Positions 1 to 64,000 of a stretch of 64,000 nucleotides of DNA are shown here, piece after piece. Under the pieces are notes generated by a model. It worked only from the letters and a program-made list of their open reading frames with translations, did no database searches and was not told the origin of the DNA. Source of the DNA: Escherichia coli (GTDB lineage: Bacteria > Pseudomonadota > Gammaproteobacteria > Enterobacterales > Enterobacteriaceae); NCBI RefSeq assembly GCF_030013595.1, contig NZ_CP122768.1; one strand, given 5' to 3'. The number at the start of each line of letters is the position of its first letter. Positions within the stretch are counted from its first letter, which is position 1. The position numbers were made by a program, and so were the translations under genes.

Positions 1-779
<779 letters not shown>

Positions 780-896
780 TTATGTGGTCGGATGAGTTCT
801 AATTTAGCCGTCGCCGGAGAAAAGGGAAAAGGGGAGTGCGGGGTTTGTGATGGAATTCAAAAAGAATACGCCCATTGGAAATGCCGGATACGACGC

Positions 897-943
<47 letters not shown>

Positions 944-944
944 G

Positions 945-1044
<100 letters not shown>

Positions 1045-1059
1045 ACTTCGACCATTTCA

Positions 1060-2625
<1,566 letters not shown>

Positions 2626-2651
2626 AGATAGTGCCGTGTTTGCTCACTGGC

Positions 2652-2728
<77 letters not shown>

Positions 2729-2745
2729 AACCATTAAACGTCAGC

Positions 2746-2878
<133 letters not shown>

Positions 2879-2888
2879 CCATTGCAAA

Positions 2889-14769
<11,881 letters not shown>

Positions 14770-15051
14770 TTAACATCTGTTGTTATTTTGCACGGTTTTT
14801 GTCGGGTATGGATTTGGCGATTGCTTCACAAATGCACACTTTCAGGGCAACAACTGCCTGATTTTTGGGCAAGATAATTAACGTTTTCGTATAGTAACAG
14901 AGTGAAAGTATTTTAAATCAAGGGATTAGATTTATGCTTTAATCGCAAATTGCGATCTAAATCAAATTAATCAGTTAAAGATAACCGCAGCGGGGCCGAC
15001 ATAAACTCTGACAAGAAGTTAACAACCATATAACCTGCACAGGACGCGAAC

Positions 15052-16572
15052 ATGTCTTCTCATCCGTATGTCACCCAGCAAAATACCCCGCTGGCGGACG
15101 ATACCACTCTGATGTCCACTACCGATCTGCAAAGCTATATCACTCATGCTAATGACACTTTTGTGCAGGTGAGCGGCTATACCTTGCAAGAGTTACAAGG
15201 TCAACCGCACAACATGGTGCGTCACCCGGATATGCCAAAAGCGGCGTTTGCGGATATGTGGTTCACCCTGAAAAAAGGGGAGCCCTGGAGCGGCATCGTG
15301 AAAAATCGCCGCAAAAATGGCGACCATTATTGGGTGCGGGCCAATGCGGTACCGATGGTGCGCGAGGGAAAAATCAGTGGCTATATGTCGATTCGCACCC
15401 GGGCGACGGATGAAGAGATCGCGGCGGTGGAGCCGCTGTACAAAGCGTTGAACGCCGGACGTACCAGTAAGCGTATTCATAAAGGCCTGGTGGTGCGTAA
15501 AGGCTGGCTGGGTAAACTGCCTTCATTACCGCTTCGCTGGCGGGCGCGTGGCGTGATGACCCTGATGTTTATCTTGCTGGCGGTCATGCTTTGGTTTGTT
15601 GCTGCCCCGGTGGTGACGTATATCCTCTGTGCGTTAGTGGTATTGTTGGCAAGCGCCTGTTTTGAATGGCAGATTGTCCGCCCGATAGAAAATGTCGCCC
15701 GTCAGGCACTGAAGGTGGCGACCGGAGAGCGTAATAGTGTTGAGCATCTGAATCGCAGCGATGAGCTGGGGCTGACATTACGCGCGGTAGGGCAGCTTGG
15801 CCTGATGTGCCGTTGGCTAATTAACGATGTCTCAAGCCAGGTGTCCAGTGTCAGAAACGGCAGTGAGACGCTGGCGAAAGGCACCGATGAACTGAACGAA
15901 CATACCCAGCAGACAGTTGATAACGTTCAGCAAACGGTGGCGACCATGAACCAAATGGCGGCGTCGGTGAAACAGAACTCTGCCACGGCGTCGGCTGCCG
16001 ATAAACTTTCTATCACTGCCAGTAATGCGGCAGTGCAGGGCGGGGAGGCGATGACCACGGTGATCAAGACAATGGACGATATCGCCGACAGTACCCAGCG
16101 CATTGGCACCATTACTTCGCTGATTAACGATATTGCGTTTCAGACCAATATTCTGGCCCTGAATGCGGCGGTGGAAGCGGCACGAGCCGGCGAACAAGGC
16201 AAAGGTTTTGCAGTGGTGGCAGGGGAAGTGCGTCATTTAGCCAGCCGCAGCGCCAATGCTGCCAACGATATTCGCAAGCTGATTGATGCCAGTGCTGATA
16301 AGGTGCAATCCGGTTCGCAGCAGGTACACGCAGCCGGACGGACGATGGAAGATATTGTGGCACAGGTGAAAAACGTCACCCAGTTGATCGCCCAGATTAG
16401 CCATTCAACGCTGGAACAGGCCGATGGGCTTTCCAGCCTGACCCGTGCAGTGGATGAGCTTAACCTCATCACCCAGAAAAATGCCGAGCTGGTGGAAGAG
16501 AGTGCGCAGGTGTCGGCGATGGTGAAACACCGCGCCAGCCGACTGGAAGACGCGGTGACGGTGCTGCATTAA
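15052..16572 (+). CDS. aer: Aerotaxis receptor Aer (506 aa)
   Basis: PAS domain N-terminus, central TM hairpin, HAMP and methyl-accepting signalling domain. Confidence 0.9.
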
Positions 16573-16611
16573 TCGATATGCCGGATCCGGTGTTTGATAC
16601 ACGATGGCTGA

Positions 16612-16645
16612 TGCGATGCTGGCGCATCTTATCAGGCCTACGGGG
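16612..16645. repeat. REP element between aer and yqjI
   Basis: gatgcgatgctggcgcatcttatcaggcctac is a classic REP palindrome. Confidence 0.55.
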
Positions 16646-16677
16646 GGGTAGGGCACGCCACATCCGGCAATCGGTGA

Positions 16678-17301
16678 TTAATCCAGTTGCGTAATATCAA
16701 AAGCGGCGCGGTCGATCACCGCAATGATCTTTTTTATTTGTGCATCAGTGATATCGCTCTGGTTGACGCGTAAATCCAGCACCGCTTTAAAATTATCCAG
16801 CGCCCGCTTCATTTGCGGGTTCTGGCGGAGTGCAGCACCAACGCAACGCGCTTTGATGCGTTCTTCGATCATCTCCACCTGTTCGCGGTTTTCTTCCAGC
16901 CACTGCGCGCCCTGTTCGGTCAACGCAATCTGCTTCTTACCACCTTCCTCTTCGCGGATGGTAATCAGCGACTGCTCCTGCAGAAAATCCAGCGTCGGGT
17001 AGATGACACCCGGGCTTGGGGTGTAATTCCCCTGGGTTAGATTCTCAATCGCTTTAATCAATTCGTAACCGTGGCTGTCATCGCGCGAGAGAATATCCAG
17101 AATCACCAGACGCAATTCACCGTGACCAAAGAAACGCTGCCGACGACCGCCGCCGCGACCGTGGCGACCACCGCAGCATTGACCGTGTTCATGCTGGTGA
17201 CCGTGTCCGCAGTGCTCATGTTCTGACTTCTCACCTTTGCAGCAGCCTTCATGGCGTGGCTGGCCTTCATGTTTACAACACCCTTCGTGATGATGGCTCA
17301 T
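16678..17301 (-). CDS. yqjI: PadR-family transcriptional repressor YqjI (207 aa)
   Basis: His/Cys-rich N-terminus (MSHHHEGCCKHEGQPRHEGCC...) followed by PadR-like winged helix; divergent from yqjH. Confidence 0.85.
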   Translation of the reverse strand: MSHHHEGCCKHEGQPRHEGCCKGEKSEHEHCGHGHQHEHGQCCGGRHGRGGGRRQRFFGHGELRLVILDILSRDDSHGYELIKAIENLTQGNYTPSPGVIYPTLDFLQEQSLITIREEEGGKKQIALTEQGAQWLEENREQVEMIEERIKARCVGAALRQNPQMKRALDNFKAVLDLRVNQSDITDAQIKKIIAVIDRAAFDITQLD

Positions 17302-17577
17302 ATCAGCCTCCTTTTGCTTAATTAGATATATCTAATTTATGTCTAATATGAGCGCTTTTGCAAGTATAAAAATGATTTTTAAACGTGAATACACCTCACA
17401 TCCAGGCCGGATAATTCGTTCACGCCGTATCCAACAGCCTTGCTACGACGCTGAATGTCTTCTCATACTTCAGATATATCAGTTCTACAAATCGCTTGCA
17501 TTTATCATGATTAACAATCATTATCATTTGCGAAATTTATTTAGATATATCTGATTACTATCACGAAGGCGATAACA
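17302..17577. promoter_or_regulatory. yqjI/yqjH divergent control region with palindromic operators and Fur-box-like element
   Basis: Palindromes ttagatatatctaa (~17322-17336) and tttagatatatctga (~17540-17554); gattaacaatcattatc (~17508-17524) resembles a Fur box. Confidence 0.45.
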
Positions 17578-18342
17578 ATGAATAACTCCCCCCGCTACCC
17601 GCAGCGCGTTCGCAATGATCTGCGCTTCCGTGAATTGACTGTGCTACGCGCTGAGCGTATTAGCGCCGGTTTTCAGCGCATTGTCCTTGGCGGCGAGGCG
17701 CTGGACGGTTTTACATCGCGCGGCTTTGACGATCACAGCAAACTCTTCTTTCCTCAATCTGATGCTCACTTTGTGCCGCCAACGGTAACGGAAGAGGGCA
17801 TCGTCTGGCCGGAAGGACCACGCCCACCGTCGCGTGACTATACGCCGCTGTATGACGAACTACGCCATGAACTGGCGATTGATTTCTTTATTCACGACGG
17901 TGGCGTCGCCAGCGGCTGGGCGATGCAGGCGCAACCGGGCGATAAACTCACGGTGGCAGGTCCGCGCGGTTCGCTGGTGGTGCCAGAGGATTACGCGTAT
18001 CAGCTGTATGTCTGCGATGAATCCGGAATGCCCGCACTGCGCCGCCGCCTGGAAACGTTGAGCAAACTTGCCGTTAAACCGCAAGTTAGCGCGCTGGTTA
18101 GCGTGCGGGATAACGCCTGTCAGGATTATCTCGCGCACCTTGATGGTTTTAATATCGAATGGCTGGCACATGATGAGCAGGCAGTAGATGCGCGTCTGGC
18201 GCAGATGCAAATCCCTGCCGATGATTACTTCATCTGGATAACCGGCGAAGGCAAAGTCGTTAAGAATTTAAGCCGCCGCTTTGAAGCGGAACAGTATGAT
18301 CCACAGCGGGTACGTGCAGCGGCTTACTGGCACGCAAAGTAA
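17578..18342 (+). CDS. yqjH: Siderophore-interacting ferric reductase YqjH/NfeF (254 aa)
   Basis: Full ORF MNNSPRYPQRVRNDLRFRELTVLRAERISAGF...; FAD-binding siderophore-interacting protein family. Confidence 0.85.
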   Translation: MNNSPRYPQRVRNDLRFRELTVLRAERISAGFQRIVLGGEALDGFTSRGFDDHSKLFFPQSDAHFVPPTVTEEGIVWPEGPRPPSRDYTPLYDELRHELAIDFFIHDGGVASGWAMQAQPGDKLTVAGPRGSLVVPEDYAYQLYVCDESGMPALRRRLETLSKLAVKPQVSALVSVRDNACQDYLAHLDGFNIEWLAHDEQAVDARLAQMQIPADDYFIWITGEGKVVKNLSRRFEAEQYDPQRVRAAAYWHAK

Positions 18343-18355
18343 CTGATATATAAAA

Positions 18356-18390
18356 AGAAAAAGGCTGACGATTTCTCGTCAGCCTTTGCT
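18356..18390 (+). terminator. Rho-independent terminator of yqjH
   Basis: aggctgacga-tttc-tcgtcagcct hairpin followed by T-rich tract immediately after the yqjH stop. Confidence 0.6.
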
Positions 18391-18825
18391 ATGTCTGGCC
18401 CTGCTGTCTCTTAATTGGTTGTGTAATTAATTGAAATTAAACAGGTAAATGCAATTTATTTTTTATCGATATGCCTTTTTGTATGCCTATTGGGAAAAAC
18501 ACGCTTTCTTCAACAGGGAATAAAAGCCGCTTTTATGGTGTTTTGAAACGGGTTTTAAAATGGCGCTCGTGGTGCTCTCGGGCACTCAATGGCGCTCTGT
18601 GATGTGGCTGGTGGTATGTGGCCGCCATGCATAATGGGGCTGATTTTGTTCATGGCCCGGCAGCGGGTGAGCATTTTTTACCATATTCAGGGTAAAAATG
18701 GGCGAAAAAGTTCATTTCTGGCATGGCCTGAAATGCCACGCAGCCCGCGCCGCGTGTGCTCTTGCCGGGGAAAACGGCGCGGAATAATGACCGCCACCCC
18801 ACCTTATGGCGGGCAGTCCCACGAA

Positions 18826-18905
18826 ATCCCGGTTATTTCCGTTTATTCCCGGATTAATCCCGCCTTCTCCCGCATTCTCCCGGCTGTTCCCGGAATTAAT
18901 CGCCG
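18826..18905. repeat. Iteron-like array of ~7 units (TCCCGG/TCCCGC, 10-11 bp period)
   Basis: aaatcccggttatttccgtttattcccggattaatcccgccttctcccgcattctcccggctgttcccggaattaat. Confidence 0.4.
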
Positions 18906-18916
18906 TGGGGTGGTGG

Positions 18917-19207
18917 TTATCTGGTGTGGTCGTAGTTCTGCCGTAGTCGTTCACCCTCAGCGCAATGACGCGGTTTTTTAACGCCGCTGGTAACGCAACG
19001 CGGGCAGGTCATGACGTGGCTGATATACGCATCACGGGCAGCCAGCCACGTCGCTGACGGGGCGCACATATCCGCCAGCGCCTGGCCGTTGCTGGTGGTG
19101 TTGTCTTCCGGCCATGTTTCGGGCTGGTGCGCTTCCGGTAAATCCGGTGCAGGTAATGCCCGGATAAACTCACACAATGCATCCGGCAGGCTGAATAACT
19201 TATGCAT
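18917..19207 (-). pseudogene. Probable remnant of a rep/helicase-like gene (96-aa ORF)
   Basis: Shares a ~40-nt segment (acatatccgccagcgYctggccgttgctg) and peptide motif SNGQ(A/T)LADM with the intact helicase gene at 20446-20490; no RBS. Confidence 0.3.
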
Positions 19208-19629
19208 AAATCTGATGTTCTGAATCGCTGAAAACGTGCGTTTTATGGCGTTTTTTCGTGATTTCTGCGTGTTCTGATGTGCTCATTTCGCTGTATCCCT
19301 TGTGTGGCGCGGGCTGCGCGTGTGTTTCGGTGTTCTTTTTTACCGCCAGAAAACGGTAATCAGGCATATAAACACGGCTGTAAGCCGCGCCGCGTCTGGC
19401 TTCGCGTGATTTTGTGCGTCAAAAAGTGCATTTTTGCCCTTAAAAAGCGTTATTCGTAATTCACTGGTAAATGCTCCGCAGGCCGCGCCATTGCTGGCCT
19501 TTTCGCTATTCTGTGTGGTTTTGCTGTTTAACCCGTTTTGCACACTAAAATTGCCTTGCATCCCGCGCCACGTAAGGGATTGCCGGGTTTTTATGTTGCG
19601 TTTTTTGCCGTGCGTAATATTGTGCAAGT

Positions 19630-19875
19630 TGGTGGGACTGGTGGGAACTGTGGGAACCGCCTAGAACCACGCGGCTTTCAGTGGTTCCCACCAGTTCCCA
19701 CGTTGGCTTTTTGTGGGAACCGTGGCGGTTATTTTTTGTTCTTTGCGGTTCCCACCAGTTCCCGCAGAGTTCCCACTCAAAAACGAACAATAATCATACT
19801 GATGGTTTTATTATTTACTGATTTATATATGTTTTATTTTTACGGTTCCCACAGTTCCCACCAGTCCCACCACTT
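19630..19875. repeat. Putative origin of replication: at least 11 GTTCCCAC/GTGGGAAC octamer iterons in both orientations flanking an AT-rich stretch
   Basis: Octamers at 19631, 19640, 19649, 19683, 19693, 19712, 19747, 19757, 19768, 19844, 19853; AT-rich tract 19776-19840; immediately downstream of the helicase gene. Confidence 0.6.
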
Positions 19876-19906
19876 TTTCAGTTTTTAAAAACGCAATTTT
19901 TGTGAA

Positions 19907-21745
19907 TTATTCATCAATTGCGAATAACAATGCATTCTGGCCGATGGCGTAAACGCGGTGTTTCTCCCCGTTAACGGAAACGCGTTTTGTGTATCGGCGT
20001 TTCCCGTCCGTGTCGCGGTCAACAATCGCGCCAGCATCGTCAAGACTGGCCGCTATGCGTTTCAGGTCGTAGCCGCTGGCCGCCTCACATAGTGCTTCCG
20101 GTAAAAACCAGTAAACCCGCTCGCCGTTGCTCCCCGGTCGCCACCATCCGGCGCGGGTGCTTACTGGTTCGCTGTATGTGCTGCCCCCTTCAAAGCGTGA
20201 AGCATGGCGGGCGATAAACCCCGCGACGGCCCGGAGTATTTTCACGTCCTCCGATTGCCCCCGCCCACGATAGTCCGCCCACGCATCAAACATCGCTTTC
20301 ACTGCCTCCAGTGCTTCGCCCTGTTTCCACGGCAGAATCCCGGCAGTTATCGCCATTTCCCCGGCCAGTGCGCACAGTGTGAAACGCGCGGCGGCGCGTG
20401 CCTCCTGTCCGGTGCTTACGGGGAATTGTTCGCGCAGTATGGCGTACATATCCGCCAGCGTCTGGCCGTTGCTGTCGGTGCTGGTGGTGTCACTTTCATT
20501 GCGGGAAATCAGCCAGCGCACAAACTCCGGCCCGGCGTGGCCGTAATGGGTAGCCGCATTACCGCGCAGTGTTTCGGCAAATTTCCGGCCTGCTCCCCGG
20601 CGTTCTGTGTCGTTGTCGGGGTTGTGGGGTAGTGCCATTCCGTGAAGACAGTCAAATGCCCCGTAAAGCCGCTGTGCCGGAATATCCAGTAACCGCATTT
20701 CCTGCCCGGCCTTGATGCGCTGGCCGCCGCTTTCCATGTGTTTACCCACGGTCATTTCCCCGGTGGAAATAATCATGGTGCGCCATGTGTTGACCGGGCG
20801 GGCCATGCCGGACACCTTGCCACGCTGACGGCCTGTTCCGTTGCCAAGCTGATAAATCAGCCCGCCAATATCTCTGGCCGGGGCTTCGCCAATTTCATCC
20901 AGTATCAGCGCGGTATCGTTCCGCATGGTTGCCAGCCCTTCAAGCCCGGTGCTGGTGGCGTTCCAGTTGCGTTTAAAGTTGCGGGGTTCTCCCCATACGC
21001 TACAGGCCACCAGCGCCCCCACGCTTTTCCCGCTGGAACTGTCGCCCATGAAATGAAATCCGCCGCTGTCCACATCAAGCAACCACAGCAACGGCCCGGC
21101 GAGCGATGCACACACGGCCAGCATGGTTACCGGGTTTCCCCGGCATAATGCGGCCACGTTGTCGCGCCAGCCCTCCGGCGTTCCTGCGGTGGCGTACTCC
21201 TGTGAGCCTGCTTCTGTTGACTGAAACACCACATCACCATCACCGATAACCCCGCCCGGCATGACAAACAGGGCCGGGGAGTGCCACCCGGTGGCCGTGG
21301 CCGCGAGCGCCCGGCGTTTTGGTGCTGACTCCATGATGTATTCAGTCAGTGCCTGCCGTTGTTTGTAGGGAATGGTAACGCCCATGCGTAGCAGTTCCTG
21401 CCGGAGTTCTCCGCCGTCTCCGGCGAGCATTTCCATCGGTGCGGCCCATTCCCGCCACTGGCCTGACGGCGTGAGAAAACGGAGTAATCGCCCGTAGTTT
21501 TCGTCTTTGCTGTCGCTGGTCATGGCGATGACCTCCAGCGGGGAACATATAAACGTGTCTGTGTTGGTTGAGTCGCGCACGCCGTGCCAGTAAAGGCCGG
21601 GTTTCAGTATCTGGCCGCCGTCCACCTGTACATGCTGCGAATAAGTGGCGTAGCCCGGACGCGCCGGGCTGACTTTGGGGTGTTTCTTGCGTGGTGGTTT
21701 TCTCTTCCCGGATGTGACCGGGGTTTTAGTGGTTGTCCGGGTCAT
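19907..21745 (-). CDS. Replicative helicase, P4-alpha-like/SF3-type (612 aa)
   Basis: Walker A (GDSSSGKS) and Walker B (ALILDEIGE) motifs; overlaps primase stop by 20 nt; followed by iteron origin. Confidence 0.75.
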   Translation of the reverse strand: MTRTTTKTPVTSGKRKPPRKKHPKVSPARPGYATYSQHVQVDGGQILKPGLYWHGVRDSTNTDTFICSPLEVIAMTSDSKDENYGRLLRFLTPSGQWREWAAPMEMLAGDGGELRQELLRMGVTIPYKQRQALTEYIMESAPKRRALAATATGWHSPALFVMPGGVIGDGDVVFQSTEAGSQEYATAGTPEGWRDNVAALCRGNPVTMLAVCASLAGPLLWLLDVDSGGFHFMGDSSSGKSVGALVACSVWGEPRNFKRNWNATSTGLEGLATMRNDTALILDEIGEAPARDIGGLIYQLGNGTGRQRGKVSGMARPVNTWRTMIISTGEMTVGKHMESGGQRIKAGQEMRLLDIPAQRLYGAFDCLHGMALPHNPDNDTERRGAGRKFAETLRGNAATHYGHAGPEFVRWLISRNESDTTSTDSNGQTLADMYAILREQFPVSTGQEARAAARFTLCALAGEMAITAGILPWKQGEALEAVKAMFDAWADYRGRGQSEDVKILRAVAGFIARHASRFEGGSTYSEPVSTRAGWWRPGSNGERVYWFLPEALCEAASGYDLKRIAASLDDAGAIVDRDTDGKRRYTKRVSVNGEKHRVYAIGQNALLFAIDE

Positions 21746-22769
21746 GCTCCATTTCCCATAGCATCAAATCGTTAAAGTCGGAAAGGTCTGGTGATGCACC
21801 GGGCGGCCATTCCGGGAATGTGACGTAACACCCGGCCAGCAATGCGGCTTCGTTGGCTGCTCTGGAACCGGGGTTATCTTTTGATGCCCGGTCATCATCC
21901 CCGGCGATAACGAGAGATATGCGCGAGCCGTATCGCTCACGCAGCGCCATAGCCACATGTTTAAGGTTTCCCGCATTCATGGCACACACCACGGCCATGA
22001 CGTTCCAGTACTGGAGAAGGGCGGCCCCGGTGGCCCACCCCTCACACACGTAAACGTCATGTTCCGGCGCTTCCGGGGCCATCAGGTCAAAGCTCCCCAT
22101 AACATGGAAAGCCCCCTGCACCTGACCATCACGGAGAAACATTTTTCGACCGTCCGGGCTGATAATCTGCACGTTCACCACTTCGCCGCATACGTTGTAC
22201 AGCGGGACAAGCAAATCATTACCTGACTGATACAGATTGCCGGGCTGTAGCCGTTTTTTCATGAGATAGGGATGAGAAGGGTTTGCCACCTCCGCCCGGC
22301 CAAGCAACTCAAAGGCCCGGCAGGCGGTCAGTTTCTGGCGCTGGTGGCGCTGTTGCTGTTCCCGCTGGCGGAGTCTGGCCGCCTCCTGTTCTGCGGCCTG
22401 TACCCGCACCCGTTGCGCCTCCCGTTGTTCGCGGGTCATTACATCAGGTTTGCCCAGCGCGGGCAGGCACAGCCCCAGCCTGTCCGCCACAATACGGGCG
22501 GCATCAGTCTGCCGCACATTCCATAAATAAGCCCCCAGCGCCACAAGGTCGCCGCCGCTGTCCCCGGTGGCGAAGTCGTGCCAGCATCCGTCCACCAGCG
22601 AGACGGAAAAACTGCCCGCGTGACGGTCTGCACGCGTGGGGTTACGACACACCCATTCAGTGGCCTGCCGTTTACCTTCGGGCAGCCATTCGGGAACAAG
22701 GATTTCTGCATGTTGTGCCGCCACTGCGGCAACGCTACGGATTGCGTTAATCGTGGCTATGTCACGCAT
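21726..22769 (-). CDS. DNA primase with zinc-binding and TOPRIM domains (about 347 aa from MRDIATIN start)
   Basis: Zn-binding region C..HAGSFSV..GCWHDFATGDSGGDLVALGA; TOPRIM motifs VYVCEGWATG and LVIAGDDD; start chosen at ATG 22769 overlapping upstream stop (ATGCGTGA); longest ORF extends to 22919. Confidence 0.7.
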   Translation of the reverse strand: MRDIATINAIRSVAAVAAQHAEILVPEWLPEGKRQATEWVCRNPTRADRHAGSFSVSLVDGCWHDFATGDSGGDLVALGAYLWNVRQTDAARIVADRLGLCLPALGKPDVMTREQREAQRVRVQAAEQEAARLRQREQQQRHQRQKLTACRAFELLGRAEVANPSHPYLMKKRLQPGNLYQSGNDLLVPLYNVCGEVVNVQIISPDGRKMFLRDGQVQGAFHVMGSFDLMAPEAPEHDVYVCEGWATGAALLQYWNVMAVVCAMNAGNLKHVAMALRERYGSRISLVIAGDDDRASKDNPGSRAANEAALLAGCYVTFPEWPPGASPDLSDFNDLMLWEMEHDPDNH

Positions 22770-23076
22770 GTTGCCCGTCCTCCCTGATTTCCCCGGTGCG
22801 GCAGCGCCAGTTATACGCCTCCACAACCTCACTGAATCCGGCCACAAGTTCAGCCGTAACAGCGATGGAATCGCCCAGGCTGCGTAGTTCATTTGGACCA
22901 AGAGCATTATTGTCGCCAATTACCGAAAGTAGCCGCCCTGTGCCAGCCAGCGCATCAAGCAGTTTGCGGGCGCAGTAATCCGCATCATCAAACATTGCGC
23001 GGGCTTCCTGTGCGTCTGCGTTTTTGATGGCCGCAACCAGTAGTTCAGGTATCCGGGTGTTATACATATCACGCAT
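22762..23076 (-). CDS. Hypothetical small protein (104 aa)
   Basis: ORF MRDMYNTRIPELLVAAIKNADAQEARAMFDD...; start overlaps upstream stop and stop overlaps primase start via identical CATGCGTGA junctions. Confidence 0.5.
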   Translation of the reverse strand: MRDMYNTRIPELLVAAIKNADAQEARAMFDDADYCARKLLDALAGTGRLLSVIGDNNALGPNELRSLGDSIAVTAELVAGFSEVVEAYNWRCRTGEIREDGQHA

Positions 23077-23365
23077 GGCTTACCTCCCCGGCCTGCTGGT
23101 CGTAACACTCCATCAGTTCGGCCATACAGCCAATGAGGGCAGGGGCTGTCTGTAGAAATCCGGCTAACTGGCAGATCTCGTCTCTGGAATAGGTGATGGG
23201 GTTTTCGCGTAACTGGCTTTCCTCCAGTGCCTTACCAACAAAGGCAATCCCCGCAAGTAAATTCACTCTGTGCCAGTCTGCATCAACGCGCAGACTCCAG
23301 CGGCTTTCTTCGTCCGGCATACTGCTCATGGCGGCTTTCATTGACTCACGCAGACAATCACGCAT
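23069..23365 (-). CDS. Hypothetical small protein (98 aa, start at internal Met MRDCLRES)
   Basis: ORF linked to neighbours by the same CATGCGTGA stop/start overlap; longest ORF extends to 23446. Confidence 0.45.
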   Translation of the reverse strand: MRDCLRESMKAAMSSMPDEESRWSLRVDADWHRVNLLAGIAFVGKALEESQLRENPITYSRDEICQLAGFLQTAPALIGCMAELMECYDQQAGEVSHA

Positions 23366-23555
23366 GACGCACCCCCTGAGCCGGAACGCGGCCAGCAAAC
23401 AGCAACACAAAATCACGCGCCAGCATACGGCGGGCGGTTGTTTCATCGGGTGCGTTGACGGATTCGCGGTGTGGGCGGTCGTTCAGGTCGGAACGGCGAA
23501 CAGCCAGAAAGTGAAAGGTAAATTCAGGGTGTAACGGGGTTGGGGTCGTAGCCAT
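23358..23555 (-). CDS. Hypothetical small protein (65 aa)
   Basis: Strong Shine-Dalgarno AAGGAGG 8 nt upstream of ATG at 23555; the longer 201-aa ORF has junk-like composition upstream of this Met. Confidence 0.5.
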   Translation of the reverse strand: MATTPTPLHPEFTFHFLAVRRSDLNDRPHRESVNAPDETTARRMLARDFVLLFAGRVPAQGVRHA

Positions 23556-23582
23556 TCTGGCAGCCTCCTTTTGCAAATTTAA

Positions 23583-23621
23583 GGAGTCACCGCCTGAGTT
23601 CCTACACTCATAAGGGGCGGT
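23583..23621. promoter_or_regulatory. Inverted repeat GTCACCGCC-N21-GGCGGTGAC upstream of the small-gene operon (candidate operator or 5' hairpin)
   Basis: Perfect 9-bp inverted repeat 26-70 nt upstream of the 23555 start codon. Confidence 0.3.
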
Positions 23622-23744
23622 GACGCTGGCAGGGGTAGGAATACCGGCGCAAAAGGAAACCGGCCAGCCTTTCGGCTGCCCCACCAGCGCCACCATAGAT
23701 ACAGTGCGGGTCTTGCCGCTGTGCATGGGTGCGCGATGGCACGA

Positions 23745-23775
23745 CACAAAAAAAGACGCTGGGCGCGTCTGTGTC
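23745..23775 (-). terminator. Rho-independent terminator downstream of alpA
   Basis: Minus-strand agacgcgcccagcgtct hairpin followed by TTTTTTT. Confidence 0.45.
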
Positions 23776-23981
23776 GCCTTTTGCTCATTAAACGGGTTCC
23801 TACGCCCGGCTGGTGGATTTACACCAGCGGGGGAAATATAACGCCCACCAGCGATGGCAGGCAAGCAATATTTGCGGTTGCCGCCCATCCCGTGGGGCGT
23901 GTGGTGGTTGTTTTGGGCGTGAGAACGCCCCGGCCCTGTTACGGGCCTTTCTGGCATTTTCATAATGATTATCGCGGTTGG

Positions 23982-35016: not shown

Positions 35017-35924
35017 AACGCGCTCCGGGTGTGAGACAGATTTTCAAAGGTGAGATCGGCATGAACCAGCAGTGTGCCGCGACGATGCGCCCAGCAGCCT
35101 GTAGAAACAGCAACGCCGATGGTTGACGGATGGCGGGCGGCAGATTCGATATGTACGCCCATCACTGAACTGTTACCAGTCAGCCCTTGTGGACCAATCC
35201 CCAGACGGTTGAGTCCTTCTTCCAGGCGTAGCTCCAGCTCTGCCGCTTTTGGATTTGGATGGCGGCTGCCAATCGGGCGCAAAATGGCTTTACGCGAGAG
35301 CACTGCGGCGGTTTCCACCGAGGTGGCGATGCCCACGCCTACCAGTACCGGTGGACAGGCGTTTACGGCGAGGGTGGAGATATTTTCGAAGACGAATTTC
35401 ACCACGCCTTCGTATCCTTCCGACGGCATTAACACTTTCGAGCGGCCTGGTAGCGTGCAGCCGCCGCCTGCCATGTAAACTTCGATTTCCGCATCGTCAC
35501 CGTCGGGGACGATATCCCAGGTGACCCACGGTACGCCGCTGCCGGTATTTTTGCCGGTGTTCACTTCGTCAAAAATTTCCACCGCGTTGTGGCGCAGTGG
35601 CGCTTTGACGGTTGCTTCTTCCACAGCTTGCTTAAGAATGCTTTGCAGCTCGCCAAGCAGCGGGAAACGGGAACCGACTTTAACGAAGAACATAATCTCC
35701 CCGGTGTCCTGACAGGTAGGACGATTCAGGTCGATTGCTTTTTGCATGTTGTCGAACATCGTGTGGTAGATGATTTTCCCCATCGACGACGTTTCGGCAT
35801 CCTTTAGCTGTTTTAGTTTATCCACCACGTCATCGGGCATTCGGGTAGAAATCATGGCGGTAAAGTTAGCGACAATCTCCGTCAACTTATTCACTGCCTG
35901 TTGCTTATTACTTTCGCTCATCAT
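35013..35924 (-). CDS. ttdA: L(+)-tartrate dehydratase alpha subunit TtdA (303 aa)
   Basis: Start at [14 protein letters not shown] (internal to the longer ORF); Fe-S hydro-lyase family. Confidence 0.85.
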
Positions 35925-36130
35925 GGCAACTCCAGTTTCTTTATTTGTCTGGAAAAATTCACCGCAACAAACTACCACTAAAAATGTGGTTTTATATTTT
36001 TTGCCACCGTGAATATGTAATTAACAGTTCGTGAATCAACGCGAAAATAAGAATGAATATTGCGCCAGAGCAGGGAATGGCAATGTTTTGCGAAATACAC
36101 TGCGCTTATCACAACTGCGGATAATTAACG

Positions 36131-37063
36131 ATGCTGAATAGCTGGCCTTTAGCCAAAGACTTGCAGGTACTGGTAGAAATCGTCCACAGCGGGAGTTTTA
36201 GTGCTGCAGCGGCGACGCTTGGGCAAACGCCTGCATTTGTCACCAAGCGGATCCAAATCCTTGAAAATACGCTGGCAACAACGCTGTTGAACCGCTCCGC
36301 CCGCGGCGTGGCGCTGACTGAAAGTGGCCAACGTTGTTACGAGCATGCGCTGGAAATCCTCACCCAATATCAGCGACTGGTCGATGACGTCACGCAAATC
36401 AAAACGCGCCCGGAGGGGATGATTCGTATTGGCTGTAGTTTTGGTTTTGGGCGCAGCCATATTGCGCCAGCTATTACCGAACTGATGCGCAATTATCCTG
36501 AGTTACAGGTGCATTTTGAATTGTTCGATCGGCAAATTGATTTAGTGCAGGATAATATTGATCTGGATATTCGGATTAATGACGAAATTCCTGATTATTA
36601 TATTGCGCATCTGTTAACGAAAAATAAACGAATATTATGCGCAGCACCTGAGTATCTGCAAAAATATCCGCAGCCACAATCCTTACAGGAATTAAGTCGT
36701 CATGATTGTCTGGTGACCAAAGAGCGCGATATGACCCACGGAATATGGGAGTTGGGGAACGGTCAGGAGAAAAAATCGGTGAAGGTAAGCGGGCACCTTT
36801 CCTCCAATAGCGGTGAGATTGTGCTGCAATGGGCGCTGGAAGGAAAAGGAATTATGCTGCGTTCTGAGTGGGATGTTTTACCGTTTCTGGAGAGTGGCAA
36901 ACTGGTGCGAGTATTGCCGGAGTATGCACAAAGCGCCAATATCTGGGCTGTTTACCGGGAGCCGCTCTATCGCAGCATGAAATTACGTGTCTGCGTGGAA
37001 TTTCTGGCGGCATGGTGCCAGCAACGGCTGGGCAAGCCCGACGAAGGCTATCAGGTTATGTAG
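36131..37063 (+). CDS. ttdR: LysR-family activator of ttd operon TtdR (310 aa)
   Basis: LysR N-terminal HTH and substrate-binding domain; divergent from ttdA. Confidence 0.85.
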
Positions 37064-37075
37064 ATCCACCAGAAA

Positions 37076-37693
37076 TCACTCGGGATCCTTTTCGCGCTTT
37101 CTTTTGAATTTCGTCCAGATTTTTGTCTCCTGACGACGCCACAGACGCTGGATGTTGTCATGATGACGCAGCAGGATCAGGCAAGAGAGCATCGAAACCG
37201 GGAAGGTGAATTGTGGCTTAAACCACCAGACATAAAACGGAGCAATCAGTGCGCTTACAATCGCTCCCAGCGACGAGTATCCGCTCAATAGCACGGTCAG
37301 TAACCAGGTTCCCGCCATTACTCCGGTGAGATCCCAGCCAATTGGTGCGATGGCACCAAAAGCGGTAGCAACGCCTTTTCCTCCTTTAAAACCGAAGAAA
37401 ACGGGCCAGATGTGTCCAAGGCAGGCGGCGATGGCAATTAAGCCTAGCCAGAAGGGGCTGACACCTAATTCATACGCACCCCAGACGGGCAACATTCCTT
37501 TCAGAACGTCGAAAATCAGTACTGCTACGGCTGCTCCCTTGCCACCGATACGTAACACATTGGTTGCGCCTGGATTGCCGGAGCCGCTGGTTCGCGGATC
37601 GGGCAGCCCACACAAGCGGCAAACCAGAATGGCACTGGAAATGGAGCCGCAGAGGTACGCGATGAGGATCATTCCAGGCGCGATTGCACTCAT
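37076..37693 (-). CDS. plsY: Glycerol-3-phosphate acyltransferase PlsY (205 aa)
   Basis: [27 protein letters not shown]... integral membrane PlsY family. Confidence 0.9.
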
Positions 37694-37797
37694 AAGCTGT
37701 TCCGTTTTGAAAATTCGTGTTCAACGATGAATCTGTGGATAATACGCACATTTCGCCGGAAGTGGTATCCGGTTAGCCAAAAAGCAGGCAGGACGTG

Positions 37798-38166
37798 ATG
37801 GATATTGTATTTATAGAGCAACTTTCGGTAATCACCACCATTGGTGTTTACGACTGGGAACAGACCATCGAACAGAAGTTAGTGTTCGATATCGAAATGG
37901 CGTGGGATAACCGTAAAGCGGCGAAAAGTGATAATGTGGCGGATTGCCTCAGTTACGCTGACATTGCAGAAACGGTAGTCAGCCACGTCGAGGGGGCGCG
38001 TTTTGCGCTGGTGGAACGTGTGGCGGAAGAGGTGGCGGAGCTGCTGTTAGCACGCTTCAACTCGCCGTGGGTGCGTATCAAACTCAGCAAGCCAGGCGCA
38101 GTGGCGCGGGCGGCGAATGTTGGCGTCATCATTGAGCGTGGCAATAATCTGAAAGAAAATAATTAA
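37798..38166 (+). CDS. folB: Dihydroneopterin aldolase FolB (122 aa)
   Basis: MDIVFIEQLSVITTIGVYDWEQTIEQKLVFDIEM... Confidence 0.9.
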   Translation: MDIVFIEQLSVITTIGVYDWEQTIEQKLVFDIEMAWDNRKAAKSDNVADCLSYADIAETVVSHVEGARFALVERVAEEVAELLLARFNSPWVRIKLSKPGAVARAANVGVIIERGNNLKENN

Positions 38167-38256
38167 TTTTACAGCTGTTAAACCAAACGGTTATAACCTG
38201 GTCATACTGCAGTAGTTCGGACAAGCGTTACATTTTTATAATTTAGGGGTTTATTG

Positions 38257-39078
38257 ATGAGCGATATGCACTCGCTGCTGATAGCGGCAATATTGGGTGT
38301 GGTCGAAGGATTGACAGAATTTCTGCCGGTATCCAGCACGGGCCATATGATTATTGTCGGTCACTTGTTGGGGTTTGAGGGCGACACGGCGAAAACCTTT
38401 GAAGTCGTGATCCAGTTAGGATCAATTCTGGCAGTGGTTGTCATGTTCTGGCGACGTCTGTTTGGCCTTATTGGTATTCACTTTGGTCGCCCGTTGCAGC
38501 ACGAAGGAGAAAGCAAAGGCCGTTTAACGCTGATCCACATTCTGCTTGGCATGATCCCAGCGGTAGTACTGGGGCTATTGTTCCACGACACGATTAAATC
38601 ATTGTTTAACCCGATAAATGTGATGTATGCACTGGTCGTTGGCGGTCTGTTGCTGATTGCCGCTGAATGCCTGAAGCCGAAAGAGCCGCGTGCGCCGGGT
38701 CTTGATGATATGACCTATCGTCAGGCGTTTATGATTGGCTGTTTCCAGTGTCTGGCGCTGTGGCCGGGTTTCTCCCGTTCCGGGGCGACCATTTCAGGTG
38801 GGATGCTGATGGGGGTGAGCCGTTACGCTGCTTCCGAGTTTTCGTTCCTGCTGGCGGTGCCGATGATGATGGGCGCAACGGCGCTCGATCTCTACAAAAG
38901 CTGGGGCTTCCTGACAACCGGCGATATCCCGATGTTTGCCGTTGGGTTTATCACCGCTTTTGTGGTGGCGCTGATAGCGATTAAAACCTTCCTGCAATTG
39001 ATTAAGCGCATTTCGTTTATCCCGTTCGCCATTTATCGCTTTATTGTGGCGGCTGCGGTGTATGTCGTGTTCTTTTGA
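38257..39078 (+). CDS. uppP: Undecaprenyl-diphosphatase UppP/BacA (273 aa)
   Basis: [30 protein letters not shown]... BacA family membrane protein. Confidence 0.9.
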
Positions 39079-39158
39079 TTGAGGAATAGTGTCGGATATG
39101 ACGCTTGTGCGTCTTATCCGACCTGGCCGGTGTTTGCAATAAATTGAAATTCAAGTGC

Positions 39159-40397
39159 TTAATCAGGCTTTGGACAACGTTGTTCCTTCCAGCTGGCTAC
39201 CGCCGCAATCCGCCGTCGGGTCAGCTCCTCGCGAATCTCCACACCTTTAAATCCCGCTTCAACGACGGCTTTTGTTGGCACTGACTGTACCACTTCCCAG
39301 GCTTCGCGCAACCAGCGGCCTTGCGGGTAGTCCGCTGATTCAAAACCGGTTCTGCCGCGCACGTCAGCCTCGCTGGTCAGCGCCAGTTGCTCGACACGCT
39401 GCGGTTTACGCCAGGCATCGATGGAATCAAATAATTTGACGATGGTTTTCGGATTCAGCATTGGGAAGGTGTGGATGAGATCGTGAAACTCAGCCACCAG
39501 TCTGGCTAAATCGCGAATTTCATTTGGCACGCGCAGACGCTGACAGAGTTGTTCCACTAACTTAACACCCGCCGGGCCATGACCATGATGACGCGGCCAA
39601 AGTTCTGGTGGCGTCAGTCCTTTACCGAGATCGTGGCATAAAGTTGCGAAACGGACATCGACCTGCGGACTTAGCATCGCCGCCATTGAGAGCGTCATTA
39701 AGGTGTGAATACCGGTGTCGATTTCCGGATGCCACCTGGCAGGGGCCGGAACGCCAAACAGGGCGTCAATTTCCGGGAATAAAACGCGTAGTGCACCACA
39801 ATCGCGCAGTACCTGGAAGAACACCTGGGGATTGCGGGTGGTGAGGGCGCTTTCCGTCTCTTTCCATACCCGTTCAGGCGTCAGGTGTTCCAGTTCACCC
39901 GCATGGGTCATCTCGCGCATCAGTGCCAGAGTTTCATCGGCAATACGAAAACCGAGGTGGGCATAACGCGCAGCAAAACGCGCCACGCGCAATACGCGTA
40001 ACGGATCTTCGCCAAAAGCGGGGGAAACATGGCGCAACAGACGATTTTGCAGATCGCCCAGACCGTTGTACGGGTCGATAATCTCGCCGTTATCGTCCTG
40101 GGCCAGCGCATTAATGGTCAGATCGCGACGCTTAAGATCATCTTCCAGCGTGACATCCGGTGCGGCATAGCAGGTAAAACCGGTGTAACCGGAACCGGAT
40201 TTCCGTTCAGTACGTGCCAGCGCATACTCTTCATGCGTTTGCGGATGCAGAAAAACAGGAAAATCGCGGCCTACCTGCTGGTAGCCCGCGTCGAGCATCT
40301 CCTGTGGCGTACTGCCGACCACCACCCAATCTCTGTCTTTGACCGGTAGCCCTAACAATGCATCCCGAACAGCACCACCGACCAGATAAATCTTCAC
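39159..40397 (-). CDS. cca: CCA tRNA nucleotidyltransferase (412 aa)
   Basis: [28 protein letters not shown]... plus HD domain. Confidence 0.9.
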
Positions 40398-40460
40398 GCC
40401 ATCATCCCTTCGTCAAATACACAATTCCTAATAATAAGACAGTGCAACGAAGAAGGCGAT

Positions 40461-41081
40461 TTAGTTCATCCAGCGATCTTTGCGTTTGCGGCTTGGGATC
40501 AGGTGCGGCAGTACCAGACCGAGCAGCAAGCCAAGCCCCAGCACGCCGCCGCCATACATAAACCATTGCATGATGATGGTGCGCTGTTTGTCATCCAGCT
40601 GTACGCTGGCGGCATCGACCTTTTTCTGCGCGACAATCAGCTCGTTTTTCAGTTTCTGATTTTCTTCTTTTAACCCGTTGATCACGCTGTCGCTCTGCGC
40701 CACTTTTTGCTGCATTTCTGCGGTGCGTTGGTTCCAGGTGTTATCGATATTGGTGAGTTTATCGGTCAGGGTTTTGACCTGATTTTCCAGATCTGGCACA
40801 CGGGAGCGCAGGCTTGGCTCTGTGCTAAGTTGTTTCAACGGGATCCAGGCGGTACGGCCAGAGCTGTCTTTCACCTGGGCATAATTGGTGTTGGCGTCAG
40901 TTTGTAATAAGGTCACTTCCTCGCCGGCGTTAACCGTGCCCACGAGGCGATAATGATCTCCCGGACCGCTACGGACCCAGGTATTCAGTTCATCAGAAAC
41001 ATAGCGCGTTTCTTCAGCGTGTGAGACGGCAGTCGCGCTAAGTGCGAGTAAAGTTAATCCGATCAGGCGTAATTTTGGCAT
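40461..41081 (-). CDS. ygiM: SH3-domain signal-peptide protein YgiM (206 aa)
   Basis: Signal peptide, SH3b-like region, coiled-coil, C-terminal TM anchor. Confidence 0.8.
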   Translation of the reverse strand: MPKLRLIGLTLLALSATAVSHAEETRYVSDELNTWVRSGPGDHYRLVGTVNAGEEVTLLQTDANTNYAQVKDSSGRTAWIPLKQLSTEPSLRSRVPDLENQVKTLTDKLTNIDNTWNQRTAEMQQKVAQSDSVINGLKEENQKLKNELIVAQKKVDAASVQLDDKQRTIIMQWFMYGGGVLGLGLLLGLVLPHLIPSRKRKDRWMN

Positions 41082-41322
41082 CAGGCTGTCGTTATTGTCA
41101 TGGAAAGTGGAACGATAGTAGTGGCATCAGTGTCGCTACGCAAAGCATTCGACATCAATCGGAATCCTCTGTGTCAGGTCTTGCCACTGCTTCAAACTTT
41201 TACGCCCGTCAAATTGCCCGTTGCATGGCAATTTGGCGCAAAATACTATCTACTGACAAAAAAGATCGCATTAAGTTCGCCGTTCATCGTCACTTATGTG
41301 ACATAACCGATAAGTAAAGGCC

Positions 41323-42624
41323 ATGGCTCAGGAAATCGAATTAAAGTTTATTGTTAATCACAGTGCCGTTGAGGCGTTGCGTGACCATCTCAATACGCTG
41401 GGCGGCGAGCACCATGACCCCGTGCAGTTGTTGAATATTTACTACGAAACGCCGGATAACTGGCTGCGTGGGCACGACATGGGCTTGCGTATTCGTGGCG
41501 AAAACGGTCGCTATGAGATGACCATGAAAGTTGCAGGAAGAGTGACAGGCGGCTTACACCAGCGCCCGGAATATAACGTGGCGTTGAGCGAACCGACGCT
41601 CGACCTGGCGCAGTTACCGACGGAAGTCTGGCCGAACGGCGAATTGCCTGCCGATCTCGCTTCCCGCGTACAACCGCTGTTCAGCACCGATTTTTATCGC
41701 GAAAAGTGGCTGGTAGAGGTTGATGGTAGCCAAATTGAAATCGCCCTCGACCAGGGGGAAGTGAAAGCGGGTGAATTTGCTGAACCTATCTGCGAGCTGG
41801 AACTGGAACTGCTTAGCGGCGACACGCGCGCGGTGCTGAAACTGGCGAACCAACTGGTATCGCAAACCGGATTACGCCAGGGCAGCCTGAGCAAAGCGGC
41901 GCGTGGCTATCATCTGGCGCAGGGCAATCCGGCGCGTGAAATCAAACCGACCACCATTTTGCATGTTGCGGCAAAAGCCGATGTGGAACAGGGGCTGGAA
42001 GCGGCGTTCGAGCTGGCGTTAGCGCAATGGCAGTATCATGAAGAACTGTGGGTACGCGGCAACGATGCGGCGAAAGAACAGGTGCTGGCAGCCATTAGCC
42101 TGGTCCGTCATACGCTGATGCTGTTCGGTGGTATTGTGCCGCGTAAAGCGAGCACTCACTTACGTGATTTGCTGACCCAATGCGAAGCGACCATTGCTTC
42201 TGCGGTTTCTGCCGTGACGGCGGTCTACTCTACCGAAACGGCAATGGCGAAGCTGGCGTTGACCGAATGGTTGGTAAGCAAAGCATGGCAGCCATTTTTA
42301 GATGCCAAAGCGCAGAGTAAAATGAGCGATTCCTTCAAACGCTTTGCCGATATCCATCTTTCCCGCCATGCCGCTGAACTGAAAAGCGTTTTCTGCCAGC
42401 CGTTGGGCGATCGCTACCGTGACCAGTTGCCACGCCTGACGCGTGATATTGACTCAATCCTGTTGCTGGCGGGTTACTACGATCCTGTCGTCGCGCAAGC
42501 CTGGCTGGAGAACTGGCAGGGGCTGCGTCACGCTATTGCGACCGGGCAACGCATCGAAATTGAACATTTCCGTAATGAGGCAAACAATCAGGAACCGTTC
42601 TGGTTGCACAGCGGAAAACGTTAA
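41323..42624 (+). CDS. ygiF: Inorganic triphosphatase YgiF (433 aa)
   Basis: CYTH-domain N-terminus [23 protein letters not shown]... Confidence 0.85.
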
Positions 42625-42646
42625 TCAGGCAAGGATAAAATCGCTT

Positions 42647-45487
42647 ATGAAGCCGCTCTCTTCACCGTTACAGCAGTACTGGCAGACCGTTGTTGAGCGG
42701 CTGCCAGAGCCTTTAGCCGAGGAATCACTTAGCGCACAGGCGAAGTCAGTACTTACTTTTAGTGATTTTGTGCAGGACAGCATAATTGCGCATCCAGAGT
42801 GGCTGACGGAACTGGAAAGCCAACCGCCGCAGGCCGACGAATGGCAGCATTACGCTGCCTGGTTGCAGGAGGCGCTCAGTAATGTGAGTGACGAAGCCGG
42901 GTTAATGCGTGAACTGCGGCTATTCCGGCGGCGCATTATGGTGCGCATTGCCTGGGCGCAAACGCTGGCACTGGTTACTGAAGAGAGCATATTGCAGCAG
43001 CTCAGCCATCTGGCGGAGACGCTGATTGTTGCGGCGCGTGACTGGCTGTATGACGCCTGCTGCCGCGAATGGGGAACGCCGTGCAATGCGCAGGGCGAAG
43101 CGCAACCGCTGCTGATTTTAGGCATGGGTAAGCTGGGCGGCGGGGAACTGAATTTCTCCTCTGATATCGATCTGATTTTTGCCTGGCCGGAACATGGTTG
43201 TACGCAGGGTGGACGCCGGGAACTGGATAACGCCCAGTTTTTTACCCGCATGGGGCAGCGGCTGATTAAAGTGCTGGATCAACCAACGCAGGATGGCTTC
43301 GTCTATCGCGTGGATATGCGGCTGCGTCCGTTTGGCGAAAGTGGCCCGCTGGTGCTGAGCTTTGCGGCGCTGGAAGATTATTACCAGGAGCAAGGGCGCG
43401 ACTGGGAGCGTTACGCGATGGTTAAGGCGCGGATTATGGGCGATAGCGAAGGCGTCTATGCTAACGAGTTGCGTGCGATGCTGCGCCCGTTTGTTTTCCG
43501 TCGTTACATCGATTTCAGCGTGATTCAGTCGCTGCGCAACATGAAAGGGATGATTGCCCGTGAAGTGCGTCGGCGCGGTTTGACCGACAACATCAAACTT
43601 GGCGCGGGTGGCATTCGTGAAATTGAATTTATCGTCCAGGTATTCCAGCTTATTCGCGGCGGGCGCGAGCCGTCGCTGCAATCGCGCTCTTTACTACCAA
43701 CGCTCAGCGCTATTGCCGAGCTGCATCTGCTTTCTGAAAACGATGCTGAACAATTGCGAGTGGCGTATCTGTTCCTGCGGCGTCTGGAAAACCTGCTGCA
43801 AAGCATTAACGACGAACAAACCCAGACGCTTCCTTCTGATGAGCTTAACCGTGCGCGGCTGGCGTGGGCGATGGACTTTGCTGACTGGCAGCAACTGACT
43901 GGGGCGCTGACCGCACATATGACCAATGTGCGCCGGGTGTTTAATGAATTGATTGGCGACGACGAAAGCGAAACTCAGGAAGAGTCGCTGTCGGAACAGT
44001 GGCGTGAGCTGTGGCAGGATGCGTTGCAGGAAGATGACACTACGCCAGTGCTGGCGCATCTTAGCGAAGATGATTGCAAACAGGTGCTGACGCTGATTGC
44101 CGATTTTCGCAAAGAGCTGGATAAGCGTACCATCGGGCCGCGCGGGCGTCAGGTGCTCGACCATCTGATGCCGCATCTGCTAAGTGATGTCTGTGCGCGT
44201 GAAGACGCTGCTGTCACGCTGTCGCGCATTACCGCCTTGCTGGTGGGAATTGTTACCCGCACTACCTATTTAGAATTGCTCAGTGAATTCCCCGTGGCGC
44301 TTAAACATTTGATTTCTCTGTGTGCCGCATCGCCGATGATTGCCAGCCAGCTAGCGCGTTATCCATTATTGCTGGACGAACTGCTCGATCCAAACACTCT
44401 CTACCAGCCGACGGCGATGGATGCCTACCGTGATGAACTGCGCCAGTATTTGCTGCGCGTGCCGGAAGATGACGAAGAACAACAGCTTGAGGCGCTGCGT
44501 CAGTTCAAACAGGCGCAACTGTTACGTATTGCGGCAGCGGATATCGCCGGTACGCTACCGGTAATGAAAGTGAGCGATCACTTAACCTGGCTGGCGGAGG
44601 CTATGATAGATGCCGTCGTTCAGCAGGCGTGGGTTCAAATGGTTGTCCGCTACGGTAAGCCAAATCACCTGAACGAACGCGAAGGGCGTGGTTTTGCGGT
44701 GGTCGGCTACGGCAAGCTGGGCGGCTGGGAGTTAGGCTACAGTTCCGATCTTGACCTGATCTTCCTCCATGATTGCCCAATGGATGCGATGACTGACGGC
44801 GAGCGGGAAATCGACGGGCGACAGTTTTATCTGCGTCTGGCGCAACGCATTATGCATCTGTTCAGTACGCGAACCTCTTCCGGCATTTTGTATGAAGTGG
44901 ATGCACGGTTGCGTCCGTCCGGGGCGGCGGGAATGCTGGTGACATCCGCAGAAGCGTTTGCCGATTATCAGAAAAACGAGGCCTGGACGTGGGAACATCA
45001 GGCGCTGGTGCGTGCGCGTGTAGTGTACGGCGATCCGCAGCTCACCGCGCACTTTGACGCAGTACGCCGGGAGATTATGACGCTGCCGCGCGAAGGCAAA
45101 ACCCTGCAAACAGAAGTGCGGGAAATGCGCGAGAAAATGTGTGCCCATCTCGGCAATAAACATCGCGATCGCTTTGATATCAAAGCCGATGAAGGCGGAA
45201 TTACCGATATCGAATTTATTACTCAATATCTGGTGTTGCGCTACGCTCATGAAAAACCGAAGTTAACGCGCTGGTCAGACAACGTGCGCATTCTGGAACT
45301 ACTGGCGCAAAACGACATTATGGAAGAGCAGGAAGCGATGGCGCTGACCCGTGCTTACACGACGCTGCGCGATGAACTTCATCATCTGGCATTACAGGAA
45401 TTGCCGGGCCATGTGTCGGAGGATTGCTTCACCGCAGAGCGTGAACTGGTGCGGGCAAGCTGGCAGAAGTGGCTGGTGGAAGAATGA
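42647..45487 (+). CDS. glnE: Glutamine synthetase adenylyltransferase/adenylyl-removing enzyme GlnE (946 aa)
   Basis: Start at [21 protein letters not shown] (internal to the longer ORF); duplicated nucleotidyltransferase domains. Confidence 0.9.
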
Positions 45488-45534
45488 AGTATGGTATTAT
45501 CGCGCGCAAATTTTGAATCTCTCAGGAGACAGGA

Positions 45535-46968
45535 ATGAAAGTAACGCTGCCAGAGTTTGAACGTGCAGGAGTGATGGTGGTTGGTGATGTGATGCTGGAT
45601 CGTTACTGGTACGGCCCCACCAGTCGTATCTCGCCGGAAGCGCCGGTGCCCGTGGTTAAAGTGAATACCATCGAAGAACGTCCGGGCGGCGCGGCTAACG
45701 TGGCGATGAATATCGCTTCTCTCGGTGCTAATGCACGCCTGGTCGGGTTGACGGGCATTGACGATGCAGCGCGCGCGCTGAGTAAATCTCTGGCCGACGT
45801 CAACGTCAAATGCGACTTCGTTTCTGTACCGACGCATCCGACCATCACCAAATTACGGGTACTTTCCCGCAACCAACAGCTGATCCGTCTGGATTTTGAA
45901 GAAGGTTTCGAAGGGGTTGATCCGCAGCCGCTGCACGAGCGGATTAATCAGGCGCTGAGTTCGATTGGCGCGCTGGTGCTCTCTGACTACGCGAAAGGTG
46001 CGCTGGCAAGCGTGCAGCAGATGATCCAACTGGCGCGTAAAGCGGGCGTTCCGGTGCTGATTGATCCAAAAGGCACCGATTTTGAGCGCTACCGCGGCGC
46101 TACGCTGTTAACGCCGAATCTCTCGGAATTTGAAGCTGTTGTTGGTAAATGTAAGACTGAAGAAGAGATTGTTGAGCGCGGCATGAAACTGATTGCCGAT
46201 TACGAACTCTCGGCTCTGTTGGTGACCCGTTCCGAACAGGGTATGTCGCTGCTGCAACCGGGTAAAGCACCGCTGCATATGCCAACTCAGGCGCAGGAAG
46301 TGTATGACGTTACCGGTGCGGGCGACACGGTGATTGGCGTCCTGGCGGCAACGCTGGCTGCGGGTAATTCACTGGAAGAAGCCTGCTTCTTTGCCAATGC
46401 GGCGGCAGGCGTGGTGGTCGGCAAACTGGGGACATCCACGGTTTCGCCGATCGAGCTGGAAAATGCAGTACGTGGACGTGCAGATACCGGCTTTGGTGTG
46501 ATGACCGAAGAGGAACTTAAGCTTGCTGTAGCGGCGGCGCGTAAACGCGGTGAAAAAGTGGTGATGACCAACGGCGTCTTCGACATCCTGCACGCCGGGC
46601 ACGTCTCCTATCTGGCAAATGCCCGCAAACTGGGAGACCGCCTGATTGTCGCCGTCAACAGCGATGCCTCCACCAAACGGCTGAAAGGGGATTCCCGCCC
46701 CGTTAACCCGCTCGAACAGCGTATGATTGTGCTGGGCGCACTGGAAGCGGTCGACTGGGTGGTGTCGTTTGAAGAAGACACGCCGCAGCGCTTAATTGCC
46801 GGGATCCTGCCAGACCTGCTGGTGAAAGGTGGCGACTATAAACCAGAAGAGATTGCCGGGAGTAAAGAAGTCTGGGCCAACGGCGGCGAAGTGCTGGTGC
46901 TCAACTTTGAAGACGGTTGCTCGACGACCAACATCATCAAGAAGATCCAACAGGATAAAAAAGGCTAA
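45535..46968 (+). CDS. hldE: Bifunctional heptose 7-phosphate kinase/heptose 1-phosphate adenylyltransferase HldE (477 aa)
   Basis: [27 protein letters not shown]... ribokinase-like plus cytidylyltransferase domains. Confidence 0.9.
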
Positions 46969-47385
46969 CCGGAAAGCGTTTCACAGATCTCGCTTCGTAC
47001 CTGGCAGGCCTATTGACGCTGTTGTTTTTTCAACCTAGAGTAAAGGAACAAGGGTAAGGGAGGATTTCTCCCCCCTCTGATGAGTTGTTAGTAAGTCGGG
47101 AAACTTAACAGTAACAACACAACCAGTATGATGACGAACTTCATCATAACCCTTTCCTTCTGTAAGGCCCCTTCTTCGGGAGGGGCTTTCCCGTTTCAGC
47201 CCCTTGCTGACTTCCCGATTGTTGATGAACGCCGGACCCCGCGCAATGCTTACCCAGAGGCAGTTTTGCCTTCCCCGAGCGGTCACGCAAAATGCTGCAA
47301 CAGCCCGATCATTTGCACTTTTTATCGGAACGCAGATATAAAGAATCCCCGGCTTTTTGGGCCAGGGATGTTCATAGTTGAAAAT

Positions 47386-49047
47386 TTATTCTACGTTTTC
47401 GGCGACGGGAGTTGTTGAGGTTAAGGGTGAAGTCAATGCCGCCAGCGAGCCGCCAGAAACACCGATTTCATTGAGCAAGGAGTCAATCAGTGGTGCCTGT
47501 GTGCGGTAAGAGAGTGCGGCAGACAATGCCTGTTCTGCCAGGTTTCCGCCACTAACGCTGCCTGATGCTGCATCCCCCGCAGCACCACCTCGGTTTAATC
47601 CATCGACCTGAATAATCTTGATGCCGTCGATAGACTTCATCGGCTCAACGGATTTCTCTATTACTGCAGGTAACGACTGTAATAGCGCCAGTTTGAATTT
47701 AAGGCTGGTTTGTTCATCAGAAAGTACGTTGATAGCGTCGTTCAGCGCACGTTGCGCTTCTGCTTCCGCCAGACCCTTTTTACGCGTAGCTTCGGCTAAC
47801 TCAACGATTGCCGCCGCCTGCATCTCTGCGGCTTCTTTCTCTGCTTTCGCCCGCACGGTCAGTTCAACCGCTTTGGTTTCTGCATCCTGCGCGGCAGCGA
47901 TTAGGGCAACTTGTTTAGCACGATCGGCTTCTGCGGTCTGGCGAGTTGTTTCTACGTTTTGCTGGGCGCTTACCGCTTCTGCAAGTGCAAGGTTGGCACG
48001 CGCTTCCGCTTGTGACTGCTGTTCCGATTTGGCGGCAATAGCGATCGATTTCGTCTGGTTGGCGATTTCGGTGACCTGCTGCTGTTCGATCTCTTTAATG
48101 CGAACTTCACGTTCAGCTTCAACTTTTCTGGAACGGACGGCCTGTTCGCGGTCGATTTCCGTTTCCTGAATCTGTCGTTCAGCCAGAATTCGCGTCTGCT
48201 CTGCTTCCCGACGACGCTCGGCCTCAAAAGCCGCAATTTTCGCATTCTGCTCAGCGGTACGGGTTTTAACCTGCTGCTCCTGCTCAAGCGTCATAAACGC
48301 TTCTTGTTGTTCAATCTCCAGCTTCCGCGAAAGCGCATCACGGTTTTTCTCACGCACCGCAACTTCTACATCCTGTTCAACTTCGTTACGTTCGCGACGA
48401 CGGCGCTCCGTCTCCTGCGTCAGCTTGGTTAAACCTTCGGCGTCAAAGGCGTTGTTAGGATTGAAATGTTCTTTCGACGTCTGGTTAAAGTTGGTAAGTG
48501 AAACGCTTTCCAGTTCCAGGCCGTTTTTCGACAGATCTTCAGCTACGGTATTTTGTACGCCCTGCACGAAGTTCTCGCGGGTATCCTGTAACTCATGCAT
48601 GGTCATTTGTGCAGCTGTTGCACGGAGGGCATCGACAAATTTATCTTCAACCAACATACGTAAGTCTTCAGGCGACAGGGTGCGTTGCCCCAGCGTCTGG
48701 GCGGCGGTGGCAATACCTTCCACTGACGGTTTTACCCGCACAAAGAAAGCGACAACGACATCGACGCGCATACGATCTTTCGTAATCAGGCTATCAATGG
48801 TTGAGCGGCTGACTTCCAGCTTCAGAGTATTCATATTGATGGGGATTATTTCATGAAAGATCGGCATCACGATTGCGCCACCGCTCATTACCACTTTTTG
48901 CCCACCTAAACCAGTACGAACAAAAGCTTGCTCTGCCGAAGCGCGACGATAGAGCCTGGCGAAAATAATTCCAATAATAAACAGAATGCATACGGCAATA
49001 ATCGCGGTAAACATCCAGGAGGGCACAGAATTAACAATATCATCCAT
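47386..49047 (-). CDS. yqiK: Flotillin-like inner-membrane protein YqiK (553 aa)
   Basis: N-terminal TM segment, SPFH/band-7 domain, long Ala/Glu-rich coiled coil. Confidence 0.8.
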   Translation of the reverse strand: MDDIVNSVPSWMFTAIIAVCILFIIGIIFARLYRRASAEQAFVRTGLGGQKVVMSGGAIVMPIFHEIIPINMNTLKLEVSRSTIDSLITKDRMRVDVVVAFFVRVKPSVEGIATAAQTLGQRTLSPEDLRMLVEDKFVDALRATAAQMTMHELQDTRENFVQGVQNTVAEDLSKNGLELESVSLTNFNQTSKEHFNPNNAFDAEGLTKLTQETERRRRERNEVEQDVEVAVREKNRDALSRKLEIEQQEAFMTLEQEQQVKTRTAEQNAKIAAFEAERRREAEQTRILAERQIQETEIDREQAVRSRKVEAEREVRIKEIEQQQVTEIANQTKSIAIAAKSEQQSQAEARANLALAEAVSAQQNVETTRQTAEADRAKQVALIAAAQDAETKAVELTVRAKAEKEAAEMQAAAIVELAEATRKKGLAEAEAQRALNDAINVLSDEQTSLKFKLALLQSLPAVIEKSVEPMKSIDGIKIIQVDGLNRGGAAGDAASGSVSGGNLAEQALSAALSYRTQAPLIDSLLNEIGVSGGSLAALTSPLTSTTPVAENVE

Positions 49048-49073
49048 TATTAAATTTCCTTTTGATTAATAAA

Positions 49074-49703
49074 TTACAATATTTGGGGCCAGGGATTGTT
49101 TTCCGCCAAATATCGCGTTGCAGAAAGTCGGCAAATAATTAACACTTTGTCTCCTTTAGTGAAAATTTTTCCTTCTTCAGGCTCCAGTAGTAAATAATGT
49201 ATTTGGCCAAATTGATCGGTGAGTTTTCCTTCGCAGGGATTACCTGAAGTGGCTTGATGACCGGTAATTAACGCCATGCTACCAATATATTCTTCTTCTG
49301 TAATAGCTGAGCTCTGGTCGCGTGGAATCCAGGGCGCAACTATTTTACCGGTATAATGCACCGCAATAATCGTAAACAGTAAACTGACAGGAACCACAAA
49401 CAGGTTCGAGAGTGGTGATTGCCAGACCATGATGCAGGTATGCTGCAACAGGATGCCAATAAGACCAAAAAAACCAGCCAGTAAGCAAAGAACGACGAGA
49501 GCTGGCAATCTTCCGATATTGAGATAATGAAGTGCCTGGCTAATATGACCTGTGGTTATGGAATCATAATGGTCAAGATGTGCATCAAGTGCACCGGAGA
49601 GCATGTGACCGCAGATAAGCGCAAAAATTTCTAAAAGGCCGATCAACAGTATAAAGGAAATAGCGAAAAGATAAGGGGTGTTATAGTCGGCGAATAAAAT
49701 CAT
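49074..49703 (-). CDS. yqiJ: Inner-membrane protein YqiJ (209 aa)
   Basis: Multi-TM ORF immediately downstream of yqiK. Confidence 0.8.
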
Positions 49704-49971
49704 ATGTCACTCCAATGTCCATTTAGTGACGCAATATTTACTTTAGGATAGTTTCCTTGCTTACATTTATCTTTGTTAATAATAACACATGTTAGAGAAG
49801 TTCTGGAAGAGAAAGTCTTTTAATATGGTTTTTTATTTTTCACTAAAAAGTGTGATCGGGGACAATATATTTACGCACGTTATGTTTAAAGGCACTACAC
49901 TGATTGGGGAATACTGAAATCAGAAAAAGCATATGGCCTTAAAAGGTATGCGATAACCGGAGGATGTGCTT

Positions 49972-50172
49972 ATGGATCATAGTCTTAATTCTTTAAATAA
50001 TTTCGATTTCCTGGCGCGTAGTTTTGCCAGAATGCACGCAGAAGGTCGCCCGGTCGATATTCTGGCCGTTACTGGTAACATGGATGAAGAACATAGAACC
50101 TGGTTTTGCGCACGTTATGCCTGGTATTGCCAACAGATGATGCAAACCAGAGAACTTGAATTAGAACACTGA
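49972..50172 (+). CDS. glgS: Glycogen synthesis/surface composition regulator GlgS (66 aa)
   Basis: [58 protein letters not shown]... Confidence 0.85.
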
Positions 50173-50177
50173 TATTA

Positions 50178-50200
50178 CGGGCCGTCTGGCCCGTTTTTGT
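50178..50200. terminator. Bidirectional hairpin terminator between glgS and ubiK
   Basis: acgggccgtctggcccgt hairpin followed by TTTTT. Confidence 0.5.
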
Positions 50201-50206
50201 GTTGCT

Positions 50207-50506
50207 TTATTCTGCTTTATCAATAGGCGGGATAGCCGGAGGAGATTGAAGATCTGCTACCGAATTATTGCGCGCTTCCAGTTCACTGATGCGCTGCTCC
50301 AGTAACGCCAGTTTTTCACGAGTCCGTAACAGGACTTGCGTCTGAACGTCGAATTCTTCGCGGCTTACCAGATCGAGACGCGTCAGCTGCGCTTGTAGGG
50401 TTTGGCGGATTTTTTTCTCCACATCTTCCCCGAACTCCCTGATTCCTTTAGGCATTGATTCGTGAACCTGGCGAGCGATTTGCTCAATTTTTTTCGGGTC
50501 AATCAT
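50207..50506 (-). CDS. ubiK: Ubiquinone biosynthesis accessory factor UbiK/YqiC (about 99 aa from MIDPKKIEQ start)
   Basis: BMFP-family coiled-coil protein; start chosen at internal Met. Confidence 0.7.
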
Positions 50507-50629
50507 TGTAGTTTCCCTGTACTGATAGGTGTTGAGTGCCATTGTAGTGCGATAAGGGTAAGTCATAAACCAGAATTATGTGAAGCTATGCGTTGCTGCC
50601 GCTAATCATTAGCGTTATAGTGAATCCGC

Positions 50630-50780
50630 TTATTCTCAGGGCGGGGCGAAATTCCCCACCGGCGGTAAATCAACTCAGTTGAAAGCCCGCGAGCGCTTTG
50701 GGTGCGAACTCAAAGGACAGCAGATCCGGTGTAATTCCGGGGCCGACGGTTAGAGTCCGGATGGGAGAGAGTAACGATTC
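50630..50780 (+). ncRNA. FMN riboswitch (RFN element) in the ribB leader
   Basis: Conserved RFN segments AGGGCGGGGCGAAATTCCCCACCGGCGGTAAA ... GGTGTAATTCCGGGGCCGACGGTTAGAGTCCGGATGGGAGAGAGTAACG upstream of ribB. Confidence 0.75.
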
Positions 50781-50879
50781 TGTCGGGCATGGACCCGCTC
50801 ACGTTATTTTGGCTATATGCCGCCACTCCTAAGACTGCCCTGATTCTGGTAACCATAATTTTAGTGAGGTTTTTTTACC

Positions 50880-51533
50880 ATGAATCAGACGCTACTTTCC
50901 TCTTTTGGTACGCCTTTCGAACGTGTTGAAAATGCACTGGCTGCGCTGCGTGAAGGACGCGGTGTAATGGTGCTTGATGATGAAGACCGTGAAAACGAAG
51001 GCGATATGATCTTCCCGGCAGAAACCATGACCGTTGAGCAGATGGCGCTAACCATTCGCCACGGTAGCGGTATTGTTTGCCTGTGCATTACTGAAGATCG
51101 CCGTAAACAACTCGATCTGCCAATGATGGTAGAAAATAACACCAGCGCCTATGGCACCGGTTTTACCGTGACCATTGAAGCAGCTGAAGGTGTGACTACC
51201 GGTGTTTCTGCCGCTGACCGTATTACGACCGTTCGCGCAGCGATTGCCGATGGCGCAAAACCTTCTGATCTGAATCGCCCGGGCCACGTTTTCCCACTTC
51301 GTGCTCAGGCTGGTGGTGTACTGACGCGTGGCGGCCATACTGAAGCGACTATTGATCTGATGACGCTGGCAGGCTTTAAACCGGCTGGTGTGCTGTGTGA
51401 GCTGACTAATGACGATGGCACGATGGCGCGTGCACCAGAGTGCATTGAGTTTGCCAATAAACACAATATGGCGCTCGTGACTATTGAAGACCTGGTGGCA
51501 TACCGTCAGGCACATGAGCGTAAAGCCAGCTGA
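50880..51533 (+). CDS. ribB: 3,4-dihydroxy-2-butanone 4-phosphate synthase RibB (217 aa)
   Basis: [45 protein letters not shown]... Confidence 0.9.
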
Positions 51534-51572
51534 AAATCGCTGCTTAATTTACTGTCTTAATCAAGAAACCGA

Positions 51573-51601
51573 AGTTGTAGCTGGCTTCGGTTTTTATTTT
51601 G
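51573..51601 (+). terminator. Rho-independent terminator of ribB
   Basis: aaaccgaagttgtagctggcttcggttttta hairpin plus T-tract. Confidence 0.5.
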
Positions 51602-51770
51602 CCCTGCTATGCAAGATGTTAATTCCGCTTCTCTTTCTATGAGAAAATTTCATTAATATCAGGCATTCTTTTTCATTATGATCAAAATCATATAATTGTT
51701 CCGTTATTATGCGACCATATGAATATATCCGAAAAAGGATATGTGAAATTTATGCGCTAAATGTTTAGTA

Positions 51771-51965
51771 TTGTTAAATATTAAGGGTAAAAGGATGTTT
51801 ATCGCCTGGTACTGGATTGTATTGATTGCTCTGGTTGTGGTGGGTTATTTCCTGCATTTGAAACGTTATTGTCGGGCGTTTCGCCAGGACAGAGACGCAC
51901 TGCTTGAAGCACGGAACAAATACTTAAACAGTACGAGAGAAGAGACAGCCGAAAAGGTAGAATAA
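51771..51965 (+). CDS. Small single-pass membrane protein (64 aa; start uncertain)
   Basis: ORF with one hydrophobic helix (FIAWYWIVLIALVVVGYFL) and basic C-terminus; not firmly identified. Confidence 0.3.
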   Translation: MLNIKGKRMFIAWYWIVLIALVVVGYFLHLKRYCRAFRQDRDALLEARNKYLNSTREETAEKVE

Positions 51966-52022
51966 GGCGTTAGTGAAGCTGGCAGAAGTTGTCCATGCGC
52001 TGGACAACTTCTGATGTTGCTT

Positions 52023-52796
52023 TTAACCAATTCCCGCCGTTTGTAGCAGCACTAAACTGAATCCCATCACTGACATTCCACATAGTACGCCATAGCTGGG
52101 GTTATTATTAGGGTCAATCTCTTTGGCGAGCGGCATTAATTCATCAACCGAGAGCGCCACCATAATTCCTGCAACCGCCGCCATGATTGCCGCCATGACC
52201 ACCGGGGAAATCATGCTACCGAGGATTAACCACGCCAGCACACCACCAAGAATTTCTGCCAATCCAGAAATCCCCGCCCAAAGAATCGCGGTGCGTTTAG
52301 AACCCGTTGCTGCATAAACCGGGCCTGCAACCGCCAGACCTTCAGGGATATTGTGCAACGCGACGGCCAGTGCGATGCCAAATCCCAGCTCCAGGTTGCT
52401 GCTCGCAGTGACAAAGGTGGCAATCCCTTCCGGGAAGTTATGCAGACTGATGCCGAGAGTGAGCAGAATGGCTGTGCGCTTGATCGATTTTGGCAACGGC
52501 TGCACCGATTTTTGCATTAAATCCTGCGGATGCGCATGTGGCAACATGCGGTCCAGGCCAAAATAGCCAAGCAGACCGAAGATAAACATTCCATAACCCA
52601 ACACAGGCGACATTCCTTCGGCGGCTAGTGCGGCAGGAAGCATTTCCATTAATGAGATGAGCAACATGATCCCCGCCGCAAATCCTAGCGAAAACGCCAG
52701 TAAGCGGTTCGAGGGTTTTTGCCCGAGAACGCCGAGAAACGCGCCAATAAACGTGGCTGCCCCCGCCAGTATGGTCAGAATGAGAGGTACTGACAT
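52023..52796 (-). CDS. zupT: Zinc transporter ZupT (257 aa)
   Basis: [25 protein letters not shown]... ZIP family; start at internal Met of the longer ORF. Confidence 0.85.
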
Positions 52797-52911
52797 CGAC
52801 AACTCCTTATAAATCTTCACCTTCAGGCAGATCGTCAAAATAACTGATGATCATCATCATTGTTATCCGGGTTCTTACTCCGCCGAACAAGCGTATTGTG
52901 AGGATATCAAA

Positions 52912-53727
52912 ATGACACCTTTAGTTAAGGATATCATCATGTCTTCAACACGTATGCCAGCATTGTTTTTAGGTCACGGTAGTCCGATGAACGTGCTGGA
53001 AGATAATTTGTATACCCGCAGCTGGCAGAAGTTGGGGATGACATTGCCACGCCCGCAAGCGATTGTGGTGGTTTCGGCTCATTGGTTTACCCGTGGAACA
53101 GGAGTGACCGCGATGGAGACGCCGCCCACGATTCATGATTTTGGTGGCTTCCCGCAGGCGCTGTACGACACCCATTATCCGGCTCCTGGATCACCGGCTT
53201 TGGCTCAGCGATTGGTTGAGCTGTTAGCGCCAGTACCTGTCACACTGGATAAAGAAGCCTGGGGCTTTGACCACGGTTCCTGGGGCGTGCTGATTAAGAT
53301 GTATCCTGACGCGGATATCCCGATGGTGCAGTTGAGTATCGACAGTAGCAAACCCGCCGCCTTGCATTTCGAAATGGGGCGCAAACTGGCAGCGCTGCGG
53401 GATGAAGGAATAATGTTGGTCGCCAGCGGTAACGTGGTGCATAACCTGCGTACGGTGAAGTGGCACGGTGATAGTTCACCGTATCCTTGGGCGATGTCGT
53501 TTAATGAGTATGTGGAAGCGAATCTGACGTGGCAAGGGCCGGTAGAGCAGCATCCTCTGGTGAATTATCTCGACCATGAAGGTGGCGCGTTATCTAACCC
53601 AACGCCAGAGCACTATCTGCCGTTGTTGTATGTGTTAGGTGCGTGGGATGGGCAGGAGCCAATTACCATTCCGGTCGATGGTATAGAAATGGGCAGTTTA
53701 AGTATGTTGTCGGTGCAGATAGGCTAA
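52912..53727 (+). CDS. ygiD: Extradiol-type 4,5-DOPA dioxygenase family protein YgiD (271 aa)
   Basis: LigB-family aromatic ring-opening dioxygenase motifs (LFLGHGSPMN...). Confidence 0.8.
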   Translation: MTPLVKDIIMSSTRMPALFLGHGSPMNVLEDNLYTRSWQKLGMTLPRPQAIVVVSAHWFTRGTGVTAMETPPTIHDFGGFPQALYDTHYPAPGSPALAQRLVELLAPVPVTLDKEAWGFDHGSWGVLIKMYPDADIPMVQLSIDSSKPAALHFEMGRKLAALRDEGIMLVASGNVVHNLRTVKWHGDSSPYPWAMSFNEYVEANLTWQGPVEQHPLVNYLDHEGGALSNPTPEHYLPLLYVLGAWDGQEPITIPVDGIEMGSLSMLSVQIG

Positions 53728-53734
53728 TAAAAGA

Positions 53735-53762
53735 ACCCGAAGCCAGAACGACTGGCTTCGGG
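53735..53762. terminator. Bidirectional hairpin between ygiD and dsbI
   Basis: cccgaagccag-aacgac-tggcttcggg. Confidence 0.45.
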
Positions 53763-53772
53763 TGTTGCTGAG

Positions 53773-54444
53773 TTAGCCTCTGATGATTTTAAGCGCCCAT
53801 GCGCCACTCATAATGACCAGCAGCACCAGACACATACCAAAAGCCAGCATACAAGCCTGAGCCATATTCATAAAATGCCATGGTGGTAGCAGATACCAGC
53901 CTTCAGATTGCTGATACATTTCCACAAACCACTGTTGCGTGCTGCTCAGTGTGACGCCATCAGGAACGATTGGTGCGTCATAGCCACAATCCCCGGTAGG
54001 CTTGAACCAATTTGGTGCCCACTGTGCCAGCGGCAGGTTAAAGGGAAAAGTTGGATCGGTAGAGCAACCCTGTACGCCAAACAGTGAATCGGGATCCGGA
54101 TTATGTACTGCATGGTGGATATCGTTCAGTTTGAGCGAAAACTTCAGTCCCAAAATGCTGCCGTAAAATGCCATCACGCAGCCAATTAGCTTTAGGATGA
54201 TGTTCTTTGGGTTGATCGCTGCAACCAATCCTCCAATAACCATCACAAACATGGCGTAGCGAATGTATACACATTGCTCACAGGGTGCCATGTAGAGATA
54301 GATCTGGAAGAAAGCGTGCGCCAGGATAATTAACGCGCCCATCGCAACGGCCATTAACAACCACAACAAGCGTTGCTCCTGCCATCTGACCAGTGTGTCA
54401 ACTGGTGATGTGCGAAGATCTTTCCACATTCCCTTAATACCCAT
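53773..54444 (-). CDS. dsbI: DsbB-like thiol:disulfide oxidoreductase DsbI (223 aa)
   Basis: Membrane protein with CEQC motif in first periplasmic loop; follows dsbL. Confidence 0.8.
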
Positions 54445-54458
54445 AGCCTGTTTCCCTG

Positions 54459-55127
54459 TTATTTGCTTGCTAACTCACGGATAAGGTCTGCCATCGCGTC
54501 GATGGATTTGATGCTCTTGGTGTAGATCAAGTACTTACCATTAACGACATAGGCTGGAACCCCCTGGATTTTGGCGACATCATAAGAGGCTTTCCATTTT
54601 TCCAGTGTTTCTTGAACCGCTGGTTCTTTCAGTGCCGCTTCAAAATCCGCCTGACTCATACCTGCGGCATCCAGACCGGTTTTGATAAAAGCAGCCGGAT
54701 CTTTACCGTCAGACCAGCGTTCTTTTTTGTCGTGATAAGCCGCGTAGTAGGCAAACTTGGCTTTCTTAAACTGAGAGTTAGCATCAAATAAGGAAATGCC
54801 TGCTGCTTTATCTTTATTGATCAAGACCGCAAAGACTTCGCTTGCTTGTTTGCCGTATTCACCTTTGGTTTCCAGATGGAACGGCGTGAAAGCAACGATA
54901 TCTTTCACTTTTTCCGATACCGGACCGGTAACCGCTTTGTCGTACTTGTAACAGAACGGGCAGGCGTAGCTGAATACCTTAATCAGCGTTTTGTCGGCAT
55001 TCGGAATAGGTTTTTCCAGAACCATGTAATCCGTGCCTTCGGTAAATGCAGAAGCGGTAAATGAAACAGCCAAAGCTGCGGTAAGCAGTATGGTTTTAAA
55101 TAGTGATGAGATCCCTAATTTCGACAT
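54459..55127 (-). CDS. dsbL: DsbA-like periplasmic thiol:disulfide oxidoreductase DsbL (222 aa)
   Basis: Signal peptide and thioredoxin-fold CPFC active site. Confidence 0.8.
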
Positions 55128-55144
55128 TTTTATTCCCTTCTTAA

Positions 55145-56941
55145 TTATTTGAACATCTGTTGTGGACGGACTAACAGTGCACGATAGTGAGTCTGATTGG
55201 GTTTATCTGACAGCACGTCGATTTCCACTTTCACTTCTTTGGTTTTGTAATCGATTTCGTTCAACTTACCGACGGTTGGCTGCCCGACATCGAACAAATG
55301 AATAGAACCACCGAAGCCAAACATGGTGTTACGGTCGGCTTGATATTCAATGATGGAGGTAATCGGGCTATAGAAATCGTAGCCACGTTCTTTACCGTAT
55401 TCCCACACTTGCTGAACGGTGCCTTTCTTCTCATCAATCTTATATTCCACAAAGCGGGAGTATTTCATGGTTGGTAAGGCAGGTTGTTCCAGATGACGCC
55501 CATCGCCATTATCAAAAATGGTGAGCGTTCCTTTGCTGGAAATCCAGGCGGTATGCTGGGTGTAGGTAAAGTCGAAGTCTGAGTTTTCGCACAGGCCATT
55601 TTCGTTACAGGTAATTGGCTTACCGTTAGCATCAACCGGTTTCAGCAGCTTGCTGGCCAGTGGTTTTTCCCAGCCTTTAGACGGCGCAAGTATCCATTTC
55701 ACTTGTTTATCACGACCAATTTTCACAACACCCTGGTGACGAGAAGAGAGGATGATTGAGTCGTCTTTTGCGTCATAGGCGATGGAGTTGACGTGTGCCC
55801 AGTTACGCCCTGGTCCTACACCCAGCGCGTCGCCAAATGGTGTGTCTGGTTCCAGTTTGGCCTGTTGTCCTGCATGGGCAAGGTCAACGTTAACGCAAAC
55901 TGCACCTGCATCCAGCGCGCCGAGCAGTGCATCGCGTTTCGGATCGAGGATCTTGGTCAGATCCCATACATCGACAACGCGACCAGATTTATCGACTTCG
56001 AGGATATGGTCACGAATGGTGGTGACGTGTACGCCGTCATCGCGACGGTAATTGCTCTTACCTACGCGCAACAATACTGTGCCATTAGGCGTCTCAATGG
56101 ACTCATGAGTGGCGTCAGCAAATCCGCGCGGTAGTTTGTGATCTTCGAGCACCTGCCCCATCATGTCGAACTCGTACCAGTGCTGACCTTGTACAGCGGT
56201 AAAGGTGCCGCGTGGCGTTTCACGGATGCCCATCAGATAACCACGCTTGTTGATATCGCGGTCACGACCATCGTAGAAAGTGTCTTGATCCAGCCACCAG
56301 CGGTATTCACCTTCGGTATCGACGATGAAAGTAAAGGGCGCGATATCAAAAGGTAGTGCGCCGGTTGCCGGACCCGCATCAAGGATACCGGCATTTTTAT
56401 CTTTCTCACCATGCCAGTGGAGATCGGAACCTTGGGCGGTAAAGGTGTGGGTATTAACCAGATAGAGGCGATCTTCAAAACCCGGTGCGACTTTAATAAC
56501 TTTGGTCTGTTGTAAATCGGAGATAGAGCGGTTATCCATGTAATTATTGACGATGGCCGAAGTATGCACCACATAATCATCTTTCATGACCTTGCCGTTT
56601 TCTTTCCACTCAACGGTCACTTTGTTAGCAAATTTCTGATAAAGACCAAAAATCGGTACACCATCGTAAGTTTTTAGTGATTCCTGACCCACGGGATAGC
56701 TGATTTCTACGCCTTTTTCGCCCTTCCCATGGACGGTAACTTTGACATCAGAAATGACATGGCTATCTAAGTCAACCAAAGCGGTCAGTGGTGCATTGCC
56801 GTAGGGATCGACAATGACCGCACCCAGTTGCCCGGCAGGTGGTGCGGGTTTAAAACCTGCTGCCATCACCCCCGGTGCTGACAAACCCAGAGTTATCGCC
56901 ACAGCTCCGGCTACCAGAGTTTTTCTATATTTATCAAACAT
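55145..56941 (-). CDS. assT: Periplasmic arylsulfate sulfotransferase AssT (598 aa)
   Basis: Signal peptide and beta-propeller-like arylsulfotransferase sequence; first gene of assT-dsbL-dsbI. Confidence 0.85.
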   Translation of the reverse strand: MFDKYRKTLVAGAVAITLGLSAPGVMAAGFKPAPPAGQLGAVIVDPYGNAPLTALVDLDSHVISDVKVTVHGKGEKGVEISYPVGQESLKTYDGVPIFGLYQKFANKVTVEWKENGKVMKDDYVVHTSAIVNNYMDNRSISDLQQTKVIKVAPGFEDRLYLVNTHTFTAQGSDLHWHGEKDKNAGILDAGPATGALPFDIAPFTFIVDTEGEYRWWLDQDTFYDGRDRDINKRGYLMGIRETPRGTFTAVQGQHWYEFDMMGQVLEDHKLPRGFADATHESIETPNGTVLLRVGKSNYRRDDGVHVTTIRDHILEVDKSGRVVDVWDLTKILDPKRDALLGALDAGAVCVNVDLAHAGQQAKLEPDTPFGDALGVGPGRNWAHVNSIAYDAKDDSIILSSRHQGVVKIGRDKQVKWILAPSKGWEKPLASKLLKPVDANGKPITCNENGLCENSDFDFTYTQHTAWISSKGTLTIFDNGDGRHLEQPALPTMKYSRFVEYKIDEKKGTVQQVWEYGKERGYDFYSPITSIIEYQADRNTMFGFGGSIHLFDVGQPTVGKLNEIDYKTKEVKVEIDVLSDKPNQTHYRALLVRPQQMFK

Positions 56942-57425
56942 GGATATATCTCCTTATATAACGCAAATATATAATAATGATGAATATCGACTGTTGAGGT
57001 GGTGCTAATAAATTTGTTTTGTGAATTAAAATGTATTAATAATAATCGTTATGAATATTTTTTACTGGTTTTAGATTTTTTGTATTTCTCTGTAACAAAT
57101 ATTTTCTTTTGGTCGATACTAGGTGGGCAATATATCAATAACAATATTCAATATTGTGTAGTGTGATCCCAGCGACATTGTTTTTTAATTATTAAATCTA
57201 TTTTTGATGCGGTGTTGGATATAAATAAACTTATAAAACAATAGGTTACCAAGTGATTTTATTGATTAATTTAATTACAGTATCGCTTACATATGACGAT
57301 TTAATATTAAATTAGGAATTAATGTTAAATAAAAGTGATGGATGTGATTGATTATATATAGATGGGGGTGATGATTTGCGAAGTATAATAAATTGCCCCG
57401 GTAAACGGGGCAATATTGAACAGTA
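56942..57425. promoter_or_regulatory. ~480 bp strongly AT-rich intergenic region upstream of assT, including the ygiC terminator hairpin (~57392-57413)
   Basis: Very low GC with curved-DNA-like A/T tracts; hairpin ttgccccggtaaacggggcaa next to the ygiC stop. Confidence 0.4.
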
Positions 57426-58586
57426 TTACTCAACAAAAATATGCGGATAAAACCGAGACATATCCTGGGTGATCAATGCACGGTCTTCACGAATGCCAAT
57501 TCCGGCAGGTTGATCGTTCACCAGCCAGCTACCAATCAGCATATAGCTGTCGCCGAATTTCGGTAACGGGTGGAATTGCTGAACAATCATCCCTTCTTCG
57601 CCATACGGACCTTCCGCTGCTTCAATGGTTTTGCCGTTCTCAATGATCGACACGTTTGCGCCTTCACGGGAGAAGATCGGTTTAACCACATATTTTTCCA
57701 TTTGCGGATGATCATCTTCCGCAAAATAAGCGGGCAGCAGGTTCGGGTGATTCGGGAACATCTCCCACAGTAGCGGTAGAAGCGCTTTGTTGGAGATAAT
57801 GCTCTTCCACGCCGGTTCCAGCCAGCGTACGCCTGCATCCTCCAGCTTGGTGGAGAACATCTCACGCAACATAAATTCCCACGGATACAGCTTGAACAGG
57901 TTGGAAATCACCTGATCCTGTAAATCCGTGAACTGACCTTTTTCACCTAACCCGATATCGTCGATGTAGAGGAACTCGGTAGCGATTTCAGCTTCCGTCG
58001 CGCAGTCCTGCAAATACTGAATGGTTCCGCGATCTTCCACCGTGTCGCGACAGCAGGTGAGATGCAGCAACTGGAAGCCATACTGTTCACGCAGCTCGAC
58101 AAAGCGATCGATCAGCTTCTCTTGCAGACTGTTAAACTGGTCGCTGCCTTCCGGCAGGTTACCGGCGTTAAGCTGATCTTCCAGCCAGATCCACTGAAAG
58201 AACGCCGCCTCGTATAGTGACGTTGGCGTATCGGCGTTATTTTCCAGAAGTTTAGGTTCGCCAGTACCATCCCACGCCAGATCAAGACGCGAATATAGCG
58301 ATGGCTGGTGAGTCAGCCATGACTGGCGCACAAAACTCCAGGTGTGTTTTGGAATGCGGAATTTGGTCATCAGCTCATCGCTGGCGATCACTTTTTCAAC
58401 CACTTTCAGGCACATCTGGTGCAGTTCGGCGGTGACTTCTTCCAGCTTTTCAACCTGAGCGAGGGTCAACTTGTAGTAAGCATCTTCACACCAGTACGGT
58501 TCGCCGTACATGGTGTGAAAATTGAAACCGTATTCGTGGGCTTTTTCGCGCCAGTCCGGGCGCTCGGTAATACTGACTCTTTCCAT
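57426..58586 (-). CDS. ygiC: Glutathionylspermidine synthase-like protein YgiC (386 aa)
   Basis: ATP-grasp-like GspS homologue; synteny ygiB-ygiC. Confidence 0.85.
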
Positions 58587-58591
58587 CGGTA

Positions 58592-59263
58592 TCAGCCACC
58601 CATTGAACGAGAAGAGGTGCCGGTTGCGCTACGCTGCATAGTGCTTTGTTTGGCAACAGATTCACCAAAACCGCCACGAGTAACGGTGGTGGTGGTTGCC
58701 GGTTTTGGTGCCATTGCCGTCTTCGGTACGGTCATGGTGCGGCCTGGCTGCGCTGCGCCATAGTTTTTACCCGTCGCGTCGGTATATTTACCGTAAGCCG
58801 GGCTGGCCGGGTTTTTCGAGGAGAACAGCGGCTGCTGTGCAAATCCCGCGCCGCCGCCCATCAGACGCCCCATCATGTAACCGGCCATCAGCGGCATCCA
58901 GAAACTCCCGCTGGATTGCTGGGCCTGCGCCTGGTTTTCTGGTGCCATGCCAGCCTGGGCTGGTGCCTGCTGGCACTGACCTTCACCAAATTCAGCAACA
59001 CAGTCTTCACGGGTGGCGTATTTCGGCGCAGTACGTTCGGCTTCTTTCAGCGCATTGTTGTACGCGGTGGTACATTCGGCGCTTTTGCCTGGGTTTGCAG
59101 CTGAACAGTCGTCAGCATTTTGATAGAGAGACACTGTTTCATCACTCTTTTCACAGCCCGCCAGCATAAAAACAGTGGCAACCGCGAGAGCGACTGGTGT
59201 CAGATGGCGTGCGCTCCAGTTTTTGCGGAACGATGCGTGGCGTATGGATTTTGTCCGTTTCAT
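58592..59263 (-). CDS. ygiB: DUF1190 lipoprotein YgiB (223 aa)
   Basis: Start at [12 protein letters not shown]...; lipobox LAGC; Gln/Ala-rich. Confidence 0.8.
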
Positions 59264-59410
59264 TTTTGTCTTCCGGGACCAGTGGTAAATACCCATCAGA
59301 ATAGAGGATGGCTGGTCGAAATTGAAGCGAGAAGGGGGAAGAATGCGGCAGATAACCCGTATCTTTACGTTGCCTTACGTTCAGACGGGGCCGAAGCCCC
59401 GTCGTCGTCG

Positions 59411-60892
59411 TCAGTTACGGAAAGGGTTATGACCGTTACTGGTGGTAGTGCGTGCGGATGTTTGCTGAACGACTGGTGCCGGGCTATCAGGCGCATAACC
59501 ATCAGCAATAGCATTCTGTTCCGGCGTTTGCGGGGCAACGTTTTCCGGATTAGTGGAAACCGGTTTGCTCAGCGCATTGTTCAGTGCCAGCAGATCCTGC
59601 TCGTTCAACGTACCCAGAGCTGACTTAATATTCAACTGGTTAATCAGGTAGTTATAACGCGCATTCGCCAGCTCTTGCTTGGCGTTGTACAGCGTGGTGG
59701 TCGCATCCAACACATCAACAATGGTACGCGTACCGACCGAGTAGCCCGCTTCCATCGCGTCTAATGAGCTTTGAGCGGAAACTACGGCTTGTTTGTAGGC
59801 GTTAATGCTACTGATAGAAGCATTAATGTTGTTGAAGGAGGAACGTACGGTTTGCACGACGCTACGATGCGTGCTTTCCAGTTGCTCGCTGGCACCAACA
59901 AAGTTGTACTGTGCCTGTTTCACCTGCGAGTTAACCATTCCGCCCTGATAAATCGGCAGCGAGAAGCTCAGGCCAACTTTGTTCTGGCCCATATTGCTAT
60001 CGTCATACTGGGTACCAGCGGCACCACGGGTTTTCGAACCGCTATAAGAGGTGTCAGAAATCCCGGTAGAAGCCGTTAAATCCAGAGTCGGTAAGTGACC
60101 ATCCTGCGCCTGGCGAATTTGCTCGCGCGCCAGGTCTTGGCTCAAGCGTGCCTGTAACAGCGACAGGTTGCGTTTTTCGGCTTCTTTCAGCAGCGCGTTA
60201 ACCGGCTGTGGTTTGTTGGTTTTAAAGTTTTCGACATTCAGCGCCGCCAGTTCCGGATAGTAGTTACCGGTGATCTGGCGCAGCTGCTCTACCGCGTTAT
60301 CAAGGTTATTACGTGCGGTCACTTCGTTCGCCAGCACGGTATCGTACTGTGCGCGGGCGTTCTGCACGTCGGTGATCGCTACCAGGCCCACGTTAAAACG
60401 TTGGGTGGTTTGATCTAATTGACGGTAGATCGCTTCTTTTTGCGCCTGTGTATAGGAAAGAACGTCAATAGCATTCAACACGTTGAAATAAGCGGTCGCG
60501 GTGTTGAGGATCAAGGTTTGTTGATCGGTCTGATACGTGACGTCCTGAATCCCAGCTGCTTTTTCCTGCAGCGTTAACGCACGCCATTTCGACATATCAA
60601 AAATGGATTGAGTTAACTGCAGGGACGCACTGGTCGCGTTAGAGTTGATGCCGTTCGCGTCGCGGTAGCCGTTGCTATAGGTGTAATCTGCACCTAAACC
60701 TAGCTGTGGCAGTAATGGACTGCGCGCTTCATTAATTTTTTCAAAGGCAGCATCACGATCGGCGGCAGACTTACGCAATTCCGGGTTACTAAGGCGTGCT
60801 TGCTGATAAACTTGCATCAGGTTCTCGGCCTGGCTCAACGAACTGAACCCAGAGAGGCTCAGGCCGATAAGAATGGGGAGCAATTTCTTCAT
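59411..60892 (-). CDS. tolC: Outer membrane channel TolC (493 aa)
   Basis: MKKLLPILIGLSLSGFSSLSQAENLMQVYQQARLSNPELRKS...; start at internal Met of the longer ORF. Confidence 0.9.
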   Translation of the reverse strand: MKKLLPILIGLSLSGFSSLSQAENLMQVYQQARLSNPELRKSAADRDAAFEKINEARSPLLPQLGLGADYTYSNGYRDANGINSNATSASLQLTQSIFDMSKWRALTLQEKAAGIQDVTYQTDQQTLILNTATAYFNVLNAIDVLSYTQAQKEAIYRQLDQTTQRFNVGLVAITDVQNARAQYDTVLANEVTARNNLDNAVEQLRQITGNYYPELAALNVENFKTNKPQPVNALLKEAEKRNLSLLQARLSQDLAREQIRQAQDGHLPTLDLTASTGISDTSYSGSKTRGAAGTQYDDSNMGQNKVGLSFSLPIYQGGMVNSQVKQAQYNFVGASEQLESTHRSVVQTVRSSFNNINASISSINAYKQAVVSAQSSLDAMEAGYSVGTRTIVDVLDATTTLYNAKQELANARYNYLINQLNIKSALGTLNEQDLLALNNALSKPVSTNPENVAPQTPEQNAIADGYAPDSPAPVVQQTSARTTTSNGHNPFRN

Positions 60893-61096
60893 TTGCATTC
60901 CTTGTGGTGAAGCAGTATTTAGCGCGATCAAACTGTAAAATTATTGCGGATTCTAGCAGAAGCCGCTACCGCAAAAGGTTGGCGTTACGTGCCATAGGGC
61001 GTTAATGTGCCTCAATTTAACACATGACTGCTCAAACGGCAGTCAAACGTCGCTGAAATTCACATTTAATTCACTATTAGTGCCAGGACATTAACA

Positions 61097-61726
61097 ATGC
61101 TTAAGCCAGACAACCTGCCCGTTACATTTGGCAAAAACGATGTAGAAATTATTGCACGAGAAACACTTTATCGCGGCTTTTTTTCATTAGATCTTTATAG
61201 ATTTCGTCATCGTCTATTCAACGGGCAAATGAGTCATGAGGTACGGCGGGAAATTTTTGAGCGCGGTCACGCCGCAGTCTTGCTACCCTTTGACCCAGTG
61301 CGTGATGAAGTTGTGCTGATTGAGCAGATTCGGATTGCCGCGTACGACACCAGCGAAACCCCCTGGCTACTGGAGATGGTTGCCGGGATGATAGAAGAGG
61401 GTGAAAGTGTGGAAGATGTTGCCCGTCGCGAAGCGATTGAAGAGGCGGGGCTGATAGTCAAACGGACCAAACCGGTGTTAAGTTTCCTGGCAAGCCCGGG
61501 GGGCACCAGTGAGCGTTCGTCAATTATGGTGGGCGAAGTGGACGCCACGACCGCAAGCGGTATTCACGGTCTGGCTGATGAAAACGAAGATATTCGCGTT
61601 CATGTGGTAAGCCGGGAACAGGCATACCAGTGGGTAGAAGAGGGGAAAATCGACAACGCAGCGTCGGTCATCGCTTTGCAATGGCTGCAGCTGCATCATC
61701 AAGCGTTAAAAAATGAGTGGGCATAA
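61097..61726 (+). CDS. nudF: ADP-ribose pyrophosphatase NudF (209 aa)
   Basis: Nudix box GMIEEGESVEDVARREAIEEAG. Confidence 0.9.
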   Translation: MLKPDNLPVTFGKNDVEIIARETLYRGFFSLDLYRFRHRLFNGQMSHEVRREIFERGHAAVLLPFDPVRDEVVLIEQIRIAAYDTSETPWLLEMVAGMIEEGESVEDVARREAIEEAGLIVKRTKPVLSFLASPGGTSERSSIMVGEVDATTASGIHGLADENEDIRVHVVSREQAYQWVEEGKIDNAASVIALQWLQLHHQALKNEWA

Positions 61727-62149
61727 ATGAAGCGTTACACACCTTACTTTCCTGAAATGATGCGCCTGTGCGAGATGAACTTTTCACAATTGCGCCGTTT
61801 GTTACCGCGCAATGACGCACCCGGCGAAACTGTAAGCTATCAGGTGGCAAACGCACAATATCGGCTGACGATTGTGGAATCGACCCGATACACTACCCTG
61901 GTGACAATAGAACAGACTGCGCCCGCGATCAGTTACTGGAGCCTTCCGTCAATGACGGTGCGTCTGTATCATGACGCGATGGTGGCTGAAGTGTGTTCAA
62001 GCCAGCAGATTTTTCGCTTCAAAGCGCGGTATGATTATCCTAGTAAAAAGTTGCATCAACGCGACGAAAAGCATCAAATTAATCAGTTTCTAGCGGACTG
62101 GTTGCGATACTGTTTAGCACATGGAGCGATGGCGATTCCGGTTTACTAG
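61727..62149 (+). CDS. yqiB: DUF1249 protein YqiB (140 aa)
   Basis: ORF starts at the nudF stop; synteny nudF-yqiB-cpdA. Confidence 0.8.
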
Positions 62150-62173
62150 CGTCGTGAAACCTAAGGACACCAT

Positions 62174-63001
62174 TTGGAAAGCCTGTTAACCCTTCCTCTG
62201 GCTGGTGAGGCCAGAGTCAGGATTTTACAAATTACCGACACTCACCTGTTTGCGCAAAAGCACGAAGCCCTGTTAGGGGTAAACACCTGGGAAAGCTACC
62301 AGGCGGTGCTGGAGGCGATTCGGCCACACCAGCACGAATTCGACCTGATTGTCGCGACAGGTGATTTAGCGCAGGATCAATCCTCTGCGGCCTATCAGCA
62401 TTTCGCTGAAGGCATCGCAAGTTTTCGTGCGCCCTGCGTCTGGCTGCCGGGCAACCACGATTTCCAGCCCGCGATGTACAGCGCGTTACAGGATGCGGGT
62501 ATCTCCCCGGCGAAGCGGGTGTTTATTGGTGAGCAATGGCAAATCCTGTTGCTGGATAGCCAGGTGTTTGGCGTGCCGCACGGTGAGCTGAGCGAGTTTC
62601 AGCTTGAGTGGCTGGAACGTAAACTGGCCGATGCGCCAGAACGCCATACGTTGCTGCTGCTGCATCATCATCCGCTACCTGCAGGTTGTAGTTGGCTTGA
62701 TCAACACAGCCTGCGTAACGCGGGCGAACTGGATACCGTGCTGGCGAAGTTTCCGCACGTCAAATACTTGCTGTGCGGTCATATTCATCAGGAGCTGGAT
62801 CTCGACTGGAACGGTCGCCGCCTGCTGGCAACGCCGTCGACCTGTGTGCAGTTTAAGCCGCACTGTTCCAACTTTACGCTGGATACCATCGCGCCCGGCT
62901 GGCGTACTCTCGAGTTACATGCTGATGGCACGCTGACCACCGAGGTGCATCGCCTGGCGGACACACGTTTCCAACCTGATACCGCTTCAGAAGGCTACTG
63001 A
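62174..63001 (+). CDS. cpdA: 3',5'-cyclic AMP phosphodiesterase CpdA (275 aa)
   Basis: Metallophosphoesterase motifs (ITDTHL, GDLAQD, GNHD, HHHP, GHIH); TTG start. Confidence 0.9.
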
Positions 63002-63582
63002 TGTCTACGCTTCTTTATTTACACGGTTTCAACAGCTCGCCGCGCTCTGTAAAAGCGAGCTTGTTAAAAAACTGGCTGGCGGAACATCACCCTGACGTAG
63101 AGATGATTATTCCGCAGTTGCCGCCGTATCCTTCTGACGCGGCAGAACTGCTGGAATCCATTGTCCTGGAACATGGCGGCGATTCGCTGGGTATTGTCGG
63201 TTCGTCACTGGGGGGATATTACGCCACCTGGTTGTCGCAATGTTTTATGCTGCCCGCAGTGGTGGTCAACCCGGCGGTGCGCCCGTTTGAACTGCTGACG
63301 GACTATCTCGGTCAGAACGAGAACCCCTACACCGGGCAGCAATATGTGCTAGAGTCACGCCATATTTACGATCTCAAAGTCATGCAGATTGACCCGCTGG
63401 AAGCGCCGGATTTGATCTGGCTGCTGCAACAGACGGGAGATGAAGTGCTGGATTACCGCCAGGCGGTGGCGTACTACGCTTCCTGCCGCCAGACTGTCAT
63501 AGAAGGCGGCAACCACGCATTCACGGGCTTCGAAGATTATTTCAACCCGATCGTCGATTTTCTTGGTCTGCACCATCTCTGA
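63001..63582 (+). CDS. yqiA: Esterase YqiA (193 aa)
   Basis: Alpha/beta hydrolase with GSSLGG nucleophile elbow; overlaps cpdA stop. Confidence 0.85.
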
Positions 63583-63610
63583 CGATCAACTCGAATTGCT
63601 AACTTAAACC

Positions 63611-64000
63611 ATGACGCAAACTTATAACGCTGATGCCATTGAGGTACTCACCGGGCTTGAGCCGGTTCGCCGCCGTCCGGGGATGTATACCGATACCACT
63701 CGCCCTAACCATTTGGGGCAAGAAGTTATTGATAACAGTGTCGATGAAGCACTGGCGGGTCACGCAAAACGCGTGGACGTAATCTTACATGCTGACCAGT
63801 CGTTAGAAGTGATTGACGATGGGCGTGGGATGCCGGTGGATATTCACCCGGAAGAGGGTGTACCGGCGGTTGAACTGATTCTTTGCCGTCTGCATGCAGG
63901 CGGTAAATTCTCTAACAAAAATTACCAGTTCTCTGGCGGCCTGCATGGCGTGGGGATTTCGGTAGTTAACGCCCTGTCGAAGCGCGTGGAAGTTAACGTA
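63611..64000 (+). CDS. parE: DNA topoisomerase IV subunit B ParE, N-terminal part (continues beyond window end)
   Basis: [48 protein letters not shown]... GHKL ATPase N-terminus. Confidence 0.9.

Follow-up and report, generated by a model that had tools for sequence, protein, structure and literature searches.

A Conserved Distal Module with a Helically Phased Repeat Array, Possibly a Packaging Site, in a Phage-Satellite-Like Island of Escherichia coli

INTRODUCTION

Apl of phage 186 and Cox of phage P2 are small winged-helix proteins that bind helically phased direct repeats. Their binding sites comprise five to seven direct repeats with a core of ~6 bp (TGGCAA) and a period of 10–11 bp, and extend over ~50–70 bp; in phage 186, seven Apl repeats lie within 68 bp at pR-pL and five at attP, degenerate members included. 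Direct repeats of another kind are those of P4 crr and P1 incA, which resemble the ori iteron and follow the rep gene and ori on their downstream side; in regulation, P4 is the nearest relative of the island described here, and it needs its distant crr. A further arrangement is found at the left end of Mu and D108, where (C/T)GGGA units recur at a 10-bp phase, with a weak second unit, and are followed by GGTGGGG. In Mu, these elements occupy nt ~31–81, which we take to be the interval between the transposase sites L1 and L2 where pac was mapped; work by Groenen and van de Putte in 1985 and by Harel et al. in 1990 reportedly placed pac at nt ~32–58 of the left end.

Among phage satellites, the minimalist Vibrio elements termed PICMI and the PICI EcCICFT073 are described as having no capsid-remodelling genes and as being packaged as multimers in full-size heads (PMC10803314; PMC6092414). 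The Pasteurella PICI PmCI172 has a Mu-like phage as its helper (Fillol-Salom et al., 2018, PMC6092414) and is thus a precedent for the mobilisation of a chromosomal island by such a phage, although it differs from the island described here in that it has a gene for a capsid homologue and forms small capsids. Here, we describe the distal end of an E. coli island located in the window, that is, the whole stretch of 64,000 nucleotides (contig NZ_CP122768.1) that was analysed.

LAYOUT AND DISTRIBUTION OF THE ISLAND

The island is phage-satellite-like, has a length of 8.3 kb (~18400–26725) and lies at the tRNA gene ileX. It carries int, a 296-aa ORF, AlpA, a C4 antisense RNA with icd/ash, a Toprim primase, a DUF927 helicase and an iteron ori, and the region 18420–19620 is the distal, mostly cis-acting module of this int-alpA-C4 RNA-primase-helicase-ori arrangement, in which a conserved leader and a single genuine gene (ORF96) are joined by a phased array of ~8 (C/T)GGGA units and the motif GGTGGGG (Table 1). 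The features by which phage satellites (PICI or P4-like sensu lato) are recognized are present, namely a terminal integrase, an AlpA-type regulator, its own primase/helicase with an iteron ori, a size within ~8–15 kb and a tRNA-type att. PGAP annotation, Pfam and PHROGs revealed no capsid or terminase gene in the island, and no island ORF matched packaging or capsid-redirection genes (sid, psu and delta of P4; terS, ppi, rpp and cpm of PICIs) in Pfam or PHROGs. This sets the island apart from canonical P4-like elements and PICIs, and its nearest counterparts are "minimalist" satellites. Like PICMI and EcCICFT073, it is small and combines int, alpA, a primase-type replicon and an ori with the absence of structural and terminase genes, so that a packaging signal in cis would be needed. 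It differs from them in its Toprim and DUF927 replication proteins, its C4-RNA immunity, the Mor/C-type activators of its relatives and the presumed helper type, and it is not known to be mobilised. Regulation of the P4/P1 type (C4 RNA, icd, AlpA/Vis-like) is a further common element.

Members of the island family are present in 31 of 5426 complete E. coli genomes and also in E. albertii, Salmonella, Citrobacter, Enterobacter, Lelliottia and Tenebrionibacter; relatives are denoted below by L numbers. Across the 31 E. coli genomes, which represent two different integration sites, the whole 1.1 kb of the distal region is 94–100% conserved. A more distant blastn search in E. coli returned the same 31 genomes, only two further species-representative genomes carry a relative of ORF96, and relatives of neither the island nor ORF96 were found in IMG/VR. 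In blastn searches with the region, no real similarity to phages (a single 36-nt match, E 9e-3) and no match to plasmids was found. An Rfam scan of 16000–28000 (E<=1) gave nothing credible within 18420–19620; its real matches, a C4 RNA, isrK and a tRNA, are all elsewhere in the island. Chi sites are enriched ~7-fold on both strands of the island and its relatives, with 12 sites in the 8.3 kb.

Table 1. Elements of the distal island module and its immediate surroundings (window coordinates).
Feature	Position	Strand	Remarks
attR core remnant TGGCCCTGCTG	18393–18405	−	partial copy of tRNA ileX 3′ end; right boundary of island; short-match search
Probable integrase arm-type sites GATATGCCTT..TGTATGCCTA	18468–18489		91% identical copy at 26569–26590 beside int; exact 10-mers
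Conserved block at island end, cacagagcgccATTGAG ... ATTTTAAAAcccgTTTCAAAAcacc	18520–18605	−	TTTAAA-type repeats ~11 bp apart; comparison with relatives
Chi site GCTGGTGG	18607–18614	+	one of the island's 12
GGTGGGG motif following array	18797–18803	−	counterpart after arrays of L006, L007 and L018; Mu nt 75–81
Helically phased direct-repeat array	18817–18905	−	~8 CGGGA units, steps of 10–11 bp
ORF96, intact 96-aa protein gene	18917–19207	−	PGAP: hypothetical protein
43-nt patch copied from helicase gene	19061–19103		matches 20441–20483, 88% identity
Conserved noncoding leader, ori to ORF96	19208–19629	−	19371–19435 at 77–84% conservation in all distant relatives
Leader 12-nt motif GGCGCGGSNTKC	19380–19391, 19478–19489, 19558–19569; 19306–19317	−; +	
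Leader inverted repeat, 23 nt	19295–19317 / 19558–19580		
Leader A/T-rich palindrome remnant	~19418–19440		GTGCATTTTT-N3-4-AAAAATGCAC in relatives
Island replication origin	19630–19872		GTGGGAAC/GTGGGAC iterons, two inverted sets around AT-rich core

The right boundary of the island was assigned from CCCTGCTG, which is the best short match to the tRNA segment 26713–26730, and on the opposite side homology to the chromosome of island-free E. coli begins at window 26710–26713. The sites at 18468–18489 are probably of the integrase arm type, as their location at both island ends suggests, and the adjoining conserved block, which is 83–86% identical over 35 nt to L007/L017, presumably acts in the recombination arm; TTTAAA repeats likewise lie near the island end in L006, L009, L018, L024 and L028. 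The RNA fold of the leader has a z-score of −2.1. A resemblance to P2/P4 cos at 18760–18780 was dropped, as it is not kept among close relatives, and an attempt to explain the dispersed motifs as targets of the C4 RNA failed, the shared 8-mer being Chi.

ORF96 AND ITS RELATION TO THE HELICASE GENE

An earlier note made from the letters of this DNA had seen no convincing ORF in the region apart from listing a 96-aa one. The former statement holds for 18494–18916 and 19208–19629, where the frame of the ORFs called differs between close relatives through changes in the length of a T-run, where a 130-aa plus-strand ORF across the array is frameshifted by a 10-bp indel, and where these spurious neighbours of ORF96 match no family in Pfam or PHROGs. 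It does not hold for ORF96, which is present at the expected place on the minus strand and is a convincing gene. From the N-terminus, the protein has a helix (LPDALCEFIR), a variable linker that is disordered, and a helix-Zn knuckle-helix domain with W54, AARDAYISHxM, C68xxC71, H81C82, G85 and L88R89; this C-terminal Zn knuckle is invariant. Seventeen homologues were found (E 1e-17 to 1e-60), with representatives in five other genera down to 47% identity, and the alignment has 29 invariant columns. The AlphaFold2 model of residues 51–96 has a pLDDT of 79–94 (means of 10-residue blocks); ORF96 belongs to no Pfam or PHROGs family and its model has no Foldseek match in the PDB at E<=0.001, and its C-terminal domain is common to 130 representative clusters. 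Among the E. coli copies, the reading frame is interrupted only in those hit by IS26 or a deletion.

In most relatives, ORF96 is paired with a late activator of the Mor/C type (phage Mu), the gene of which adjoins ORF96 and, in one subgroup, overlaps it by 4 nt. These Mor-family genes match phrog_836/532, "late transcriptional activator", at E 1e-24 to 1e-29, and identity to Mu C is 40% in L028 (E 1e-25) and 31% in L002 (E 1e-18). No Mor/C gene, not even a degraded one, was detected by tblastn in the island of the window, and no ORF96 homologue was found in Mu or 11 Mu-like contigs.

The duplication of ~40 nt that had been noticed between this region and the helicase gene is real. Its 43 nt encode SNGQALADM in the linker of ORF96 and hold a Chi site (19091–19098). 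By BLASTP, 14 residues of ORF96 and the helicase align (NTTSNGQALADMCA versus STDSNGQTLADMYA), and a second short match of seven residues, LPDALCE versus LPEALCE (E 0.13), is not colinear with the first. The patch is limited to the subclade of E. coli, E. albertii and Salmonella and lies in the variable linker; its version in L013 is 97.8% identical over 45 nt to window 20446–20490. Because the helicase motif (D/N)GQTLADM(Y/F) is kept in 10 of the 11 family helicases examined (it is absent only in L024) and the patch occurs in one ORF96 subclade, the copying ran from the helicase gene to ORF96.

The 43-nt segment and the iteron-like repeats had been taken to suggest what is left, after decay, of another related replicon, including a rep-gene fragment, and the second short match would agree with this. 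This reading is contradicted by the data and is scarcely credible: ORF96 is intact and conserved across genera, its C-terminal Zn knuckle is unrelated to the helicase, no extended colinear similarity to the primase/helicase gene was found, and neither were frameshifts, stops or a loss of conservation that would signal decay of ORF96. The high conservation of the region at both integration sites and the restriction of the patch to one subclade also stand against it, as do the uncoupling of the array from the ori and Rep type described below and the finding that tblastn detects no Rep, Mor or SSB (N-terminus) remnant in the region or the window. The alternative offered by the same note, a noncoding regulatory or packaging region, fits the comparative data: conserved cis elements, namely the array, the leader and the motifs close to att, occupy this end of the island, and the array is similar to the left-end region of Mu-like phages.

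ANATOMY AND DISTRIBUTION OF THE REPEAT ARRAY

The periodic TCCCGG/TCCCGC array that had been reported is likewise real, with six exact hexamers, two or three degenerate units and a 10–11 bp period. On the minus strand, its units read, in order, CCGGGA, CCGGGA, GCGGGA, GCGGGA, CCGGGA, ACGGAA, CCGGGA and GTGGGA. The exact TCCCGS hexamers of the plus strand start at 18827, 18847, 18858, 18868, 18878 and 18888, that is, at intervals of 10–11 bp or 20 bp, and the degenerate units are TTCCGT at ~18837, GTCCCAC at 18817–18823 and possibly TCGCCG at 18900. Six exact hexamers on the same strand within 67 bp compare with ~1 per 1.5 kb per strand window-wide (85 matches on both strands of the 64 kb). A 16-nt inverted repeat (18787–18802 / 18905–18920) flanks the array.

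Exactly one 10-bp unit is missing in strain NCCP 13963 (L005), and the unit number does not vary among the remaining E. coli and E. albertii copies examined. Positional homologues of the array lie downstream of ORF96 in 12 relatives; arrays of distant relatives keep the position and a phasing of 10 or 20 bp, whereas their unit sequences differ. The array is not followed by a gene in L004, L006, L009 or the window; in L013/L018, it lies inside the gap of ~130 bp between ORF96 and the Mor gene. Other relatives have a different unit, GTGAAATC or GGAATC, and the array is absent in L024 and L027.

The array tracks neither the ori iteron, nor the Rep protein, nor the AlpA type. The helicase and ori of the window and L013/L018 are 92–96% identical and their arrays are different, and L028 combines a window-type ori with L007-type arrays, so that the same Rep and ori occur with three array types (window, L013/L018, L028). 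Conversely, L028 and L007/L017 have the same array type but different iterons, GTGGGAAC in the former and GGGGACA, next to CGGGA arrays, in the latter. AlpA types 1 and 2 each occur with both array types.

Several candidates for the array were rejected. The GGA repeat of a CsrA-sponge RNA is absent from half of the L006 units and three of the four L013 units, the 10-bp period suggests DNA, and RNA folding z-scores are only about −2. GTGAAAT of L013 equals an inverted box A of P1 parS, yet the arrangement differs and the resemblance was treated as coincidence; the phasing of P1 pac hexamers is unlike that of the array.

RESEMBLANCE TO THE LEFT END OF MU-LIKE PHAGES

Phage Mu nt 31–81 reads CCGGGAggac ATTGGAttat TCGGGAtctg ATGGGAttag atttGGTGGGG, that is, four units at exact 10-bp steps (nt 31–66) followed by GGTGGGG. 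The last four units of the island array (CCGGGA, ACGGAA, CCGGGA and GTGGGA) and its GGTGGGG are colinear with this sequence, the weak second unit included, and the corresponding D108 sequence is GCGGGATTAG, compared with GCGGGATTAA in the island. At least four (C/T)GGGA units in 10-bp phase on one strand are shared by the window array, Mu nt 31–66 and Mu-like contigs, and GGTGGGG lies within ~15–20 nt after the array in both the island (18803–18797) and Mu, at a variable distance in relatives. Like its counterpart in Mu and D108, the island array reads in the presumed packaging direction, and the motif recurs near the left ends of divergent Mu-like phages: in Vibrio and Pasteurella Mu-like phages, nGGGA(T/A) recurs every 10 or 20 bp in the ~75 nt next to the left end, and the left end of the PmCI172 helper (MH238466) has nGGGA(A/T) repeats at 20-bp steps. 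The island array differs from that of Mu/D108 in having ~8 units instead of four, no flanking MuA-binding sites and no phage end.

In IMG/VR, the pattern CGGGA-N5 repeated four times matched more than 120 stretches, where a rough estimate of the random expectation is ~0.1, and half of the whole-contig matches are less than 750 nt from an end. Homologues of Mu A, B, Ner, Gam, Mor or C are carried by 22 of 120 such loci, compared with none of 77 loci with the control array GGAATC x3 (Fisher p ~8e-6, hand calculation). In the Mu-like viral contigs, the array is found ~150–750 nt from the end, recurrently at ~150–200 nt, and its reading direction is always inward, to MuA.

POSSIBLE FUNCTIONS OF THE ARRAY

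A tentative reading, preferred here while short of probable, is that the array is a cis-acting pac-like packaging site for a Mu-like helper, patterned after the left end of transposable phages of the Mu type. The excised island would replicate from its own ori, the helper terminase would bind one face of the phased array and cut near it, and a headful of the island concatemer (~4–5 copies) would be packaged in the reading direction of the array, toward attR. That the YGGGA motif is the pac determinant is inferred from the position of Mu pac reported by Groenen and van de Putte and by Harel et al.; the binding of the island array by a helper terminase and the Mu-like identity of the helper are likewise putative. 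An island without capsid or terminase genes and with its own replicon is as expected of a satellite packaged as concatemers, and the Chi excess suits DNA with a linear, RecBCD-exposed stage; the Mor/C-type genes beside ORF96, one relative (L029) abutting Mu-like genes and the independence of the array from Rep and AlpA also count in favor. On the other side, the sequence similarity between the island and Mu is short and not unique, since the local alignment of Mu 28–112 to the array scores 13 (z ~3.7) and another place in the window scores 14. Furthermore, 98 of the 120 CGGGA arrays of IMG/VR have no Mu protein in the retrieved DNA, and some of them resemble ori iterons or plain tandem repeats. 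By inspection, no MuA-binding (L1/L2-type) site, TG end or RCGAAAR-type transposase site lies beside the island array, which is therefore not a Mu end and at most mimics an internal part of one. No Mu link was found for the GTGAAATC and GGAATC units of relatives; the lack of a Mor/C gene in the window island, the relatives with another unit or no array, the absence of relatives from phage and plasmid records and IMG/VR, and the weak co-occurrence with prophages likewise weigh against the packaging reading. Mu/D108-type prophages occur in at least two of the 31 island genomes (two near-identical strains), compared with a baseline of 94 of 5426, which is uninformative; carriers of both an island and such a prophage include ETEC1732 and ETEC1734. 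A broader reading, which we regard as doubtful, is that the island family represents minimalist satellites of Mu-like phages, without structural genes, with their own ori and with headful concatemer packaging from a mimic of the Mu left-end pac; the Mu C/Mor-type activator of most members would possibly switch on helper late genes, and the Chi excess would serve to protect the linear, terminally redundant DNA after injection and to recombine it.

The main rival to the packaging reading, itself rather unlikely, is a regulatory operator on which a small protein polymerises head-to-tail along one helix face, as do 186 Apl, P2 Cox and lambda Xis. ORF96, the Mor-type activator or a helper-encoded Cox/Apl/Xis-type protein could be the binder, and its binding would control either the transcription that leaves ORF96 for the next gene downstream or the switching of the island between integrated and induced states. 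At least five direct repeats at a 10–11 bp period match the annotated Apl operators of phage 186, the position in L013/L018 is promoter-upstream, and the predicted C-terminus of ORF96 is a basic Zn knuckle modelled with high confidence; however, the CGGGA core is not that of Apl and Cox, no homologue of either was found in the island, and no resemblance of ORF96 to a DNA-binding fold could be detected. A switch in array type is accompanied by a switch in the ORF96 3′ end (CVTS with CGGGA, CVTH with GTGAAATC), but this co-variation is based on two events and may be mere adjacency, and the arrays of L028 lie behind a mere remnant of the cognate ORF96, whereas its intact ORF97 has no array. Nor is the array at a known promoter or att core: no sigma-70-like promoter or consensus was matched in 18300–19950, the array has no gene after it in four islands including that of the window, and AlpA type does not follow array type. 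Less probable still is a second, weaker set of Rep-binding iterons resembling P4 crr or P1 incA, which would aid or throttle the ori by looping, handcuffing or titration. One or two positions account for most of the difference between the [GC][CT]GGGA units and the ori iteron GTGGGAAC, the array closes with a true iteron variant, GTGGGAC (one of eight units), the L006 array holds one perfect GTGGGAAC, and L024, with GGTTACC iterons, has two isolated copies of GGTTACC/GTAACCG downstream of its ORF; the location of P1 incA downstream of repA and the need of P4 for crr point the same way. However, the difference between the array consensus sCGGGA and the ori iteron, C for T, is systematic (7/8 units) and not random decay, units recur every 10–11 bp in the array and every 9 bp in the ori, and, unlike crr and incA, the array type is independent of the ori iteron and Rep. 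That the array is a functionless minisatellite, arising from a 10-bp unit of a noncoding tail by slippage during replication, is very improbable. The 10-bp deletion in L005 and the lack of arrays in L024 and L027 would agree with such an origin, but the units are not identical and their spacers differ, so that recent slippage is unlikely; the unit number is otherwise invariant despite 3–6% divergence of the surrounding sequence, and distant relatives preserve the phasing with other unit sequences.

IMPLICATIONS

Even if the packaging reading is wrong, an apparently decayed island tail is reclassified as a conserved functional module, which holds a widespread, unannotated Zn-knuckle domain found in at least 130 representative protein clusters, and a striking enrichment of Chi is documented in these islands. 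If the array is a pac mimic, it would be, to our knowledge, the first cis-acting packaging signal for an enterobacterial satellite of Mu-like phages, and the family would be a second, far more reduced kind of Mu-dependent island after PmCI172. The phased YGGGA array would then be a conserved pac determinant of Mu-like phages in general, which would bear on what Mu-type terminases recognise and on how gene-poor satellites get packaged.

The island and its ends

The window is E. coli chromosomal DNA (aer, nfeR and nfeF on the left; tRNA ileX, mug and rpoD on the right), and an island of ~8.3 kb, with all of its genes on the minus strand, sits between nfeF and tRNA ileX; in island-free E. coli genomes, homology to the window starts only at 26710-26713, the 3′ end of the tRNA. 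The region considered here is all DNA from the island origin to attR. Of 5426 complete E. coli genomes, 31 have this 1.1-kb region at 94-100% identity, with the island at one of two integration sites, ileX or yicC-dinD; the similarity check proposed in the earlier note showed no real similarity to any phage record.

The TATGCCT-type repeat pairs at both island ends are probably arm-type sites of the integrase, and yicC-type relatives have GTGTACATATGCGTGTAC near the island ends in their place. Just downstream of tRNA ileX lies a terminator-like hairpin from the island, which has a 21-nt stretch (CCTTGTGTGGCGCGGGyTkCG) in common with the leader of ORF96, the 96-aa ORF between origin and array. 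The C4 RNA and the icd/ash-like ORFs are arranged as a P1 immI-type (c4-icd-ant) immunity system inside a small island, and in relatives this place is taken by AntA, Bro-N or pRha antirepressor genes.

Island features in the window, in gene order from the integrase end
Feature	Position (nt)	Strand	Remarks
Hairpin, terminator-like	26640-26680		
TATGCCT-type repeats	18468-18489, 26569-26590; 26541-26548		last one inverted
Integrase	25250-26524	minus	
296-aa ORF, then AlpA-type HTH protein		minus	after integrase
C4 antisense RNA and isrK/a1b1 targets	23613-23841	minus	79.6 and 60.7 bits
icd/ash-like ORFs, then two small ORFs		minus	after C4 RNA
Toprim primase, then DUF927 helicase		minus	after two small ORFs; helicase E 8e-83
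Origin	19630-19872		GTGGGAAC iterons, two inverted sets
ORF96 leader	19208-19629		conserved block 19371-19435
23-nt inverted repeat in leader	19295-19317, 19558-19580		
21-nt stretch in leader	19298-19318		
ORF96	18917-19207	minus	
Repeat, ORF96 and helicase gene	19061-19103, 20441-20483		43 nt, 88% identity
TCCCGG/TCCCGC hexamers	18827, 18847, 18858, 18868, 18878, 18888	plus	
Further array units	~18837, 18817		degenerate; GTCCCAC
Partial copy of tRNA ileX 3′ end	18393-18405		
Chi (GCTGGTGG)	18607, 19091, 20480, 20951, 22340, 23809, 23988	plus	
Chi (GCTGGTGG)	21007, 22592, 23681, 23845, 25492	minus	

ORF96 is a gene

The earlier note had offered, as one of two readings, that the region is a decayed second replicon with a rep-gene fragment. 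The 96-aa ORF and its duplication of about 40 nt are both present as described; ORF96 is, however, a gene and no fragment of a rep gene. Among 5.8 billion proteins searched, 17 relatives (E 1e-60 to 8e-17) came up, in E. coli, Salmonella, Lelliottia, Enterobacter and Citrobacter, and genome scans added E. albertii and Tenebrionibacter; the alignment has 29 invariant columns, mainly W54, AARDAYISHxM, C68xxC71, VTxG, P79, H81C82, G85 and L88R89. In the AlphaFold2 model, residues 51-96 are predicted to form a helix, a Zn knuckle and a helix (pLDDT means of 10-residue blocks, 79-94) and residues 23-41 are disordered. ORF96 has no match in Pfam, PHROG or PDB; a profile search found its C-terminal domain in at least 130 representative clusters, often as the C-terminus of 150-270-aa proteins without Pfam annotation, with the shared pattern W.ARD.Y..H.M.C..C...P.HC..G..LR.

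The likeness to the helicase protein extends over 14 aligned residues in the disordered, variable linker, and occurs only in the E. coli/E. albertii/Salmonella subclade, where the patch of a Salmonella island (L013) matches the window helicase gene at 44 of 45 positions. The corresponding helicase motif, (D/N)GQTLADM(Y/F)A, is kept by all but one (L024) of the 11 family helicases examined, also in islands whose ORF96 is without the patch. A short ectopic copy from the helicase gene into ORF96 is the simplest reading of these sequences. A Chi site lies inside the patch.

In E. coli ETEC4090 (L022, 6424-10012), ORF96 is interrupted by an IS26-bounded segment with aph(3′)-Ia and aac(3)-IVa, so the island is now a carrier of resistance genes. 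In a Salmonella island (L028, 5790-6110), what remains of a second ORF96 C-terminus (IPRHCATGERLRRELDAQPWESGP*) stands downstream of an intact ORF97-Mor138 pair and directly before arrays of the type of L007, another Salmonella island, which points to module shuffling with a breakpoint in ORF96.

Conserved noncoding DNA

That the region lacks convincing ORFs does not hold for ORF96 and does hold for the rest, where the frames and lengths of ORFs called upstream of ORF96 shift between close relatives because a T-run varies. Remnants of Mor or SSB genes were not detectable in the region, and the proposal of a decayed second replicon was rejected; decay as an account of the region is very improbable. 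The conserved block of the leader is 77-84% identical in all distant relatives, in which it holds a perfect A/T-rich palindrome (GTGCATTTTT-N3-4-AAAAATGCAC) with two or three copies of a ~25-nt motif on its flanks, GCCAGAC..GCGCGG..T.CAGCC. The core of this motif, GGCGCGGSNTKC, is matched exactly six times in the 64-kb window, four of these within the 1.2 kb considered here. No match to the sigma-70 consensus was found, and the leader RNA folds mildly better than shuffles (z = -2.1). We regard the leader as a regulatory region. Toward the island end, a GGTGGGG motif, a GAATGATTT pair and TTTAAA repeats recur downstream of the arrays. With leader, phased array and end motifs all present in relatives, the alternative in the earlier note, a noncoding regulatory or packaging region, has support in outline.

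The array and its relatives

The TCCCGG/TCCCGC array is real: six same-strand hexamers lie within 67 bp at spacings of 10, 11 or 20 bp, which is far beyond chance, since the whole 64 kb, counted on both strands, has only 85 such hexamers. A 16-nt inverted repeat lies on both sides, and a 130-aa plus-strand ORF spanning the array is disrupted by a 10-bp indel in E. coli NCCP 13963 (L005). In E. coli C311 (L021), a deletion equivalent to window ~18615-19091, between two Chi-containing GCTGGTGGT direct repeats, takes out the array and the 3′ half of ORF96.

Downstream of ORF96, 12 relatives have a phased array that starts 0-110 nt past the stop codon; L024 and L027 have none. The array units are sCGGGA x7-8 in E. 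coli and E. albertii, CGGGA x4 plus CGGGT x3 in the Lelliottia group, CGGGA/T x3 and then GGAATC x4-5 at 10- or 20-bp steps in Salmonella L007/L017/L028, and G(T/C)G(A/G)AATC x4 in Salmonella L013/L018.

A Mor-family gene precedes ORF96 in Lelliottia, Citrobacter, Enterobacter, Tenebrionibacter and some Salmonella islands (with a 4-nt overlap in the Lelliottia/Citrobacter/Enterobacter type), follows it in other Salmonella islands, lies on the opposite strand two genes away in L024, and lies ~1 kb further on, after perC, in yicC-type E. coli islands; it was lost from, or never in, the window's island. The proteins match phrog_836/532 'late transcriptional activator' (E 1e-24 to 1e-29), with 40% (L028; E 1e-25) and 31% (L002; E 1e-18) identity to Mu C.

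The distal cassette of larger relatives contains one or two tRNA-like genes, annotated tRNA-Tyr and 'tRNA-OTHER' (L002/L003/L005, ~7370-7670; L007, ~10870-11070; L028, ~6590-6760), adjoined in Salmonella by a TumE/HVO_A0114 gene pair. By the end of the Lelliottia island, the chromosome flank has a perfect (GATGTGC)n tandem repeat of ~7 copies (L006, 11026-11070).

Possible functions of the array

The array units look like iteron derivatives, which would suit secondary Rep sites of the crr/incA type. This role is nevertheless improbable, because array type is uncoupled from Rep and origin in relatives: L013/L018 are 92-96% identical to the window in helicase and origin and differ in their arrays, with the breakpoint inside the ORF96 3′ end; L028 joins window-type iterons to L007-type arrays; and L007/L017 join GGGGACA iterons to CGGGA arrays. 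These combinations indicate that the array is not constrained by Rep specificity. Both array types are found with each of two unrelated AlpA types (~23% identity). Array type switches together with the last ~20 codons of ORF96, which is explained by adjacency, and in L028 only a remnant of the cognate ORF still precedes the arrays, the intact ORF97 there being without one. Just the same architecture is seen in the Apl operators annotated in phage 186, with 7 repeats in 68 bp, which suggests a generic mechanism in which a small protein binds cooperatively to one helix face; a regulatory operator array, the main rival to the reading favoured below, is conceivable, if on the unlikely side. A functionless minisatellite is hardly probable.

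A pac-like site for a Mu-like helper phage is the favoured reading, although a tentative one and somewhat less likely than not. Scanning IMG/VR for CGGGA-N5 x4 gave more than 120 stretches (chance expectation ~0.1, by our own rough estimate), and 11 of the 22 hits with the whole contig retrieved are no more than 750 nt from one of its ends. Mu-protein homologues were found by tblastn in 22 of 120 array loci, the array always near the end and reading inward to MuA, versus 0 of 77 loci with a control array, GGAATC x3. In L045, the array is 165 nt from the contig start, and the genes after it encode a repressor, a MuA-type transposase (phrog_310, E 8e-103) and a MuB-type protein. Mu itself (AF083977) reads CCGGGAggac ATTGGAttat TCGGGAtctg ATGGGAttag atttGGTGGGG at nt 31-81, nearly identically to D108 and colinear with the last four island units plus GGTGGGG, weak second unit included; plain local alignment of Mu with the array scores 13 against a window maximum of 14 and is not uniquely significant. 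In one Mu-like phage of Vibrio and one of Pasteurella, nGGGA(T/A) recurs every 10 or 20 bp within the first ~75 nt. Groenen and van de Putte in 1985 and Harel et al. in 1990 reportedly mapped Mu pac to about nt 32-58, which we take to be the interval of the phased units.

Several observations fit a satellite of Mu-like phages: the Mu C/Mor-type activators of relatives, an own replicon without structural genes, the abutment of L029 on Mu-like genes, and a ~7-fold enrichment of Chi (12 in the 8.3-kb island versus 11 in the other 55.7 kb). A Mu-like helper has been published for a Pasteurella PICI (PMC6092414), which also fits. Chi counts inside and outside the islands of five relatives are 9/0 (L006), 11/1 (L009), 12/1 (L018), 18/2 (L002) and 11/3 (L004), and from the excess one may suspect that linear DNA is exposed to RecBCD at some stage of the island's life. 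The L029 island (5331-8775) stops right after ORF108, against oppositely oriented genes for a tape-measure protein and a Phage_Mu_Gp27-family protein. Counting against this reading, no MuA sites flank the island array, the DNA retrieved for most IMG/VR arrays encodes no Mu proteins, the array variants of Salmonella lack a Mu link, and the region resembles no phage record. Mu-type prophages are present in at least 2 of the 31 island genomes versus a baseline of 94 in 5426, so their co-occurrence is uninformative.

Many divergent Mu-like phages have a phased (C/T)GGGA array close to their left end, in every case pointing to the transposase gene (Mu and the IMG/VR loci L033, L037, L038, L045, L055, L072, L090, L092, L101, L107, L116 and L149). 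The phased array appears to be a general feature of the Mu-like phage group; under the favoured reading, the island would be a satellite of such phages, packaged from a pac mimic.

Follow-up and report, generated by a model that had tools for sequence, protein, structure and literature searches.

An eroded attR at the far end of a P4/CP4-57-type island in the 3' end of ileX in Escherichia coli

Introduction

What happens to the 3' end of a tRNA gene once an integrative element has displaced it? In the Islander model of tRNA islands, as outlined in PMC4383910, the island carries sequence that regenerates the tRNA gene and the displaced fragment marks the far end of the island. The literature names ileX as a gene into which integrative elements, and also the LAA island, insert, and its role as an integration hotspot is already known. 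We examined ileX in a window of 64,000 nucleotides from E. coli contig NZ_CP122768.1 (the whole stretch of DNA that was analysed), in which an imperfect copy of the tRNA 3' end lies several kilobases from the gene. An original prediction, made from the letters of the window, had proposed this copy as the distal att remnant of an island and regarded the boundary as only tentative. The state of such a remnant bears on whether the island can still move, on whether its loss would damage the AUA-decoding tRNA and on where the integrase clade cuts its site. A literature search returned nothing on this ileX element or on att erosion.

Boundaries of the island

The only tRNA gene found in the window by ARAGORN is ileX (Table 1), and its 3' end reads TGGTGGCCCCTGCTGGACTTGAACC on the plus strand at 26713-26737. 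At the other end of the island the 11-mer TGGCCCTGCTG occurs as a single copy in the 64 kb window, at 18396-18406, with a chance expectation of 0.03. The original prediction had found the real motif but placed it one base low, at 18395-18405, within an outer range of 18393-18406 that does include it. The matching 13-mer of the tRNA end, TGGCCCCTGCTGG, had been put at 26717-26729 and is located at 26716-26728, because TGGTGGCCCCTGCTGGACTTGAACC occupies 26713-26737. The copy had been described as lacking one C, which is correct when it is compared with the 13-mer; against the 15-nt 3' end of the gene, TGGTGGCCCCTGCTG, 4 nt are absent as a single contiguous TGGC.

The boundary was determined by a megablast search of positions 17600-19000 against 5,426 complete E. 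coli genomes. Matches were obtained in 5,422 of these, and all but 17 of the matches stop at query base 799, which is position 18398 of the window; the island is present at this site in only 17 of the 5,426 genomes. In island-free genomes the 3' end of ileX, TGGTGGCCCCTGCTG, starts exactly at the homology stop. The empty site of strain T16R reads ...GCTATATC / TGGTGGCCCCTGCTGGACTTGAACC, with the 3' end of ileX 8 nt past the terminator hairpin, and the order in that genome is ...CAGCCTTTGCTATATC / TGGTGGCCCCTGCTGGACTTGAACC..., ileX and then mug. Alignment with T16R, the kind of island-free comparison that the original prediction had called for, shows that chromosomal sequence on the left extends through TGG (18396-18398), that the right junction is identical from 26713 on and that the insertion point is the 3' end of ileX, where the flanks are joined at the repeat. 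The insert of 8,317 bp (18396-26712) is located at the extreme 3' end of ileX, and the annotation of the island can be fixed at these coordinates.

From 18388 the window reads GCTATGTC, then TGG, then CCCTGCTG and then island sequence (TCTCTTAATTGG), giving the junction layout ...GCTATGTC / TGG / CCCTGCTG / TCTCTTAATT, in which TCTCTTAATT belongs to the island. The motif thus lies where the displaced 3' segment of the tRNA had been expected, in register with the homology break at 18398 and with the T16R alignment. Positions 18396-18406 are the attR of the island, with TGG belonging to the chromosome and CCCTGCTG held in common with attL. The boundary between chromosome and island at this junction is firm and exact, rather than tentative: chromosome extends to 18398, the shared block covers 18399-18406 and DNA found only in the island begins at 18407. 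Repeat-based island finders will often miss an attR of this type, since only 10-14 nt are left and these are interrupted by a gap.

The junctions that were read comprise family 1 (the window and 15 genomes with the same island), family 2 (7 genomes) and 4 controls. The family 2 island is a related island at the same site, with 77% DNA identity in the integrase region and a different cargo (a RepA helicase, SSB, Mor and PerC, together with two tRNA genes); the island DNA adjacent to attR differs between the two families. The tRNA genes, tRNA-Tyr and one annotated as "tRNA-OTHER", are at the integrase-distal end (locus L011, 12360-12559; also L012 and L036-L040).

As a bare word, CCCTGCTG is not significant. 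The longest words common to the 3' half of the tRNA and the island are six scattered 8-mers, with CCCTGCTG at 18399 among them, and this number is about what is expected by chance. Such recurrence is what would speak for a chance resemblance of the 11-mer, with an island end that has no real repeat. When this reading was tested it was not supported and was left with hardly any probability: the motif is in register at the exact homology break, it is conserved in the second family next to different DNA and the full 15-mer is present at one junction. The significance of CCCTGCTG comes from its position, because it abuts the homology stop at 18398 in register and is conserved in 22 other junctions. 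Neither an exact copy of the tRNA 3' end nor a longer one was found in 18343-26700 on either strand; such a copy would have displaced this site, and the proposed location stands. No other match to the 25-mer tRNA end with at most 3 mismatches was found, and in gapped and ungapped comparisons of 18343-26700 on both strands nothing better emerged, the best internal match (23804-23829, score 13) being at chance level.

The hairpin beside the motif had been called the yqjH terminator. It is indeed located next to the motif, but its terminator score is on the minus strand, and it is at least as much the terminator of ileX itself. From this score and its position 8 nt after the CCA of the tRNA in the empty site, the hairpin is therefore the ileX terminator, shared with nfeF (yqjH). 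The island brings a hairpin of its own that is likely the replacement terminator for ileX, judging from its fold, its U6 tract and its conservation in family 2 (Table 1).

Table 1. Features of the ileX locus and the island, with window coordinates
Feature	Position	Strand	Basis
nfeF (yqjH), left chromosomal flank	17578-18342	+	ORF; RefSeq name NfeF in matching genomes
Hairpin, 12-bp stem, common to nfeF and ileX	18360-18387		Minus-strand intrinsic terminator score
TGG, last chromosomal bases; remnant of ileX 3' end TGGTGGC (tRNA sense: CCA of ..GCCACCA)	18396-18398	-	Homology end and empty-site alignment
CCCTGCTG, 8-bp block identical to 26720-26727; putative attR crossover (overlap) segment	18399-18406	-	Invariant in junctions read
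Island body	18407-26712	-	ORFs; Pfam and PHROGs; RefSeq annotation of the same island in HCP5S3_I2
Two direct TATGCCT repeats 12 nt apart (18470 and 18482), attR arm; candidate arm-type integrase sites	18470-18488	+	Family 2 conservation
Hypothetical protein, 96 aa	18917-19207	-
DUF927 helicase	19907-21745	-
Toprim primase	21726-22769	-
Two small ORFs, no assigned function	22762-23365	-
Ash/Icd-like protein	23358-23963	-
AlpA-like HTH protein, excisionase-like	23982-24236	-
Hypothetical protein, 296 aa	24370-25248	-
P4/CP4-57-type tyrosine integrase	25250-26524	-	Pfam; 43% match to CP4-57 integrase; translation
attL-arm TATGCCT repeats: inverted 26540-26546; direct 26571-26577 and 26583-26589	26540-26589	+
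Island-borne hairpin followed by U6, ~40-80 nt downstream of ileX	26630-26672	-	Fold -24.3 kcal/mol, z = -2.65; conserved in family 2
attL core TGGTGGCCCCTGCTG, 3'-terminal 15 nt of functional ileX	26713-26727	-	Identical in all island-bearing and empty-site genomes examined
ileX (tRNA-Ile2, anticodon CAT), intact	26713-26788	-	ARAGORN; 100% identity to empty-site gene; RefSeq tRNA-Ile
mug, right chromosomal flank	26913-27419	+	ORF

Island content and classification

The genes of the island are all on the minus strand, co-oriented with ileX, and the start of the integrase gene is 189 nt from ileX. An integrase gene adjoining an intact tRNA gene, a far-end repeat (11 nt of 15) and an empty site in related genomes are the features of a tRNA-gene island, and all three were found. 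The integrase contains the Pfam domains Arm-DNA-bind_3 (PF13356, 2e-20), Phage_int_M (PF22022, 5e-23) and Phage_integrase (PF00589, 5e-28), and the box residues are present in the translation as R (ICRPCE), HGLR and Y (RRAYNRS). An arm-binding N-terminus, a core-binding domain and a catalytic R..HxxR..Y arrangement are those of a heterobivalent integrase. Its identity to a phage protein that carries the annotation "CP4-57 integrase" is 43%, and its relatives among 100,044 species genomes are distant only (at most 56% identity) and are mostly located beside tmRNA genes. TATGCCT repeats are present ~70-90 bp inside the left end and ~125-170 bp inside the right end of the island, and pairs are found in both arms of family 2 as well. 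These pairs fit the predicted arm-type sites of a heterobivalent integrase, with both island ends as att arms.

An integrase, an AlpA-like protein and a primase-helicase, the combination that is used to recognise P4-like satellites, are all encoded. The satellite phage P4, which integrates at leuX, is like the island in its Arm-DNA-bind_3 integrase family, its primase-helicase module, its small AlpA/Vis-like HTH protein and its tRNA 3'-end target. Unlike P4 (11.6 kb), the island is 8.3 kb in length, has its primase and helicase split into separate Toprim and DUF927 proteins and has no detected Psu, Delta, Sid or cos functions. Pfam and PHROGs searches of the island ORFs gave no homologues of Psu, Sid or Delta, and four ORFs were without a match. 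The label of a P4-like phage satellite was dropped because Psu, Sid and Delta, as well as cos-associated functions, were not detected. PADLOC gave no matches to defence systems among the unannotated ORFs of the island. The island is an ordinary further P4/CP4-57-type integrative element.

Three copies of GGTTCCCACCAGTTCCC, two of them exact, are located just downstream of the DUF927 helicase gene (19683-19699, 19747-19763 and 19853-19869); they are iteron-like and may belong to a replication origin. A 43-nt repeat with 88% identity between 19061-19103, in the region of the 96-aa ORF, and 20441-20483, in the helicase gene, suggests a partial duplication. Otherwise identical copies of the island in ETEC4090, ETEC1732 and ETEC1734 carry IS26 with aph(3')-Ia, or an ISEc12 insertion.

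A nested series of deletions at attR

Every junction that was read has the form flank-TC, then a segment X, then CCCTGCTG and then the island, where X includes the C that adjoins the block. The 23 attR junctions include clone-mates (STEC306 and STEC308; HCP5S3_I2 and LCP30S3_I5), so the number of independent events is lower than 23. The complete segment TGGTGGC, which gives a perfect 15-mer, was found only once, in OkiPb01685 of family 2, where both island ends are perfect. The remaining junctions have X shortened to TGGTGG (1 nt missing, n=6), TGGTG (2 nt, n=4), TGGT (3 nt, n=1), TGG (4 nt, n=5, with the window included) or TG (5 nt, n=5), and a single junction (OkiPb01712, locus L040) has the odd state TGGG, in which 3 nt are missing but not as a single contiguous deletion. 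Brute-force enumeration determined that all states except TGGG can be described as one contiguous deletion that ends at the seventh base (C7), directly before the 8-mer. At least 1 nt is therefore absent next to the identical block, on the side of the RNA 3' terminus, in 22 of the 23 ileX attR junctions, and in the terms of the Islander model (PMC4383910) the displaced fragment is intact in only 1 of 23 and is otherwise shortened in a position-specific manner.

The block CCCTGCTG is invariant in 23 of 23 attR and 11 of 11 attL cores across the two island families. The attL core is identical in all 11 genomes in which it was read, and positions 26200-26800 are 100% identical in 8 genomes. Family 1 islands in pig strains that cover all four family 1 states differ by ~0-2 SNPs over 8,314 bp, as estimated from bit scores, and the attR state is independent of the nfeF allele. 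As a control, three genomes that have another island in the anticodon loop of ileX keep a perfect TGGTGGCCCC beside the same terminator, and because it is intact there the displaced sequence is not intrinsically unstable.

Two explanations that leave the integrase uninvolved have to be weighed against these observations. Differences in junction length could be sequencing or assembly errors, since some long-read assemblies are unreliable in runs of G and C. The states are, though, up to 5 nt apart, which is beyond homopolymer length, and an artefact is very improbable because the four common states are each found in at least two assemblies from different laboratories and clone-mates agree. Alternatively, the displaced tRNA fragment, which is without function and contains short repeats prone to slippage (TGGTGG and CCCC), might simply undergo neutral decay. 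We consider this improbable, as at least seven length states are present within 7 nt against 0-2 SNPs in the adjacent 8.3 kb, all states but one end at the same base, no substitutions were seen, the same sequence with the same hairpin is intact in the three genomes with anticodon-loop islands and the pattern recurs at ssrA. The shortening at attR does not look like random decay: the deletions are nested, recur from junction to junction and are specific to this integrase clade. What is modestly novel is this pattern of attR erosion, not the island, which is ordinary.

Related islands at ssrA

The K-12 element CP4-57 (IntA/AlpA) is integrated in ssrA and has attL as ...CCGCCAGC-T-CCACCA followed by AAATTC and attR as ...CCGCCAGC--CCACCA followed by ATCATG, which corresponds to state -1. 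State -1 is also found in two further ssrA islands. One of these has its arm in common with an O157:H7 island that is at -5 (CGCCAGC-CA followed by ATCATG). Among genomes that bear CP4-57 no restored perfect attR was found at 100% match. The ssrA islands carry an analogous identical block of 7-8 bp and, in our own reading of the sequences, the base missing at ssrA and the one missing at ileX would both be at the equivalent of tRNA position 70.

CP4-57 is like the ileX island in having a P4-type integrase beside an RNA gene, an AlpA-type regulator/excisionase and integration at the extreme 3' end of the gene, and its attR has the same layout of an 8-bp identical block, one nt missing, CCACCA and the chromosomal flank. 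It is unlike the ileX island in its tmRNA target, its size of 22 kb and its other cargo; the ileX integrase is ~43% identical to the CP4-57 type and K-12 shows only the -1 state. CP4So of Shewanella oneidensis likewise has a P4-like Int and AlpA, and its attL and attR differ by one nt in the acceptor 3' strand (PMC5148205). CP4So is different in that it has a tmRNA target, is found in another genus and is 36 kb in length; a population series of nested deletions was not reported for it (PMC5148205). Excision of CP4So from ssrA was determined experimentally to leave ssrA without one U at its 3' end, the 1-nt deletion of attR having been transferred to the gene (PMC5148205). Because excision carries the attR deletion into ssrA, the CP4So crossover lies closer to the gene interior than the missing base does (PMC5148205).

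Far from being a passive fossil, the displaced tRNA end varies by a rule between islands that are otherwise identical, and the same rule holds at ssrA. The single cases that have been published, CP4-57 and CP4So, were read as regulatory switches; a nested series found across a population suggests that the cause is mechanistic and more general.

At two Vibrionaceae loci (L027, 16058; L030, 9622) CCGCCAGC occurs again ~6.3 kb downstream of the tmRNA gene, each time in the identical context ..GGTTGGTTTG CCGCCAGC ACTTTTC.., with no CCACCA after it. These copies could be fully eroded attR sites, or a coincidence inside a conserved gene.

Crossover position and the origin of the deletions

The explanation that we regard as very probable, taken as a whole, is that the locus is the attR of an 8.3 kb P4/CP4-57-type element in ileX, with a probable crossover in CCCTGCTG and with a shortening that we attribute to the integrase. 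The element would have entered the extreme 3' end of ileX by site-specific recombination with a tyrosine integrase. The 3'-terminal 15 nt of the tRNA that the island carries would then complete the functional ileX at 26713-26727 (attL), and the original 3' end would be displaced to the nfeF/ileX terminator at the integrase-distal junction. Strand exchange is placed within CCCTGCT(G) of the 8-mer CCCTGCTG (tRNA sense CAGCAGGG, tRNA positions ~62-69) because of the analogy with CP4So and the invariance of the block. In this strain the chromosomal TGGTGGC at attR would have been cut down to TGG. It is hypothesised that the series arises from the integrase acting at attR, through cleavage that aborts and is re-sealed beside the scissile phosphate, and that junctions unable to excise cleanly may be preferentially kept and hence sampled.

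Integrase activity probably drives the erosion. Type IB topoisomerases form a 3'-phosphotyrosyl intermediate with a free 5'-OH and generate 2-5 nt deletions via sequential cleavage and re-ligation, and the attR deletions may be likened, by analogy, to this Top1-type deletion chemistry.

An attP sequence from the circular form of the element was searched for in viral contigs with an island-end 21-mer and a predicted attP 20-mer (0 matches) and in metagenome contigs with a 22-mer (0 matches). As no attP or excised attB sequence was found, we infer the crossover position rather than observe it. The alternative that bears most directly on this position is that attP is natively a 14-nt imperfect copy (TGGTGGCCC-TGCTG) and that the crossover takes place in TGGTGG(CCC), such that the missing C was inherited and only the loss of TGG is secondary. 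This alternative accounts for CCC being present in 22 of 23 attR sites in two diverged families and for attL always having CCCC. If attP(14) recombined conservatively with attB(15), the products would be exactly attL(15) and attR(14); starting from attB(15), such a reaction has this outcome only if attP is 14 nt with the crossover in TGGTGG. It is nevertheless unlikely, since OkiPb01685 of family 2 has a perfect 15-mer at both ends, the variable bases would fall inside the overlap itself, the invariant block is the 8-mer and not TGGTGG, the further nested losses are left unexplained and the crossover of the related CP4So is on the other side of the indel (PMC5148205).

Excision scars in ileX with a -1 or -4 core were searched for in island-free genomes among the 5,426, and none were found. 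Their absence is compatible with lock-in of the island, with counter-selection of scars or with an attP that natively has CCC. Models of slipped recombination between TGG TGG, offset cleavage and heteroduplex formation were also considered and set aside, as each predicts an altered attL and attL is unaltered; no conservative reaction that we considered yielded the series. If crossover within the 8-mer is correct, excision through it would truncate the acceptor end of ileX, as for CP4So at ssrA, or the island may be locked.

A wider and decidedly tentative proposal is that CP4-57-clade integrases leave behind position-specific nested attR deletions, or build them up step by step, and that these always abut a 7-8 bp crossover block and mark the cleavage point, with the result that the island is locked or its excision breaks ileX or ssrA. 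If this were true, it would amount to a hostage-like stabilisation of the island, and natural attR variation would map the scissile position. The variation could then be viewed as the mutational signature of a recombinase, to be compared with the short deletions that type IB topoisomerases make.

A second integration sublocation in ileX

Integration into ileX is also found at a second sublocation. Islands with a different integrase are located in the anticodon loop, where they interrupt the tRNA after ...GATTATGAGT(C). Some are found singly and others in tandem with 3'-end islands (loci L002, 19100-19400; L019-L021, ~2297-2345; L038, 12458-12520; and L039), and in the tandem arrays ARAGORN detects no intact tRNA near the first island. 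The anticodon-loop element of OkiPb01685 (L038, 12670-23525) encodes a major capsid protein, a head decoration protein, a head-tail connector and a small terminase, and by this gene content it looks like a capsid-forming satellite.

Follow-up and report, generated by a model that had tools for sequence, protein, structure and literature searches.

An octamer-repeat array beside a DUF927 helicase gene as the probable replication origin of a PICI-type phage satellite in Escherichia coli

We analyzed a 64-kb stretch of Escherichia coli DNA (hereafter, the window) and found that a 243-bp array of octamer repeats at positions 19630-19872 is very probably the replication origin of a small integrated phage satellite, one of the Gram-negative phage-inducible chromosomal island (PICI) type with a P4-like immunity region. 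Origins of this type are already known from phage-inducible chromosomal islands, and the array does not represent a new kind of system. The assignment, made by sequence comparison, agrees with the original prediction of an iteron-type origin containing an AT-rich unwinding element. It draws on homology of the neighboring helicase, a layout conserved across related loci, co-variation between the repeat word and the helicase C-terminus, and a match to PICI architecture.

The array contains 12 copies of the octamer GTTCCCAC/GTGGGAAC, nine exact and three variant, where at least 11 copies with variants, in both orientations and within about 250 bp, had been predicted. It begins 35 nt past the stop codon of a helicase gene carried on the minus strand, and so lies downstream of that gene, again as predicted. 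Moving away from the gene, the helicase-proximal triplet (19843-19872) consists of GTTCCCAC at 19845 and 19854 and the variant AGTCCCAC at 19863, spaced by 9 bp. On the other side of the AT-rich stretch comes an inner triplet (19748-19776) in the same orientation as the proximal one, made up of GTTCCCAC at 19748, the variant GTTCCCGC at 19758 and GTTCCCAC at 19769, at 10-11 bp spacing. A single inverted iteron, GTGGGAAC, follows at 19713-19720, then a pair of GTTCCCAC copies at 19684-19701 (starting at 19684 and 19694; 10-bp spacing), and finally a distal triplet at 19630-19659, with the variant GTGGGACT at 19632 and exact GTGGGAAC copies at 19641 and 19650. Spacing of octamers within a group is 9-11 bp throughout. 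The two triplets immediately on either side of the AT-rich stretch share one orientation, and the proximal and distal outer triplets are inverted with respect to one another. The outer triplets form the arms of a perfect 30-nt inverted repeat (30/30 nt; 19630-19659 and 19843-19872) separated by 183 nt, and the AT-rich stretch is off-center, with three iterons on its helicase side and nine on its far side; both the bounding repeat and this asymmetry are additional to what had been noted before.

Exact octamers occur 10 times in the whole 64-kb window, nine of them inside the array, against 1.44 expected by chance, and none of 100 shuffles reached 10. The only exact copy elsewhere, at 44989, lies outside the island that carries the array. 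When one mismatch was allowed, the whole window held 49 octamers against 46.6 expected, which is no enrichment; the octamer signal is therefore strictly local. Inside the array we found no DnaA box, no good IHF site and no GATC, and an Rfam search of it returned chance-level matches only (RF04346, E 0.1), the genuine matches (C4, isrK and tRNA) falling in other parts of the island. Our literature search found no paper describing the GTTCCCAC/GTGGGAAC iteron.

The AT-rich stretch between the iteron groups (19777-19843), our proposed DNA-unwinding element, measures 67 bp at 19% GC, close to the 65 bp originally given for it. It is the least stable 60-bp duplex of the surrounding 12 kb, at -63 kcal/mol against a background mean of -86.5 kcal/mol (sd 6.4), and ranks 15th of 12,788 windows across the 64 kb. 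Most related loci have an equivalent spacer of 50-70 bp, with 12-20% GC in the enterobacterial loci and a less extreme GC content in those from high-GC hosts.

The gene preceding the array (19907-21745, minus strand) encodes a 612-aa Rep-type initiator-helicase, the proposed iteron-binding protein, which combines a DUF927 ATPase with a C-terminal winged-helix-like domain (approximately residues 500-612). The protein matches Pfam DUF927 at 1e-82 and, weakly, HTH_56 (the Cch HTH domain) at 0.003 over residues 503-601; HTH_56 is matched at 1e-3 or better in 5 of 76 helicase homologs. NCBIfam Cch1 also matches, at 3e-21, under its curated cut-off, and a PDB sequence search returned 5DGK (SCCmec Cch) at 1e-17 and 8TCH (a SaPI protein) at 1e-12. 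An AlphaFold model built from the 76 homologs reached a pLDDT of 87.5, against a poor 54.5 with 13 sequences. In a Foldseek search, the full length of this model matched 5DGK (E 2.7e-22) and 8TCH (E 1.3e-21), with eukaryotic and archaeal MCMs next in order. 8TCH is the "initiation of replication protein with helicase activity" of SaPIbov1, and is 16% identical to the window helicase. The modeled C-terminus runs helix-helix and then forms a beta hairpin (587-591 and 594-602), for which we predict a winged-helix-like topology. We conclude that the helicase is homologous, in sequence and in fold, to SCCmec Cch and to Rep, the initiator-helicase of SaPIbov1.

Overlapping the start of the helicase gene is that of a 347-aa Toprim (DnaG/P4-alpha-like) primase (21726-22769, minus strand), which matches the PHROG DNA primase at 2.6e-50 and is a toprim domain protein in RefSeq. 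Its similarity to the primase domain of P4 alpha amounts to 34% identity over 117 aa (E 1e-14). Primase and helicase open reading frames are both intact.

We compared the DNA 3' of 14 homologous helicase genes, with protein identities from 86% down to 35%. The hosts were Salmonella, Klebsiella, Brenneria, Providencia, Azotobacter and Pseudomonas; among the loci are the satellite phage phiAH14b, a 7-kb plasmid record from Salmonella and virome contigs, and a scan of viral contigs contributed four loci. All 14 have a repeat cluster directly 3' of the helicase stop codon. In most, the cluster follows one layout: 2-4 iterons, which are the equivalent of the proximal triplet and the first element past the stop; a 50-70 bp spacer; three co-oriented iterons; one or two inverted copies; one or two direct copies; and a final inverted triplet mirroring the first. 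The layout is looser in the two most distant loci, L017 and L018.

The repeat itself changes from locus to locus. We counted about 10 words, among them GTGGGAAC, GTGGGGACA, (G)TGGGGACA, CCGGGAAC(A) and GTGGGAACA, and further GGGGAACA, CGGTGACA, GGGTGACA, TGGTTAC, GTGGCAAC and TGGTAACA. Each locus typically has 10-13 copies of its own core hexamer within 330 bp versus 2-8 in the other 7-16 kb; the Salmonella locus L005 has 11 versus 3 in the remaining 9.5 kb, and phiAH14b 11 versus 2 in the remaining 16.5 kb. A word that varies within a fixed arrangement is what one would expect of a binding-site array for a co-evolving protein. The relatives are mobile replicons, represented by the packaged satellite phiAH14b, a 10-kb "phage" record and small plasmid records. 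A phased TCCCG array at 18827-18893 in the window, with the look of degenerate iterons, was considered as a crr-like second site, but none of 10 related loci using other words has a second cluster of iteron cores, and we leave it out of the origin.

Across a sample of about 15 loci with roughly 6-8 independent word switches, the repeat word varies with the final ~70 helicase residues, and not with the primase, the integrase or AlpA, to judge from pairwise alignments. The helicases of the window and of L005 are 93% identical in the ATPase core and 54% identical over residues 545-612, and their words differ; those of the window and of L009 are 94% and 85% identical over the same regions, and their words are identical. 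Two further pairs, L010 with L015 and L008 with L014, each show 92% identity in the core, 77% over residues 545-612, and different words. At the start of the predicted wing, TKRV is present in all six of the GGGAAC-core loci whose helicase is closest to that of the window, and TKRIRAG is common to all three GGGGACA loci. The primase does not follow the word, that of L005 being closer to the primase of the window than that of L009 is. E. coli islands at the yicC-dinD site have an integrase 29% identical to that of the window and no detectable homolog of its alpA or of its gene for a 292-aa protein; their helicase and primase are 98% identical to those of the window, and they keep all 12 octamers unchanged. 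Because the word tracks the helicase C-terminus and survives replacement of integrase and alpA, the array belongs with the replication module, and more narrowly with the C-terminus of the helicase.

The replicon is carried by an 8.3-kb island (18396-26712, minus strand) at the 3' end of the tRNA gene ileX (26713-26788), inserted between nfeF and mug, where K-12 has an empty site; a degenerate att repeat, TGGCCCTGCTG, lies at 18396-18406. Every island gene is on the minus strand. From the tRNA inwards these are int (25250-26524), encoding the integrase; the gene for the 292-aa hypothetical protein (24370-25248); an alpA-like HTH gene (23982-24236); a region of P4-type C4/isrK immunity RNAs (23613-23841; C4 79.6 bits, isrK 60.7 bits) that sits inside an ash pseudogene; and an icd-like gene (23358-23555), followed by two small open reading frames, the primase, the helicase and the origin. 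Beyond the array, about 430 bp of non-coding DNA precede a 96-aa open reading frame, ORF96 (18917-19207), which we considered and rejected as a truncated helicase paralog (just 14 matching residues, E 0.003). With int, alpA and replication genes in one direction, a specific att site and a length within 8-15 kb, the island has the defining features of a Gram-negative PICI. We found no phage structural or lysis modules in its 8.3 kb, and recognized no packaging or interference genes.

Within E. coli the replicon is present in 31 of 5426 complete genomes. Its helicase is 98-99% and its origin 97-100% identical among strains whose hosts were pigs, humans, cattle, goats and dogs, and the helicase-origin pair occurs at two different integration sites, which together imply recent mobility. 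The region is 100% identical to that of several pig isolates, mostly enterotoxigenic. In the 699-bp intergenic region, compared across 10 distinct alleles, variation affects 2 of the 96 iteron positions, one of them in a degenerate outer copy, and 58 of the 603 others (Fisher p = 0.010). By this comparison of alleles, the iterons are under purifying selection within E. coli.

The island shows signs of partial decay, with ash reduced to a pseudogene and without the ssb/perC/mor genes that relatives have past the origin. Being shorter than its relatives and holding a pseudogene, it is of uncertain present-day activity, and use of the origin may be rare or may have ceased. Taken further, this leads to the alternative that the array is an origin by descent only, that a decayed satellite no longer excises or replicates, and that the repeats persist because they are young. 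We consider this unlikely. It would account for the short length of the island, its pseudogene, the missing module, the lack of any packaging gene seen and the small number of genomes with the replicon; against it, primase, helicase, int and alpA are all intact, helicase and origin are nearly identical across hosts and at two integration sites, and the iterons vary less than their surroundings.

A different function altogether is in our view very improbable: the repeats would be no origin, but would serve AlpA, an activator of the Mor/PerC type or a protein of a helper phage as operators or activator sites, and would control a promoter in the AT-rich stretch for the genes downstream of the helicase. 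Phased repeats flanking AT-rich DNA can be a regulated promoter, and the conserved ~430-bp non-coding stretch with a small open reading frame after the array would suit one, but we found no sigma-70-like promoter in 18300-20100, and rejected a promoter within the AT-rich stretch on that ground. The word follows the helicase C-terminus rather than alpA, and the yicC-dinD islands without an alpA homolog have identical repeats. The array is also intact in the window although mor and perC are absent from the island, and it is retained in relatives with quite different downstream genes.

That the inverted repeats instead define a pac or cos packaging site, an integrase-arm recombination site or the ends of a MITE is scarcely credible: perfect 30-nt arms 183 nt apart bear a superficial likeness to the termini of a miniature transposable element, but this reading is largely refuted by the distribution of the array, which an array-only search found in exactly the 31 helicase-bearing genomes, once each and beside the helicase gene, so that a MITE or other dispersed element is excluded, and the array moreover lies 1.2 kb and 6.8 kb from the island ends, is unchanged at another att site with a 29%-identical integrase, and follows the helicase C-terminus where a packaging site, cos or pac, would be expected to go with the helper phage.

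We return to the array as a probable replication origin, for which the closest family is the Rep-ori module of PICIs and SaPIs. In SaPIs, the C-terminal winged helix of Rep recognizes short iterons immediately downstream of rep, and the origin has an AT-rich region among, or at the center of, 6-12 short iterons in both orientations; Rep binds and melts this DNA without ATP, and the helicase loads itself (PMC9371898). The window shares with SaPIs and Gram-positive PICIs (SaPIbov1, SaPI1, SaPI5) a homologous hexameric helicase of the DUF927/MCM-like kind with a winged-helix domain at its C-terminus, an origin immediately 3' of rep with a separate primase gene just upstream, and short iterons in both orientations on either side of an AT-rich region. 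An origin 3' of rep, iterons to either side of AT-rich DNA and a DUF927/MCM-like winged-helix initiator are together what characterizes a PICI/SaPI-type replicon. There are also differences. SaPI iterons are penta- or hexanucleotides, whereas those of the window are 8-bp words; they are split roughly evenly, whereas the AT-rich stretch of the window is off-center with three against nine; and the co-orientation of its flanking triplets may depart from the SaPI description, depending on how that description is read, its outer triplets being inverted copies. The window primase is of the Toprim type, unlike that of SaPIs, and host, regulation (AlpA, C4 RNA) and sequence are unrelated.

Gram-negative PICIs have a unidirectional layout of int, alpA, replication genes and origin (PMC6092414). 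The island resembles EcCICFT073, EcCIRM13514 and EcCI042 in having int, alpA, icd, small open reading frames, replication gene(s) and origin, all in one direction. EcCICFT073's pri-rep-ori region drives plasmid replication (PMC6092414), and autonomous replication from pri-rep-ori is also established for SaPIs. DUF927 is already among the "primase" families of Gram-negative PICIs, in which C4/isrK matches have been reported as well (PMC10111431). The individual replication proteins differ: CFT073, RM13514 and IHE3034 use a fused Pri-Rep of the "DNA primase family," 042 uses a RepA-family helicase, and the window helicase shows no significant similarity to the replication proteins of the E. coli PICIs examined. 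Iterons differ too. The EcCICFT073 origin has GGTAGACA iterons around an AT-rich stretch, after its unrelated Pri-Rep; the iteron of EcCIRM13514 is GGTGAACA, the P4 type-1 iteron; and that of EcCI042 is AAGTGAG, following the RepA-family helicase. The ileX site is absent from the eight published E. coli PICI att sites. Identity with EcCIRM13514 was considered and rejected, for although EcCIRM13514 has the same att site as the close relatives, there is no DNA similarity and its Pri-Rep is unrelated.

The Pseudomonas satellite phiAH14b has the same order of int, alpA, Toprim and DUF927 helicase genes as the island, with a helicase 37% identical to that of the window, and, 3' of that helicase gene, the same iteron layout, built from some 11 copies of GGGGAACA. 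At 16.8 kb it is larger, and carries tail-assembly and other cargo genes. Experiment has shown it to be packaged in helper capsids, in a paper that does not describe its origin (PMC4936722).

The original prediction likened the array to the ori/crr iterons of P4, with a different repeat sequence. The likeness holds as one of function: in P4, octamer iterons in direct and inverted orientation are bound by the phage's own primase-helicase, and crr lies directly 3' of the alpha gene; the island also has a P4-type C4 RNA. It does not hold as one of family. P4 needs two sites, ori (9086-9809) and crr (4291-4590; coordinates of the P4 record), about 4.5 kb apart, whereas the window has one cluster. 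P4 alpha is a single primase-helicase fusion whose helicase part is unrelated to DUF927, and the window helicase has no significant similarity to it (E 0.5), the sole match to alpha being the Toprim domain of the primase. The P4 genes psu, sid and delta are all missing from the island. The expected difference in repeat sequence was borne out, since the P4 iteron TGTTCACC/GGTGAACA has zero copies in the whole 64-kb window. As the helicase is unrelated to alpha, no P4 word is present and there is one cluster, P4 is not the closest family, and its ori/crr is a functional analog of the array.

Classical iteron plasmids such as pSC101, R6K, RK2 and P1 have direct-repeat iterons of 17-22 bp and a WH1-WH2 Rep that is not a helicase, and they require DnaA boxes and DnaB/DnaC loading. 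The window resembles them in that initiator-binding repeats adjoin an AT-rich unwinding element, and differs in having 8-bp words in both orientations, no DnaA box and a helicase as the initiator.

We suggest that, after induction and excision of the satellite, the Rep helicase (DUF927/MCM-like AAA+) would bind the 8-bp iterons through its C-terminal winged-helix domain; because the iterons of a triplet lie one helical turn apart, several C-terminal domains of a hexamer could share one face of the DNA. Rep would then melt the adjacent 67-bp stretch (19777-19843) and load itself, as SaPI Reps do, while the co-transcribed Toprim primase would lay primers for elongation by a host polymerase. We infer binding, melting, self-loading and priming by the window replicon by analogy, from its homology to SaPI Rep. 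The lack of a DnaA box fits a self-loading helicase, yet removes one independent hallmark of an origin.

One conserved spacer motif in the array is not an iteron. It lies at 19665-19683 and reads CTGAAAGCCGCGTGGTT on the minus strand; related origins have AAGCCGCGCC-N4-6-CTGG, which in most family members comes right ahead of the final iteron triplet, regardless of the word used there. In the CFT073/IHE3034 origin, which has an unrelated initiator, the element takes the same relative place; it is absent from the EcCIRM13514 and EcCI042 origins. More copies of the AAGCCGCGCC-type motif are found in the non-coding DNA after the origin and beside the tRNA. We raise, as a tentative idea that may well prove wrong, a fixed origin grammar of triplet, unwinding element, triplet, mixed copies and inverted triplet, with AAGCCGCGCC-N4-6-CTGG as a second element. 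Two Rep hexamers would have 12 C-terminal domains, which the total of about 12 sites would match.

For annotation, the analysis means that an unannotated 243-bp feature can be marked as the probable origin of a Toprim and DUF927 replicon, and the 8.3 kb at ileX as a PICI-type satellite whose closest matches are mostly in pig enterotoxigenic strains. Beyond this, for the question of how self-loading Reps recognize and melt their origins (PMC9371898), this family provides a natural series of closely related helicases in which ATPase cores are ~90% identical and C-terminal domains and words differ, with E. coli and Salmonella members that suit domain swaps. Such natural pairs of C-terminal domain and iteron would yield a code for recognition by self-loading helicases, with E. 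coli as a tractable system. If the AAGCCGCGCC element is a shared priming site, or a site for a host or helper factor, it would be an undescribed common component of the origins of Gram-negative PICIs.

The proposed replication origin of the island (19630-19872), which lies just past the DUF927 helicase gene, contains a motif distinct from its iterons: AAGCCGCGCC-N4-6-CTGG, on the minus strand at 19665-19683, directly before the last iteron triplet. Further copies lie near 19480, 19382 and 18742 on the plus strand and near 19315 and 26667 on the minus strand, and a small hairpin can often be formed by the motif. Its relative place is constant in most DUF927-family origins, independent of the iteron word, and the EcCICFT073/IHE3034 origin, which has an unrelated initiator, also carries it in that relative place; the EcCIRM13514 and EcCI042 origins lack it.

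We considered whether a second repeat array could be the equivalent of crr, the second, iteron-carrying cis replication site of P4. At 18827-18893, just beyond the 3' end of a 96-aa ORF (18917-19207), TCCCG(G/C) is repeated six to seven times with a period of 10-11 bp, and this array is kept in close E. coli relatives at 91-97%. A matching second iteron cluster was not found in more distant family members, and because this counterpart is missing we set the crr-like reading aside; judging from these sequence comparisons, the array is probably not such a site.

Comparison of 18396-19630 with positions 7000-9150 of near-identical replicons at the yicC-dinD site (L002/L003) revealed that the island is truncated: in those replicons the 96-aa ORF is followed by an ssb fragment, perC, mor and tRNA genes, and here the island ends ~500 bp past the ORF. 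Between the ORF and the origin lie ~430 bp of non-coding DNA (19208-19630), and related loci have a non-coding stretch of comparable length, with sequence blocks in common, among them ATTTTAGTGTGCAAAAC and AAAAACGCCATAAA; a scan for promoter-like sites and Rfam families found none in 19208-19630. The ORF is also joined to the helicase gene, at codons 421-435, by a 43-nt direct repeat of 88% identity (19061-19103 and 20441-20483), and at the protein level the two share only a 14-residue match.

Elsewhere in the island, a P4-type immunity RNA module (23613-23841, minus strand) overlaps a region annotated as an ash pseudogene, and comprises a C4 antisense RNA (23613-23700; 79.6 bits), isrK (23749-23828; 60.7 bits) and a c4-a1b1 target that, at 38.6 bits, falls under the gathering score.

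Among other satellites, the published E. coli PICI EcCIRM13514 has its origin (8555-9045 of locus L027, NZ_CP006027.1) after a “DNA primase family” Pri-Rep gene, with iterons GGTGAACA/TGTTCACC, an octamer identical to the P4 type-1 iteron. The Pseudomonas satellite phage phiAH14b, whose description (PMC4936722) does not mention an origin, carries ~11 GGGGAACA iterons in the DUF927-family layout, 3' of its DUF927 helicase gene (9248-9550 of locus L020, KU708005.1). A 6989-bp Salmonella “plasmid” record (L018, OX345456.1) encodes a fused ~895-aa protein matching the DUF927 helicase, its gene followed by ~10 TGGTAACA iterons; this record may be a satellite in its excised form or else a small plasmid that relies on the DUF927 replicon type.

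Follow-up and report, generated by a model that had tools for sequence, protein, structure and literature searches.

Consecutive eight-nucleotide stop/start overlaps as probable gene connectors in the immunity and replication operon of a P4-related satellite island of Escherichia coli

The locus described here raises the question of why one short word should stand at three gene junctions in a row. The junctions lie on the minus strand of a 64,000-nt stretch of Escherichia coli DNA (contig NZ_CP122768.1 of assembly GCF_030013595.1), which is called the window below and is numbered from its first letter. The first-pass annotation had reported a 10-mer recurring at the three junctions, and these positions were verified, the tenth base being T, T and C. 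It had also described each gene as ending in His-Ala-stop (CAT GCG TGA) while the next begins Met-Arg-Asp (ATG CGT GAx) in the +1 frame, and it was found that this is a true 8-nt overlap at all three junctions:

23358 to 23366, minus strand: junction 1, CATGCGTGA, stop of the Icd-like gene and start of orf98; SD GGGGG, 6 nt before the ATG
23069 to 23077, minus strand: junction 2, CATGCGTGA, stop of orf98 and start of orf104; SD GGAGG, 6 nt before the ATG
22762 to 22770, minus strand: junction 3, CATGCGTGA, stop of orf104 and start of the primase gene; SD GGAGG, 9 nt before the ATG

The whole 64-kb window contains four copies of CATGCGTGA compared to 0.96 expected, a number reached in none of 100 shuffles; the copies at the junctions are spaced 289 to 307 nt, and the extra copy (29029 to 29037) is inside rpoD and unrelated to the junctions. 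The identity of the 9-mers is far less improbable than the raw k-mer count would make it, because an 8-nt overlap of the form ATGNNTGA leaves three free positions, namely the base preceding the ATG and the NN. The strongly non-random feature is the run of three consecutive −8 overlaps. In E. coli, −8 is only the third commonest overlap spacing, and 2 of 73 K-12 co-directional pairs among those listed belong to this class (PMC10666635, PMC12548453). The general form of the connector is an SD within the tail of the upstream gene, 6 to 9 nt, and ATG-NNT-GA. All three junctions fall within the definition of coupled gene pairs, in which stop and start lie −8 to +6 nt apart and the SD is inside the upstream gene. 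RNA folding around the junctions gave no structure exceeding that of shuffled controls and none predicted to occlude the starts (z-scores −1.1 to +1.1).

The Met-Arg-Asp ATGs are real starts, and the possibility that longer upstream starts are in use found no support in the comparison of relatives. These ATGs are the starts in the NCBI annotation of the identical ETEC4090 locus (L001). The orf104 frame is closed one codon before its ATG, no other start further upstream is available to the primase frame in the relatives L011 and L013, and the orf98 ATG is unchanged in L004 despite a different upstream neighbour gene.

The three junctions belong to an approximately 8-kb, P4-related, PICI-like satellite integrated at the tRNA-Ile2 gene (ileX) of E. 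coli, so that a previously unannotated island is placed among the P4/PICI satellites. Its features are, read along the minus strand:

26713 to 26788, minus strand: tRNA gene with CAT anticodon (ARAGORN, Rfam tRNA; tRNA-Ile in the identical ETEC4090 annotation)
25250 to 26524, minus strand: P4-type tyrosine integrase, 424-aa ORF (ORF list; integrase in the L001 annotation)
24370 to 25248, minus strand: hypothetical protein of 296/292 aa, between the integrase and AlpA-like genes (ORF list, L001)
23982 to 24236, minus strand: AlpA-like HTH regulator/excisionase, equivalent of P4 orf88 (PHROG 66, L001 annotation)
23835 to 23864, minus strand: sigma-70-like promoter, TTGCCT, 18 nt, TATATT (consensus scan, pattern match only)
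23749 to 23828, minus strand: isrK-family RNA (Rfam RF01394, 60.7 bits vs a gathering score of 50)
23613 to 23700, minus strand: C4/CI-type antisense (immunity) RNA (Rfam RF01695, 79.6 bits vs a gathering score of 45)
23358 to 23963, minus strand: 201-aa ORF, equivalent of P4 Eta (the 'ash/cI' ORF; 'Icd-like' in L001; PHROG 6928)
23358 to 23555, minus strand: 65-aa Icd-like leader, equivalent of P4 Kil (NCBIfam NF033153, E 1.3e-20)
23069 to 23365, minus strand: orf98, 98-aa near-orphan, a three-helix protein in its structure model
22762 to 23076, minus strand: orf104, 104-aa three-helix-bundle protein (model pLDDT 87; 54 clusters; family alignment)
21726 to 22769, minus strand: Toprim-domain primase, 347 aa (PHROG 2249 'DNA primase', E 2.6e-50; L001; Toprim_3 in homologues)
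19907 to 21745, minus strand: DUF927 helicase-type replication protein, 612 aa (PHROG 1139, E 2.5e-74; NCBIfam Cch1-like partial match)
19683 to 19869, no strand assigned: three copies of GGTTCCCACCAGTTCCC directly downstream of the helicase gene (repeat search)

The tRNA gene is at the ileX position, adjoining mug and rpoD, and is the integration site of the island. Homologous loci have Arm-DNA-bind_3, Phage_int_M and Phage_integrase domains. The AlpA-like protein matched PHROG 66, 'excisionase and transcriptional regulator', with E 2e-12, and its homologues carry Phage_AlpA/HTH_17, whereas the 296-aa ORF had no match in NCBIfam, PHROGs or PADLOC. From their position only, the GGTTCCCACCAGTTCCC repeats are candidate replication-origin iterons.

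The operon thus runs from the promoter through the isrK-like RNA, the C4/CI-type antisense RNA and the Icd-like Kil/Eta leader to orf98, orf104, the Toprim primase and the DUF927 helicase. The putative promoter sits directly upstream of the isrK-like RNA and is a candidate equivalent of the P4 promoter PLE. The isrK-like RNA has a 3′ hairpin with a T-run (23770 to 23754, terminator-like), and the box GTAGGAA (23803 to 23797) lies within it. By sequence inspection, TTCCTAC in the C4 RNA (23641 to 23635) is complementary to this upstream box and to a second GTAGGAA downstream (23605 to 23599), and GTCACCGCC (23624 to 23616) is complementary to GGCGGTGAC on the downstream side only (23594 to 23586). 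Complementary boxes thus flank the RNA in the transcript, as in a P4-type immunity operon, and the predicted downstream boxes precede the RBS of the leader. In P1 the b2 box covers the icd RBS, whereas here the boxes stop about 14 nt upstream of the leader SD; therefore, the control step may be termination, as in P4, and not RBS occlusion.

Two further marks of such an operon are also present, namely a C4/CI RNA directly upstream and an Icd-like/Phage_ASH first cistron whose short form is nested in a long form, a nesting described for Eta and Kil of P4 (PMC10111431). The 201-aa ORF shares frame and stop with the 65-aa ORF and spans both RNA genes, and the 'ash' and 201-aa 'Icd-like' annotations that cross two RNA genes are likely annotation problems. 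The 65-aa leader has the RBS AAGGAGG, ends in ...GVRHA-stop and shares 52% identity with the ORF that precedes epsilon in P4. Its ending is a footprint of the overlap: among the 150 best representatives of 597 Icd-like clusters, His is penultimate in 101, and the final position holds Ala in 90 proteins, Gly in 22 and Val in 21, residues whose codons all start with G, as CAT-GNN-stop demands.

Between the leader and the primase are orf98 and orf104, for neither of which a family was found in Pfam, NCBIfam, PHROGs or PADLOC. The first is represented by 3 clusters in 5.8 billion proteins and occurs in 27 of 5426 E. coli genomes. The second is confined to islands of Enterobacterales, where it follows an Icd-like gene, directly or past one small cassette (here orf98), and precedes a replication gene; a search of its model with Foldseek against BFVD and PDB gave merely non-significant helical matches. 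The two are probably diverged tandem paralogues. A BLASTP comparison gave no match, and the likely paralogy is visible only by profile comparison (hhalign E 4.5e-4 over 70 colinear columns, a score reached in 0 of 200 column shuffles) and in the common three-helix topology of the structure models. No similarity to P4 epsilon was found. Members of the orf104 family have R, C, S, T, A or P as their second residue and several different C-terminal endings, and the tail of orf98 (G-E-V-S-H-A, GGGGAGGTAAGCCATG) is similar to the Icd-type tail.

Relatives with the same layout were found in Escherichia albertii, Salmonella, Klebsiella, Citrobacter, a Pasteurella satellite and unassigned or metagenomic contigs. 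The genome-contig profile scan with the orf104 alignment contributed only 2 loci, and the viral-contig scans contributed 3 loci with the primase and 3 with the Icd-like protein. The −8 geometry, with an SD at each junction, is kept in every relative examined, in P4 and in the Pasteurella satellite, even with other neighbour genes. One −8 overlap was found in L047, two consecutive overlaps in L002, L003, L007, L011, L016-18, L019 and L045, three in L009, L010 and L013-15, and four in L004 and L023-30, irrespective of the cassette content. In the Pasteurella satellite Pmp7, two CATGCGTAA connectors follow one another, and L046 has four with a common AGGGGGTG-N4-5-ATG. The exact 8-mer, in contrast, differs among relatives (ATGTGTGA, ATGTCTGA, ATGCATGA, ATGATTGA and ATGCTTAA) and even between the junctions of one island (L002, L004, L011). 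CGT is the commonest middle codon and recurs for at least 8 unrelated downstream genes, including P4 epsilon, two Pasteurella satellite genes and a metagenomic lineage. As to the cassettes, orf98 is missing in UMNF18, and junction 1 of JNEC-KY174 carries an inserted Icd-like cassette of 154 aa, whose edge lies no more than a few nt from the ATG, making the 65-aa and 154-aa Icd-like genes adjacent paralogous cassettes. Small, near-orphan proteins turn over in the variable slot that separates the Icd-like leader from the primase, and this slot is a reasonable hunting ground for factors that interact with a helper phage.

Among the closest known counterparts is the left (immunity/replication) operon of P4, which reads PLE, seqA, CI RNA, kil/eta, epsilon, orf151, (cnr) and alpha. 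Shared with it are an AlpA-like gene upstream, a C4/CI-family RNA before an Icd-like ORF of 65 codons that lies within a longer one, and small genes joined by 8-nt overlaps and followed by replication genes, the P4 junctions being GTGCGTAA (kil/eta-epsilon) and ATGTTTGA (epsilon-orf151). We know of no test of coupling between epsilon and orf151 in P4. In contrast to P4, the cassettes here show no relationship to epsilon or orf151 (hhalign E 0.23 and 0.64), and the chain has no intergenic gap and no room for psu, delta or sid. Judged by the P4 components used in SatelliteFinder, the stretch between the tRNA gene (26713) and the chromosomal gene that flanks the island (18342) contains no unassigned ORF of a size fitting psu, delta or sid, and the place of the single alpha-type fused primase-helicase (D5_N/Pox_D5) is taken by the separate 347-aa Toprim and 612-aa DUF927 proteins; one relative, L019, carries an alpha-type protein of 810 aa. 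The island has in common with Gram-negative PICIs of the EcCICFT073 type its small size, its position at a tRNA gene and the iteron-like repeats after the replicase. As in a PICI, the integrase, the AlpA-like gene and the primase/replicase are co-oriented in a small island at a conserved chromosomal site, whereas the C4/Icd module is a P4-type trait, and no packaging or capsid-redirection genes were recognised in the approximately 8 kb.

Two further systems resemble the beginning of the operon. The immI operon of P1/P7 (c4, icd, ant1/ant2) likewise has a C4 antisense RNA with a/b target boxes and an Icd-like first cistron; there, expression of the overlapping downstream gene needs translation of the first cistron, and the P1 record states that the targets repress 'icd ant translation'. 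The P1 overlap, however, is 4 nt (ATGA), as it is in the other phage found with an overlap-coupled C4-icd module, N15 (in P1, the pair icd/ant1), and it leads to one downstream gene, an antirepressor, with no chain to replication genes. In isrK-orf45-anrP of Gifsy-1 (Salmonella), an isrK-family RNA precedes a small leader ORF that overlaps the next gene, and the coupling was demonstrated by start- and stop-codon mutations (PMC4825925). This case differs from the island in its AUGA overlap, its single downstream gene, its lambdoid prophage setting and the action of IsrK as an activator in trans. The use of −8 with CGT by satellites and of ATGA by P1 and N15 poses a small, testable question about re-initiation.

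Finally, generic −8 (NTGNNTGA) termination-reinitiation pairs have the same spacing class and an SD inside the upstream gene (PMC12548453, PMC10666635), but they are scattered and single and often join subunits of one complex. In the island, three or four −8 overlaps run one after another between unrelated, exchangeable small genes, as a conserved property of a mobile-element operon. Chains of −8 overlaps are a family trait of the operon that joins satellite immunity to replication.

We consider it probable that the three copies of CATGCGTGA are stop/start connectors of a gap-free regulatory/replication operon in a P4-type satellite island, and the odd repeat would then be accounted for as a functional link between genes. 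The chain of connectors is real and conserved, yet it is an example of an already known design. Its most likely function is translational coupling that would relay antisense control of the first cistron to the replication genes. We infer coupling in this island from the geometry, the SDs, the RNAs and the conservation across relatives seen here, together with the leader control reported for P4, P1 and Gifsy-1. A ribosome ending one cistron would re-initiate on the next or open its initiation site, no untranslated RNA would be exposed from the leader to the replication genes, and control of the first cistron by antisense RNA, premature termination or Rho polarity could pass along the chain, including the primase and helicase. 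Translation of the first cistron governs downstream expression in P1, P4 and Gifsy-1 (PMC10111431; PMC4825925), and premature termination in P4 was reported to be held off by translation of the leader (PMC10111431). Overlaps with the −8 spacing are enriched as a coupling motif (PMC12548453, PMC10666635), although this spacing re-initiates less efficiently than −4 or −1 (PMC10666635). Given the good SDs, independent initiation at each junction is possible. Of the earlier proposal that a four-gene cassette is tightly coupled, the coupling is well supported by comparison of sequences, but the unit exceeds four genes, the helicase gene overlapping the primase gene by 20 nt (21726 to 21745).

The threefold recurrence of the 9-mer may have several sources. 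At junction 1 the Icd-like gene family probably retains its ancestral 3′ end; as orf98 and orf104 are probably diverged tandem paralogues, their junction probably arose by duplication; and CGT is simply the middle codon seen most often in connectors. A related possibility, somewhat on the unlikely side, is that the identity is largely coincidence under constraint, CG being a favoured filling of the free positions that an 8-nt overlap with a TGA stop leaves. Both GCG-Ala and CGT-Arg are preferred E. coli codons, CGT is the only NNT codon giving a strongly basic second residue, and relatives show one-step CpG transitions (CGT to TGT, CGT to CAT) and other fillings with the architecture intact, just as residue 2 and the C-terminal endings vary in the orf104 family. 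ATGTCTGA is present at both Salmonella junctions, yet the sister variants are discordant, contrary to homogenisation. Homogenisation of the 8-mer within an island (CGT three times in the window, TCT twice in Salmonella) was in fact rejected, because sister orf104 variants mix N- and C-terminal junction types. Coincidence does not account well for CGT in 8 or more downstream genes that are unrelated, a frequency well beyond 1 in 16, so that some selective or historical cause exists, or for the strong preference for C at position −1 (in the His codon). The excess of CGT also goes beyond what coupling alone explains.

The first-pass annotation had suggested that the junction could act as a module-shuffling site. 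Cassettes (orf98, the 154-aa Icd-like gene and others) are indeed present or absent exactly at junctions, but a dedicated recombination site is unsupported, because the 8-mer varies and mosaic breakpoints fall inside orf104. An integron-like cassette system, with a conserved site and a cognate recombinase, was not found either, the sole recombinase being the tRNA-site integrase. It is unlikely, though not negligibly so, that the connector itself is a recombination substrate, in which SD-ATGNNTGA (9 to 22 nt) would supply the microhomology on which unequal crossing-over or replication slippage acts and the 9-mers would be the footprint of in-register duplication, deletion or swapping of cassettes. 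The cassettes of close relatives do differ precisely at junctions (UMNF18, JNEC-KY174), other islands place different genes there, neighbouring cassettes are paralogous (orf98/orf104 and the 65-aa/154-aa Icd-like genes), the tail of orf98 (GGGGAGGTAAGCCATG) has an Icd-type look, and the L046 connectors have AGGGGGTG in common. However, the mappable breakpoints are inside orf104, at about +66 (window vs L002) and at +190 to +226 (L003 vs L023), in conserved coding sequence, where they would be expected from ordinary homologous recombination; the 8-mer is unconserved between relatives and junctions and orf104 residue 2 varies freely; nine bases are too short for RecA-dependent exchange; and selection for intact, coupled genes would leave indels at ORF ends under any mechanism. 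Programmed +1 (or −2) frameshifting, yielding fusions such as Icd-orf98 or orf104-primase, is highly improbable. Every junction does shift the frame by +1 from the upstream to the downstream gene, and a database cluster (P0055, 161 aa, from short read-assembly contigs) is an Icd-orf98 fusion, but one G lost from a G5 run explains this fusion, which occurs only on contigs of at most 1.5 kb. A conserved slippery or hungry-codon motif is absent, the SD and ATG at every junction would be needless for a fusion, and the downstream partner differs among islands. There is just as little to recommend the view that CATGCGTGA is a binding site on DNA or RNA, for instance a regulator operator, an iteron or the target of an antisense RNA, and stands at gene ends by chance. 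One word does recur three times 289 to 307 nt apart, but it is not complementary to the boxes of the C4 RNA, whose own targets are at 23605 to 23586, the iteron-like repeats are separate and of different sequence, and relatives with the same architecture do not keep the word, around which no local RNA structure is predicted. A calculation of duplex energies for the C4 RNA with the junctions gave nothing above background, but it is uninformative for long sequences and was replaced by direct inspection for complementary words.

Returning to the reading of the junctions as coupling connectors, we offer as a conjecture, and a rather improbable one, that the −8 connector (SD, about 6 nt, C-ATG-CGT-RA) works as a uniform 'plug' in the immunity/replication operons of satellites, by which small genes would be gained, duplicated and lost in register by unequal exchange and put under antisense-RNA control. 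In that case, orf98 and orf104 would be fast-evolving, epsilon-like factors for interaction with the helper, and the CGT and His-Ala bias would reflect a requirement of backward re-initiation and not history.

The far end of the island shows the same geometry in a pair of ORFs:

18917 to 19367, minus strand: paired ORFs of 55 aa and 96 aa (ORF list)

Neither ORF matched a family in PADLOC. The far boundary, near 18.4 to 18.9 kb, is approximate, because no att repeat of at least 17 nt was found for this end. The two ORFs overlap by 8 nt, ATGCATAA at 19200 to 19207, and an identical junction is present in the Salmonella loci L016-L018.

The word CATGCGTGA was found by word search on the minus strand at 23358-23366, 23069-23077 and 22762-22770, which are the stop/start overlaps between the Icd-like leader and orf98 (junction 1), orf98 and orf104 (junction 2), and orf104 and the primase (junction 3). 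As the first-pass annotation had described, at all three junctions the upstream ORF finishes CAT GCG TGA (His-Ala-stop), and the next ORF, one base on, opens ATG CGT GAx (Met-Arg-Asp). The overlap is thus 8 nt (a spacing of -8), each stop lies 5 nt past the start of the next gene, and the Shine-Dalgarno sequences preceding the ATG at junctions 1, 2 and 3 are GGGGG at 6 nt, GGAGG at 6 nt and GGAGG at 9 nt. The window contains four copies of CATGCGTGA relative to 0.96 expected, and none of 100 shuffles reached four; the fourth copy, at 29029-29037 within rpoD, is at no gene junction and is apparently a chance occurrence. Because the overlap geometry leaves just three of the nine bases free to vary, it is the succession of -8 overlaps that departs strongly from chance. 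The -8 spacing is the third commonest class in E. coli (PMC12548453, PMC10666635), and it was present in 2 of 73 K-12 co-directional pairs, among the pairs listed.

The Met-Arg-Asp codons, rather than longer upstream starts, are the real starts: the NCBI annotation of the identical E. coli ETEC4090 locus starts the genes there, the orf104 frame is closed one codon 5′ of its ATG, the primase frame has no alternative start in two related loci (L011 and L013), and the orf98 ATG is retained where another gene stands in front of orf98.

The junctions lie in a roughly 8-kb island that has inserted at a CAT-anticodon tRNA gene (ileX) adjoining mug and rpoD, with the following features:

25250-26524, minus: integrase
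Between integrase and AlpA-like regulator, minus: hypothetical protein, 296 aa
23982-24236, minus: AlpA-like regulator
23864-23835, minus: promoter-like site
23749-23828, minus: isrK-family RNA; has a hairpin and T-run of its own
23613-23700, minus: C4/CI-family antisense RNA
23358-23555, minus: Icd-like ORF of 65 aa (the leader), nested in a 201-aa ORF
Between leader and primase, minus: orf98, then orf104
21726-22769, minus: Toprim primase
19907-21745, minus: DUF927 helicase, with a 20-nt overlap with the primase

There are zero non-coding bases from the leader ATG to the helicase stop. The C4-type RNA carries TTCCTAC and GTCACCGCC, and the complements GTAGGAA and GGCGGTGAC lie just 3′ of it, before the leader ribosome-binding site, mirroring the annotated a/b boxes of P1; a second GTAGGAA is found upstream, inside isrK. 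In public annotation, 23358-23963 (minus) is called either an 'Icd-like' protein of 201 aa or a distinct 'ash family protein', ORFs that run across the region given to the isrK and C4 RNAs by Rfam; the strong ribosome-binding site belongs to the short 65-aa form, and the nesting of this form within the 201-aa ORF is the counterpart of Eta/Kil nesting in satellite phage P4.

In P4, the ORF preceding epsilon shares 52% identity with the island's Icd-like ORF. This P4 ORF is kil, which lies within eta (formerly the 'cI/ash' ORF); it joins epsilon via GTGCGTAA, and epsilon joins orf151 via ATGTTTGA, both 8-nt overlaps. A script that chained ORFs by shared stop/start overlaps found consecutive -8 runs in loci from E. 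coli, E. albertii, Salmonella, Klebsiella and Citrobacter, as well as on contigs that are unassigned or metagenomic; one locus (L045) had two consecutive -8 overlaps and another (L047) had one. In the Pasteurella satellite Pmp7, two CATGCGTAA connectors (Shine-Dalgarno plus overlap) stand in succession behind the Icd-like gene, whereas in P1 icd/ant1 and N15 gp32/gp31/ant the C4-icd module is also overlap-coupled, through ATGA instead of -8.

Table. Gene orders in the window and related loci (L numbers).
This window, ETEC4090, E. albertii: leader, orf98, orf104, primase
UMNF18, Klebsiella, Salmonella: leader, orf104, primase
JNEC-KY174: leader, 154-aa Icd-like gene, orf98, orf104, primase
L023-30: AntA-domain ORF, ASH ORF, 154-aa gene, orf104, primase; four consecutive -8 overlaps
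L003, L031-38: leader, 154-aa gene, orf104, gap, DUF4222, RepA-type helicase
L013-15: AntA ORF, 229-aa gene, 106-aa gene, orf104, ATGA, primase
L019: Bro-N ORF, ASH ORF, orf104, 11-nt overlap, alpha-type primase

When 1.84 billion representative proteins were searched with a profile, 597 Icd-like clusters emerged, in which the domain is nearly always at the extreme C terminus. Among the best 150 of these, the penultimate residue was His in 101, the last residue was Ala in 90, Gly in 22 and Val in 21, and the commonest ending was His-Ala (60). A C-ATG-NNT-RA overlap imposes exactly His (CAT), a G-starting codon and a stop; the match between these endings and this demand argues that the -8 connector is an old trait, conserved at the 3′ end of Icd-like genes irrespective of the next gene. 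In a 161-aa cluster of 90 members (P0055), seen only on read-assembly contigs no longer than 1.5 kb, the Icd-like leader and orf98 are fused in frame (…SQGCAMRDC…). The fusion fits the loss of one G in the G5 Shine-Dalgarno run of junction 1 and could be either a genuine variant or a homopolymer error.

The threefold recurrence of the 9-mer has three contributing causes: inheritance, duplication and the prevalence of CGT. At junction 1 the 9-mer is inherited with the Icd-like gene. The orf98 and orf104 genes are probably diverged tandem paralogues, and in-register tandem duplication would copy the connector along with the gene. The two aligned over 70 colinear columns (hhalign E 4.5e-4), sharing DAD[YW]...LL...G[RK].L and a C-terminal helix, with a score of 25.8 relative to a mean of 11.2 (sd 2.3) for column shuffles, none of 200 of which reached it; hhalign controls against P4 epsilon gave E values of 0.23 and 0.64. 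The AlphaFold models of both proteins have the same three-helix topology, and another probable pair of tandem paralogues is formed by the Icd-like genes of 65 aa and 154 aa. The middle codon of connectors is most often CGT, which stands ahead of three genes of the chain (orf98, orf104 and the Toprim primase) and also of P4 epsilon, two genes of Pmp7, an ASH gene of 173 aa and a 61-aa gene from a metagenome. Other codons occur as well: relatives have ATGTGTGA, ATGTCTGA, ATGCATGA, ATGATTGA, ATGCTTAA, ATGATTAA and others, and the second residue of orf104 family members varies among R, C, S, T, A and P. The bias could stem from CGT being the sole NNT codon for a strongly basic residue, from preferred usage of GCG and CGT alike, or from descent by duplication.

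It had also been proposed that the repeated junction is a recombination site for module shuffling. This holds insofar as cassettes, the small genes between leader and primase, are gained or lost exactly at connectors in related islands: the additional 154-aa gene of JNEC-KY174 starts within a few bases of junction 1 of the window, and UMNF18 is without orf98. The similarity breakpoints that could be placed, however, are inside genes. Relative to the window, the first ~65 nt of UMNF18 orf104 are diverged and the rest is nearly identical, and L003 (RepA context) and L023 (primase context) share an identical orf104 as far as about +190 to +226 and differ beyond, with L023 changing past that breakpoint to a window-type tail bearing the primase connector. 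These orf104 breakpoints are as expected from ordinary homologous recombination in conserved coding stretches. Because the 8-mer is variable, a dedicated recombinase is absent and only 9 bases are identical, a specialised shuffling site is unsupported; microhomology-assisted duplication or deletion at connectors is reasonable as a minor contributor.

The repeated junction is real and conserved, is in all likelihood functional, and exemplifies a known coupling device in a known operon type. In P4, eta/kil translation is reported to block premature termination, such that downstream genes are transcribed (PMC10111431), and in Gifsy-1, isrK-controlled translation of the orf45 leader drives anrP by translational coupling, as mutations showed (PMC4825925). 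The P1 record annotation states that C4 RNA represses 'icd ant translation' and that ant expression requires icd. By analogy, we infer coupling and antisense-RNA control of this island's chain. With the untranslated gap absent behind the leader, through cassettes, primase and helicase, ribosomes would be passed along the chain or would hold the next site open, Rho would meet no free RNA, and an antisense-RNA switch at the first cistron would set the expression of the replication genes. Against a neat fit of coupling, a competent Shine-Dalgarno is present at each start. RNA folding predicted no occluding structure at the junctions, coupling at -8 is reported to be weaker than at -4 or -1 (PMC10666635), and the C4 boxes stop ~14 nt before the leader Shine-Dalgarno without covering it.

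The AlpA-like gene, the isrK and C4 RNAs, the nested Icd-like leader and the -8 connectors are common to the island and the P4 left operon, and this likeness suggests that the island works like that operon. In contrast to a strict P4-like satellite, psu, delta and sid are absent and the primase and helicase are split, so the island is not one; a minimal PICI-like layout fits. The family-wide occurrence of the -8 connector as a hallmark of Icd-like leaders in satellites, bounding a slot of fast-turnover small genes, may be new as a description.

Within this slot, orf104 has 54 clusters at 90% identity, in Enterobacterales only (E. coli, Shigella, Salmonella, Klebsiella, Citrobacter, Lelliottia and Plesiomonas), and was found in 38 of the 5426 complete genomes of E. 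coli searched. The near-orphan orf98 (27 of the 5426) has 3 clusters plus one 66%-identical homologue, and neither protein had a match in Pfam, NCBIfam, PHROGs, PADLOC, BFVD or PDB. In P4, epsilon is the helper derepressor; its position matches the orf98/orf104 slot, homology to epsilon was not detectable, and a helper-interaction role based on position is only a guess. The orf98 homologue is on an IMG/VR contig (L042, 3191-3472), where it follows a 95%-identical Icd-like leader via CATGCGTAA. It finishes in ATGAGTGA, a connector-like ending although the chain stops there and a long ORF does not follow; the ending may be left over from a downstream cassette that was lost.

Several minor observations concern the rest of the island. 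Directly 3′ of the helicase gene, GGTTCCCACCAGTTCCC occurs three times (19683-19699, 19747-19763 and 19853-19869; two identical, one 82%), and these 17-nt repeats are candidate replication-origin iterons. At the far end, 55-aa and 96-aa ORFs (18917-19367, minus) overlap by 8 nt in ATGCATAA, a junction also kept in Salmonella islands L016-L018 near position 7870. A 43-nt direct repeat, 88% identical, lies in the 96-aa ORF (19061-19103) and inside the helicase gene (20441-20483), encoding ...SNGQALADMCA... and ...SNGQTLADMYA..., which suggests that the 96-aa ORF holds a remnant of a duplicated helicase segment. After the same island, ETEC4090 (L001, 10966-13555) has IS6-family remnants, aac(3)-IVa and aph(3')-Ia; unlike this counterpart, no resistance genes were noted around 17578-18342 of the window, where a 254-aa ORF presumably resembles a chromosomal siderophore-interacting (YqjH-like) gene. 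By this difference, the strain behind the window is seemingly not ETEC4090, its best hit. In another related locus (L046), an extended AGGGGGTG-N4-5-ATG connector is common to four successive junctions (2868, 3319, 4106 and 4281), and this repeat, longer than that of the window, might lend itself better to unequal exchange.

Follow-up and report, generated by a model that had tools for sequence, protein, structure and literature searches.

A probable P4-type antisense-RNA immunity region between alpA and the replication operon of an Escherichia coli ileX island

The 426-bp gap between alpA and a small-gene cassette in E. coli is very probably a P4-type antisense-RNA immunity (lysogeny-maintenance) region that forms a self-contained minus-strand switch. 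The gap lies within a stretch of 64,000 nucleotides, referred to here as the window, on an island at the ileX tRNA. This island is a P4-family element, a relative or a reduced island rather than full P4. The immunity module is an ordinary intact copy of a system that is already known, and it opens no new question. Its parts, namely a promoter, an isrK-like RNA, a C4 RNA, target boxes and an inverted repeat, are all on the minus strand, and their presence, order, complementarity, covariation and conservation were established directly. Relatives comprised 100 unique IMG/VR loci for box counts and an 83-sequence alignment for covariation.

Results

P4-type genes flank and overlap the gap

The following frames surround or overlap the module:

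23982..24236, minus strand: alpA/vis-like excisionase-regulator gene, 84 aa, directly upstream of the module
23358..23963, minus strand: Eta-like frame, 201 aa, spanning the whole "intergenic" region; the 65-aa gene is nested within it, in phase, at the 3' end
23358..23555, minus strand: Icd/Kil-like gene, 65 aa, first gene of the putatively repressed operon

The alpA-like product matched P4 ORF88/Vis (41% identity over 64 aa, E 2e-14) and PHROG 66, "excisionase and transcriptional regulator"; its Pfam Phage_AlpA score of 18.6 bits is under the cut-off of 21. The 65-aa product, named "host cell division inhibitor Icd-like protein" in RefSeq, matched NCBIfam NF033153 phage_ICD_like at 73.2 bits (cut-off 25). 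The strong RBS attributed to its gene in the preliminary description is present as AAGGAGG at 23570-23564, with the ATG at 23555 following 8 nt later. Past this gene the operon continues through overlapping ORFs, a Toprim primase and a DUF927 helicase (Toprim_3 and DUF927 matches) down to 19907, with successive genes overlapping by 8-20 nt. The module is therefore situated as in P4-type regions, between a vis/alpA homologue and a replication (primase) operon on the same strand, and the window and P4 have in common the synteny of vis/alpA, eta(kil), small ORFs and primase.

The gap had been described as intergenic. No gene is annotated in most RefSeq copies of it, some of which carry an "ash family protein" (pseudogene), but the 201-aa frame runs throughout. 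E. coli cq9, U90 and UMNF18 are examples of strains with copies at 99-100% identity. The ATG of this frame lies 18 nt past the alpA stop, without a Shine-Dalgarno sequence. The product matched Pfam Phage_ASH over residues 42-148 (92 bits), NCBIfam phage_ICD_like over residues 148-194, and PHROG 6928 (173 bits). In 80% of 90 related loci the same frame stayed open over 100 or more upstream codons, which the other two frames did in 1% and 4%. As in P4, a long (eta) and a short (kil) frame are nested across the RNA genes.

The full-length Phage_ASH match, the PHROG 6928 match, the frequency of the open frame and the "ash family protein" of some RefSeq genomes, whose Eta/Ash family is elsewhere annotated "transcriptional repressor", would all fit a region that simply encodes a 201-aa Eta/Ash-family protein and has RNA-like features by accident. 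We find this barely credible, since the RNA helices and antisense-target pairs described below covary in ways that coding does not require. In addition, P1-, N15- and lambdoid-type loci retain the RNAs without the frame (phiKO2 has 4 open codons), and the frame is short in about 18% of loci. The Phage_ASH match runs exactly from +1 to the icd start, and the family is therefore a translation of the RNA module; in P4, eta translation itself overrides termination (PMC10111431). The protein and RNA readings coexist, and it is the protein-only version that is rejected.

A predicted promoter precedes an IsrK/seqA-like leader RNA and its terminator

The start of the module contains:

23835..23864, minus strand: predicted PLE-like sigma-70 promoter, with -35 TTGCCT at 23864-23859, an 18-nt spacer and -10 TATATT at 23840-23835
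23749..23828, minus strand: IsrK/seqA-like leader RNA, matching Rfam RF01394 isrK at 60.7 bits (gathering score 50, E 2.4e-11)
23747..23770, minus strand: intrinsic terminator, with stem AGACGC-GCCCA-GCGTCT at 23770-23754 and U7 at 23753-23747

A promoter scan gave a 9/12 match to the consensus, and the predicted +1 near G23828 coincides with position 1 of the isrK model. The end of the predicted -10 hexamer was 32-33 nt upstream of the target box a1 in 99/99 related loci. This fixed register supports the earlier suggestion that the region has a promoter of its own, as judged from sequence. A terminator-like hairpin at 23863-23842 falls in the promoter spacer.

The isrK match was full-length (model positions 1-77 of 77) and comprised two 5' hairpins and the intrinsic terminator. 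The leader RNA is composed of hairpin 1 (23828-23809), the a1 hairpin, a single-stranded b1 box and the terminator, and has a fold energy of -29.3 kcal/mol (z -2.6). An overlapping match to Rfam RF03163 c4-a1b1 at 23789-23841 scored 38.6 bits, under the gathering score of 46.7, as do the matches in P4 (44.1 bits) and APSE-7 (45.8 bits). Membership of c4-a1b1 was rejected on this score and the leader was assigned to isrK instead. The a1 and b1 boxes are present and complementary despite the sub-threshold score.

The minus-strand intrinsic terminator of the preliminary description was recovered both in the sequence and in a terminator scan, which returned 7 terminator-like sites where shuffled sequences would give 1.7. 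The 3' end of the isrK model falls on this terminator, and a T-run was found ~47 nt after a1 in 99/99 loci. We take the terminator at 23770-23747 to be the counterpart of P4 t1; of the P4 terminators t1, t4 and timm, the t1-like one is the only one visible in the window sequence.

A C4/CI-type RNA is complementary to target boxes on both of its sides

Downstream of the terminator lies a second RNA, with recognition sequences for boxes in the leader and near the 65-aa gene:

23613..23700, minus strand: C4/CI-type antisense RNA, matching Rfam RF01695 at 79.6 bits (gathering score 45, E 9e-15)
23649..23657, minus strand: b' recognition sequence UCCUUUUGC, loop of C4 hairpin 2
23635..23641, minus strand: a' recognition sequence UUCCUAC, single-stranded C4 junction
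23797..23803, minus strand: a1 target box GUAGGAA, in a hairpin loop, exact complement of C4 a'
23777..23784, minus strand: b1 target box GCAAAAGG, exact complement of the C4 b' loop
23605-23599, minus strand: a2 target, loop of the inverted-repeat hairpin, just downstream of C4
23574-23566, minus strand: b2 target box GCAAAAGGA, overlapping the Shine-Dalgarno sequence AAGGAGG (23570-23564) of the 65-aa gene

The C4 match was full-length (model positions 1-87 of 87) and exceeded that of P4 itself (74.9 bits). A 17-bp closing stem (23695-23679 with 23634-23618) encloses two hairpins, and the minimum free energy (MFE) fold is the Rfam consensus fold (-48.6 kcal/mol, z -4.3). Over 83 sequences this fold was 97.4% paired and its closing stem 100% paired. 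CI and C4 are RNase P substrates (PMC5499578), and the mature RNA is predicted to extend roughly from 23695 to 23616. An Rfam scan of the 64-kb window found no second C4 or isrK copy. A small RNA had been offered as one possibility for this region; two are encoded, one IsrK/seqA-like and one C4/CI-like, both above their Rfam gathering scores. The same tandem of isrK followed by C4 was found by Rfam in P4, D6, phiKO2 and APSE-7, and is annotated as such in APSE-7. At the DNA level the window is homologous to P4 in its cI region and to D6, phiKO2 and APSE in their immunity regions.

In the window, the pairings flanking C4 on both sides cover 7 nt for a and 8-9 nt for b. In P4, D6, phiKO2 and APSE-7, as in the window, a' and b' are complementary to boxes on either side of C4, with sequences that differ per locus. 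The a1 box was exact in 99/100 and a2 in 100/100 unique IMG/VR loci. About 35 b' alleles occur among 100 loci, and own-locus matches of at least 7 nt were found for b1 in 86% of loci (12.6% in a cross-locus control) and for b2 in 90% (7% in the control). Across the 83 related loci, b'-b2 was 94.5% paired with compensatory changes at 7/9 pairs, and a'-a2 was 100% paired with compensatory changes at 4/7. The covariation score of a'-a2 and b'-b2 together was 0.573, compared to 0.175 when shuffled, and 0/500 shuffles scored as high. Only two composite a..b sites are present in the 64 kb, both in the module leader, and no further C4 targets were found within the window. An anti-SD sequence, CUCCUU at 23586-23581, can pair with the b2/Shine-Dalgarno region (23564..23574), and an anti-SD/SD hairpin appears in MFE folds. 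A third contact, of a Shine-Dalgarno-proximal GGCUGCC with C4 hairpin 1 (10/10 nt in P4, 7 nt in the window), was dropped because D6 keeps GGCUGCC despite a changed hairpin arm, i.e. there is no covariation.

In the MFE fold of the full leader, a1 and b1 are paired in cis with a' and b', like "structure A" of the Salmonella isrK-orf45 transcript. Together with the isrK match above gathering score, this would also suit a Gifsy-1-type logic, in which the short terminated IsrK-like RNA is a trans activator that pairs with the C4 region of the long transcript or sponges free C4, opening the leader for downstream translation. The terminator would then set an on-switch and not only repressor autoregulation. 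Salmonella IsrK supplied in trans raised a downstream translation fusion >100-fold (PMC4825925). We consider such a logic unlikely here: the context is P4-like (alpA/vis, eta/kil nesting, primase operon) with no anrP/antQ antiterminator cassette, and P4 seqA is described as a target required for immunity (PMC3632133). The P4-type and Gifsy-1-type roles of the leader RNA are not mutually exclusive, and the sign of its own trans effect is uncertain because the homologous Gifsy-1 IsrK activates downstream translation (PMC4825925).

The inverted repeat is a conserved RNA helix

The repeat upstream of the 65-aa gene was mapped as follows:

23586..23624, minus strand: inverted repeat, RNA hairpin, with 5' arm GUCACCGCC at 23624-23616 and 3' arm GGCGGUGAC at 23594-23586

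As read on the given strand, the arms are GTCACCGCC (23586-23594) and GGCGGTGAC (23616-23624). The repeat had been reported as perfect over 9 bp with 21-nt spacing, which is right, at coordinates 23583-23621, which are off by 3 nt. By itself a perfect 9-bp repeat is not significant, occurring in 7.4% of 2000 dinucleotide shuffles of 23556-23981. We accept it as real because it is conserved and covarying, and not by its own significance. An equivalent helix was found in 100/100 unique related loci. In the 83-sequence alignment it was 98.5% paired with compensatory changes at 4/9 pairs, and all departures from Watson-Crick pairing in the inner 7 pairs were G.U. The 5' arm consists of the final 7 nt on the 3' side of the C4 closing stem and 2 tail nt, and an upper stem, GAGU/ACUC, presents a2 in the loop. 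The hairpin has a fold energy of -23.1 kcal/mol (z -3.8).

The preliminary description had suggested that the repeat is a promoter/operator element, possibly a DNA site for AlpA or a helper-phage protein gating an independent promoter of the replication cassette. Ahead of the first gene, a palindrome perfect over 9 bp and spaced by 21 bp has the appearance of such a site, and AlpA/Vis-type proteins are DNA-binding regulators. We nevertheless regard this as highly improbable. The repeat lies ~200 nt downstream of the conserved promoter, downstream of the RNAs and within the transcript; one of its arms belongs to C4 RNA, as the 3' strand of the closing stem; and on its own it is within chance expectation. 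In related loci, 35 G.U cells would be A.C mismatches on the other strand, leaving an imperfect DNA palindrome, and the most frequent variant, GTCACCACC/GGTGGTGGC, is itself imperfect as a DNA palindrome. Compensatory substitutions are also seen in the arms, and like the G.U wobbles they are sensible only in minus-strand RNA. The operator reading was therefore rejected on the strand-specific G.U variation and the C4 overlap, and the repeat is a conserved covarying RNA helix, not a DNA operator.

The helix and the lowest 7 bp of the C4 closing stem compete with each other, which is possibly the only undescribed detail of the module. The C4 closing-stem 3' strand with its CC tail would pair either with the C4 5' strand, giving an RNase P-competent C4, or with the downstream arm, giving the hairpin that presents a2. 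Changes in the shared strand are followed by Watson-Crick compensation in the downstream arm and absorbed by G.U wobble in the C4 5' strand. In most P4-type loci the downstream arm can pair with the segment just before b2, and the alternatives would therefore form a 1:2 / 2:3 / 3:4 attenuator-like chain. On this basis we propose, tentatively and with some doubt, that the repeat marks a conserved RNA conformational switch outside all Rfam models. If so, the choice between C4 maturation and termination could lie with the helix, which could also underlie P4 terminator t4 physically and could account for the PNPase need in CI 3' maturation. P4 t4 is reportedly an atypical factor-independent terminator, and CI 3' maturation is reported to need PNPase (attributed to Briani et al., 2000, and Piazza et al., 1996).

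Discussion

The account that follows of RNA processing, termination, blocked translation and escape is proposed by homology, with mechanistic content carried over from P4, P1, N15 and Gifsy-1. A constitutive PLE-like promoter with +1 near 23828 would produce a transcript with a leader of 276 nt. The first ~80 nt would give the IsrK/seqA-like RNA, which shows a1 in a hairpin loop and b1 and would end at the terminator at 23770-23747. Transcripts that read through would contain the C4/CI RNA, probably matured by an RNase P cut at the 5' end and 3' trimming to a stable RNA of about 77-80 nt. The a' junction and b' loop of hairpin 2 would then pair with a1/b1 of nascent leaders. In P4, C4-type pairing with a1/b1 raises termination at the first terminator, resulting in autoregulation of C4. 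The C4 RNA would also pair with a2/b2 directly downstream of C4, a2 being held in a hairpin loop within the leader by the inverted-repeat helix. Since b2 overlaps the Shine-Dalgarno sequence of the Icd/Kil-like gene, this pairing would block translation, and the block would lead to premature transcription termination, turning the primase/helicase operon off. Control of the downstream replication cassette, as first suggested, is likewise supported by homology with P4, where CI pairs with seqA and seqC to cause transcription termination (PMC4825925).

Escape would be expected when transcription starts upstream of alpA. The Eta-like frame would then be translated through the leader, and ribosomes would override RNA-dependent termination. 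The eta/kil model, the alpA coupling, the overriding of termination by eta translation in P4, and C4/isrK matches in Gram-negative PICIs have been described (PMC10111431). The preliminary description had set read-through from alpA against an own promoter, as an outcome that would refute its reading. This choice was mis-set because P4 does both: its constitutive internal promoter fires, and read-through comes from a promoter upstream of the alpA/vis homologue (PMC10111431).

The P4 immunity region is laid out as PLE - seqA - t1 - cI/CI RNA - seqC - kil nested in eta - ... - alpha. The window resembles it in DNA homology (to P4 8353-8676), in isrK followed by C4 with vis/alpA upstream and the primase operon downstream, in the nested frames (eta 214 aa in P4 and 201 aa in the window, kil/icd 65 aa in both), in a/b boxes that flank the RNA on both sides with b2 at the Shine-Dalgarno sequence, and in the inverted-repeat helix, present in P4 as GCUAUCGCC/GGCGAUAGC. 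In contrast, the recognition sequences differ (a is GUAGGAA and b is GCAAAAGG in the window, GUGAGAA and UUCACAGG in P4), and a different immunity specificity is therefore expected. The terminator-C4 linker is shorter in the window, with 134 nt from a1 to the C4 core compared to 191 nt in P4, and an anti-SD/SD hairpin stands in place of the P4-type small hairpin before b2. A complete P4-like satellite comprises int, alpA, alpha, eps, sid, delta, psu and cos. Among the island ORFs (18.4-26.7 kb), searches of Pfam, NCBIfam and PHROGs gave no matches to P4 sid, delta or psu (capsid-size/late-control), and the island replicase is a split Toprim plus DUF927, not P4 alpha. The helper, inducing signal and escape route may differ from those of P4, because there are no recognisable P4 late genes and the replicase is different. 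A search for an att site at the left end of the island gave no direct repeat of the tRNA that reached 12 nt.

The P1/P7 immI operon (c4 antisense RNA - icd - ant) and the P1-like phage D6 also have a C4-family RNA. Its a'/b' sequences pair with one set of boxes on the upstream side (a1/b1) and another on the downstream side (a2/b2), and b2 again falls on the RBS of an Icd-family gene. Of the phages, D6 matched the window best at the DNA level (75.8% identity), and the b box GCAAAAGG and the anti-SD arrangement are common to both. Unlike in the window, the repressed cargo in P1/D6 is an antirepressor (ant) and not a replication operon, there is no Eta-like frame or alpA upstream, and the a box is UUGAGAC. 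The immA region of N15/phiKO2 (small processed RNA - icd - antA/B) has an isrK-like leader with a terminator and, after it, a C4-like RNA, with all matches exceeding the gathering scores, as well as the a box GUAGGAA of the window and the inverted-repeat helix. It differs in its b box, in the frame upstream of icd, which is closed (4 codons), and in its cargo of antirepressor genes.

The founding member of Rfam isrK is the Salmonella Gifsy-1 IsrK - orf45 (STnc1160) - anrP locus. There, one promoter gives a short terminated RNA and a read-through transcript from which the ~80-nt STnc1160 is processed, and the region downstream is base-paired in cis with the IsrK part (PMC4825925). Cis pairing of this kind agrees with the full-leader MFE fold of the window. 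The short RNA of Gifsy-1 is, however, reported as the activator of an antiterminator cascade (anrP, antQ) by which growth is arrested, whereas the window has a P4-type replication operon.

In the annotation, the 426-bp gap should gain two ncRNA features (IsrK/seqA-like and C4/CI-like), a promoter and a terminator. Specialist interest is limited to the covarying helix and its competition with the base of the C4 stem. For the biology of the element, these results suggest that an antisense RNA with a specificity of its own keeps the replication operon of the ileX island off. The a box is of the type known from phiKO2 and from many P4-like loci, the b box is of the D6 type, and this would allow a prediction of which related elements would be co-immune.

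An isrK-like leader and a C4 antisense RNA between alpA and icd

The preliminary description proposed a small RNA in the gap between alpA, an 84-aa vis/alpA-like gene, and icd, the 65-aa Icd/Kil-like gene. This proposal is upheld, as matches to isrK, the P4 seqA-like leader RNA model, and to C4, the antisense RNA family that includes P4 CI, exceed the Rfam gathering scores.

Features of the leader region (a1, b1, a2 and b2, target boxes; a' and b', complementary recognition sequences within C4)
23864-23859 and 23840-23835, minus strand: predicted promoter (promoter scan), -35 TTGCCT and -10 TATATT, 18-nt spacer
23789-23841, minus strand: c4-a1b1 (RF03163), Rfam, 38.6 bits, under the gathering score of 46.7
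23749-23828, minus strand: isrK (RF01394), Rfam, 60.7 bits, gathering score 50
23828-23809, minus strand: leader hairpin 1
23803-23797, minus strand: a1 box GUAGGAA, in the loop of the second leader hairpin
23784-23777, minus strand: b1 box GCAAAAGG, single-stranded, with the terminator next
23613-23700, minus strand: C4 antisense RNA (RF01695), Rfam, 79.6 bits, gathering score 45
23695-23679 with 23634-23618, minus strand: C4 closing stem, 17 bp, enclosing two hairpins
23657-23649, minus strand: b' box UCCUUUUGC, in the hairpin 2 loop of C4
23641-23635, minus strand: a' box UUCCUAC, at the C4 junction
23605-23599, minus strand: a2 box, 3' of C4
23574-23566, minus strand: b2 box GCAAAAGGA, 3' of C4, sharing bases with the Shine-Dalgarno sequence (SD)

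Transcription is expected to start near G23828, which is position 1 of the isrK model. On its 3' side the isrK match ends in the minus-strand terminator that had been noticed from the sequence; this was detected by the terminator scan and combines a 6-bp stem rich in G+C (AGACGC-GCCCA-GCGTCT, 23770-23754) with a run of seven T (23753-23747). The same scan revealed an over-representation of terminator-like sites in the region (7 found vs 1.7 expected). A 46-nt linker precedes C4, which when folded alone adopted the Rfam consensus structure (-48.6 kcal/mol, z -4.3), and the 276-nt whole leader was far more stable than its shuffles (z -5.6). The strong ribosome-binding site assigned to icd was confirmed as AAGGAGG (23570-23564), 8 nt from the ATG at 23555. 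Composite a..b sites occurred only twice in the 64-kb window, both in this leader.

The minus strand carries three copies of the motif CGCTGGTG(GG), one within the promoter spacer (23853-23844), one at the leader 5' end (23829-23822) and one in the C4 5' strand (23689-23680), and the complement of CGCTGGTG lies at the alpA 3' end (23988-23996); the threefold pattern is absent from P4. The C4/isrK site (window 23580-23888, minus strand; locus L001, 6241-6549) has no ncRNA annotation in RefSeq, and in some RefSeq genomes an 'ash family protein' pseudogene is annotated across it. The whole-window Rfam scan also returned a SIB RNA (47013-47162, plus strand, 139 bits) and an FMN riboswitch (50628-50776, plus strand, 121 bits), both ordinary E. 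coli chromosomal features.

Pairing between the antisense RNA and its targets is conserved

IMG/VR was scanned with a C4 core pattern, which yielded 120 loci, 100 of them unique. Each of the 100 unique loci carried an exact complement of its own a' downstream, and 99 carried one upstream; for the b' loop, stretches of 7 nt or more complementary to the locus's own sequence were present upstream in 86% and downstream in 90%. In the control, in which b' was compared with the flanks of loci carrying other b' sequences, these values were 12.6% and 7%. About 35 alleles of b' were counted and only three of a', the latter being restricted by the search pattern itself; the b' loop of the window was found in no other locus of the IMG/VR sample. 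In A1, an alignment of 83 related loci on which the pairing and covariation figures are based, pairing of b' and b2 was 94.5% and 7 of the 9 positions showed compensatory changes; for a' and a2 it was 100%, and 4 of the 7 positions showed such changes. The covariation score was 0.573 vs 0.175 for shuffles, and none of 500 shuffles scored as high. The spacing was equally constant: the end of the -10 element lies 32-33 nt from a1, and a T-run lies ~47 nt past a1, each in 99/99 loci. The conserved pairing and register therefore indicate that the window copy is intact and canonical. The earlier proposal that the region has its own promoter likewise holds up at the sequence level, with a predicted -35/-10 pair and the -10 in fixed register in 99/99 loci.

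The inverted repeat is an RNA helix that shares an arm with C4

The perfect 9-bp inverted repeat with 21 nt between its arms is present as first described, at coordinates shifted by 3 nt; its true arms are 23586-23594 and 23616-23624. Judged alone, it is unremarkable, since perfect 9-bp repeats with loops of 3-40 nt were present in 7.4% of 2000 dinucleotide-preserving shuffles of 23556-23981. We accept it as real because of the comparison with relatives. An equivalent helix surrounds a2 in 100/100 unique loci and measures 8-11 bp in 98 of these. The arms are GUCACCGCC/GGCGGUGAC in the window, GCUAUCGCC/GGCGAUAGC in P4, and GCUACCACC/GGUGGUAGC and GUCACCACC/GGUGGUGGC in many other loci. In A1 the helix was 98.5% paired, with both-side changes in 4 of 9 pairs, and in the inner seven pairs every non-Watson-Crick cell was G.U. 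Such G.U-only variation is what an RNA helix on the minus strand should show, and would not be expected if the repeat were a DNA palindrome bound by protein. Together with the position of one arm within the C4 RNA, this led us to reject the initial reading of the repeat as an operator. The first description was confirmed as an observation and partly right as an interpretation.

The 5' arm consists of the seven nt that end the 3' strand of the C4 closing stem and of two nt of the tail, so that the helix cannot coexist with the bottom of the C4 stem. In the shared columns, changes were absorbed on the C4 5' strand by wobble (e.g. 13:86 GC to GU, 11:88 UA to UG), and on the downstream arm were met by Watson-Crick compensation (86:118 CG to UA and 88:115 AU to GC). 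The hairpin was stable alone (-23.1 kcal/mol, z -3.8), and the minimum free energy (MFE) structure of the full leader contained this a2 hairpin plus an anti-SD/SD hairpin (CUCCUU 23586-23581 with AAGGAG 23570-23565). The anti-SD that follows the 3' arm and pairs with the SD was seen in the window and in D6-type loci; in its place, most P4-type loci have a hairpin of 5-6 bp in which the last bases of the arm, GUAGC, pair with GCUAC just before b2 (A1 columns 113-146). These alternatives suggest a chain of mutually exclusive helices. Our conclusion is that the helix functions as an RNA element that at least holds a2 in a loop; it may additionally act as a switch or terminator. Briani et al. (2000) reportedly described an intrinsic P4 terminator, t1, that lies between PLE and cI, is enhanced by CI plus seqA and autoregulates CI, and also an atypical factor-independent terminator, t4, directly downstream of cI. 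We take the window terminator (23770-23747) to be the t1 counterpart and the inverted-repeat hairpin to be a t4 candidate.

A nested Eta-like frame overlies the RNAs

A 201-aa frame (23358-23963, minus strand) begins 18 nt past the alpA stop without a Shine-Dalgarno sequence, crosses the promoter, the two RNAs and the target boxes, and finishes as the Icd-like protein. Residues 42-148, which correspond exactly to the segment between +1 and the icd start, match Pfam Phage_ASH, residues 148-194 match the Icd-like model, and the frame also matches PHROG 6928 ('transcriptional repressor'). P4 likewise has a 214-aa frame with a nested 65-aa gene, and the window pair is the nested eta/kil (long/short) arrangement of this satellite phage. 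Of 90 related loci, 80% kept the frame open over 100 or more upstream codons, compared with 1% and 4% for the two alternative frames; loci without it include phage-type ones such as phiKO2. Such conservation could be read as a region that is protein-coding only. This reading is rejected, as the RNA constraints are independent of frame and both layers coexist. Phage_ASH and PHROG 6928 are in effect the RNA immunity region in translation, and go back to the former annotation of a P4 'cI protein'. Translation of the complete eta frame occurs only from the upstream late promoter and is coupled to the alpA homologue, and it keeps transcription from terminating (PMC10111431).

The island is a relative of P4

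In BLAST against phage records, the region aligned with the P4 cI region (NC_001609 8353-8676), with the icd-ant regions of the P1-like phage D6 and of phiKO2, and with APSE phages. Rfam detected an isrK-like element followed in tandem by C4 in all four, and the APSE-7 record carries both annotations in that order. D6 has a second C4-like match (L003 2128-2207, minus strand, 40.2 bits, under the gathering score) ~470 nt upstream of its main C4. The likeness to P4 extends to the genes: the upstream 84-aa gene is 41% identical to P4 Vis/ORF88, and the downstream 65-aa gene encodes an Icd-like protein (NCBIfam, 73 bits) and leads a run of overlapping genes that ends with a Toprim primase and a DUF927 helicase. 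In contrast to P4, the island has a different a/b specificity (its a box is of phiKO2 type and its b box of D6 type), a shorter linker from terminator to C4 and a D6-type anti-SD hairpin; it lacks sid/delta/psu-like genes, and its replicase is Toprim plus DUF927. It is therefore better described as a relative within the P4 family than as a full P4.

The island is bounded by the ileX tRNA (26713-26788; Met-CAT per ARAGORN, tRNA-Ile per RefSeq) and nfeF/yqjH, adjoined by mug-rpoD-dnaG. At the far end (18340-19950 vs 26713-26788), a search for direct repeats of the tRNA of 12 nt or more gave none, and ~1.5 kb there holds only one ORF, a 96-aa orphan. Between the integrase and alpA lies an orphan cargo ORF of 293-296 aa (24370-25260, minus strand) with no match in Pfam, NCBIfam or PHROGs; satellites often have accessory or defence genes at this position. 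Among 5426 E. coli complete genomes, only 17 contain the 901-bp alpA-icd stretch in identical or near-identical form, and all 15 listed carriers of these 17 came from livestock (11 pig or swine, 3 mutton, 1 water buffalo). Copies at 80-90% identity occur in 137 further E. coli complete genomes.

Proposed mechanism

All parts of the system are present, ordered, complementary and evolutionarily constrained. The mechanism is inferred from P4, P1 and N15 (PMC4825925, PMC3632133, PMC10111431, PMC5499578, PMC8546580). By this analogy, the leader promoter would be constitutive, and read-through transcripts would give rise to a stable C4 RNA with its 5' end cut by RNase P. C4 would base-pair with a1/b1 and a2/b2; pairing at b2 would hide the Shine-Dalgarno sequence of icd, and transcription would end ahead of the primase operon. 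Transcripts that start upstream of alpA would override this block when the Eta-like frame is translated. A Gifsy-1-type activating role of the short leader RNA (PMC4825925) is also conceivable and is compatible with the pairing of a1/b1 in cis with a'/b' in the MFE structure. Both Rfam models, isrK and C4, match several Gram-negative PICIs (PMC10111431), and the parts of the module have already been equated with each other in the literature. The antisense leader is an already known system, because existing Rfam models match it above threshold; the covarying helix in competition with the base of the C4 stem may be one undescribed detail.

Follow-up and report, generated by a model that had tools for sequence, protein, structure and literature searches.

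The sib/ibs units of Escherichia coli encode type I toxin-antitoxin pairs, wherein a hydrophobic Ibs protein of 18 to 19 amino acids is specified by an ORF lying wholly antisense to a Sib RNA. In the original description of the family, by Fozo et al. in 2008, overproduction of Ibs reportedly depolarizes the membrane. Toxicity, together with repression by the cognate Sib, has been seen for IbsC, IbsD, and others of strain K-12, and in cells without a given Sib, even basal-level expression of its cognate ibs gene is lethal (PMC2943612). Each Sib represses solely its cognate ibs mRNA, with ibsA as the exception (PMC2943612). The experimentally dissected model for the family is SibC/IbsC from the fau-serA spacer. 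SibC carries two independent recognition domains, TRD1 directed to the ORF and TRD2 directed to the translation-initiation region, and pairing spreads from both (PMC2943612). In Salmonella, IbsA inhibits the F0F1 ATP synthase, according to a 2025 preprint (10.1101/2025.05.26.656083). Tandem duplication is an established property of the Sib family, and the number of loci varies between strains (PMC2887945).

The sibD/sibE locus of K-12 occupies a 794-bp spacer that includes two tandem units spaced 375–377 bp, each with a match to the Rfam SIB_RNA model and an ibs gene. The genes sibC, sibD, and sibE are expressed in K-12 and are listed as NAD-RNA-encoding genes, and a 35-bp minimal promoter suffices for the paralogue sibD and mediates its NAD capping (PMC12956327). 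Here we describe the equivalent spacer in an E. coli genome (GCF_030013595.1), as found in a 64,000-nucleotide stretch of contig NZ_CP122768.1, hereafter called the window.

Results

A SIB_RNA match between hldE and yqiK

The spacer extends from 46969 to 47385, between hldE (45535–46968, plus strand) and yqiK (47386–49047, minus strand). Its length of 417 bp is exactly as given in the original prediction, with hldE ending at 46968 and yqiK at 47386. Both flanking genes are annotated alike in a 100%-identical record from E. coli HCP5S3_I2, and the unit described below has the synteny that the sibD/sibE locus requires, between hldE (rfaE) and yqiK. Of 5426 complete E. coli genomes, 5417 match at least 80% of the spacer length. 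Strain EC0900 (NZ_CP158187.1, 694366-694431) matches just the first 66 nt of the spacer, and has apparently undergone deletion or interruption of its sib/ibs unit.

A search with Rfam covariance models, which had been named as the way to check the proposal that the spacer may hold a small RNA, supports that proposal with a score far above threshold. The SIB_RNA family (RF00113) matches 47013–47162 on the plus strand, where it scores 139.4 bits (E = 5.5e-30) and thereby exceeds its gathering score of 56, and the match covers model positions 1-147 of 147 and is not truncated. The SibE and SibD copies of K-12 score 142.1 and 147.7 bits with the same model. At E ≤ 10, no other Rfam family was found in the spacer besides SIB_RNA and its own mirror match on the minus strand, which at 29.3 bits is sub-threshold and arises because the architecture is near-palindromic.

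These findings, together with those presented below, make it almost certain that the spacer represents one sib/ibs type I toxin-antitoxin unit, namely the hldE-proximal sibE/ibsE copy. The sibE/ibsE unit is already known and well characterized in E. coli, and the version in this strain is a common one-unit allele. The component features are collected in Table 1.

Table 1. Features of the hldE-yqiK spacer, in window coordinates.
Feature	Position	Strand	Details	Basis
hldE 3′ flank, 5′ of the Sib promoter	46969–47012		Unique sequence, outside the repeat unit	
Sib promoter	47013–47041	+	−35 TTGACG (47013-47018), 17-bp spacer, −10 TAGAGT (47036-47041)	Promoter scan
Sib antitoxin sRNA, SibE type	47048–47191	+	144 nt, first base A	SIB_RNA match; ends from curated MG1655 sibE
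P1 closing stem	47050–47055 with 47149–47154	+		Fold
Predicted ibs mRNA	47050–47211	-	~162 nt, overlaps Sib over ~142 nt	Ends by homology with ibsD
Internal Sib stem-loop	47057–47076	+	Holds gggaggatttctccc (47058-47072)	Folds; stem of the Rfam consensus structure
Central stem-loop	47077–47126	+	Includes the TRD1-equivalent	Fold
ibsE toxin gene	47088–47147	-	19 codons plus stop, encodes MMKFVIILVVLLLLSFPTY	Read from sequence
Equivalent of SibC TRD1 (+46 to +68)	47094–47115	+	Predicted to pair within the ibs ORF	Homology mapping from probe and coordinates in PMC2943612
Sib hairpin UAUGAUGA-N6-UCAUCAUA	47127–47148	+	8 pairs, nearly invariant in the family; complements the ibs start and first codons	
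Equivalent of SibC TRD2 (+99 to +115)	47147–47165	+	Linker, single-stranded; complements the ibs ribosome-binding region	Mapped from PMC2943612
Sib intrinsic terminator hairpin	47164–47189	+	Holds ccccttcttcgggagggg (47168-47185); 11 pairs, UUCG-type loop, tail CUUUCC	Fold
Predicted ibs promoter	47218–47246	-	−35 TTGCGC (47246-47241), 17-bp spacer, −10 AACAAT (47223-47218)	Predicted from sequence
Repeat-unit part specific to the D/E locus, 5′ of the ibs promoter	47247–47344		92% identical between the two K-12 units	
Terminator-like hairpin, right-hand end of the repeat unit	47345–47369	-	16 nt past the yqiK stop; 9 pairs, 6 G-C, T-rich tail TCTTTATATC	Terminator scan

Promoter, ends, and fold of the Sib RNA

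The start of the SIB_RNA model coincides with the −35 box of the Sib promoter, whose TTGAC is invariant in six of six aligned units. From 47013 to 47137, a stretch that includes this promoter, the sequence is identical to K-12 sibE, and the A at +1 is conserved. The ends of the RNA were transferred from the curated MG1655 sibE (3195097-3195240) by a gap-free alignment, which maps the annotated 3′ end to 47191. The features of a discrete RNA of ~140 nt are present, including the −35 and −10 elements, an 11-pair terminal hairpin, and the mapped ends, and on this basis a discrete Sib transcript with its own promoter and terminator is predicted. In strain GMF054, unit 1 has a 100% identical Sib body, and four positions separate this body from that of K-12 SibE.

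The plus strand from 47048 to 47196 yields a minimum-free-energy fold of −50.6 kcal/mol (z = −3.06), with 1 of 200 shuffled sequences folding as well. The opposite strand between 47030 and 47212 also folds well (z = −3.97, 0 of 200 shuffles as good). Both hairpins quoted in the original prediction are present as stems of the minimum-free-energy fold, one within the internal Sib stem-loop and the other within the terminator (Table 1). Moreover, when this Sib RNA and five K-12 Sib RNAs were analyzed with RNAalifold, the stems, those of both quoted hairpins included, recurred, and compensatory changes among these paralogues in 9 of the 42 consensus pairs, four of them in the terminal hairpin, lend support to the Sib stems. 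This terminal hairpin has been named the ‘P7 transcription terminator stem’ (PMC2943612). It is not listed by our terminator scan because its tail, CUUUCCCGUUU, is too U-poor.

Two parts of the RNA correspond to the recognition domains of SibC. The TRD1-equivalent is the most variable block between E and D units. The TRD2-equivalent linker is unpaired at 47155-47163 in the fold, and its positions 47160, 47162, and 47163 carry SibD-type bases, not those of K-12 SibE. There is a slight possibility that this hybrid Sib, with a SibE-type TRD1 and a SibD-type linker, has altered cross-specificity.

We also observed a good promoter-like match (TTAACA-16-TATGAT, 10/12) within the Sib gene at 47105-47132 on the plus strand. 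It is probably a by-product, because TATGAT complements the ATGATG start region of ibs. If active, this element would result in a short 3′ fragment of Sib.

The ibsE gene and its predicted mRNA

The spacer had been described as noncoding, with no credible ORF, and this description is contradicted by the 19-codon ibsE gene on the minus strand, which reads ATG ATG AAG TTC GTC ATC ATA CTG GTT GTG TTG TTA CTG TTA AGT TTC CCG ACT TAC TAA from 47147 to 47088. An ORF of 19 codons falls under any ordinary ORF threshold. RefSeq annotates the gene on the 100% identical HCP5S3_I2 record as ibsE (WP_001387082.1, ‘type I toxin-antitoxin system Ibs family toxin’), and the same peptide recurs in many genomes. 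As is typical of the Ibs family, the ORF is hydrophobic, falls within the range of 18 to 19 amino acids, and is wholly antisense to Sib.

The peptide is 95% identical to K-12 IbsE (18 of 19 residues), the sole substitution being L4F (47138). All residues that are invariant among IbsA–E are present (M1, M2, I6, I7, L11, L12, S15, F16, and Y19). The L4F version of IbsE is presumed to be toxic by analogy with its K-12 paralogues.

The ends of the ibs mRNA were placed by reference to ibsD. For the 5′ end at 47211, we used the sequence of primer ERI-T7-ibsD (…GTCAGCAGGGGGCTG) of Han et al. (2010), which reproduces the ibsD start mapped by primer extension, and for the 3′ end at 47050, that of primer ibsD+163, an end that was estimated from transcript size rather than mapped (PMC2943612). 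The −10-like hexamer AACAAT sits 7 nt upstream of the inferred transcription start site. An aligned −10-like hexamer, TACGAT, is present in sibC, and the A at position 2 of this element (47222) is invariant. The predicted ibs promoter is weak, and for this reason it is not listed by the consensus scan.

The right half of the spacer

The original prediction considered the spacer as a whole to be structured. This holds for ~47048–47211 and for the hairpin at 47345–47369, whereas the right half folds no better than shuffled sequence. No additional structured RNA was found in the right half by folding of 47192-47385 on the plus strand (z = −0.65) or of 47212-47385 on the minus strand (z = −1.40). 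Likewise, neither Rfam at E ≤ 10 nor an internal-repeat search revealed a second, degenerate Sib copy in 47192-47385. The hairpin at 47345–47369 is found at the end of both K-12 units as well, and in our reading it most likely ends yqiK transcription ahead of the ibs promoter.

Homology common to all five K-12 units stops near the ibs −10 element (~47226), and only the D/E locus has the sequence from 47227 to 47370. Within this portion, the ~100 bp from 47247 to 47344 are duplicated with every unit at the D/E locus. This segment could not be aligned with the sibA, sibB, or sibC loci, has no Rfam match at E ≤ 10, and lacks excess folding. An undescribed regulatory site that sets the timing of ibs transcription might reside here, but we regard this as improbable. 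A short motif in the segment, C-CGCAAA at 47284-47291 on the plus strand (CGCAAA at 47286-47291), lies ~75-80 nt upstream of the inferred ibs start site and is invariant in six sib/ibs units, albeit in a heavily gapped alignment wherein such agreement is compatible with chance.

Copy number and allele history

Unlike the K-12 locus with its two tandem units, the spacer of this strain carries one unit of 357 bp (47013–47369), and a search of the spacer for an internal direct repeat or a second SIB_RNA match found neither. The number of units in other genomes was taken from the total of distinct places matched per genome. Coverage of 80% of the 794-bp K-12 spacer is unusable for counting two-unit loci, because overlapping pieces join in one-unit genomes. 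On average, ~1.76 places were matched per genome over 5425 matching genomes, and a single place was found in 7 of 30 records of a spread sample. These values correspond to a one-unit allele in roughly a quarter (~24%) of complete E. coli genomes. As one-unit alleles are common, the single unit represents allelic variation, and membership in the sibD/sibE locus is retained.

Across 47013–47191, identity to unit 1 of GMF054, a two-unit strain, is 100%, and K-12 unit 1 differs at 4 positions and K-12 unit 2 at 16. The left part of the unit, up to 47123, is purely of the unit-1 type, and upstream of ibs the bases are a mixture of the unit-1 type, the unit-2 type, and private ones. Because the right part is a mosaic, a single clean crossover between units 1 and 2 is unsupported as the origin of the allele. 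The one-unit allele may reflect an ancestral single copy, or else a deletion that was followed by gene conversion.

A different arrangement is present in the one-unit strain LR-62-2 (L009, 701-1118), wherein a unit-1-type promoter precedes a Sib/ibs body of the unit-2 (D-type) kind. The arrangement resembles the product of an unequal crossover inside the promoter (the equivalent of 47022-47038). Given a D-type allele in LR-62-2 and an E-type allele here, at least two one-unit forms exist. The one-unit allele documents copy-number variation at this tandem locus.

Other features of the window

A P4-like satellite-prophage island at 21500-26788 adjoins a tRNA gene with anticodon CAT (26713-26788, minus strand). 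Its annotated genes include an integrase, a toprim-domain protein, an Icd-like protein, and an ash-family protein, and Rfam matches within it correspond to C4 antisense RNA (23613-23700) and isrK (23749-23828), both on the minus strand. Of 5426 complete E. coli genomes, only 17 contain the island at full length, and among the best matches listed all are pig isolates, several of them named as ETEC.

In the interval 49966-51533, glgS (49966-50172, plus strand) is followed almost directly by ubiK/yqiC (within an ORF at 50207-50566, minus strand), then by an FMN riboswitch (50628-50776, plus strand) and ribB (50880-51533, plus strand). The ygiL-yqiGHI fimbrial operon with IS2, which lies between ubiK and glgS in K-12, is absent from this interval.

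Discussion

Alternative interpretations

The quoted hairpins could be viewed as mere terminators or leader structures of hldE and yqiK, in which case the spacer would hold no independent gene. A terminator-like hairpin does follow yqiK (47345-47369), and the Sib terminator could also stop read-through from hldE, because the terminator scan found no separate terminator-like site for hldE in 46969-47012. However, both hairpins lie inside the RNA identified by the full-length SIB_RNA match, which has its own near-consensus promoter, and the sib/ibs unit also occurs at the unrelated yegL-mdtA and fau-serA loci with its own annotated sRNA and toxin gene. An explanation confined to the flanking genes is therefore extremely unlikely. 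Of the leader or terminator structures initially suggested, the terminator component survives in the form of the Sib hairpin (47164-47189) and the terminator-like yqiK hairpin (47345-47369), whereas we found no evidence of a long leader for hldE or yqiK. There is also virtually no chance that the spacer encodes a conventional protein. The mechanical ORF list does include a 96-aa ORF (47128-47418, plus strand) and an 83-aa ORF (47035-47286, minus strand), but neither is annotated in any record inspected, and the former extends antisense into the end of yqiK. Single-base indels at 47210 and after 47167 break the frames between units, and K-12 holds fragments of 59 and 43 aa at the equivalent places. 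Both ORFs were rejected as genes because they are not conserved.

Another reading is that a sib/ibs unit is present but has decayed to a non-functional remnant after the loss of one tandem copy. This would be in keeping with the presence of one unit here versus two in K-12, and the right half carries several private substitutions, at 47213, 47229, 47252, 47306, 47325, and 47343. Furthermore, IbsA of K-12 reportedly lacks toxicity in a deletion background (PMC2943612), and so not every copy need be active. Against decay, the ibsE ORF is intact, as are its start codons and the Shine-Dalgarno-like AAGGA/AGGG, and the same holds for the Sib promoter and every Sib stem; the predicted −35 and −10 hexamers are free of the private substitutions. 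In addition, other strains have a Sib body with 100% identity, many genomes encode WP_001387082.1, and the covariance-model score is level with those of functional copies (139.4 versus 142.1 and 147.7 bits). We therefore consider a remnant very improbable and favor the reading of the spacer as one intact sibE/ibsE unit. More generally, an enterobacterial spacer that seems to be structured and free of ORFs can conceal a type I toxin-antitoxin pair, although the importance of the present case is small beyond getting the annotation right.

Proposed mechanism

In a single sibE/ibsE unit, two convergent promoters would produce fully overlapping transcripts. The near-consensus sigma-70 promoter on the plus strand would yield the highly structured, 144-nt Sib RNA (47048-47191), and the weak promoter on the minus strand would yield an mRNA of ~160 nt (47211 to ~47050) encoding the 19-aa hydrophobic IbsE. 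Sib is expected to pair with its own ibs mRNA, starting at the TRD1-equivalent (in the ORF) and the TRD2-equivalent (over the ribosome-binding site), and this pairing would block synthesis of the toxin. Any Ibs that was made would be expected to enter the inner membrane and to halt growth. The rest of the spacer, ~175 bp, would supply the ibs promoter region and the hairpin that probably stops yqiK transcription short of ibs. The pairing mechanism, the toxicity, and the transcript ends in this model are carried over by homology from experiments on K-12 paralogues.

Comparison with known systems

The closest relative is SibE/IbsE of K-12 MG1655 (b4611 / b4666), which shares with the present unit its curated position by hldE, its orientation, and an identical Sib promoter. 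The two Sib RNAs differ at 4 of 144 positions, and the toxins are identical at 18 of 19. The distinguishing features of the unit described here are L4F and the SibD-type bases at linker positions 47160, 47162, and 47163. Moreover, the K-12 sibE unit is followed by a second unit, sibD/ibsD, whereas the single unit in this strain abuts yqiK.

SibD/IbsD (b4447 / b4664), the tandem paralogue in the K-12 spacer, forms the unit that is missing from this strain. SibD agrees with this strain in its linker bases, CUGU, and at several sites upstream of ibs, and 14 of the 15 positions in the sequence of the mapped ibsD start site, GTCAGCAGGGGGCTG, are matched in the window. Over 47013-47191, the SibD unit differs at 16 of 180 aligned positions, which are concentrated in the TRD1-equivalent, and the IbsD toxin is 74% identical.

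SibC/IbsC resides at a different locus but has the same architecture, the same stems, and the same layout of TRD1 and TRD2. Alignment with the window extends to its −10-like element and to a conserved block surrounding the ibs start site (GTTxCAGC...GCTG). The IbsC toxin is 68% identical, and there is no sequence shared with sibC past ~90 nt beyond the Sib 3′ end.

Other chromosomal type I systems of E. coli, including ldr/rdl, hok/sok, tisB/istR-1, as well as shoB/ohsC, also pair a small hydrophobic toxin with an antitoxin that is an antisense RNA, but their sequences are unrelated. Sib spans the toxin ORF completely, in contrast to the divergently encoded IstR-1 and OhsC, whose complementarity is only short. 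The ldr/rdl genes are likewise tandemly duplicated within one spacer (PMC2887945).

Follow-up and report, generated by a model that had tools for sequence, protein, structure and literature searches.

The stretch of Escherichia coli DNA analysed here (64 kb in length, hereafter the window) carries the genes glgS and ubiK (also named yqiC) tail to tail, with one hairpin inside the 34-bp spacer that separates their stop codons. A preliminary description of this DNA had placed the two genes directly side by side, 34 bp apart at 50173-50206, and both the open reading frames and the RefSeq annotation bear this out; the annotated borders of glgS and ubiK come from a strain that is identical to the window over 1 kb at this place. 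On the glgS side the gene order continues with yqiJ, itself preceded by yqiK (minus strand), and on the ubiK side with an FMN riboswitch and ribB. The features of the locus are the following:

49074-49703, minus strand: yqiJ, a flanking gene common to the window and K-12
49972-50172, plus strand: glgS, surface composition regulator GlgS, 66 aa (open reading frame and RefSeq annotation)
50173-50206: intergenic spacer between the convergent genes glgS and ubiK, exactly 34 bp
50177-50194: hairpin ACGGGCC-GTCT-GGCCCGT, 7 pairs (6 of them G-C) and a 4-nt loop
50177-50204, plus strand: predicted intrinsic terminator of glgS, the hairpin at 50177-50194 with the T-run TTTTTGTGTT (terminator scan)
50207-50506, minus strand: ubiK (yqiC), 99 aa, the long-tail allele, very probably ancestral
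50628-50776, plus strand: FMN riboswitch 5' of ribB (Rfam RF00050, 120.9 bits)
50880-51533, plus strand: ribB

GlgS matches the Pfam family PF08971 over its entire length (residues 1-66 of 66; E 1e-45; 153.9 bits against a gathering cut-off of 32.2). UbiK is assigned to its family by a match to PF04380 (BMFP) over residues 1-78 (E 2e-27; 96.2 bits against a gathering cut-off of 37.2), together with its position divergent from ribB and its synteny with ribB and the FMN riboswitch. No consensus promoters were found in a scan of positions 49700-50900.

The hairpin starts 4 nt past the glgS stop codon and 12 nt past that of ubiK. Its predicted fold reaches -17.5 kcal/mol on the plus strand (z -3.96; 1 of 200 shuffles as good) and -17.0 kcal/mol on the minus strand (z -5.0; none of 200 shuffles as good). 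Read in the direction of glgS, a GC-rich stem-loop comes just after the stop codon and is followed by a U-rich tract (TTTTTGTGTT), and by these predicted features it is a canonical Rho-independent terminator for glgS, which it presumably serves as in the cell. Read in the direction of ubiK, the stem is followed by AAUAUCAG, with no U-tract, and the terminator scan placed no site on the minus strand; here the hairpin would be at best a weaker stem-loop. The earlier label of a bidirectional terminator is thus appropriate on the glgS side, where stem and U-tract are both present, and too generous on the ubiK side, where there is a stem-loop without a U-tract.

Eleven sequences from four genera have an identical stem (CGGGCC/GGCCCG) and differ in the loop. 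Covariation was considered as a test of pairing, and with the stem core invariant in all 11 sequences it speaks of conservation only, neither for nor against pairing. The 34-bp spacer is found with 0-3 changes in four other Escherichia species, and in K-12 the hairpin stays with glgS, between yqiI and glgS. As in intrinsic terminators of convergent genes, a single GC-rich hairpin stands between the two stops, here with a stem kept across genera; in two Citrobacter species this hairpin is symmetric, with an A-tract and a T-tract, and looks truly bidirectional, whereas E. coli has the U-tract on the glgS side only.

Comparison with K-12 and the UbiK tail

In the annotation of K-12 MG1655 the order of genes is ubiK, ygiL, yqiG (split by IS2I, insC5/insD5), yqiH, yqiI and glgS, and the preliminary description was therefore right that a chaperone-usher operon and an IS element occupy this position in K-12 (ygiL-yqiG::IS2-yqiHI, between ubiK and glgS). 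When the window is aligned to MG1655 by blastn, positions 47911-50203 match the glgS side and positions 50276-53727 the ubiK side; between window positions 50203 and 50276 lie 6,637 K-12-specific bp (5,301 bp once IS2 and its GTTAT target duplication are subtracted), and the two genes are not adjacent in K-12. Without IS2, the K-12 island has a GC content of 40.2%, against 52% for the window. The window has a short segment of its own in place of the island:

50204-50275, minus strand: segment swapped for the island in K-12, 72 bp, consisting of the last 23 ubiK codons and 3 nt

These limits are based on the ends of the blastn matches (50203 and 50276), on the alignment, and on a query break at position 504 in island-bearing genomes.

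A tblastn search with the K-12 proteins found no homologue of YgiL, YqiG, YqiH or YqiI, and no IS2, anywhere in the 64-kb window; subunit, usher, chaperone and adhesin genes are all missing between ubiK and glgS, and the junction is contiguous. The earlier statement that the ygiL-yqiGHI cluster and IS2 are absent from this DNA accordingly stands, as does the view that the strain is not K-12, given that the window has neither the island nor the IS2::yqiG junction. The combination that marks the K-12 lineage (IS2I in yqiG, with the GTTAT duplication) is not found in the window, and over most shared blocks of the 64 kb the two sequences differ by about 1.4-2.6%. None of the Clermont phylogroup markers is located in the 64 kb.

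The exchanged segment alters the UbiK protein itself, which is the same in the window and K-12 through residue 77 and different after it. The last 23 ubiK codons of the window are matched in K-12 by 20 different ones, such that window UbiK has 99 aa with a 22-residue tail of its own, and K-12 UbiK has 96 aa in total with the tail NRSTEIKKQPDPETLPPTL. The switch falls where the Pfam BMFP domain ends, which is also where the second predicted helix and the coiled coil stop (helices are predicted at residues 4-43 and 49-79, and a coiled coil at about 53-80). Because the island replaces the 3' end of ubiK, the length of UbiK tells the two states apart: 96 aa goes with the island, 99 aa with the empty site. 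The window tail matches those of other Escherichia, Citrobacter and Salmonella. Salmonella YqiC and window UbiK both have a PAIPP-type tail (the protein has 99 aa in the window and in S. Typhimurium, and 98 aa in the two subspecies examined), whereas the UbiK that has been characterised in K-12 is the 96-aa, island-linked isoform, whose residues 78-96 are unrelated to those of the window or highly diverged from them.

Other variable segments were observed elsewhere in the window. An 8.3-kb element at 18399-26709, absent from K-12, adjoins tRNA-ileX (ARAGORN: CAT anticodon, 26713-26788, minus strand) and encodes, on the minus strand, a tyrosine integrase (25250-26524), a 612-aa DUF927 protein (19907-21745) and a Toprim-domain protein (21726-22919); it resembles a small P4- or satellite-like integrative element. 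A UK pig isolate, HCP5S3_I2, has a different island of 27 kb at tRNA-ileX, with Ag43, CbtA/CbeA, a group II intron and a DNA methyltransferase/helicase cluster. About 710 bp of ttdA/ttdB (approximately 34915-35623) are present in the window and in K-12 and missing in HCP5S3_I2, where ttdB is annotated with 804 bp. Although HCP5S3_I2 is 100% identical to the window across the glgS|ubiK locus, the different island at tRNA-ileX and the 710-bp indel in ttd show that the window does not come from that strain. Between ygiD and ygiC (53728-57425) lie assT (55145-56941), dsbL (54459-55127) and dsbI (53773-54444), an aryl-sulfotransferase/disulfide-bond cluster that K-12 lacks and that LF82 and HCP5S3_I2 also have. 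Between ygjK and fadH, about 1.9 kb (912-2844) take the place of 223 bp in K-12 and include an open reading frame of 452 aa (1239-2597, minus strand) with no Pfam match. At 47013-47162, between yqiK and hldE, the window has one copy of the SIB RNA/ibs toxin-antitoxin pair, compared with two in K-12 (sibD/ibsD and sibE/ibsE); the island-bearing strains NCTC11129 and EC19 have two ibs genes each.

Occupancy of glgS|ubiK and of a second site, ribB|yqiD

The cryptic chaperone-usher operon ygiL-yqiGHI of K-12 fills exactly the glgS|ubiK locus that is unoccupied in the window, with the attendant difference between a 96-aa and a 99-aa UbiK. A second site in the same neighbourhood is also empty:

51534-51676: second empty site, ribB|yqiD, about 1.3 kb from the glgS|ubiK spacer

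Matches between the window and LF82, a B2 strain, stop at 51531 and resume at 51677. LF82 is empty at glgS|ubiK and carries a 5.6-kb, four-gene chaperone-usher operon between ribB and yqiD (the window segment 51534-51676 was compared with positions 10889-15863 of locus L030). The proteins of the LF82 operon have no tblastn match in the window, in which ribB, yqiD and zupT are contiguous, with no four-gene operon between ribB and yqiD. The B2-type and K-12-type operons are related, each consisting of four genes in the same neighbourhood and orientation, but they occupy different sites 1.3 kb apart. The LF82 usher is 56% identical to K-12 YqiG. Orthologues of the LF82 operon occupy the ribB|yqiD site in E. 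whittamii (usher identity 89%) and, with greater divergence, in Trabulsiella (64%). In B2-type strains the yqiD-side flank is only about 81% identical to the window. The B2-type operon at ribB|yqiD is probably the one known as the 'Ygi' fimbriae of CFT073.

The frequencies of these arrangements were counted in 5,426 complete E. coli genomes. A contiguous glgS|ubiK junction occurs in 2,062 of them (38%) and yqiH-yqiI of the K-12-type island in 3,356 (62%), in agreement with the preliminary view of a variable locus. The IS2::yqiG junction was found in 357 genomes, with K-12 derivatives (MG1655, C600, J53) as the best matches; IS2 is no general feature of the island and occurs in only a small group of genomes, K-12 laboratory strains foremost among them. 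At the second site, ribB, yqiD and zupT are contiguous in 4,426 genomes and the B2-type operon is present in 994. Both sites are empty in 1,079 genomes, as judged by a query spanning the two that is contiguous, and these include O157:H7, O55:H7 and O145 strains. Since 3,356, 994 and 1,079 together account for approximately all 5,426 genomes, the two operons are almost completely mutually exclusive, and about 20% of genomes, the window among them, have neither.

The polymorphism as such is already known from the fimbrial literature, and in that respect the locus is an ordinary variable one. Wurpel et al. 2013 found the Yqi and Yqi-like fimbriae to be closely related, clade-specific, placed at various locus positions and mutually exclusive (PMC3559732), with Yqi common in phylogroup B2 and Yqi-like associated with A, B1, D and E (PMC3559732), and the genome counts given above fit this mutual exclusion; the ExPEC adhesin I (EA/I) of Antao et al. 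2009 is B2-associated (PMC2771359). Judging from the phylogroup associations in these two papers, the K-12 ygiL-yqiGHI operon is apparently of the Yqi-like type, and the LF82-type operon is probably Yqi/EA-I (strain IMT5155), an assignment made by phylogroup association.

Polarity of the locus and origin of the island haplotype

A scan seeded with GlgS and covering 100,044 species genomes (one per species) returned 27 loci, a set that does not include E. fergusonii or S. enterica subsp. enterica. In E. albertii, E. whittamii and three further Escherichia species, as well as in nine Citrobacter, in S. enterica arizonae and diarizonae, and in three Trabulsiella, glgS and ubiK are adjacent and convergent, 28-73 bp apart. 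All of these outgroups have the CGGGCC/GGCCCG hairpin core with variable loops, and their UbiK proteins, of 94-100 aa, end in a window-type tail (...PPAIPPVDKAE or ...PAPAIPPVDPQE). In S. Typhimurium, yqiC has likewise been described as 'convergent to glgS' (PMC3107778). The adjacency, the hairpin and the window-type tail of the outgroups together indicate that the empty site with a 99-aa UbiK is the ancestral state and that of K-12 the derived one. The window is thus very probably an ancestral, never-occupied form of the locus, the operon having been inserted in part of the E. coli population. To call the operon absent, as was done at first, is correct in that it is not there, and misleading in so far as it suggests a loss: with all of these outgroups empty, "never inserted" is the better term, and "deleted" is unsuitable because no deletion could bring back the 72 bp of the ancestral form.

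The island haplotype differs from the window also in the sequence that immediately borders the insertion, in two zones:

50130-50198: glgS-side divergent zone, island haplotype about 19% diverged (13 differences in 69 bp)
50276-50378: ubiK-side divergent zone, island haplotype about 15% diverged (15 differences in 103 bp)

Between K-12 and the window, the 13 differences on the glgS side are preceded by 339 bp free of any difference (Fisher p 3e-10), and the 15 on the ubiK side are followed by 623 bp equally free of them (p 4e-6). Over nucleotides 142-231 of ubiK, K-12 is 86.7% identical to the window, compared with 90% for E. albertii and 92-96% for other Escherichia. K-12, NCTC11129 and EC19 have the same junctions and the same tail on their 96-aa UbiK, with yqiI genes that are 89-92% identical; common junctions and a common tail, despite operon genes that differ by up to 11% (yqiI), point to one insertion event.

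Alleles of yqiI, the adhesin gene of the K-12-type island, are deeply diverged (nucleotide identity 89-92%, from a comparison of locus L001, 9633-10697, with loci L034 and L035, 7252-8316); at the island's junctions and in its flanking genes, identity is 98.6-100%. Counted over genomes, yqiI falls into two identity classes, one of at least 99% (1,614) and one of 90-95% (1,757); the YqiI protein has no Pfam match.

No integrase and no tRNA is annotated within the island in MG1655, and a search for flanking repeats that bound it found only 8-mers at chance level between its ends (124 of 200 shuffles equal). By these features the K-12 insert does not belong among integrase- or tRNA-associated genomic islands. 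We propose instead that a diverged relative first acquired the operon between its glgS and ubiK genes, and that from this relative the whole segment would have passed into E. coli by homologous recombination, with crossovers in glgS (at about 50130) and in ubiK (at about 50378); the island haplotype would have entered E. coli once, and K-12 would later have gained IS2 in yqiG. Import by this mechanism and a single origin of the island haplotype are what the sequences most likely reflect. The proposal in its full form is that about 60% of E. coli, K-12 included, carry a chimeric ubiK with a foreign C-terminal tail, that the window has the native allele, and that a single import by homologous recombination, with crossovers in glgS and ubiK, brought the island from a lineage of Enterobacteriaceae outside the present sample, whose divergence is no less than that of E. 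albertii; we give this whole set of statements an even chance. In a stronger version, the two tail isoforms of UbiK would also differ in function, either within the UbiJ-UbiK complex or in how the protein associates with the membrane.

A candidate donor was sought in two ways. In the GlgS-seeded scan (27 loci), the operon occurs at glgS|ubiK only in E. coli-like contigs within three mislabelled metagenome-assembled genomes, L018, L028 and L029. These three, labelled as Collinsella sp. and Bacillota, contain the E. coli arrangement glgS-yqiI-yqiH-yqiG at 93-100% protein identity, and the E. coli contigs in them are likely due to binning contamination. A protein search with the C-terminal 47 aa of K-12 UbiK yielded no donor lineage: K-12-type tails were found only at identities of at least 95% and as short fragments. 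Otherwise that search returned ancestral-type tails from other genera, and among the matches listed truncated proteins of at most 83 aa prevail.

A different history would have the island arise inside E. coli, the two haplotypes being an ancient balanced polymorphism whose flanks diverged as recombination was suppressed near the indel. Such a history would suit the high frequency of both states (38% and 62%), the deep divergence of the adhesin alleles in the island (yqiI, 89-92%), and the failure to find a donor among the 27 scan loci or in a protein search that returned mostly fragments. We nevertheless regard it as rather unlikely, because the 15-19% divergence of the flanks exceeds the distance between E. 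coli and E. albertii over the same segment, all five of the five other Escherichia species sampled have the empty haplotype only, and the divergence ends abruptly at zones of 100% identity, as would be expected of a recombination tract. The start of the K-12 tail, ELENR, also occurs in an Enterobacter-labelled fragment, in several other sequences and in Trabulsiella, which again speaks against this history.

The conclusion that the window was never occupied must also be weighed against a secondary loss, in which ygiL-yqiGHI was once present in an ancestor of this strain and then disappeared, through deletion or because recombination put an empty allele from another strain in its place. The island is present in 62% of complete genomes, with the consequence that many lineages have island-bearing relatives all around them; recombination is frequent in E. 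coli; and the window is 100% identical to K-12 at 49791-50129 (glgS) and at 50379-51001 (ubiK to ribB), which shows that the near flanks have a recent common ancestry. Plain deletion, however, cannot regenerate the 72-bp ubiK tail, which in the window is nearly identical (a few substitutions) to that of LF82 and of other Escherichia species; the window has no yqi remnant or scar; and the hairpin loop and the 3' end of glgS are of the outgroup type, unlike those of the island type. Replacement by recombination is formally possible and would in any case install the ancestral allele. Altogether we judge a secondary loss improbable, more so than an old polymorphism within E. coli. That the adjacency is an artefact of assembly collapse or of a chimeric window can be dismissed: no point in its support was found, the identical junction is present in 2,062 complete E. 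coli genomes and in other species, and the window is 99.9% identical and collinear with HCP5S3_I2 over 26710-50000 (the end of the compared locus) and 100% identical to it over 49700-52200.

With the empty locus read as ancestral and the island as a probable import, what is added to the known polymorphism is its polarity, the linked swap of the UbiK tail, the signature of a recombination tract, and a strain in which both sites are empty. The practical value of this is modest, and no new biological question is opened by it. The junction can serve as a three-state typing marker (empty; K-12-type island at glgS|ubiK; B2-type operon at ribB|yqiD), and the length of UbiK, 99 or 96 aa, reports the first of these states, the empty glgS|ubiK site. 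The correction to the word "absent" means that it is the laboratory reference K-12 that represents the derived state. The UbiK tail of K-12 is not the ancestral one, which matters if results obtained with K-12 UbiK are to be applied to Salmonella YqiC or other E. coli, and the locus provides an example of an island without mobility genes that has apparently spread by homologous recombination in its flanks.

Follow-up and report, generated by a model that had tools for sequence, protein, structure and literature searches.

The ribB leader in the stretch of Escherichia coli DNA analysed here (64,000 nt; hereafter, the window) almost certainly contains the E. coli ribB FMN riboswitch, a cis-acting OFF switch within a 252-nt leader that would combine translational repression with Rho-dependent termination. 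This riboswitch is already known in detail, and nothing new about it emerged from the window. It is a textbook element that automatic annotation marks in essentially every E. coli genome, and it serves here as a positive control, in that it was read from raw sequence with an accuracy of 4 nt. Aptamer identity, covariation, the lack of an intrinsic terminator in the leader, the alternative pairings and their energies, and the phylogenetic conservation were all computed in this study.

Based on a cmscan search of 5 kb of the window (48000-53000) against all 4227 families of Rfam 15, we identified a single strong match, RF00050 (FMN riboswitch), at 50628-50776 on the + strand, with a score of 120.9 bits (gathering score, 66.2 bits) and E = 8.6e-29. 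When the whole window was scanned with gathering thresholds, the same match was recovered with E = 1.1e-27. The match covered positions 1-138 of the 138 model positions and was not truncated, and 27 of the 28 consensus base pairs were canonical in the window sequence. All consensus helices of the six-stem junction, P1 to P6, were present, with P1 closing. The PGAP feature 'riboswitch / FMN riboswitch' occupied exactly the same interval (3069-3217 of an identical E. coli record).

50628-50776, + strand: FMN riboswitch aptamer (RF00050), RNA nt 1-149, from the covariance-model match and the PGAP feature
50630-50637 with 50767-50774, + strand: P1, nt 3-10 with nt 140-147, from the aptamer consensus

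A sequence-only reading had placed an FMN riboswitch at 50630-50780 in the ribB leader and had called it a known element. The Rfam scan, which that reading had itself named as its check, returned the RF00050 match rather than no hit, and the assignment is upheld by the full length of this match, by a TIGR00506 ribB gene downstream and by the RefSeq annotation; the proposed coordinates were 2-4 nt off those of the match. The designation as a known element was equally correct, as the element is annotated in RefSeq E. coli and its leader is 100% identical to the published K-12 sequence. The reading omitted the expression platform (50777-50888), and the functional element runs approximately 110 nt past the coordinates it gave. 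Two other kinds of candidate in the aptamer region were rejected: an AdoCbl-II match at 50706-50774, inside the FMN aptamer, which stayed below threshold (22.3 bits; gathering score, 36.5; E 0.11), and small ORFs of 44-48 aa over the aptamer on either strand, which were taken as mechanical artefacts of ORF listing.

The leader was numbered according to Eschbach et al. 2024 (PMC11571811), the window position being 50627 plus the nucleotide number. Under this numbering, C175, G176 and U181 of PMC11571811 correspond to 50802 (C), 50803 (G) and 50808 (U), with agreement in base identity, and the ribB AUG starts at nt 253, leaving a 5' leader of 252 nt. The segment 50560-50879, containing promoter and leader, was 100% identical to that of K-12 MG1655, with zero mismatches, and for this reason the leader experiments performed in K-12 apply to the window without qualification. 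The first difference of the window from K-12 was at 51002, and all 13 substitutions in ribB lay at or beyond this position. The promoter-leader segment (341 nt) was detected in 5425 of 5426 complete E. coli genomes, in 5390 of them with at least 99% identity, and the RefSeq label under the E. coli matches was 'riboswitch | ribB'. In one E. coli genome, a second copy of the leader was observed on a plasmid.

50593-50621, + strand: putative sigma-70 promoter, TTGCTG (50593-50598), 17-nt spacer and TATAGT (50616-50621), found by eye
50880-51533, + strand: ribB coding sequence, 217 aa, the regulated gene, from the ORF, TIGR00506 and the annotation
51564-51602, + strand: ribB intrinsic terminator, 13-bp stem (AGAAACCGAAGUU / GGCUUCGGUUUUU) with a U-rich tail, from folding

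The position of the putative promoter suits a transcription start at 50628, the probable +1 implied by the published numbering. Its hexamers match the consensus at 8 of 12 positions, which is below the threshold of the sigma-70 scan and explains why the scan did not report it; the single promoter-like site that was reported lies at 51653-51682. The protein encoded downstream was identified as RibB (3,4-dihydroxy-2-butanone-4-phosphate synthase) by TIGR00506 (287.7 bits; cut-off, 177.45), and its gene starts 103 nt from the end of the aptamer on the same (+) strand. The terminator of ribB was missed by a simple terminator scan. A match to STnc240 at 51532-51602 was rejected, as it scored 27 bits against a gathering score of 55 and rested largely on the ribB terminator hairpin and its U tail. 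Downstream of this terminator is the small ORF yqiD (51795-51965, +; 56 aa according to PGAP), convergent with zupT.

Upstream of the leader lies the divergent ubiK (50207-50506, -), with glgS (49966-50172) before it. The gap between these two genes (50173-50206) is approximately 35 bp, as it is in the O157:H7 strain PV15-279; K-12 MG1655 carries there a fimbrial cluster of approximately 6.6 kb, ygiL-yqiG(IS2-disrupted)-yqiH-yqiI. Given this short distance, the window genome lacks the chaperone-usher operon at this site. Several further features of the window were recorded. A SIB RNA (RF00113; 47013-47162, +; 139.4 bits), the sole SIB copy above the gathering score in the window, is located beside yqiK (47386-49047, -), corresponding in position to the sibD/ibsD type I toxin-antitoxin locus of K-12. 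A P4-like integrative island at approximately 21000-26800 (-) encodes an integrase, an HTH regulator and Icd-like, toprim and DUF927 proteins, together with two RNAs recognized by Rfam, a C4 antisense RNA (23613-23700) and isrK (23749-23828). The island adjoins a tRNA with a CAU anticodon (26713-26788), assigned to Met by ARAGORN and to tRNA-Ile by PGAP and hence ileX-like, which is followed by mug and rpoD. Just 17 of 5426 E. coli genomes contained at least 80% of the region 21000-27500, porcine ETEC strains being the best matches.

We then analysed the expression platform between the aptamer and the first codons of ribB. The following segments are involved.

50636-50644, + strand: 5' aptamer segment UCAGGGCGG (nt 9-17), the predicted anti-P1 partner, a 9-bp complement to 50835-50843
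50768-50776, + strand: 3' strand of P1 plus 2 nt, AGAGUAACG (nt 141-149), with 50802-50810 as alternative partner (anti*-P1)
50802-50810, + strand: CGUUAUUUU (nt 175-183), 3' strand of anti*-P1 and first pause region, from the MFE fold and PMC11571811
50837-50846, + strand: switch strand GCCCUGAUUC (nt 210-219), predicted to pair with the aptamer 5' core (ON) or with ribB codons 2-3 (OFF)
50840-50888, + strand: sequestering hairpin (nt 213-261), from constrained, free and platform-only folds

The sequestering hairpin appeared in aptamer-enforced, free and platform-only folds alike. Its outer stem is formed by 50840-50852 (CUGAUUCUGGUAA) and 50875-50888 (UUACCA-U-GAAUCAG), with U254 bulged; the AUG (50880-50882) is located within this outer stem, while the Shine-Dalgarno (SD) sequence GUGAGG (50864-50869) is located in a weak inner stem. 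The energy of the hairpin was -14.4 kcal/mol, a stability reached by none of 500 shuffled sequences. Once nt 208-216 were occupied, its energy dropped to -6.3 kcal/mol. These nucleotides (50835-50843, CUGCCCUGA) can form with UCAGGGCGG a duplex of 9 bp and -17.9 kcal/mol, compared with -8.7 kcal/mol for P1 and -7.3 kcal/mol for anti*-P1, and in doing so would take four nucleotides out of the sequestering stem. The pairing of 50636-50644 with 50835-50843 probably corresponds to the published 'anti-P1', the exact pairs being those predicted by complementarity. The switch strand GCCCUGAUUC is complementary both to UCAGGGC of the aptamer 5' core and to AUG-AAUCAG of ribB. Taken together, a helix containing the SD and AUG, with a 5' strand that overlaps the anti-P1 partner at 50835-50843, is what characterizes a translational, SD/AUG-sequestering platform. 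The platform thus appears to be a three-way switch among the switch strand, the aptamer core and ribB codons 2-3.

Unconstrained minimum free energy (MFE) folding of the whole leader did not recover the aptamer, and the resulting fold was no more stable than those of shuffled sequences (z = -0.66). As this fold misses the aptamer, thermodynamic folding alone gives the model no support; such a failure is expected as normal behaviour of a junction stabilized by its ligand and by tertiary contacts. Constrained folds were employed for the leader, the unconstrained fold being uninformative on the aptamer. Nevertheless, anti*-P1 arose spontaneously in the unconstrained MFE fold, in the form of the stem between 141-149 and 175-183 that was proposed and mutated in PMC11571811. 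When anti-P1 was imposed on the model, the sequestering stem still retained 9 bp across the AUG, and the ON state is for this reason only partly explained by the pairings given here. The authors of PMC11571811 likewise acknowledge that the structures of the platform are not fully resolved. These weak points, namely, the MFE fold, the 9 bp retained in the ON model and the incompletely resolved platform, leave the identity of the element untouched.

The leader was compared with those of relatives in an alignment of 14 leaders from Enterobacteriaceae and Erwiniaceae, in which the junction core was invariant across the 14 genera and species. The OFF structure, consisting of the aptamer and the sequestering hairpin, was paired in 96.8% of cells, compared with 41-53% in slid controls with partners shifted by 1-3 columns. 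Seven pairs of the OFF structure were changed on both sides (26 cells), all of them within the variable hairpin extensions of two aptamer stems, while the core stems never varied. The covariation score was 0.122, compared with 0.059 in shuffles, and none of 500 shuffles attained it; 3 of 500 attained the number of doubly changed pairs. The RF00050 match might in principle be a functionless chance or decayed resemblance, but this reading is vanishingly improbable, being refuted by the E value of 8.6e-29 over the full model, the near-identity of the segment across E. coli, the covariation across genera and the identity of the sequence to an experimentally validated one.

With respect to the regulatory helices, the sequestering stem was pairable in 100% of cells, with 12 of 13 pairs never varying; anti-P1 was pairable in 99.2% of cells and anti*-P1 was paired in 95.2%. 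The ON helices were pairable in 95.8% and showed little variation. No variation at all was seen in the 7 proximal pairs of the sequestering stem or in the 7 bp at the core of anti-P1. As these helices are almost invariant, covariation in close relatives says nothing for or against the sequestering stem or anti-P1. In this set, the regulatory helices are backed by conservation, not by covariation, and the invariant pairs by conservation and co-occurrence. A small variable hairpin was observed at alignment columns ~201-217 (window ~50811-50824), between anti*-P1 and the conserved ACUCCUAAG block; E. coli has GGCUAUAUGCC here, Citrobacter and Enterobacter have GCCGCUUAGACGG-like sequences, and the hairpin looks dispensable, as it is wholly deleted in two Enterobacter-like species.

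More distant leaders were collected by scanning species-representative genomes with a DNA pattern containing the conserved 3' core of the aptamer, which yielded at least 120 loci. Among the matches listed, 48 were followed on the same strand by a RibB homologue, which lay within approximately 250 nt of the aptamer in 40 of these 48. The motif GCCCTGRTTC followed by RTGAATCAG was present in 33 of 41 ribB-linked leaders, a set that includes the window's own leader, compared with 3 of 79 other FMN-riboswitch loci among the matches listed; the chance expectation of the first motif is approximately 0.0006 per leader (330 nt). The taxa with the motif pair among these matches included Escherichia, Yersinia, Photorhabdus, Providencia, Vibrio, Shewanella and alphaproteobacteria, and the pair was also detected in a Desulfobulbaceae MAG and a Chlorobiaceae MAG. 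In the distant leaders, the distal part of the sequestering stem showed compensatory variants (UGGUAA/UUACCA, UGGUU/AACCA, CUG/CAG and CGUAA/UUAUG). The aptamer core, the switch strand and ribB codons 2-3 (Asn-Gln) are frozen, because the switch strand must complement both of the others. The same switch motifs were observed with an FMN riboswitch and ribB on a 25-kb plasmid, pMJ3, of the symbiont Candidatus Enterovibrio escacola. Such an SD-sequestor platform for proteobacterial ribB was reportedly described by Vitreschak et al. in 2002.

Attenuation as in Bacillus subtilis ribD, where FMN lets an intrinsic terminator hairpin form, is very unlikely for this leader. It is generally known as the classic mechanism of Firmicutes members of RF00050, with which PMC11571811 contrasts E. 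coli, and the window does have a run of seven U residues (50870-50876) inside the sequestering hairpin. However, this run does not follow a GC-rich stem: it is flanked by the inner stem on one side and by the 3' strand of the outer stem on the other, and the hairpin itself ends within the ribB ORF. A consensus terminator scan of the interval from the aptamer to the AUG (50777-50880, +) gave no intrinsic-terminator-like site, and on this ground a platform of the Bacillus ribD type can be excluded. In addition, the switch motif was absent in 75 of the 79 non-ribB loci among the matches listed, indicating that the ribB platform is of a different kind.

FMN binding, repression, Rho dependence and pausing at the window leader are taken from published work on the identical sequence. 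In PMC11571811, FMN shielded P1 and the sequestering stem against RNase H in nascent transcripts, the protection of 215-227 being FMN-dependent, and structural switching occurred with a Kswitch of ~57-104 nM FMN. Sensing was limited to the transcriptional window between the pauses at 175/181 and at 247-249, and mutants of anti*-P1 acted as predicted. The same study found repression of translation initiation by the riboswitch together with a Rho-mediated decrease in mRNA, and it reported that FMN exposes the region 184-193, for which a role in Rho recruitment was suggested.

Within 50802-50810, + strand: first pause region, C175 (50802) and U181 (50808), from PMC11571811
50874-50876, + strand: second pause region, nt 247-249, just 5' of the AUG, mapped from PMC11571811
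50818-50847, + strand: candidate rut region, nt 191-220, with 12 C and 5 G, from the composition profile

The tract at nt 191-220 has the highest excess of C over G in the leader and adjoins the FMN-exposed region 184-193 of PMC11571811; the putative rut site is this C-rich tract at 50818-50847. In PMC5499598, ribB had a Rho termination score of 3.1 by ChIP, its transcriptional control was lost in the rho R66S mutant, and it was classed with mgtA among the leaders that expose a rut site directly.

A purely translational riboswitch would hide the SD and AUG upon FMN binding, with the drop in mRNA following passively, through degradation or termination of the untranslated message, and without direct exposure of a rut site. 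Indeed, no feature of the platform is clearer or more conserved than the hairpin sequestering the SD and AUG, Rho termination at thiM follows indirectly from the inhibition of translation (PMC5499598), and the C-rich tract at ribB is a rut candidate by its composition, which by itself does not define a rut site. Against this, ribB is placed in the 'direct' class, with Hollands 2012 cited for direct riboswitch control of Rho at ribB in PMC5499598 and PMC11571811. Moreover, in a single-molecule study with a minimal system, Rho termination at the ribB leader was modulated by ligand in vitro, with ribocil-C and with no ribosomes present (PMC10085680). We consider the purely translational reading unlikely, and the dual mode of translational repression and Rho termination is retained in the model below.

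In the proposed mechanism, transcription would start at approximately 50628, and the first 149 nt would fold into the six-helix FMN aptamer. At low FMN, P1 would be unlocked: UCAGGGCGG (nt 9-17) would pair with CUGCCCUGA (nt 208-216) as anti-P1, and the 3' strand of P1 with CGUUAUUUU (nt 175-183) as anti*-P1. Through these two pairings, the hairpin covering the ribosome-binding site would lose its four outermost base pairs (nt 213-216 with 258-261), and the opened hairpin would allow ribosome loading and the production of RibB. When FMN is bound within the window of transcription bounded by the pauses, P1 would form and the switch strand would be freed. The freed CUGAUUCUGGUAA would then pair with UUACCA-U-GAAUCAG, burying the AUG and holding the Shine-Dalgarno sequence in the hairpin, and initiation would be blocked. 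The untranslated leader, with its C-rich tract exposed, would allow Rho to terminate in the platform, 5' of the ribB coding sequence; because transcription would end before the coding sequence, the mRNA level would fall too.

The terminated ribB leader RNA has been catalogued as SroG, and a plasmid with the ribB riboswitch bears the name 'sroG'. The block ACUCCUAAGnnnGCCCUGAUUCUGGUAAC of the platform was near-invariant across the aligned Enterobacteriaceae and Erwiniaceae, and this conservation seems to exceed what the cis pairings strictly need. In Listeria and Enterococcus, some leaders terminated at SAM and B12 riboswitches have been shown to act in trans. It is conceivable, though a long shot, that the FMN-terminated leader (approximately the first 150-250 nt, from 50628 onward) likewise has a trans-acting role, as a small regulatory RNA or as a sponge. 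If so, SroG would accumulate under abundant flavin and would be more than a by-product of attenuation.

RibB catalyses the first committed step in one branch of riboflavin synthesis, and the riboswitch sets flavin homeostasis. Roseoflavin and ribocil, two antibacterial leads, target the FMN riboswitch. The ribB leader is, in addition, a model for riboswitch-controlled Rho-dependent termination and for ligand sensing bounded by pauses.

Finally, we compared the element with known systems. The closest is the ribB FMN riboswitch/SroG leader of E. coli K-12, which was studied by Bastet in 2017 and Eschbach in 2024 and, reportedly, by Hollands in 2012 and Pedrolli in 2015. It has the same leader, gene and positions of P1, anti*-P1 and the sequestering stem, and differs from the window outside the element, in the 13 substitutions of ribB and in the ygiL-yqiGHI cluster, which the window lacks. 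The Bacillus subtilis ribD (ribDG) riboswitch belongs to the same RF00050 family, with the same ligand and OFF logic, and is also located upstream of a riboflavin biosynthesis gene; however, its platform uses an intrinsic terminator/antiterminator under kinetic control (PMC11571811), whereas that of the window would use SD/AUG sequestration and Rho. The Mg2+ leader of Salmonella mgtA and the E. coli thiM, thiC and lysC leaders resemble ribB in that a ligand-set RNA conformation decides Rho termination in the leader or early ORF, and in having regulatory pauses near the start codon (PMC5499598, PMC5234074, PMC10085680), but they carry other aptamers and respond to other ligands. Among them, thiM engages Rho indirectly via translation, in contrast to ribB, which belongs to the class with direct rut exposure (PMC5499598).
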